The notes under the pieces: model-generated
The model's input: only the letters and a program-made list of their open reading frames with translations
The model's database searches: none
What the model was told of the DNA's origin: nothing
DNA from: Octopus sinensis
Lineage: Eukaryota
DNA length: 25,483 bases
NCBI RefSeq assembly: GCF_006345805.1
Contig: NW_021836044.1
Span: 1-25,483, forward strand
Reading direction: 5' to 3'
Part shown: positions 1 to 25,483 of the stretch, piece after piece
How positions within the stretch are numbered: the first letter of the stretch is position 1
Layout of the letters: the number at the start of each line of letters is the position of its first letter
Made by a program: the position numbers and the translations under genes

Positions 1-669
1 ACCCGGATACCAGTCAGTCTGTCGCAATGTTAACCCCTGGTTAATGCTGGTGCTTCTCAGATGAGAGCACTGGAAGTGTCTTTCTCGTGGACACAACTTA
101 CCGAAACAATAAATGCATACGCCTATATGTGTGTGTGCGCGCGCTTATGTACATATCCGTGTGTATGTGGGTGTATTTTTGTATGCATGTACACACACAC
201 ACACATAATCTTTTATTCTTTTATTCTTTTGCTTATTTAAAGGTGAATTTTAAAGTCGTTATGCCAATCACATAATCCCCTTCCGACATAGGCCAAAAGT
301 AAAGGTACGAAAGTGGCTAAGTTTGGAAGAAAACAAAACACCACATGTGACTGGTTGGGAAGTAATTGAGAAACCATAACTTATGTGAATGGATCGAATA
401 AATATAAACATTTTTTAGCGTAAAGAGTGCATATCCTGTTCAGATCTAAGATGCTTAATTCTCTATTAGACTCTAGGTCTGGAATTTTCAGTCGTTGTCA
501 AGTATAAATATATTTTGAAGATCTGCAAAATTCCGTCTATTCTTGATTAGATTTTTGATATTTTATTAGCCTTATAATTCAAGGTCTAACAAGGAGAACA
601 CTTAAATGCTGTTTTTACTTTTCCCTTTTCCCATTTTCGTTTTTGTGCTTTCGCTTTCCGATTTCCGGA

Positions 670-2025
670 ACACTGGGCATGCTGTGGAAGACATGCACTG
701 GGGCTGCGGCATCTCCAAACATTCTGCGTAAATGGTGAACAGGTGTGGTCATCGTTTGTCAAACAGGATTTTCCACATCTCATCTCCTTGAGTAAGCTGC
801 AGTCGTGGGTCAAGAAGAGACCGAGGAATGGTTACTGGCATCTGGAATGTTGCTAGGCACTCACTGTCCTCTACCAGGTGGGCAATGCGATCAGTGGAAA
901 ATCCACTCTGAAGTTCTATGGAGGGTTAGTGGAGGGAAAGTGCGATGAAGCACTTGGAGAGACGCTAGGCGTTGACAAAATTGAACTAACCAGTCTGTTG
1001 AGGAGGACTTTCAAGACGGGGATAATGGATAACTTCTAGAAGTCCCTTGCTTTGCAGTGCTATCGGGGGGCACTGCCGGATCGAGATAAACTCTACAAGC
1101 ACGGAAGCGCTGCCTGACCGACCTACCCGAGATGTGCGCAGAGCGATGAAAGCGTTCTGCACGCACTCGTCCAGTGTCCTTGCAGTACTGACTTGTGGAG
1201 TTATGTTGTGTAGGCAGTTTCTATCTATCGGCCGAGTCCGTAGTGAAGATCGATCAGCCGCTTTCCATCAGTCCGGAATTTCAGGCAATTTACTTCTGTC
1301 TAATAGCAGTAGCGAAAGAGGCTGTATTGTGGACCAGGTTAAACGGACTAAAGACAGAGAATTTTCTCTACGGCCAATCACGGGTCACCTTTTTCAAATT
1401 TCCTTTGGAAAGGAAGATGAGGGTGCAGAGTGAAGTGCTGCCTCCCAGTACGTTTGCCAAAAGGTGGATGAACAGAGAAAATGGTACGTGTGAGTGGACC
1501 TACTCTAATAACACGCCTTTGGGCTAGTGAATTTGAGAGGGAGGAGAGTGCTCTTACCAGATGCCCTCGAAGCGTCGAGTGGTTCAGGATTGGGGTGTGG
1601 TACCTGAGCCAACTCCAGGGGATTACCTGCACCTATTACGAACTTTCATAGTTATATTCTTTTGTCGGATATCATTGTTATTCTTTTATCTGTGTACTCG
1701 TTGTCTCTCCGTTAAATCCCCACTGTCCATGTCTACTGTATCCTGTTTCTTTACTACCCACAAGGGGCTAAACACAGAAAAGACAAACAAGGACAGACAA
1801 ACGGATTAAGTCGATTATATCGACCAGAGTGCGTAACTGGTACTTCTTTAATCGACCCCGAAAGGCTGAAAGGCAAAGTCGACCTCGGGGGAATTTGAAC
1901 TCAGAAGGTAACTGCAGAAGAAATACCGCTAAGCATTTAGCCCGAAGTACTGAAGATTCTGCCAGCTCTCACCGCCTTGTCTACTGTATCTTCTCCGATA
2001 TGCCGGCCCTATTGGCAAGTAATAA
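670..2025 (+). mobile_element. Decayed 3' fragment of a related Tx1/L1 LINE with a nested SINE
   Basis: Homologous to the 4698 ORF (RHALGLRHL..NGEQVWS..WVKKRPR..LPDRDKLYKHGS..LHALVQC..FAKRWMN), with stops and frameshifts. Ends gccctattggcaa.taataat, similar to the 3' end of the 4698 element. Confidence 0.85.
1746..1977 (-). mobile_element. tRNA-derived SINE (Octopus-type) with a 13-bp target-site duplication
   Basis: The minus strand has A-box-like TGGCAGAATC and B-box GAGTTCAAATTC. TSD tgtctactgtatc at 1730-1742 and 1978-1990. Confidence 0.88.
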
Positions 2026-2155
2026 TGATAATATGGTAGCATAATTACTGGCAAATATTAAGGTTTTATCCAAAAGTATTTGTGATATTGACGGGTAATC
2101 ATTTGATACAGTTTTATAATTTAGAGTTGAGGAATTATGTATGATATTTGAATTG

Positions 2156-2266
2156 GACGGGTAGATGTCTACACTTTATTGTTAATAGGACATCTGAAGA
2201 AGGCTGGAGAATACCTCAGCCGAAACGTTATAGTAACAACTAACAAGATGAGGACACCTGTCCGTC
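2156..2266 (+). ncRNA. Minimal type I hammerhead-like motif (PLE-type)
   Basis: CUGAAGA (2194-2200), extra A, stem II ggctg/cagcc, GAAA (2222-2225), minimal palindromic AACGTT stem III. Long interrupted stem I: ttgtta/taacaa, and 2156-2169 pairing with 2253-2266. Confidence 0.6.
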
Positions 2267-2279
2267 GATTGTAATTATT

Positions 2280-2486
2280 CTTTTCTACTCTAGTCACAAA
2301 GCCCGAAATTTTGGGGTAGGGCCCAATTGATTAGATCGACCCCACTATGCAACGGGTACTTAATGTTTCAAACCCGAAAGGATGAAAGGTAAAGTCGAAA
2401 TCGGCGGAATTTTGAACTCATAACGTAAAAACAGAACGTTAAGCATTTTGCCCTGCGTGCAAACGTTTCTGCCAACTCGGCGCCTT
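2280..2486 (-). mobile_element. tRNA-derived SINE of a related subfamily with a ~16-bp TSD
   Basis: Shares the head and core (cccgaaaggatgaaagg.aaagtcga..tcggcggaattt.gaactc) but has a different tail. TSD gtcgattgtaattatt (2264-2279) / gtcaattgtaaatatt (2487-2502). Confidence 0.85.
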
Positions 2487-2993
2487 GTCAATTGTAAATA
2501 TTGCAATAATTTGACATGTCAAACTGAAGGAAATTCGTGCGTTTATGGTGGAAAGAGGGAAACCAAAAATAACATCTCAAGTGCAATTCCATAGCGGGAG
2601 CTCAACGTTATTCCTGACACGGTGTATAATACGGTCAATAATGCATTAACTAACTCGACCCAAATCGGATTTTCTGAGGCAAATGAGTCGGATGGAAAGC
2701 CTAGAATAGAACTTATAACCTCCCTCTCAAACCCTTATCTGATATCGAACCGCTTAAGTCCATCCTTTTTTCACTAATTTAACTTGGACATAAACTAATC
2801 CACTTTCTACCACTCTCACCTTTAATACCATCAGTGGTCTTATGATCTTGAAATCTATTTTCTCCATCCTGCAACTATTCTCTGTCTAAACATCCCTAAC
2901 TCCCCTTCCTATTAAATGTAGCCCTCTATAAAATCAATCAGTCTTAAACCTATATCATGACAACATTTTAAATGCAAAATTTTTAATATAAAC

Positions 2994-3085
2994 TTCTTCC
3001 CCCGGAGAGGTGATGTTATCCAACAATGGACCCTGATATCTGTCGTATATCAGGACCACAAAGATCCCTGAAACGGCCGTAGAAC
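2994..3085 (+). ncRNA. Degenerate hammerhead motif
   Basis: CCGGAGA (2 mismatches to CUGANGA, 3002-3008), long stem II containing cctgatat/atatcagg, GAAA (3070-3073), palindromic cggccg, UA, then gaac. Same architecture as the 13609 ribozyme. Confidence 0.4.
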
Positions 3086-3370
3086 ATTTAAAACTCTACC
3101 TATACTATTTGTGATACTGTTTTATCTGAAAATTGGACTATGTCTTCTTAATATCCACACACGTTTACCTTTTTGATTTCCATTCAATGTATCTTCATAT
3201 GTAAATGTAGATAAATATCTAGCTTGCTTGTCGTTTCTTTACGTATCTAAAGTCTCAAGTTCTAATCTCTTCAGCACTTCGAAGTGAACACCTGTATCTA
3301 AAGTAGAAAATAAAATATATATATGAATATGTATATATATATATACATATAAATACATATACATACGCAC

Positions 3371-3412
<42 letters not shown>

Positions 3413-3417
3413 TTATT

Positions 3418-3763
3418 TATATTAAGGGCATTACTATATAGAAATGCCTCGCGCTAAGAGGGATTCTTGAAGTCAACACTACTATAATAATCACATTGTA
3501 TCAAACGCAAGGATACAAGAGATCGTCTGGTACGTTGATTTTTGTTAAATTTTATGTCTTGACAAAGGCTGCGCTGATGAGTGAAAAGTGCATTTTGTGC
3601 ACTAATTACGGAATCATATGATGTTCAGCTACGTCTGTTTCTGGAGGCTCGCTTTGAGAGTTGCATTCCCTCGCGTTTTGTACAATGTGGGCATTATAGT
3701 AGTTTTGACTTCAAGAGACCCTCCTAGCGTGAGGCATTTATGTATAAATAATGCCCTTAATAT
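3418..3763. repeat. Older imperfect inverted repeat (arms ~3418-3518 and 3661-3763) enclosing a decayed hammerhead
   Basis: attaagggcatta..aaatgcctc.cgcta.gaggg..tcttgaagtcaa.actactataat..cacattgta is matched by its reverse complement. Flanked by TA-rich microsatellite. Confidence 0.85.
3567..3630 (+). ncRNA. Degenerate hammerhead motif
   Basis: CUGAUGA (3574-3580), stem II with agtgca/tgcact, GGAA in place of GAAA (3610-3613), palindromic stem III tcatatga, UG in place of UH, stem I ggctg/cagct. Confidence 0.45.
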
Positions 3764-4339
3764 ATATAAATATATTCATAGGGAATAATTAATAAGTTAT
3801 CCCTTCTGAGGTTTTTCACAATAACTACTTGATAAATCCTCGTAAAAATGTTATCCTATATTTCAATTATATATATTTATTAGTAGCCCCAAACTTACTT
3901 TGTTATATACACACACACACACTTATGTATAATATATATATATATAGAATATATATATATATATTATAATATATATATATATATATATTACATATATGTA
4001 TATATCTATGTATATGTGAGCATGTGTATGTATATGTGTATGTGTTTCAGTTTCCACTATGACCGCTTAGGAAGAGGTTCCGGTTTTTTACGTCCCAGTA
4101 ATTTGGCCGATCGGTATCTTGTTAATTCCTTACAACCACTTGAAACTTTTCACATTTTTACCACATCATTTTCAAAGCATTTACGTCTGATGCAGAATTG
4201 CCTGCCGCTGACGATAATTGCATTCATGTTTTTCTTTTTTCTGGTAAGTAATAAAAAAAAATCAAAAGTATAAAGTTGCGTAACTGTAGGCAAATCAGCG
4301 GAAGGGATCGCGAGAATACGCAGCAGGCTTAACAACAAA

Positions 4340-4420
4340 TACTGGGGTCGATTTGTGCGACTAAAACACTTTAAGGCAGTGCCCCCATAGGCGCAGCCAA
4401 TGGATGACAAACGTAAGGAA
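4340..4420 (+). mobile_element. SINE core/tail fragment
   Basis: tactggggtcgat matches the SINE core seen as atcgacccc in the minus-strand copies, followed by a different tail. Confidence 0.4.
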
Positions 4421-4550
4421 TTGTTTACAGCTATGGTTTAAATTCTACGCCATAAATTAGAATTGTCGGATCTCATCGAAGACAGCGAACGGGAATTGAA
4501 GCTCTATGGTTTGTGTTCCTGAAATTTTAAAGGATGCAACAATAGAAAAT

Positions 4551-4591
4551 GATCTATCTATCGATCAATCAATCGATCTTCTATCTATATC

Positions 4592-4672
<81 letters not shown>

Positions 4673-4697
4673 ATATCTACATATCTATCTATCTATC
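4551..4697. repeat. (TATC)n microsatellite, continuing at 6196-6600
   Basis: Directly visible. Confidence 0.95.
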
Positions 4698-6195
4698 TGG
4701 AACGAGATAACGAGTAGGGTGGTCACTCTCGCCCAGCAATGGGCCGAGAGGAAAGTGTCCCTAAAAGGTCGGGCGGAGGTGGCGAACGCCTACATCGCGT
4801 CCATCATCTACTACCGCCTGACCGTCGTACCTTGTCCCGACCCTACCATCACCAAACTAGAACGCATCCTCTTCCGCTTCTTGTGGAAAGGATGCGTCCC
4901 GATGGTCAGGCGATCCATTTGCTGCCAACACCCGTTAAAAGAAGGGCTGGGCATGCCGTGGTTGATGATGCGCAGACACGCGCTGAGACTGCGACATCTC
5001 CGGCTCTATGTTCACGACGGTGAACAGGTGTGGTCGCCGTTTGTGAGGCACGCATTCCCGCAACTCGTCTCCATGACCGAACAACAGTCGTGGATCAAAA
5101 AGAGGCCGAGGAAGGGCGAATGGCACCGCGAGTGTCGCGTTGCTCTCAAGCAACTCTGCCGTCCCAGGTCGACCTTGAGTGACTTCAACACAACCAAAGA
5201 ATTCTATAGGGGATTAGTGGAGGGGAGGTACGACGACGATCTCGTGGCAAACCTGGGCGTCGACGAGGAATACCTGACCCGCCTGTTTCAAACGACTTTC
5301 GGCCCGGGACCTATGGACAACTTCCAGAGATCCCTGGCCTGGCGGTGCTACCGAGAAGCGCTACCCGTTCGGGATAAGCTCTATAGGCATGGCTCGAGAA
5401 ACACGGGGCCGACCTGCCCGAGATGCGGGCAGAGCGACGAAACCGCTCTGCACGCAATCGTGCAGTGTCCAGCAATTTCCGACCTGTGGGCTTATGTCGA
5501 ACGACTGCTGTCACGTGTGGGACGTGTCGGTTTATCAGCCGAGTCTATCGTTAATATCGTCACGCCTCCTCCCTTCAAACGGGAAGGAAGAGCTATTTTT
5601 ATCATACTTGTGGCTATGGCGAAAGAATGTATCTGGTGGACGCGCCCGAAAGGATTGGAGACAAACACTTTCCTCTCTGGTCAATCTCTCATCAACTTCT
5701 TCAAGTATCACATGAAGAGGAAAGTGAGAGTAGAGAGGCAAATTTTGTCTAGCGAATGTTTTAAAAAAAAGATGGGTGAATGTAGCAAGGATGGCACGTA
5801 TGAATGACGAAGCCACCTTGACTATGTTTCTATGAACCGTAAAAATTAATACAGAGAGTTGCTTATTTGCAAAAAAAAAATAAAAGAAAGAAATATAACA
5901 TGTGACTTCATTGACCGAGGTTATCGTGGTCTTTTCCGTAGGCTTTTCTTTACACTTCATATTGACATTTCTGTGATTACGATCCCTATTGATCAACTTT
6001 TTTCCTCTCCCCTTTCCTTTTATTTTTTTCCCTCTCCCCCCTTTTTTAAAAAAATCCTCCCCTTTTTGTCCTCTTTCTTTCCTTTTACGATCCCTTTTGA
6101 TCGAAACCCAACCCCCTTTTTTTACCCCCAAAAGAAAAGCTCAACCTTGTAATTTGTTCTGTCTGTGTGCAGCCCTGTGTGGCTAATAAAGAAAC
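4698..6195 (+). mobile_element. 5'-truncated Tx1/L1-clade non-LTR retrotransposon (C-terminal ORF2 plus 3' UTR)
   Basis: Open frame WNEITSRV..SLKGRAEVANAYIASIIYYRL..FRFLWKG..GLGMP with a zf-RVT CCHC motif CPRCGQSDETALHAIVQC. One extra A in the run at ~5763-5770 hides the likely true end KKRWVN..TMFL* (5835). AATAAA at 6185. Flanked on both sides by (TATC)n. Confidence 0.9.
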
Positions 6196-6330
6196 ATATC
6201 TATCTATCTATCTATCTATGTCCATCTATCTCTATCTATCCATCTATCTATCTATCTATCTATGTATCTATTTATCTATCTATCTATCAATCTATCTATC
6301 TATCTATCTATCTATCTATGTCTATATATC

Positions 6331-6400
<70 letters not shown>

Positions 6401-6440
6401 ACTGTCTATCTATGACTATCTATCTCTATCTTTCCATCTT

Positions 6441-6522
<82 letters not shown>

Positions 6523-7351
6523 AATCAAACTATCATGTGTCTGTCTAGCTATCTCTCTATCAATCATTGTCTGTATCTTTATCTTTCTATCTCTCTATCT
6601 ATTACGTCTCTCCATATATCGATATACATATATATATATACACACACATATATACATTCATTTACATTTGCTTATTTTGACACACACAAACACACACGCA
6701 GACACACACTTTCACACACACATATACATAATATAAAGGGAGAGGAAAATCAAATCATGGGACGCAACTTACAAGCATTGTACTACAATCCAGGCTCTGG
6801 TAAACCACATCGAATGGTCCGGCAAAACGGGAAAATCTTTATGGTAAACAATCATTGTCTTTCACTTAGTTCCAAAATTCCGAGTTCACTATTTCGGGTT
6901 TTATCCTGTGTAAAAGACATTAAAATAAGAATTAAATGTTACACATGAAGTAACTTACTTTTTAGTATATTTTATATACAATGAAATTTAGTTATTTTAT
7001 ACCTGTGAATGACACGCCTTTCTGCTGCATGTATATCATAAGCATTAGCATCAGGTTACATCCTGCTGGTTGAAAACTGTACCACCAGTATGCAGTAATT
7101 ATAACTTTAGACTCAGATACTGATACCGGTGGAATGTAAAATACGGCTGCATGCCATTGCTAAAATTTTGAATAAACAGGATGCAAACTTACACCGGGCA
7201 CAATAATGTGCTATGATACACATATACACACCCGCAAACACACACATGCTCACACATACACACACACACATTCATATATATATACGCATAATTGTGTTCG
7301 TTGTGTTCTGCTACTTCAATGAAAAAATGTTTGGTAAATAAACAAATGACG

Positions 7352-7399
<48 letters not shown>

Positions 7400-7437
7400 A
7401 CATATATATATAAACATTCACTAACTCTTACGAACAG

Positions 7438-7456
7438 AGGTGAAACCAATTCTTTG
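7438..7456 (+). other. Paralogous candidate 19-nt micro-exon
   Basis: CACTAAC-tcttacgaacAG | AGGTGAAACCAATTCTTTG | GTAAGT. Splice signals match the 16621 copy while 3 of 19 exon bases differ. Confidence 0.4.
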
Positions 7457-7631
7457 GTAAGTTACGATTTTCATTATATTACATCGGCCATCAATTGGCC
7501 ATCGTTCAGACACCTCAACGGCATTTAGGATGGGATAAAAAGGGTCTCCACCCTTAAGACATCATATGTTTGTGTTCCCAAATTACCTAAAATGTTATTT
7601 ATGCTTTTATTTTTACTTCAGTAATTTTCAG

Positions 7632-7843
7632 TTAACCCATTAGCATTGGCACTGGCCACGTCGGGCCCAAATATTCTTCCTGTTTTCTGTGGAAACTGAA
7701 CACATTAGTCCTTTCACAACCACCATGCAGTTATTCTAAAAGTAAGCAATCACATAATCAAAATCTCAAAGCTAGAAGATAACGTATGTTTAATTGTAAA
7801 CGATGTGAATAAATAAGTAATTCATCTGAATGTTGAAGGAGTA
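7632..7843. mobile_element. Decayed piggyBac-type MITE (paralog 16815-17028)
   Basis: Left end TTAA-CCCattagcatt and degenerate right end aatgttgaaggagta, about 210 bp, non-coding. Confidence 0.5.
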
Positions 7844-8385
7844 TCCCCTTCTAGCTGGTACAATAATGAAACAGCAATTCCATCTCAAATTACAAGTGGG
7901 GTCTTTTTTAAGAACACATTTCAGGTTCGAGGGAGTGGTTAAGAATGTTAGTAGTACAAAAAATCGGGTCGGTATTTTTCTTAGTATTTGACTTTTGTTA
8001 ATTATTGTTTGAAGCCGAGAAGGGTCAAATGAGAGTAGAGACGGTTGAAAAGCAAAAATTTGAAGAAATTTGTGATGTGTGTTGGAGAGATTTAGGAGGC
8101 TGAGAGGAGGATGAAAAATCGATTGATCATAATACTTGGAATAAATTTGGGATGCGTGTTATATATATTTATATTTCTGTGGGTATCTATATATATGCTG
8201 ACTACTTAATGTTTTTGATACTGTGTATTAATGTAGGAGTTTATATGTATATATATTGTGCGTATATGTGTGTGTGTTTGCATGTATGTATGTAAGAGCT
8301 TATATGTATATATTATGTATTTGTAAATGCAATTTTGGATATTTCATATGTATTGCATATGCTCATATATATATATATATATATA

Positions 8386-8445
<60 letters not shown>

Positions 8446-8574
8446 TGTATACATAGACACACACACATATATTAGCTATTTGGAATGTGTTCACTTGTCG
8501 ATTGTCAGGTTGACTCTTGTTTTACATTACAGCTTTGATTATTTAGAATTAGGGAAGTGCATGAATGTCGGGTA

Positions 8575-9340
8575 GTATTTATGCTTACGATAAAAAATAA
8601 CGTCAGAGAATTTAACAGTGAGGAGTTGTGGAGGCGAAGAATAGTTAATGACTCTTTAATACATAACATACATTTATCTATATTTGTGTTGTATAGGAGA
8701 GCTTCACATACTATGGACCACGATAGAGCGTATTGGACATTGTTTTCAATTGAGGTTGTATATGTGTGTTGCTAAAGATAGAAATAGTTTAGATTTGGGA
8801 TTAGTGAAATAATACATATGAGCACGACAACGGCATTCGAATGCCTCAGTGCCATAAATATATACCCTTGCCTGGTGGGTACATGGGATCATCACGTGGC
8901 ACTTATAGATTACGCTTTTGAGGAGACAGGTGTCTGCATACCGTATATTTCAGAGCCAGTCAGTTGCAAGTGGTTGGGGTTTACTATTAGTAATGTTGAT
9001 GTTGGTTGGTTTGTTGTTAGTGGGGAGAATCTAACTTAGGATTTATATTAGTATCGGAGTGGGAGTTTGTAATGGAACTAATATTTGTCGTCTCGTAGAT
9101 AGGGTTGTAGAATATTGGCTGAAGTTTAGTATTATACAATTGAGGTGGCTTATTAATGTTTGTATTATTGTATTGTGAAGTTTAGCTTGGAATTTTGGGG
9201 AAAATTTTGGTTTTATCCACACATAAACTTTGAGATGTATTGTTGATTTTTTTGATTTTATCTTACTATAATCAGCAACAAACACATTCCGTCAATATTA
9301 AATTCTTTATTGGATAAAAAAAACATTATCAAAACTTGAA
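8575..9340 (-). mobile_element. Penelope-like element 3' fragment with a GIY-YIG endonuclease pseudogene
   Basis: Minus strand 8934-8575 reads DTCLLKSVIYKCHV..VYIYGTEAFECRCRAH..LATHIYNL / ENNVQYALSWSIV..YNTNIDKCMLCIKESLTI, i.e. the GIY-YIG core plus the PLE C-terminal CxLC motif. The right boundary is approximate. Confidence 0.75.
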
Positions 9341-9459
9341 GGTAAAACAAAACAAATGTGCTTTGTTTTCTTCCAGGCACAAATGTCCTGTAGCAATAGT
9401 CTTTCATCGACCGACCTTTCCTCCAAAAAAATCAGTGGAATCATTCGATCTCCATACAC

Positions 9460-9577
9460 AAATTATTTTCCTCCTGGAACTATAAAAAAAGTTACACACA
9501 TTAGGCGCACCTTTCTCTAAGCGGCACACTAAATTTCCCAGGTAAGAATAGCGGCTTATACACCGGAAAATACGGTG
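9460..9577. mobile_element. Small Tc1/mariner-pogo-type MITE remnant
   Basis: Right end gcggcttatacaccggaaaatacgg resembles the CCGTATTTTCCGG..TATAAG TIR type, with internal taggcgcac. The left end is degenerate. Confidence 0.4.
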
Positions 9578-10420
9578 TTTCATTTTTTGTCATATTCATA
9601 TCGACTTCCACTCCATAAACGTTACACAAACACTTGACTGCGCATGCCTAAATGTCTACATTAAAGTATTTTCTAAGCTAAATTCTCTGCTTGATCTACA
9701 GGCTCATTAGGCCCCCAGTATATCTCGGTATCGAACGCATTTCAACACACAAGGATGCAACACAAGATGCCAGTCTGTCGCAATGTTAACCCCTGGTTAA
9801 TGCTGGTACTTTTCAGATGAGAGCACTGGAAGTGTCTTTCTCGTGGACACAACTTACCGAAACAATAATCCATACGCCTATATGTGTGTGTGTGCGCGCT
9901 TACGAACATATCCGTGCGTATGTGTGTGTATTTTTGTATGCATGTACACACACACACACACAATCTTTTATTCTTTTAATCTTTTGCTTATTTAAGGTGA
10001 ATTTCAAAGTCGTTATGCCAATCACATAATCACCTTCCGACATAGGCCAAAAGTAAAGCTACGAAAGTGGCTAAGTTTGGAAGAAAACGAAACACCACAT
10101 GTGACTGGTTGGGAAGTAATTGAGAATCCATAACTGATGTGAATGGATCGAATAAATATATGCTTTGTTTAGCTGAAAGAGTGCATATCCTGTTCAGATC
10201 TAAGATGCTTAATTCTCTATTGGACTCTAGGTCGGAAATTTTCAGTCGTTATCAAGTAAAAATATATTTTGAAAAACTGAAAAATTCCGTCTATTCTTGA
10301 TTAAAATTATGATATCTTTTTAGCCTTATAATTCAAGGTCTAACGAGAACTCTTAAATGCTGTTTTTACTTTTCCCTTTTCCCATTTTCGTTTTTGTGCT
10401 TTCGCTTTCCGATTTCCGGA

Positions 10421-11785
10421 ACACTGGGCATGCTGTGGAAGACATGCACTGGGGCTGCGGCATCTCCAAACATTCTGCGTAAATGGTGAACAGGTGTGGT
10501 CATCGTTTGTCAAACAGGCTTTTCCACATCTCATCTCCTTGAGTAAGCTGCAGTCGTGGGTCAAGAAGAGACCGAGGAAGGGTTACTGGCATCTGGAATG
10601 TTGCTAGGCACTCACTGTCCTCTACCAGGTGGGCAATGCGATCAGTGGAAAATCCACTCTGAAGTTCTATGGAGGTTTAGTGGAGGGAAAGTGCGATGAA
10701 GCACCTGGAGAGACGTTAGGCGTTGACAAAATTGAACTAACCAGTCTGTTGAGGAGGACTTTCAAGACGGGGATAATGGATAACTTCTAGAAGTCCCTTG
10801 CTTTGCAGTGCTATCGGGGGGCACTGCCGGATCGAGATAAACTCTACAAGCACGGAAGCGCTGTCTGACCGACCTACCCGAGATATGCGCAGAGCGATGA
10901 AAGCGTTCTGCACGCACTCGTCCAGTGTCCCTGCATTACTGGCTTGTGGAGTTATGTTGAAAAGCTGTTATTAAGTGTAGGGAGTTTCTATCTATCGGCC
11001 GAGTCCGTAGTGAAGATCGATCAGCCGCTTTCCATCAGTCCGGAAGGTCAGGCAATTTACTACTGTCTAATAGCAGGAGCGAATGAGGCTGTTTTTTGGA
11101 CCAGGTTAAAAGGACTAAAGGCAAGGACTTTTCTCTACGGCAAATCACGGGTCAACTTTTTCAAAGTTTCTTTGGAAAGGAAGATGAGGGTGCAGAGTGA
11201 AGTGCTGCCTCCCAGTACATTTGCCAAAAGGTGGATGAACAGAGAAAATGGTACGTGTGAGTGGACCTACTCTAATAACACGCCTTTGGGCTAGTGAATT
11301 TGAGAGGGAGGAGAGTGCTCTCACCAGATGCCCTCGAAGCGTCGAGTGGTTCAGGATTGGGGTGTGGGTACCTGAGCCAACTCCAGGGGATTACCTGCAC
11401 CTATTACGAACTTTCATTGTTATATTCTCTTGTCGGACATCATTGTTATTCTTTTAACTGTGTACTCGTTGTCTCTGTGTTAAATCCCCACTGTCCATGT
11501 CTACTGTGTCCTGTTTCTTTACTACCCACAAGGGGCTAAACACAGAGAGGACAAACAAGGACAGACAAACGGATTAAGTTGATTATATCGACCACAGTGC
11601 GTAACTGGTACTCATTTAATCGACCCCGAAAGGATGAAAGGCAAAGTCGAACTCGGGGGAATTTGAACTCAGAAGGTAACGGCAGAAGAAATACCGCTAA
11701 GCATTTCGCTCGACTTACTGAAGATTCTGCCAGCTCTCACCGCCTTTTCTACTGTATCTTCTCCCATATGCCGGCCCTATTGGCA

Positions 11786-11790
<5 letters not shown>
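10421..11790 (+). mobile_element. Duplicate of the 670-2025 Tx1/L1 fragment
   Basis: Same 5' junction, same internal stops and same nested SINE. Retains 16 bp (aaaagctgttattaag) that are deleted in copy 1. Confidence 0.85.
11514..11745 (-). mobile_element. SINE, duplicated copy of 1746-1977
   Basis: Near-identical to the 1746 SINE at the same position within the duplicated LINE. Confidence 0.88.
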
Positions 11791-11817
<27 letters not shown>

Positions 11818-11819
11818 TT

Positions 11820-11851
<32 letters not shown>

Positions 11852-11901
11852 CATTATCATTATTATTAATAATATTATTATTATTATCATTATTATTATT
11901 A

Positions 11902-11964
<63 letters not shown>
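11786..11964. repeat. (AAT)n immediately followed by (ATT)n microsatellite
   Basis: Directly visible. Confidence 0.95.
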
Positions 11965-12295
11965 GGAATTTTTTTCCGGCTAAACTTTTCACTCACTTCT
12001 CAGTAAAATTGTCATTTAACGCAATCGTTAATGTGATATTCCCTCCAGTTTCATATTAAAGAAAAGATTAGGCAGGGTTGTGTATCTAATTGCATCACAC
12101 ACACAGACACACACACACACACTCACAATCGTACACATCAACTCTCCTCCTCTTCTTTCCCCTCTCTCTCTCTTCTATCACTCCCTCTCCCCACTCTCTC
12201 ATTTTAACTCTTCCACTTCCACCGCCAATCGTCATAAACTGCTGACTGAAACTTTTCAAATCGAAATAATAAAATTAGAAATACAGATGCCATAT

Positions 12296-12361
<66 letters not shown>

Positions 12362-12585
12362 TATGTGTGTGTGTGTGTGAAATAGAAAGATGAATAATCT
12401 TGTAGTAGATTAATCAAAAGTTTAACCGATACCTTAGTAGCAAAAATCACAGCAGTAAACAGCACGGTTGGAGGTACAACCATCTGGCGTTGCAACCGTG
12501 CGTTGGTGCGGATAATTGAAATTAAAACATTATTGGTGAATTGAAGAAATGGAGCTGAACGCAGATTGAACAGAAATCGTTTTAT

Positions 12586-12672
12586 TTCATTCTACACGTG
12601 TTTCGAAAGGCACAAATTACCAAAATCCGATTGAATAATGGGACCATATTGTGTCTTTCTCTTCAGGAAGAA
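12586..12672 (-). ncRNA. Type I hammerhead ribozyme, inverted copy
   Basis: Reverse complement of the 13609 motif with CUGAAGA at 12666-12660. Stem II is better paired here (gaaagacacaa/ttgtgcctttc, 10 of 11 pairs). Confidence 0.8.
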
Positions 12673-13608
12673 AAAAGGAAATCCGTTGGAAAAACAAAAA
12701 CAGAACTGAGGCGGAGCAAAAACAAATCGAACTATGCTCCTAAGAGCCCATGGCGAAACTGTTTATCAGTGTATGTTGAGAACCGGTGGCTGAAGAATTC
12801 AACGGGTCAGGCATCGGTCAATCATGTGGGTGAGGGTGTATAGATGTTCTTTGTGACCGAGAATAAAGTTCTGACTATTTAAGGAATATTGGATGTTTTA
12901 TAAGGGGCGAGAAAAAATCTACTTAGAGACGTGTGTGTGTGTATACTGTTCTATATATGTGTGTGTTGGCGTAGGGGTAGAAAACATTTTTTGTGTACGT
13001 GTGTGCGTTTGATCGTTCGGCTGTCAGTGGCTACTGCCGTGAAAACCGTTGGGTGGCAGAAAGAAAAAAAAATATATATATATTATGTTTTATGTGTGCG
13101 TGTGTTCATCTAAGCCTGCCTTGTCAAGGAAACCCCCCGCTGTGAAAAAACCAAGCCCCGTTTGTCTTACAGGAGTAATTCCCCTTGCAGTGGTTAATCG
13201 TAGATATCTTTTTTTTTCTTTCTGCCACCCAACGGTTTTCACGGCAGTAGCCACTGACAGCCGAACGATCAAACGCACACACGTACACAAAAAATGTTTT
13301 CTACCCCTACGCCAACACACACATATATAGAACAGTATACACACACACACGTCTCTAAGTAGATTTTTTCTCGCCCCTTATAAAACATCCAATATTCCTT
13401 AAATAGTCAGAACTTTATTCTCGGTCACAAAGAACATCTATACACCCTCACCCACATGATTGACCTATGCCTGACCCGTTGAATTCTTCAGCCACCGGTT
13501 CTCAACATACACTGATAAACAGTTTCGCCATGGGCTCTTAGGAGCATAGTTCGATTTGTTTTTGCTCCGCCTCTGTTCTGTTTTTGTTTTTCCAACGGAT
13601 TTCCTTTT

Positions 13609-13693
13609 TTCTTCCTGAAGAGAAAGACAATATGGTCCCATTATTCAATCGGATTTTGGTAATTTGTGCCTTTCGAAACACGTGTAGAATGAA
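13609..13693 (+). ncRNA. Type I hammerhead ribozyme (PLE-type)
   Basis: Stem I 5' ttcttc, CUGAAGA (13615-13621), stem II gaaag...ctttc, GAAA (13675-13678), palindromic stem III cacgtg, UA (GUA triplet, cleavage after 13686), stem I 3' gaa(t)gaa. Confidence 0.8.
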
Positions 13694-13764
13694 ATAAAAC
13701 GATTTCTGTTCAATCTGCGTTCAGCTCCATTTCTTCAATTCACCTATATATATATATATATATG

Positions 13765-14845
13765 TCTTAGGATGTGGAATGTTCGTATCAGCTAACACGG
13801 ACTGTGTCATCATAATACAGTCCACGAAGTGGTGATAGGAGCAATGCTTATCCAAGAGAAGTCAGTGGGCCTGCAAATCGGCAGGTGGAGAGGCAGACCC
13901 ATACCAACCGACAGTTTGTAGGGCGTTAGACGGAAAGACAGGTTAAACTGCTTGGGTTCTGGTTTGCTCTTGACCTCGGGGTGGACAACAACGGCTGGGA
14001 GGTGACGAACAGGATAGTCGATCTCACCCAGAAGTTGGCAGAGAGGAAGCTGTTCGTGAATGGTCGAGTCGAAGTGGCGAATGCGTACATCCCTTCCGTC
14101 ATCTATGACTGCCTGAATGTAGTCCCATGCCCGATAAAGTTAGAGCGTTTGTTATTCCGCTTTCTAAAGAAGGGACGTGTTCCGCTCATCAGACGGTCCA
14201 TCTGCTGTCAACAACCTCTCAGTGGAGTACTGGACATGCCGTTGCTAATGATTCGCAGACATACGCTGAGACTGCGACATCTCCTGCGTTTCTTTAACGG
14301 TGAGCATGGGGGATTGACTGTTTGTCAAACGGGACTTACCGCAGCTCGTCTCACTGATGAAGCTACAGTACTGAGTGAAGCGTTGGCCAAGAAAGGGCGC
14401 TTGGCACCTGGAGTGTCGGCAAGCTCTCACAGCTTTCTGCCAGTCGGCAACGCGGGCGTTGATAGTTCCACCATGGATTTCTATAGGGGATTAGTAGAGG
14501 GGAAAGAACAACAACGAAATCGGGTAAAATTCTGGGCGTAGGTGGAGGGAATCAACTAACTGGTCTTTAACTTCCAGGAATCCCTGGCCTGGCAGTGCTA
14601 CCTGGGAGCTCTGCCGATTCAAGACAAGCTCTACAGATACGAAAGTGTTGTCGGACGAATATGTCGAGGGTGTGCGCACGGCGATGAAATAGTCCTGCAT
14701 GCACTCATCCGTCCAGTTTACGAGCTGAGTTCATTGTAAAGATCGCCCCGCCACCTTCTTTTGGCCGGGAAGGAAAAGCAGTTTCTTCTGCGCGGTGGCT
14801 AAAGAAGTACAGTGGTGGACGAGACTGAAAACATTGAAGACTAAA
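13765..14845 (+). mobile_element. Decayed Tx1/L1 LINE fragment (end of RT through the zinc-finger region)
   Basis: EKSVGLQIGRWRGRP..VKLLGFWF..ERKLFVNGRVEVANAYI..IKLERLLFRFL..RRSICCQQP..FYRGLVEG..NFQESLAWQCY is clearly homologous to the 4698 ORF. Confidence 0.85.
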
Positions 14846-15589
14846 CCTCCTTCACAGAAAAATTATGTCATTTAATATTATCATTTAATATTATCATTAA
14901 TATTCACTTCAGTTTTATATTAAAGAAACACTTAGGCATGGTTATGTATCTCATTGCATCACACACAAACACACACACAAACACACACACACACACACAC
15001 ATACACACACACACACACACACACATACACATCAGGACATATACACTTGAAGACCCTTCACACCACAAAATCCTCGCCTGTCATCCTTCTTTCGTATAAA
15101 ATAATGTTACTTTGTTAACGAAAATTCTTTTCCCATAACTTTAAAGCTGCTAAAACCTTTAATTCCTCTTCAGAATTGTTATAATTTCTCTATCATATAC
15201 TTTATTTCACAAACGTAATTTTCTGAAACGAACTATTGTTAAATGAATTTGTATCATTTGCTTCCAAGTCAATCATTATATATACCATTTAAATTATTAT
15301 CGTTATTGATAACGTGATTTTCTTTAGTGACACTATCGTTAAATGAATCTATCGTCTGCTCACAGGAAATATTTGGCTGCTATTTCTAGCACATCCAGCT
15401 TAAACTTCAGAGATTCTTCACGAAGAGAATGGTGGATGACAATGTGAACACTGGAGGGTCTTACAAAGAATTTAGAAATGTACTTCATTTTAATGTTGAC
15501 TTTAGACGTTGTATTTGGGAAGAGATCGATGATCAATAGGTATCGATTATTTCTTTGATACGAAAGTTTCTTCAGAGTATTACTTCTTC

Positions 15590-15930
15590 TCTGGCCCTCC
15601 ACTGTTCATAAGGGCTCTGCAATATGCTTGGTTTCTTTTATTTAATATCTTAACCCGGATGTTTTTCATTTGATTTCTCTTTTTGTATGTCTCCTTTTTC
15701 CAAGCTGAGTTCATTCAATTCTTTTAGTACGTCTTGTGTGGTTGAATTTAGGTTGTGGATATCCGTTTCTGGAGTTCTGCTTTGGTTCTCATTTTGTTGT
15801 TGGTATGTAAGAGGGGAATAAAGTGTTTCTATGTTGATTTGCGTCTATTGTGCCAATTCATGGAAGGCATCAGCAAGGCAATCATTTTTTATCATGGTTG
15901 AAAGTTTTGGTAAATTCTTCTAATATTTCA
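15590..15930 (-). mobile_element. Decayed CR1/Jockey-type LINE pre-RT fragment
   Basis: Minus strand TTQDVLKELNELSLEK...HP..IL / KETKHIAEPL resembles the conserved LINE segment V.KEL..L...K..GPD.IHP..LKE....IA.PL. Confidence 0.4.
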
Positions 15931-15976
15931 GATTTCAATGATTCGACACACACACACACAACTGTGCATAAATGTG

Positions 15977-16069
<93 letters not shown>

Positions 16070-16620
16070 ATATAGATATATACATGAATATATACGTATA
16101 TATAATTCTGATAACTGTGTGTGCGTGTGTATATATATATACATACATATACTCACACACACACAGATATCACAATTTGTAAAATAGTACTTAGATTATT
16201 TCAAGTTAATTTCAGTTCCGCGGATGCAAACAGTCTCATACAGTTACGCATATACACACACACATACACACACAAAACCCACTACCTCTTCTTTCTCCCA
16301 CCCTCCCTCTCTCTTTCTATCACTTTCTTTCCCCTCTCTCATTTACACTCTTCCACTACCAACGCCCATCTTTGACTGCTGACGCAAACTTTTCATATCG
16401 CATTCATATAATGAGAAATAAAGACGCCAATCTATATCTACACACACACACACACACACACTCACACACGCACACACACATATATATATATGCATTATTG
16501 TGTGCTTTGTGTTCCGCTACTTCAATGAAAAAATGTATGGTAAATAAAACAAATGACGCAATATATATATGCGCATATATATATATATATATATAAACAT
16601 TCACTAACTTTTACGAACAG

Positions 16621-16639
16621 AGGCGAAATCACTTCTTTG
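16621..16639 (+). other. Candidate 19-nt 5'-UTR micro-exon of the LRR gene
   Basis: Branch point CACTAAC, then ttttacgaacAG | AGGCGAAATCACTTCTTTG | GTAAGT. The ATG exon at 18689 has its own acceptor, so an upstream exon is required. Confidence 0.5.
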
Positions 16640-17079
16640 GTAAGTTACGATTTTCATTATATTATATCGGCCTTCTATTGGCCATTGTCCAGTCTCCTCA
16701 ACAGCATTAAGGATGGGATAAAAAGGGTCTCCATCGTTAAGACCTCATTAATTTGTGTCCCGAAATTACCTAAAATGTTATTTATGCTTTTATTTTTACT
16801 TCAGTAATTTTCAGTTAACCCATTAGCATTGGCACTGGCCACGTTGGGCCCAAATATTCTTCCTGTTTTCTGTTGAAACTGAACAGATCAGCCCTTTCAC
16901 AACCACCATGCAAAGTTATTCTAAAAGTAAGCAATCACATAATCAAAATCTCAAAGCTAGAAGATAACGTATGATTAATTGTAAACGATGTAAATAAATA
17001 AGTAATTTATCTGAATGTTGAAAGAGTATCCCCTTCTAGCTGGTACATTAATGAAACAGCAATTCCATCTCAAATTACA

Positions 17080-17355
17080 AGTGGGGTCTTTTTTAAGGAC
17101 GCATTTCAGGTTCGAGAGAGTGGTTAAGAATGTTAGTAGTACAAAAAATCGGGTCGGTATTTTTCTTAGTATTTGAGTTTTGTTAAGTATTGTTTGAGGC
17201 CGAGAAGGGTCAAATGACAGTAGAGGCGGTTGAAATGCAAAAAATTTGAAGAAATTTGTGATGTGTGTTGGTGAGATTTGGGAGGCCGAGAGGAGGATGA
17301 AAAAGCGATTGATTATAATTTGCTTCGTTTGATTTAGGGCCATTTTTATTTGTTC
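17080..17355 (-). mobile_element. Possible N-terminal PLE ORF fragment (paralog at ~7895-8135)
   Basis: Frameshifted TNILNHSL.EPEM.VLKK.P resembles the PLE pre-RT motif (VxNLSxxxLxxxExxVLxKG). Confidence 0.35.
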
Positions 17356-17356
17356 A

Positions 17357-18158
17357 CTAGCAGTATTACTCACCTCGTGCGCTCGTGCGTTCTATGCATG
17401 CGCGAATTAATCCAAACTTGGTTTTAAAATCAAGCATTTAATGCCCTCTATTTTTGCGCTTAAGTGTACCATTTCCTCAACAGGAAGTACGTATAAGTGT
17501 TTCATAATTTTTTTTATCAAATAATTGCATTGTTGAATTATTCTTTTAGATCAGTATTTCTCAATGGGGATTTCAGAGGAGAGTTTCAGGGAGTCGCTGG
17601 CGATGTATCGTGATGATCAAAAATCCGGCCTGCTAAAATTTGGTTAGTGATTCAAACTGCAGACTCAACGCAAAATGGTCACATTTAATTCAAAGCGTTA
17701 AAAAAGTTATGAAAACAATTGGTATGAGTTCACAAAGTTCCAACGATTAATACGAAAAAACCCTCCAGGCTACACCCCGAAAATTAATTTCTTTGCCGTA
17801 TTTCTACAATGTTTACGGCGATTCGTTTTTATATCTTGATTTGTTTATTTTTCATGCAATTTACGCGTGCTTGCACGCGTGGTGAACACAGTTCACGTCA
17901 AACAGCTGACTGAGTAAAGTTCACTATTCAATGCATGGGATAAGCCCTCAACAAACACATTATCGATTTTTGCACTTGCGAGATGAATTTCGGTACAGAA
18001 ATAGCGCAGTTCAATTTTCATTCGCCTAAACTTTAAGTGACCCATTTTTGGTGGTTCTACGATTTGTTGGCTAGATGTCCCGGGAAGTTAAACACACACA
18101 CACACACACACACACAGATACACAGACAGACACACAAGTTGAGTTTTATATACATAGA
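17357..18158 (-). mobile_element. Non-autonomous Helitron-like element
   Basis: The minus strand starts TC(tatgtatataaaa) next to a (TGTC/TG)n microsatellite and ends with a GC-rich patch followed by CTAG|T at 17357. No clean subterminal hairpin is visible. Confidence 0.5.
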
Positions 18159-18708
18159 CTTACGTTCATGCTTTATTCTTGTTTTCAGGAAAAAAAAGTA
18201 AGTAAAATGAAATCATGAAAGTGTATTTGAGGAAAAATTTGTATAAACGCTTCTAAACCTGGGGTACAGGAAAAATTCCTTTGTTACAATACAGTTGCTT
18301 GTGGGGTCCCATCGGATTTAACGACCCAACCGGGTTTACAACCACTGCGTATTTAGGGTCTACGAAACTCATGGTTCGCTGGTTTTGTAAATATATTAGA
18401 CCCCACCCCCGAGTATGGTTACAGATGTGTGTAGGAGTGCGTTTGTGTTTGTGTGTGTGTGTTTGGTGTTTTCTTTGATATTATTACGCGTTAAAGCTAT
18501 AATATTTTTATAAATTTCTTCACACTAATTTATCGAAATTTAATTTTTTAGCTTTAAATATCCAATCATGAAAACAAAAATATATTTGTCATGTAGAACA
18601 GGTGTGAATTTTAGTTCCTTCGGAGAATCTGCAATGTGAAGTTAATAACATTGTAATCTCTGACATTTCCTATTTTCTTCTTTTACAGATAAATCTACGC
18701 CTGGCAAT

Positions 18709-18899
18709 ATGTTTCACCACGTAGTATCATATAGACGGTCTCTTGTGTTGATATTGTGTACGATATTGTTTTTGGAGACTCAAGCTAATTCAGATATATG
18801 CAACATATGTAATTGCAATTCACTTACAACGAGTGTAAATTGTGCAAATCGCAATTTACAATCAATTCCACAACCAATTCCGACGAATGTTGAATATTT
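18709..18899 (+). CDS. First coding exon of a secreted/cell-surface LRR protein: signal peptide plus LRR N-terminal cap (LRRNT); exon spans 18689-18899
   Basis: Polypyrimidine tract ...ttttcttcttttacAG ends at 18688, ATG at 18709, donor GTAAGT at 18900 (phase 2). Translation MFHHVVSYRRSLVLILCTILFLETQA-NSDICNICNCNSLTTSVNCANRNLQSIPQPIPTNVEY(L) has a hydrophobic signal core followed by the canonical LRRNT pattern CxxCxC...VxC....LxxIPxxIP. Confidence 0.9.
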
Positions 18900-19356
18900 G
18901 TAAGTATTTGACACTTTCTACGTATTTTCCACATCCAATATTTTAAATTCTCATTGATATGTTCCCAGCTAATCGCTTATGCTGTTTATCTCACAGCTTT
19001 AAGCACAATCTTATGTTAGAGTAAAACAAATCGATATGTTACCTGTTGTGAAGTCAAATAAACTGTTTCTTACCATATTGAATTTATAATATATAACATC
19101 TCATACACAGTGATTGGATCTGACTAGTATCTGACTTTGATGTCATTTGTCTGAACTTATCAAATCTTATGGTATATTCAATGAACGGACAGTGTAAAAA
19201 CTTTAGTGCTAAGAAAACGTGTATTCCACATAGTTATATTATATCATTAATTAGTTGAATTGTTGCTTATTATTACAGTAATATGATATAATATCAGTTG
19301 ATCGTGTCACAGAATAATTGTTAATTATTGTTTGTGTTAGTTTTATAATAGAATAT

Positions 19357-19570
19357 GCAGCGAGCTATCAGAATCGTTGTGCATGCCAGACAAAATGTTG
19401 AGCGGTATTTCGTTCGTCTTTACGTTTCGATTTTAAATTCTGTCGCGGTTGACTTTGTTTTTCATTCTTTTGGAAGTCGGTAAAATAAATAGCAATTTAT
19501 CTCTGAGATCAATGTAAAGGACTTGTCCCTTTCCCAAAATTTCAGGTTTGTTCCTATGGAAGAAATTATT
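19357..19570 (+). mobile_element. Diverged SINE of the same family in LRR intron 1
   Basis: gcgagct..cagaatcgtt..aaaatg.t.agcggtatttcg..aaattc..gg.tgactttg..tttcat.cttt matches the reverse complement of the other SINEs. Confidence 0.75.
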
Positions 19571-20221
19571 ATTTTTATAATTAAAAATGAAACAGATGGA
19601 TTAAACAGCAGATAATGACGAGATCCGCTTAAATTGCCAAATTCTTAAAATACCTAAGTGAAGAAATCAAAATAGTGTTATTTTAACAAATTATGAGGAA
19701 TTTATTTTTGATAGAATGTCATCAGTAAAATTTACCCTATCATGAACACAATAAACCTTATTACAAAATTATGGAAGGTTAATTGAAGTTTCGGCTGATT
19801 GATGTATCCCCGTTCACCTGAAAACTTACGTAATTTTTAAGTAAATTATTAAAATTTAACGTCTCAAGAAATGGAATAGAATAAAGAGTAATTATTTGAT
19901 ACATGCAATCATAACAAATACTCTGTTGCAACACATTGCTCTTCCAGGTGATTATTTCCAGTTAATTGGCTTGCATCATTGCATTAATCACCTTAAACTT
20001 TCAGTTTTAATCAAATATTCTAATACTAAAGTGGATCAATTCATTCGATCATATCTATTTCTCAAAACATTTGGAATGTTTTGACAAAATGAGAAATCCT
20101 AATGTAAAATAAAGAGAAAAGTTTCAATAATGGAATTCCTAAATCTCGTATAACTCAAGATGTTGAATAGTAAAGTTGAAGTTCTGTTTAATAAGTTAGA
20201 TATTTTCATCGTTCATAACTT

Positions 20222-20347
20222 GAGCGAGGTTTGGCACAAATCATTTGACCGTCTAGCAGAATACATTGCGTTCTGACACACGGCAATCTGACTTCAAGTC
20301 CCGCTAAGGTCAACCTTGCGTCATTCATTTCCGAGATCAATAAAAAC
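20222..20347 (+). mobile_element. Highly decayed SINE head
   Basis: gcgag..tggca.aaatc..ctga.ttcaa.tcccgc..aggtcaac.ttgc..ttcat shows weak similarity to the SINE head. Confidence 0.4.
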
Positions 20348-21244
20348 TTATAACAGTTCAATGAACAAATGCAACTATGACGACGTCGAATATGACACCT
20401 TGCAGTATATTGTCTAGTTGTTTGTGATCTGAGTTAAAATCCCACACTTTTTATTTTACCGATTTTGAAAAAAGGATCAGACACGTTTTATAACTCCTGC
20501 AAGATCTCCAATACTTGTGATGCAGATATCATTAATATTCCGTTTGAGCTGCTGCAGGTCAACCTTTACAGGAATAATGAATAGGGATGCTACTTAGGGG
20601 ATGAAGGATTTAGCATAGGTAGTTAATAATGGGAACAAACTGAGGTTTAATACAACAAGAAAAAGAAGCAAAGGACTAAAAAAAGACGAAAAAACTAAGG
20701 CAATGTATGTAATCACATCCCTTTTTTAAATAACACCCTAAGCCAGTTAAATCACCATGTAAGGTTGTTCTCCTTTGTAGCACATGACTCAAAATTATAT
20801 CAGGGTTTCCCCACTCTGCCTTCACCAATTCTATTAATAAATCCCTTTCTATTTCTGTTATGTTTTCCTTCCTAGTCTATTATTTCAGTCTTGACGTTTT
20901 GGGGGTTTATTTTTGTGAAGAACCTTTATGCATCAATTATGCAAAGGAAAGGAGTTTACTTTTGCAAAGATAAATTACTTTTGACAGCAAAGTGTAATAA
21001 CAAATAGAATGCTCATTGGACAGAAACAAGATATTTATAAATAAAGCTGACTTCTGAGATGATAAAAATATCTTCCACTGAAAACTGATGTTGCAACGAA
21101 TGCTTTGTAAATCTAATTCAAATCACAAATATTTTGAACATCCATTCTTTTCTCATATTTTACATGCATGTGTGTTTTTCATTCATACATTACGTGGTGA
21201 CTTAAATCCGTTTTATATCTTATATAATAAACTACCCGTAAATC

Positions 21245-22015
21245 GAACAGAACCTTCGTGAAGAAGAAAAGAAAGCCTTACAAACTGAAGAATGACAATT
21301 CAATCATCCTAAAAGAAACCGATTAGGGAAGGGTGATAGCAGTCACGGACCAAGACTACTATAAAAATAAAATATTGGAAACAGACCAATCCTGCTACAA
21401 GGAAGAACCAAGACACCCGGAAAAAGTAATAATGAATACACTCAAAAGTCTGATAAATGAATACCAACGTTCGTTCACAGATAAAGAGAAAGATTATTTA
21501 TGCAGCTCTGTAATGAAAGAGAGTAATTTCTATGGATCACCCAAGATCTGCGAATGCTCCAAAATGCAAGGATCAGCATATAAAAATACTAAGACCTACT
21601 GACATCAAATTGAGATCAACAGTTGCTGGACCTTGAGCCCCAACACAACAACTGAGCCATCTTTTGGATATACTCCTCAAACCGTTATGCCCATTAATGG
21701 CCAGCTATACCCGAGACGATATGGATCTCCTCAAGCACATTCCACAAGCACATTCCACCCACTGTCCCAGACGTACTATAGTGACAAGCTTTGATTAATT
21801 TTTACACTAATACACATCACACTTTGGGCCTGGAAGCAATCAAACACTGGGTAGAAAAACATAGCGGACGGATGGACGAACGCTTCAAAACGCATTTCCA
21901 AAGACACACGCCGGGAACTAGAAGACAACACCTTTAGATTCGATAATAAACTATATCGACAGATAAAAAGGACATCACTACGGGGACGAGGTTCGCACAC
22001 ATACTCGCACCCAGA
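21245..22015 (+). mobile_element. Penelope-like element reverse transcriptase pseudogene fragment in LRR intron 1
   Basis: Across frameshifts: NLREEEKKAL..LKNDNSIILKETD*G..DYYKNKI, FYGSPKI (cf. FYGLPKIHK), LRSTVAGP..LSHLLDILLKP..SYTRD, TSFD, NTFRFDNKLYRQIK. These are characteristic PLE RT motifs. Confidence 0.85.
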
Positions 22016-22192
22016 GGTAGATATACATATGTGTATATTTCTGAGTGTATATGTGTGTATGTGCTTATATGTGCATACATGTGCGTGTATGTGTGTGGAT
22101 GTGTGTGTTGGTACATAGAGAGGCGAAGCGGATACTCGAGGTTGTGCAAGTCAAGTAAGAAATAAACATGAAACTGCTGCCACATTAAGACA

Positions 22193-22835
22193 TTCTTCTC
22201 CTCCTTCTTCTTCTTCTTCTTCTTCTTCTTCTTCTCTTCTCCGTCTTCTTCTTCGTCTTCTTCTTCTTCGTCTTCTTCTTCTTCTTCTTCTTCGACTTCT
22301 TCTTCTTCTTCTTCTTCTTGGTCTTCTTCTTCTTCTTCTTCTTATTATTATTATTCGTCTTCTTCTTCTTCTTCTTCTTCTTCGTCTCTCTTCTTCTTCT
22401 TCGACTTCTCTTCTTCTTATTCTTCTTCCTCCTCTTGGTCTTTCTTATTTCTATTATTATTCTTCTTATATTATTTCTTCGCTTTCTTTTTCTTCTCGTT
22501 CTTCTTCTTTTTTTTCTTCTTCTTCTTGAATCTTCATCTTCTACGCCTTTTATTTCTTCTTCTGTTTCTTCTTCTCTCTTCTTCTTCTTCTTTTCTCTCT
22601 TGTTCTTTATCTTCTTCTGTTTCTTCTTCCTCCTCTTCTTCTTCTTCTGCTTCTTCCTCTTCTTGTTCTTTATCTTCTTCTTCTTCTCCTTTCTTCTTCT
22701 TCTACTTCTTCTTCTGTCTTTCAATCCTTTTTCGGTTTTCATCTTGAACACTTTCATTTTCCATGTCTACTTTTTCTTGTTCTTGTTCTTCTTGTTCTTG
22801 TTCTTCTTCTTCGTTATATTTCTTCTTTTTCTTCC
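22193..22835. repeat. (TTC)n-rich polypyrimidine tract; a second TTC/CCT tract lies at ~23985-24545
   Basis: Directly visible; it produces the spurious poly-K/R and poly-F/L/S ORFs. Confidence 0.95.
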
Positions 22836-22918
22836 TTTCATTCTGAAGTCACAGTGTTTGATATCGTATCACAAATATTTTCCATATAATCTATTTTACT
22901 CTTTCTTTACTGCTATAG

Positions 22919-22990
22919 AGATCTGAACGAGAACAACATTGCAACCATCAAAGAAGGAGCATTCACGGGGCTTTCGAATTTAAAGACATT
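22919..22990 (+). CDS. Single-LRR exon, 72 nt, phase 2-2: (L)DLNENNIATIKEGAFTGLSNLKT(L)
   Basis: Acceptor ctttctttactgctatAG ends at 22918 and donor GTAAGT starts at 22991. Exactly 24 codons matching the extracellular LRR consensus LxLxxNxIxxIxxxAFxGLxxLxxL. Joins in frame with the phase-2 LRRNT exon. Confidence 0.93.
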
Positions 22991-23534
22991 GTAAGTTCGT
23001 TTAGTTTCTTGATACTATTTTCCGAAAGTAATAATTGATGCTGATATATAAGCTCACAAATGTATAAAATTTCAGACTCCACCAAACAAAATCAATTCGA
23101 ATTTGTAGAATGAACACGATTTAGGAAGATACAAAGAGAATATGAGAGAGCGAGACAATGTGAAAGAAAGAGAGAGAATTTGGGGAGAAAGTGAAATAAT
23201 GGGGAAAATATAATGTTCCTTTATTGTAGTTGCGTTGTTTCAATTCGCATCTCAACAAATCATTTTTGTTTCCCAAATTTCAAAGGTTTTGATATGAATT
23301 TGTATTAGAAATGGTAACGTTTGTGAGTTCACATGTTTGCATCAAATATTTTTAGCTGAAGTATATGTGTATGTTCATATATAAGTGTAGTTCTGTGTGA
23401 GATGTGACTATATTATTCCTTTATTTTATATTTTGCATCTTCCTCCATTTCTTATTTCAATATTCTCCTTCGTGTTTCGATATTAACATTCAACTTCGAA
23501 TTTTGTCATTCACTTCACGTTATTTATGTAATAG

Positions 23535-23621
23535 AGCAACTGAAGTGGAAGCGGAAAATATATATTCGAATAATATCGTCACATCCATTCTATCTGTAAA
23601 CCTGAAATACTTACTGTACTT
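23535..23621 (+). CDS. Candidate extra 87-nt phase 2-2 exon with an atypical LRR-like peptide (ATEVEAENIYSNNIVTSILSVNLKYLLY(L))
   Basis: About 130 nt of AG-free pyrimidine-rich sequence ends in taatAG at 23534. The exon ends TT|GTAAGC like the other exons, is frame-preserving and has no stop. A paralog sits at 25235-25326. Confidence 0.35.
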
Positions 23622-24621
23622 GTAAGCTGGAATATTTGGCCTGATACAATTAAACTGCTGATATATTTCTTGTAAGCGTGTGTTTTCTAAAATTCTTGTG
23701 ACAATGAAGCGATATGAAATAAATAATCACTCTCACCATATTTCCACACAGGTGAGTGAGAATATGTGTGATTGTGAGTGTGTGTATCACCTTACGTCGT
23801 TGATATTATCAATATAAGTATGTGTATGAGTGCATTTGGATATGTTGATTTCTGAAACCGTATATTCCCTGACCTTTAGCCAAGTTCTCTCCTTCAAAAC
23901 GTTTGTTCCCTGTCCCTGAAATATCTCCTTTTTTTCTTTGACTACATTTTCTCTTTCACCTTCTTGAACACCATGATTTTCAATGTGTCTTCTTCTTCTT
24001 CTTTTTCTTCTCTTCTTCTCCTTTTCTTCTTCTTTTCTTCTTCTTCTCCTCCTCCTTCTTCTTCTTCTACTTCCTTTTTCTCTTCTTCTTCTTCTTCTCC
24101 TTCAACTTTTCTTCTTCTTCTTCTTCTTCTTCTTCTTCTTCTTCTTCTTCTTCTCTTATTTCATAAACTTACTCCCGTCTTTTCTGCTTCGTCAGTTTTC
24201 TCCTTTTTCTTTCTCTTCTACTCTTTTCTGCTATTCTCATTCTCCTCCTGCCCATTCTGCACCTCTTCTCTTCTCTCCACCCCTCTCTTCCTCCAATCTC
24301 CTTTTCCTCCTCCTCCACGCCTTCTCCACTTCCCCCGCCCCCTACAAATCACCTTTCCCACCTCCTCATCACCTCATCCCCTTCTACCCCTCCTCCTTCT
24401 TCATTTTTCTTCTCATTCTCCTCCCCTTCTCGTCCTCCCCTACTCTCTTCCTCTCATCCCCGTACGTCTTCTTCTTTTCTTCTTCTTCTTCTTCTTCTTC
24501 TTCTTCTTCTTCTTCTTCATTATCCCTATTCTTTCTCTCTCTTCATTCTAAAGTCACAGTGTTTGATGTCGTATCACAAATATTTTCCATATAATCTATT
24601 TACTTTTCTTTACTGCTATAG

Positions 24622-24691
24622 ACGTCTTGGCAACAACAACATCGCAACCATCAAAGAAGGAGCATTCACGGGGCTTTCGAATTAAAGACAT
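24622..24691 (+). CDS. Second copy of the single-LRR exon, (L)RLGNNNIATIKEGAFTGLSN...; as assembled it is 70 nt with a frameshift/stop, either a pseudo-exon or homopolymer sequencing errors
   Basis: Same acceptor as the 22919 exon. Differs at its 3' end by three single-base losses, all in homopolymers (aattTaaag>aattaaag, acaTT>acaT, gtAAgt>gtagt). Confidence 0.7.
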
Positions 24692-25483
24692 GTAGTTCGT
24701 TTAGTTTCTGATACTATTTTCCGAAAGTAATAATTGATGCTGATATATAAGCTCACAAATGTATAAAATTTCAGACTGCACGAACAAAATCAATTCAAAT
24801 TTGTAGGAATGAACACGATTTAGGAAGATACAAAGAGAATATGAGAGGGCGAGACAATGTTGAAAGAAAGAGAGAGAATTTGGGGGAAAGTGTGAAATAA
24901 TGGGAAAATATAATGTTCCTTTATTGTAGTTGCTTTGTTTCAATTCGCATCTCATATAACTCATTTTTGTTCTACAAATTTCAATGATTTTAATATGAAT
25001 TTGTATTAGAAATGGTAACGTTTGTGAGTTTACATGTTTGCATCAAATATTTTTAGCTGAAGTATATGTGTATGTTCATATATAAGTTGTAGTTCTGTGT
25101 GATAGGTGAATATATATTCCTTTATTTTATATTTTACATCCTCCTCCATTTCTTATTCAATATTCTCCTTCGTGTTTCGATATTATCACACAATTTCGAA
25201 TTTTATCATTCACTTCACGTTATTTATGTAATAGAGCAACTGAAGTGGAAGCGGAAAATATATATTCGAATTTTTTAAAAAATCTAGTACACATCTATCT
25301 GTAAACCTGAAATACTTACTGTACTTGTAAGCTGAATATTTGACCTGATACAATTAAACTGCTGATATATTTCTTGTGAGCGTGTTGTTTTTCTAATATT
25401 TTGTGACAATGAAAGCGCTAATGAAAATAAATAATCTCTCTCACCATATTTCCACACAGGTGAGTGAGAATATGTGTGATTGT

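Follow-up and report, generated by a model that had tools for sequence, protein, structure and literature searches.

A young foldback with two divergent hammerhead motifs in Octopus sinensis, probably the by-product of a single 5'-truncated Penelope-like insertion

A 1.2-kb foldback in the genome of Octopus sinensis carries a hammerhead motif near the outer end of each arm, and it raises the question of whether this palindrome is an element in its own right or the trace of an insertion of something else. We analysed the whole 25,483-nt stretch of contig NW_021836044.1 in which it lies (hereafter the window). Realignment placed the arms at 12535-13072 (538 bp) and 13209-13744 (536 bp), separated by a 136-bp spacer, in agreement with the coordinates, lengths, spacer and approximately 99% identity given by a first-pass annotation made from the sequence alone. 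The arms are 99.3% identical and differ in three places in total, namely two substitutions (12815/13466 and 12707/13574) and one 2-bp indel. The first-pass annotation had interpreted the foldback as a young, non-coding, ribozyme-bearing element. Youth and lack of coding content are retained in our analysis, but the unit is an 831-bp repeat copy and not the palindrome. The locus consists of this copy and a shorter inverted copy, joined head to head within a (TA)n tract. It most likely arose by the 5'-truncated insertion of a Penelope-like element (PLE), the second arm probably being made by self-primed fold-back copying during integration. The features are as follows, with the source of evidence in brackets where it applies.

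12292-12379, no strand: (TA)n(TG)n microsatellite that probably forms the left side of the target site (sequence).
12380-13210, minus strand: main copy, 831 bp, 5'-truncated and non-coding; it is the 3' end of a repeat, likely a PLE, that carries a hammerhead and is present in high copy number (contigs of four runs).
12380-12534, minus strand: 155-nt 3' extension found in the main copy only, a one-sided tail with a predicted hairpin (contigs and folding).
12535-13072, minus strand: left arm, 538 bp, the segment of the main copy that is duplicated in the inverted copy (alignment).
12583-12676, minus strand: type I hammerhead-shaped motif, left copy, with C3 at 12666, a 55-nt helix II region, a palindromic helix III and a predicted cut after 12593.
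13071-13080, plus strand: likely fold-back annealing site, pairing at 8 of 10 positions with 13201-13210 (pairing count).
13073-13208, minus strand: spacer, the unduplicated 5' part of the main copy, opening with a (TA)5 run on the plus strand (contigs).
13201-13210, plus strand: point at which the main copy is truncated, which would be the 3' end of the first-strand cDNA, and junction of the inversion (contigs, pairing).
13209-13744, plus strand: right arm, 536 bp, the shorter inverted copy without the spacer and without the 155-nt extension (alignment).
13605-13696, plus strand: type I hammerhead-shaped motif, right copy, with C3 at 13615, a 53-nt helix II region that has lost 2 nt of helix II, and a predicted cut after 13686.
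13745-13763, no strand: (TA)9T, probably the right side of the target site; directly behind it begins a decayed L1/Tx1-like fragment (sequence).

The extent of the repeat was examined with short contigs (about 100 bp) from four public sequencing runs, placed on 12381-13215, that is, on the left flank, the left arm and the spacer. Sequence of this stretch was contained in 20 of the 24 runs listed, and half or more of its words in 19 of the 24 (10 studies, eight coded organism labels); a wastewater run with a 0.18 share was left out of the contig mapping. Three DNA-type runs gave 7880, 2089 and 2366 placed contigs, and the fourth run gave 145. The summed contig depth in the DNA-type runs was mostly between 100,000 and over 1,000,000, indicating a high-copy family, depth not being equivalent to copy number. 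Contigs covered 29 of the 30 bins of 12381-13215 in every one of the four runs, the uncovered bin (13053-13080) having been skipped as a repeat and not representing a gap. Depth steps near 12535 were disregarded, as contig depth cannot rank parts of the stretch. The 155 bp to the left of the left arm belong to the family: overlapping contigs tile 12381-12562 into the arm, with a depth of the same order as that of the arm. The spacer is also family sequence in all four runs; far from being neutral filler, it corresponds to the 5' part of the longer copy. At 13210 a loose end was observed, where 11, 3 and 8 contigs, in three of the three DNA-type runs, run on with letters unlike those of the right arm. 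The family is therefore at least 831 nt long and continues upstream of 13210. Since it covers both the spacer and the left flank, and since other copies pass 13210 with different letters, the palindrome is most likely the by-product of a single insertion rather than, as initially proposed, the element itself.

The borders of the locus had been described as (TA)n. This is correct for the right arm, which abuts (TA)n directly, whereas on the left a further 155 bp of the repeat family lie between the arm and (TG)n(TA)n. With (TA)n present on both sides of the locus, a target-site duplication is unreadable inside the microsatellite. The 155-nt extension is predicted to fold at -31.1 kcal/mol (a single prediction with no shuffled comparison). 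The L1/Tx1-like fragment that follows the right (TA)n tract is 68% identical to 4704-5260. Four decayed L1/Tx1-like 3' fragments are present in the window on the plus strand (590-1500, 4700-5810, 10340-11300 and 13764-14690), with 67-68% mutual identity, and the copy at 4701-5804 contains a zf-RVT domain. The window also contains a tandem duplication with a unit of about 9.5 kb (15-2033 and 9771-11801, 94.5% identical; 7235-8133 and 16441-17319, 90%), and an older local duplication of 75-78% identity (12004-12304 with 14873-15002 and 16237-16440), the second copy of which is split by about 1.2 kb. The foldback is present only in the second unit of the 9.5-kb duplication. As the two units diverge after 2033/11801, no empty target site can be aligned in the first one.

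We then considered the inversion junction. The ten bases at 13201-13210 pair with 13071-13080 at eight of ten positions, including the last two, exactly at the start of the inverted copy. For the same end, three of 804 possible sites pair as well, and 208 of 322,664 end-site pairs do so overall. The predicted pairing energy is -2.4 kcal/mol, in AT-rich sequence of low complexity; this weakness and composition mean that the pairing supports fold-back priming and does not prove it. The literature on PLEs, cited here and below from the accessible parts of the texts, provides a framework for such a structure. Frequent 5' truncation and an adjoining inverted 5'-truncated copy at the 5' end of PLEs are described in PMC8557442, together with a 30-40-bp tail that is often present at one end only, with (TA)n targets for Naiad and Neptune, and with a (TA)n bias that masks target-site duplications. 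Junction palindromes between head-to-head copies have been interpreted as the result of self-priming (PMC3846280), although the origin of the inverted arms is called an open question in both articles.

On this basis, the following course of events may be proposed. The AT microsatellite would have been nicked by a reverse transcriptase/GIY-YIG protein that a PLE provided in trans. First-strand cDNA synthesis would have started at the 3' end of the element (12380) and stalled at 13210. The 3' end of this cDNA would then have annealed to 13071-13080 on the same strand and been extended by 536 nt. The extended strand would then have been joined to the (TA)n tract on its other side, so that the last 155 nt of the element remained on one side only. 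Three mutations would have occurred since, over about 0.8 million years if the octopus clock applies. This age derives from three differences in 538 sites, or 0.28% per arm, on an octopus scale in which a JC distance of 0.09 corresponds to 25 million years (PMC13282606, from its accessible part); it is rough, and would be an underestimate under gene conversion. The small number of differences between the arms agrees with the young age assigned to the locus from the outset.

Other origins of the second arm have to be weighed against self-primed copying. The 1.2-kb palindrome as a whole could be the mobile unit, a foldback or MITE-like family carrying two ribozymes, as its near-perfect long terminal inverted repeats and the TA at its right end might suggest. 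Further copies are conceivable since the joint cannot be counted in other runs: it is absent from the contigs of the four runs, and the interval where it would map (13048-13098) was skipped in the mapping. We consider this reading very unlikely. Only the left arm is continued by the spacer and the left flank, both of them family sequence, family contigs read other letters at the inner end of the right arm in three of three DNA-type runs, and the outer ends differ by 155 nt; identical terminal inverted repeats at both ends of a unit repeated as a whole, the trait of foldback and MITE families, were not found. An inversion that took place after the insertion, through a replication template switch or a repair event at the AT-rich junction, is just as improbable. 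Such an event would be compatible with the junction microhomology, which fits any fold-back priming, and with a window rich in local duplications. It would not account for the recurrence of inverted 5'-truncated partners in PLE insertions (PMC8557442 and PMC3846280 in their accessible parts, and locus L057 below), and the right arm ends cleanly at (TA)n with no flanking host DNA copied.

Least probable of all is a sequencing or assembly artefact, in which the second arm would come from a chimeric fold-back read. The junction was not recovered in the four runs, in a region that was partly skipped, so that this is not evidence of absence. Assembly indel errors may exist, as the second copy of a leucine-rich repeat (LRR) exon in the window lacks single bases in short runs, and the 2-bp arm indel could be such an error. 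However, each arm differs from the family by a substitution of its own. More than 99% of the family depth at 12707 has the letter of the right arm, indicating that the change in the left arm is private; at 12815 and at the 2-bp indel no family variant was listed, indicating that the family matches the left arm and that the changes in the right arm are private. The remaining subfamily letters are common to both arms. This pattern fits one template that was copied twice and then mutated independently, and fits poorly with a chimeric read, in which one allele is copied; nor would a chimera resume into unique downstream sequence at the (TA)n tract.

Examination of the hammerhead motifs showed that each arm contains the complete type I core attributed to it, CUGAAGA, GAAA, a GUA site and a palindromic helix III all being located and the three helices having the type I layout; these letters agree with the consensus core CUGANGA/GAAA/NUH. 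In both motifs helix II opens with five Watson-Crick pairs, the first being G10.1-C11.1, helix III has 2 bp whose letters lie inside an 8-nt palindrome, and helix I has three pairs and is then extended beyond a mismatch. The motif pattern matched twice in the window and on average 0 times in 100 shuffles, none of which reached two matches. The term 'intact' nevertheless applies to these ribozymes in a structural sense only: the layout is complete, but the Rfam score is low and the ribozyme fold lies above the minimum energy. Hammerhead_1 (RF00163) reached 15.0 and 14.8 bits in two short stretches, far under its gathering score of 34, though it was the best Rfam model by E-value in both. The Rfam scan of the whole window returned 43 matches, nearly all of them microsatellite-driven miRNA matches, and no hammerhead. 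Used as a positive control, the same model missed the motifs in six of six PLE loci, and its low score here therefore says little. The ribozyme fold was predicted at -6.8 kcal/mol against -13.6 for the minimum-energy fold on the right, and at -10.9 against -16.9 on the left, a gap of 6-7 kcal/mol. Helix II passes from -13.0 kcal/mol in the left motif to -8.9 in the right one, after the 2-nt loss of the latter, and the isolated right motif folded no better than shuffles (z 1.24). The palindrome of helix III is predicted to form an intermolecular duplex of -12.3 kcal/mol, suited to a dimer, and in these models the earlier proposal that the ribozyme would need to dimerise appears right. In the accessible part of PMC4209133, a single Schistosoma motif did not cleave and dimers cleaved at a low level.

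Variation in the family was also inspected. None of the 28 listed family variants falls in the core and helix III (about 20 positions), but fewer than one would be expected there, given 17-19 DNA variants in about 780 bases, and the count is uninformative about core conservation. Four common family variants lie in predicted helices: two add a pair (12616 and 12675), one keeps a G-U (12641) and one breaks a pair (12587). Four variants, read by hand, are too few to establish helix covariation. The exact hammerhead letters had no match in metagenome contigs or in viral contigs. Elsewhere in the window, a third, minimal hammerhead-shaped motif was found at 2194-2232 on the plus strand, with a 6-bp helix II, an additional nucleotide following position 9 and a helix III that is a 4-nt palindrome; it is likely the stump of another PLE family. 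A decayed hammerhead-like stretch at about 3046-3085 (plus strand), with an 8-nt palindrome after GAAA, was noticed by eye and fails the palindromic-helix-III descriptor. In the left hammerhead, a 21-codon frame (12647-12582, minus strand) opens with an ATG in the loop of helix II, with no homology supporting coding; in an Anolis PLE the ORF begins at helix II (PMC11167929, accessible part).

We infer PLE membership of the family from architecture, since there is no coding similarity inside the element and no ORF linked to the family. As a comparison set, we fetched 86 loci encoding relatives of PLE-type reverse transcriptases (RT), using a seed protein with RVT_1 and GIY-YIG domains. A descriptor of type I hammerheads with palindromic helix III matched 27 of the 86 loci (31 matches, 29 of them on the RT strand), against one match in 20 shuffled sets; in the window it matched both arms and one further site, at 2194. 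With a relaxed pattern, and with no shuffled comparison, the motif was found 84-448 nt after the ORF match in nine of 14 loci, these 14 having been selected among the 86 for a match reaching the protein C-terminus. Some motifs lie about 1 kb past the RT match (4882 for a match end at 3734 in L028; 5301 for 4314 in L039). Inverted repeats of at least 60 nt were detected in five of the 86 loci. In one of them, L057, inverted arms of 214 bp (96.7% identical; 3640-3850 and 5683-5896) carry outward-pointing hammerheads on either side of the RT match, the same layout around an RT as that of the octopus foldback. The earlier pointer to PLE terminal repeats is judged right. Against this link, the foldback motifs have a helix II region of 53-55 nt against 11-22 nt in the PLE-RT loci, and do not have the extra nucleotide after position 9 present in 22 of the 31 PLE-RT matches. 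No DNA similarity was detected between the element and the 86 PLE loci (best E 0.26). Two loci (L072 and L075) contain direct pairs of identical hammerheads 2.5-2.6 kb apart, and six contigs filed in prokaryotic genome bins (L081-L086) encode animal-type PLE proteins, probably as a result of host DNA contamination of these bins. A broken Penelope-type reverse transcriptase fragment lies in the window at 21294-22007 on the plus strand (tblastn E 5e-39 to mollusc PLE proteins), for which an Octopus bimaculoides protein was the only match among 17 candidates (56% identity); no link was found between this fragment and the foldback family. The match, taken with a composition rich in microsatellites, points to an octopus as host. 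According to the accessible part of PMC13282606, 31 recently active Penelope-like families exist in Octopus vulgaris.

The absence of a credible ORF, already noted in the first-pass annotation, held in Pfam, protein and tblastn searches, the last with PLE proteins. Tblastn of 121 PLE proteins and an HMM built from 58 of them gave no similarity to PLE coding sequence in the 831 bp better than E about 0.1, and no RT or GIY-YIG coding sequence was found there, as expected of a 5'-truncated copy. A 70-codon open frame (12382-12591, minus strand) was considered as a PLE N-terminus and rejected: its two matches among 1.84 billion proteins were both tandem-repeat proteins and attributed to chance, and its only Pfam match, to KwaB, was below threshold. 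The other open frames of the arm and spacer matched no Pfam family.

Upstream of the hammerhead core the sequence is non-coding for at least 544 nt, and this bears on the nature of the parent element. The same insertion mechanism could have acted on a non-autonomous family, an ORF-less hammerhead-bearing PLE parasite (a monomeric retrozyme or a SINE-like element), instead of on a 3' UTR belonging to a coding element. Such a sub-case concerns the parent and is compatible with a fold-back origin of the arm; we regard it as possible but doubtful. The non-coding stretch exceeds the 84-448 nt that separate ORF match and motif in nine of 14 PLE loci, the copy number is high, the family is present under eight organism labels, and animal retrozymes have been proposed to be pLTR-derived (accessible part of bioRxiv 10.64898/2026.07.22.740005). 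Conversely, the motifs about 1 kb behind the RT match in L028 and L039 show that such distances occur, the family extends upstream of 13210 beyond 831 nt, and no tandem units are present here. A fuller version of the same idea seems to us unlikely. The parent would be an undescribed ORF-less PLE parasite, present in high copy across several related species, probably octopuses, with a long-helix-II hammerhead and the 155-nt hairpin 3' module as an extended tail. Its insertions would routinely be sealed by self-primed fold-back, each yielding a long dsRNA in which the ribozyme is silenced and which undergoes A-to-I editing. The element is not a retrozyme as defined in the literature, as the window contains no head-to-tail tandem units and the unit is at least 831 nt long.

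Whatever the parent, the head-to-head arrangement of the arms would have consequences for any transcript of the locus. The full hairpin is predicted to reach about -1070 kcal/mol, to have 90% of its bases paired and to include a duplex of about 535 bp, whereas the ribozyme fold reaches only -7 to -11 kcal/mol. Competition between hairpin formation and self-cleavage, anticipated in the first-pass annotation, is therefore expected, but would be more one-sided than was stated there. As the antisense arm is transcribed first on either strand, and each transcript has one sense ribozyme, neither the monomer nor the helix III dimer should form in cis in read-through RNA. Cleavage in cis in such RNA thus appears unlikely from these models, unless transcription begins inside the spacer, and the function of the locus today is predicted to be passive, with the ribozyme shut and the RNA a substrate of ADAR type. 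In the run X9, which is RNA-like according to the guess of the tool and whose sample differs from those of the DNA runs, of the 28 differences listed, eight have essentially no counterpart in the three DNA-type runs: five A>G, two T>C and one C>T. Seven of these eight are of editing-type classes (p 2e-5 to 2e-3 if independent), in about three contig clusters for which any copy of the family may be the source. These differences hint at A-to-I editing at the level of the family, and the proposed ADAR substrate finds in them a weak family-level indication and none specific to this locus. The related proposal that the foldback lies inside an intron of an LRR gene is plausible on sequence grounds. 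An LRR exon 9 kb downstream (22919-22990) matches LRR_8 (E 0.00018, below the curated cut-off), and possible plus-strand micro-exons of 19 nt each lie on either side of the element (7438-7456 and 16621-16639). These two candidates are conserved between the duplicated units; a further possible micro-exon of 9 nt is found at 18189-18197 on the plus strand, and all three have AG/GTAAGT borders. The LRR exon and flanking intron are themselves duplicated (22270-23775 and 23987-25483, 82.5% identical). The first 72-nt exon is open, while in the second (from 24622) single bases are missing from short runs and the frame ends at a stop, suggesting either a pseudo-exon or an assembly error.

The significance of the locus is modest. 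It adds a clean, young inversion junction that keeps the 8 of 10 pairing expected of a self-primed fold-back, and the very high copy number of the family would allow inversion junctions to be counted genome-wide. It also adds a cephalopod hammerhead variant with a long helix II, of which we found no description in the open literature; the family may be contained in Repbase or Dfam, in subscription journals, or in the supplements to PMC8557442 or PMC4209133.

Comparison with known systems, again from the accessible parts of the sources, places the foldback as follows. With EN+ PLEs (Penelope/Poseidon, Neptune, Nematis and Hydra; PMC8557442, PMC3846280) it shares a 5'-truncated longer copy (13210-12380) adjoined head to head by a shorter one (13209-13744), a one-ended extension, insertion in a (TA)n target with (TA)n on both sides and no readable target-site duplication, near-palindromic pairing at the junction, and, close to the 3' end and in the sense orientation of the element, a hammerhead whose helix III is short and palindromic. 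In canonical EN+ PLEs the ORF encodes a telomerase-like RT with a GIY-YIG endonuclease at its C-terminus, and full copies have direct pLTRs in partial tandem. The foldback differs from these elements in having no ORF remnant and in the length of its extension, the 155 nt of which, against a published tail of 30-40 nt, count against the PLE reading. In an Anolis PLE, insertion in vitro is independent of hammerhead cleavage and reverse transcription begins inside the RNA (PMC11167929). The motifs resemble the minimal hammerheads (min-HHR) of metazoan PLEs (PMC4209133) in their full type I core, G10.1-C11.1 pair, palindromic helix III and short helix I, and differ in a helix II of 53-55 nt and in having no additional nucleotide inserted between position 9 and position 10.1. 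The same work reports dual min-HHRs on opposite strands, about 100-700 bp apart, attributed to truncated PLEs; the two cores are 949 bp apart here. Animal non-LTR retrozymes (PMC7229834, bioRxiv 10.64898/2026.07.22.740005) are likewise non-coding and high-copy, with a type I hammerhead and presumed use of PLE machinery, but their head-to-tail tandem units are about 170-400 nt long and give rise to circular RNAs, whereas the unit is at least 831 nt here and its copies are inverted, so that the two ribozymes are never on one strand. Palindromic repeats acting as hyper-edited dsRNA have been reported for a frog Harbinger and a lizard Penelope, with an octopus hyper-editing signal among the strongest (PMC5625713); the present locus would, if transcribed, similarly give a self-contained long hairpin, the hint of editing here being at the family level only. 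Both the head-to-head layout (PMC8557442) and the divergent hammerhead pair (PMC4209133) are already in print, and the foldback is most likely an ordinary, young example of a known by-product of PLE insertion and not a new kind of element.

Follow-up and report, generated by a model that had tools for sequence, protein, structure and literature searches.

Hypervariable single-repeat LRR exons in a young octopus gene family that appears to derive from adhesion GPCRs

A gene with tandem LRR cassettes at a contig end

The stretch of DNA that we analyzed (the window) is 25,483 nt long and is an entire contig of the 2.7-Gb genome of Octopus sinensis, with the contig end at 25483. The earlier note, made from the letters alone, had supposed a cephalopod host, and the host is indeed an octopus. 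The window contains the following features of one gene, which would be the 5' end of a member of a young octopus multigene family that arose from LRR adhesion GPCRs.

18689..18899, + strand: exon with start codon (ATG at 18709), signal peptide, LRRNT and first LRR strand; phase-2 donor; translation MFHHVVSY...PIPTNVEY
22193..22834, + strand: (TTC)n tract upstream of cassette 1 (TRF)
22837..24539, + strand: tandem unit 1, comprising acceptor flank, exon, unique intron and TTC tract (TRF and unit alignment)
22919..22990, + strand: LRR cassette exon 1, class A, head DLNENN, 72 nt, AG..GT, phase 2/2, DLNENNIATIKEGAFTGLSNLKTL
23988..24518, + strand: (TTC)n / pyrimidine tract upstream of cassette 2 (TRF)
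24540..25483, + strand: tandem unit 2, cut off by the contig end
24622..24691, + strand: second LRR cassette exon, of class A with head RLGNNN; length in the assembly 70 nt (unit alignment)

The two tandem units of ~1.7 kb described in the earlier note, each with an LRR exon, are real. The cassette exons (22919-22990 and 24622) start 1703 nt apart, and the unique parts of the two units have 94% column identity on alignment. The introns had been called highly similar; this holds for the unique part, but ~550-650 nt of each unit is (TTC)n tract and not alignable intron. Just two units are visible because the contig stops at 25483. The start of the array as given in the earlier note overlooked the signal-peptide/LRRNT exon of the same gene at 18689-18899. 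This exon is 79-90% identical to the N-termini of 22 octopus LRR/adhesion-GPCR-like database proteins.

Each unit had been said to carry a 24-codon exon of phase 2/2. This is true of exon 1 but not of exon 2 as assembled, which is frameshifted and has two exon indels and one donor indel (donor GTAG). These indels are likely read errors near the contig end, because unit 2 has four to five times as many gaps against paralogues as unit 1 (26-30 compared with 5-7 gap events per ~950 nt; 4 of the 5 comparisons were full length). As counted before, the two cassettes differ by eight exon substitutions, seven of them within the first 13 nt and six non-synonymous (DLNEN to RLGNN). The chance that at least 7 of 8 substitutions fall within 13 of 72 nt is P = 4e-5.

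A sister contig, C12516, differs from the window at 83 columns in 10.5 kb. Within window positions 22863-22931, seven head bases and one flank base turn cassette 1 into the cassette-2 state (head RLGNNN). This difference could be allelic (micro-)conversion or polishing, and it is unusable as proof of conversion because both contigs have the same 3' errors.

Upstream of the gene is a tandem segmental duplication of ~9.2-9.75 kb (1 to ~2000 against ~9750-11780, and ~7230-8100 against ~16440-17300), with blocks that are 90-99% identical. A long inverted repeat at 12531-13748 (arms of 429 nt and 130 nt, 97-99% complementary) is presumably the inverted end of a Penelope-type element, or else a foldback read. 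The first intron contains, at 21200-22000, a degenerate reverse-transcriptase-like fragment with the motif FDNKLYRQIK, which we take to be Penelope-like. Fragments of one non-LTR retrotransposon family are present at 4717-5830, 720-1500, 10470-11250 and 13850-14850, and a similar copy lies right after an assembly gap in locus C29a. A short reading frame of 29 residues at 6757-6843 is identical to the N-terminus of the O. vulgaris model P0016; this frame is possibly an upstream exon of the window gene.

Cassette arrays and the proteins they encode

We found 173 cassette candidates genome-wide, and the 40 that were scored were all at 92-100%. The recent cassette expansion proposed earlier is supported, with arrays far beyond two units. 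Among 40 scored matches in each case, the first exon had 31 copies at 91% or more, the LRRCT exon had 17, and the last exon had 29 at 93% or more. Chromosome-scale scaffolds carry seven of the first exons and 16 of the last exons; the others are on small contigs, some of them allelic duplicates. We estimate that this young octopus family has roughly 15-30 copies. Close relatives are present in O. vulgaris, where models P0017, P0018 and P0063 have the same cassette types. RefSeq names for family members are scattered (slit-like, LRRC4-like, chondroadherin-like).

Each gene strings together ~5-20 cassettes, which belong to class A (NNIATIKEGAF) or class B (NKISRIEKEMF) and follow one another in varying order, and one class C exon closes the array. 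Cassette number and order differ among the fetched loci, as expected from the copy-number change that the earlier note had suggested. The 600 nt ahead of the exon contain a (TTC)n tract in 75 of 76 class A exons and 30 of 34 class B exons, and in none of the terminal class C exons (0/8). The fetched loci contain 166 intact 72-nt LRR exons with no stop codons; ~30 stops would be expected if the bases at the four face codons described below assorted freely. No cassettes were found on the antisense strand of these loci. A further 28 cassette matches were broken or cut, and 18 first exons that were read gave 15 distinct intact peptides and two frameshifted copies. The broken cassettes and frameshifted first exons are either errors or pseudogenes. 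The second cassette of contig C11691 (L090-L092) has an in-frame 12-nt deletion; the corresponding cassette of C29a, a near-identical sequence, is whole and carries another head. In this one genome, the 155 class A and B exons of the fetched loci encode 104 distinct cassette peptides with 92 distinct face combinations.

The exon models fit with in-frame skipping of cassettes. RefSeq lists 13 isoforms of one gene (409, 385, 361 and 337 aa) and seven of another, all of them collinear subsets of the genomic cassettes. Skipping of this kind would suit the combinatorial splicing proposed in the earlier note, but some of the isoform models could stem from short reads placed on the wrong one of several near-identical exons.

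The paralogues encode a signal peptide, LRRNT, class A and B cassettes, one class C LRR, LRRCT, one or more Cys-rich LU-like domains, a SEA-like segment and an HRM-like segment (Pfam score below cut-off). Some paralogues then continue with GAIN-GPS-7TM and the last exon; in others, a further, partial SEA-like segment is spliced directly to the same last exon. The LRRCT exon was considered as the gene end and ruled out, since it splices on. Relatives P0008, P0061 and P0067 have PF01825 (GPS) and PF00002 (7tm_2) above cut-off, and the sequences point to descent of the family from octopus LRR adhesion GPCRs. The nearest solved structures, vertebrate ADGRG2/G6, share the SEA/HRM-GAIN-GPS-7TM layout. 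Molluscan single LRR adhesion GPCRs (models from Haliotis, Aplysia, Biomphalaria and Nucella) have the same LRR ... SEA/HRM-GAIN-GPS-7TM layout as the octopus relatives with few repeats, namely 2-4 LRR motif matches each. The adhesion GPCR family also has approximately 45 7TM exons that are older; these are on C29, C27, C8, C9, C10, C12 and C14, clustered on C29 and C27. In P0067 a Death domain follows the 7TM, and in P0003 the LRR part is fused to ankyrin repeats, possibly a prediction artefact.

The LU-like domain has a three-finger Cys pattern ending in CC-x4-CN, which may be the Ly6/uPAR (LU) three-finger motif. ESM Atlas feature matches were all of the three-finger type, with scores of just 0.75-0.78. 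There was no Pfam or PDB match for the LU-like domain, no PDB sequence match for the LU/SEA/HRM part, and no usable ESM Atlas match for the C-terminal part. In some models the LU-like domain is tandemly repeated, in up to four copies (P0019, P0052 and P0021 among the proteins noted).

Many young copies have no GAIN or 7TM exons. Close matches in the young branch were 2 of 75 for 7TM and 4 of 44 for GAIN, compared with the 29 last exons. In fifteen loci, the HRM exons and the last exon share a strand and are 7-21 kb apart, and no match to GAIN/7TM was found between them (five loci read in sequence, ten by coordinates). The five gap-free loci run from HRM to the second SEA-like segment, the last exon and a stop, and for these five mere assembly fragmentation is ruled out as the cause of the missing 7TM. 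Gene C29b has an assembly gap after its HRM exons, and its lack of 7TM may be due to fragmentation. The last exon of these loci also follows the 7TM exon in two intact receptors, and the donor phase fits. Because intact receptors have this last exon in common after the 7TM exon, we conclude that the loss was an internal deletion. None of the GAIN/7TM-less models scanned (6/6) had a hydrophobic C-terminal segment, and at least 15 young copies without GAIN/7TM are predicted to be secreted.

The truncated end is also found in the O. vulgaris models P0017, P0018 and P0063. A minority branch retains GAIN (C10618; P0007, P0008), and the O. vulgaris models P0007, P0008 and P0011 combine window-like cassettes with GAIN/7TM. 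The 3' end of the window gene is off the contig. Over the first intron it shares 97% identity with the soluble-type gene C9761 and 93% with two other loci of that branch. The window gene is probably of the soluble rather than the GAIN/7TM type.

Variation at exposed LRR positions

Variation among cassettes is concentrated at four codons. Across 68 class A exons, codons 1, 3, 4 and 23 hold 10-12 amino acids each, and L2, N5, I7, F15 and L21 are nearly fixed. The x positions of the LRR consensus LxLxxN are exposed positions of the beta-strand, and on the basis of this consensus the variable codons are predicted to lie on the concave binding face. Position 14, which is not among these face codons, is also variable (1.94 bits).

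We compared divergence in disjoint nearest pairs, omitting 10 loci that are likely duplicates or old paralogues. One intron segment served to pick the pairs, and a different segment was kept for the measurement. By a counting method, face pN was 0.404 in class A (27 pairs) and 0.280 in class B (11 pairs). Held-out intron divergence was 0.055 (A) and 0.016 (B), and framework pN was 0.052 (A) and 0.031 (B) compared with framework pS of 0.156 (A) and 0.067 (B). The excess of face pN over framework pS had Fisher p values of 1e-11 (A) and 5e-5 (B), with significance overstated because related pairs are treated as independent. Face pN was also greater than face pS (p = 0.015 for A and 0.009 for B, likewise overstated by relatedness of the pairs). 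The LRRNT strand had no such excess, with pN close to pS (0.316 and 0.263). Framework pS in class A is three times the held-out intron value, and part of the exon excess is therefore due to exon-wide exchange and not to selection. The focus of variation on exposed positions that the earlier note had reported from two exons thus exceeds both intron and synonymous background, and these counts suggest diversifying selection at the four face codons.

Exchange among cassettes is indicated by the four-gamete test, in which 191 of 300 informative site pairs were incompatible among 39 unique class A exons. Such failures are due to recombination or recurrent change. The gene conversion proposed in the earlier note therefore has a recombination signal in its favor, but recurrent change would account for the same signal. 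Conversion between classes A and B was also considered, from heads common to both; just one 13-nt head was shared of 48 and 28, and this weak idea was dropped.

Across seven pairs of near-identical contigs, 19 of 588 bases differed in the face codons, 16 of 2,940 in the framework and 226 of 98,559 in the introns. Three of the seven pairs had no face difference, and the face differences in the others are possibly polishing artefacts.

Known systems, alternatives and possible role

The parent family has been described in part. Group 3 of Ritschard et al. 2019 (PMC6408891) is, in the sections available to us, an octopus-specific expansion with LRR, GPS and a secretin-type 7TM, arranged in tandem clusters and with positive selection at the level of branches. 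Proteins there were chosen by a 7TM Pfam signature; LRRs were found in 5 of 22, and no positively selected sites were found. Two listed members, A0A0L8GYR2 and A0A0L8HDZ7, cluster with our matches P0081 (45%) and P0087 (34%), an assignment by homology and without a tree. We regard group 3 as the parent of the window family and these two members as direct homologues. The same sections of that paper make no mention of one-LRR exons, hypervariable cassettes or members without GAIN/7TM.

The closest likeness in exon design is to the brown-algal ROCO arrays (Zambounis 2012, PMC3341825; Teng 2024, PMC11378527). As described in the accessible parts of those papers, each 72-nt exon encodes one 24-aa LRR, exons are shuffled within and between loci and alternatively spliced, arrays undergo birth and death, and concave-face residues are under diversifying selection. 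The octopus family likewise has one LRR per symmetric 72-nt exon, in variable number and order, and an excess of non-synonymous change at exposed strand positions as measured by counting. Alternative splicing of LRR exons may have an octopus counterpart in the RefSeq isoform models. Unlike the ROCO arrays, which have inverted intronic cassettes, the fetched octopus loci gave no antisense matches, and octopus cassettes are each preceded by a (TTC)n tract. ROCO proteins are intracellular GTPases, whereas the octopus family encodes an extracellular protein from an adhesion GPCR. The likeness is convergent and not family homology.

The earlier note had compared the window with lamprey VLRs. In the VLRs of lampreys and hagfish, according to the portions consulted of PMC12264053, cytidine deaminases somatically assemble unspliced donor cassettes into an incomplete gene. 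The octopus cassettes could in principle be templates copied in this way in single cells. The SP-LRRNT-(24-aa LRR)n-LRRCT layout with variable modules and exposed positions does resemble that of VLRs, and of the 64 class A face codons that changed, 42 did so at 2-3 bases, suggesting conversion. However, the octopus cassettes are sense-strand germline exons that carry their own AG/GT splice sites, sit between the first exon and the LRRCT exon, and belong to many spliceable genes rather than to one incomplete germline gene with flanking donors. After LRRCT come LU-like, SEA-like and HRM-like segments with no hydrophobic tail in soluble models, unlike the VLR stalk with its membrane anchor. We consider somatic assembly very improbable. 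Instead of a VLR-like single receptor locus, we found a multigene family with many young members apparently without the membrane part. Neither few units, evenly spread variation, one fixed exon chain nor a single-copy ortholog, which the earlier note had named as signs against its proposal, was found.

Our results are most consistent with a diversified inherited family of LRR recognition proteins, many of them predicted to be secreted (probability about 0.7). Unequal crossing-over and gene conversion between cassettes would change their number and order and homogenize introns and framework, with the (TTC)n tract in front of each one as a plausible aid to the exchange. Diversifying selection would maintain many variants at the exposed codons, and the symmetric exon phase would let splicing omit cassettes in frame. 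An internal deletion appears to have removed GAIN/7TM in many copies, giving predicted secreted binders.

The same sequences might also result if a truncated adhesion-GPCR fragment had spread neutrally in a runaway series of segmental duplications, leaving mostly pseudogenes with variability due to relaxed constraint, conversion and assembly noise. The region is repeat-rich, with many small duplicate contigs, broken cassettes, rearranged loci and the loss of GAIN/7TM. We think this improbable: the 166 intact exons lack stops, pN in the framework (0.03-0.05) is lower than pS there, face pN is above intron and synonymous divergence, and three O. vulgaris models share both the cassette types and the truncated end. 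A less unlikely alternative, although still a doubtful one, is that the family and its diversification are as we describe, with a variable surface that acts not in immunity but as a code for cell identity or neural wiring (like protocadherins and Dscam1), or in the recognition of chemicals, gametes or kin. A wiring code usually requires proteins that are anchored in the membrane and keep their specificities. Many copies here have no membrane part, and even contigs that are near-identical differ in cassette content (possibly through polishing). Expression in the parent family speaks for such a code. In the available sections of PMC6408891, the parent group 3 adhesion GPCRs of O. bimaculoides are reported to be expressed most strongly in axial nerve cord, suckers and skin, and a role like that of protocadherins is proposed. 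Skin accounts for 0.71 and sucker for 0.17 of the expression of one LRR-bearing member, and two other members are expressed broadly. Reports of parent-family expression cover nerve cord, sucker, skin and gill.

For the diversified family of recognition proteins that we favor, the evolutionary pattern is what suggests a role, and we give even odds to recognition of non-self or microbes at body surfaces. A more speculative possibility, which we consider less likely than not, is an antibody-like soluble repertoire in the octopus: dozens of germline genes with shuffled, alternatively spliced hypervariable LRR cassettes, born from adhesion GPCRs by loss of the signalling half, with membrane GPCR versions as cell-bound sensor and with cassette content differing between individuals.

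We found no description of this octopus cassette family in the literature searched, which did not extend to subscription journals and bioRxiv supplements. New here are the exon-per-LRR cassette design in an octopus adhesion-GPCR family and its predicted secreted branch. To our knowledge, cephalopods have no known adaptive receptors, and the available portions of the review literature on cephalopod immunity mention no diversified receptor family. The family is a concrete candidate for diversified cephalopod receptors, with cassettes combined by shuffling and probably by splicing. It would also illustrate how internal deletion can turn an adhesion GPCR into a variable binder that is predicted to be secreted, a kind of protein that is invisible to 7TM-based surveys.
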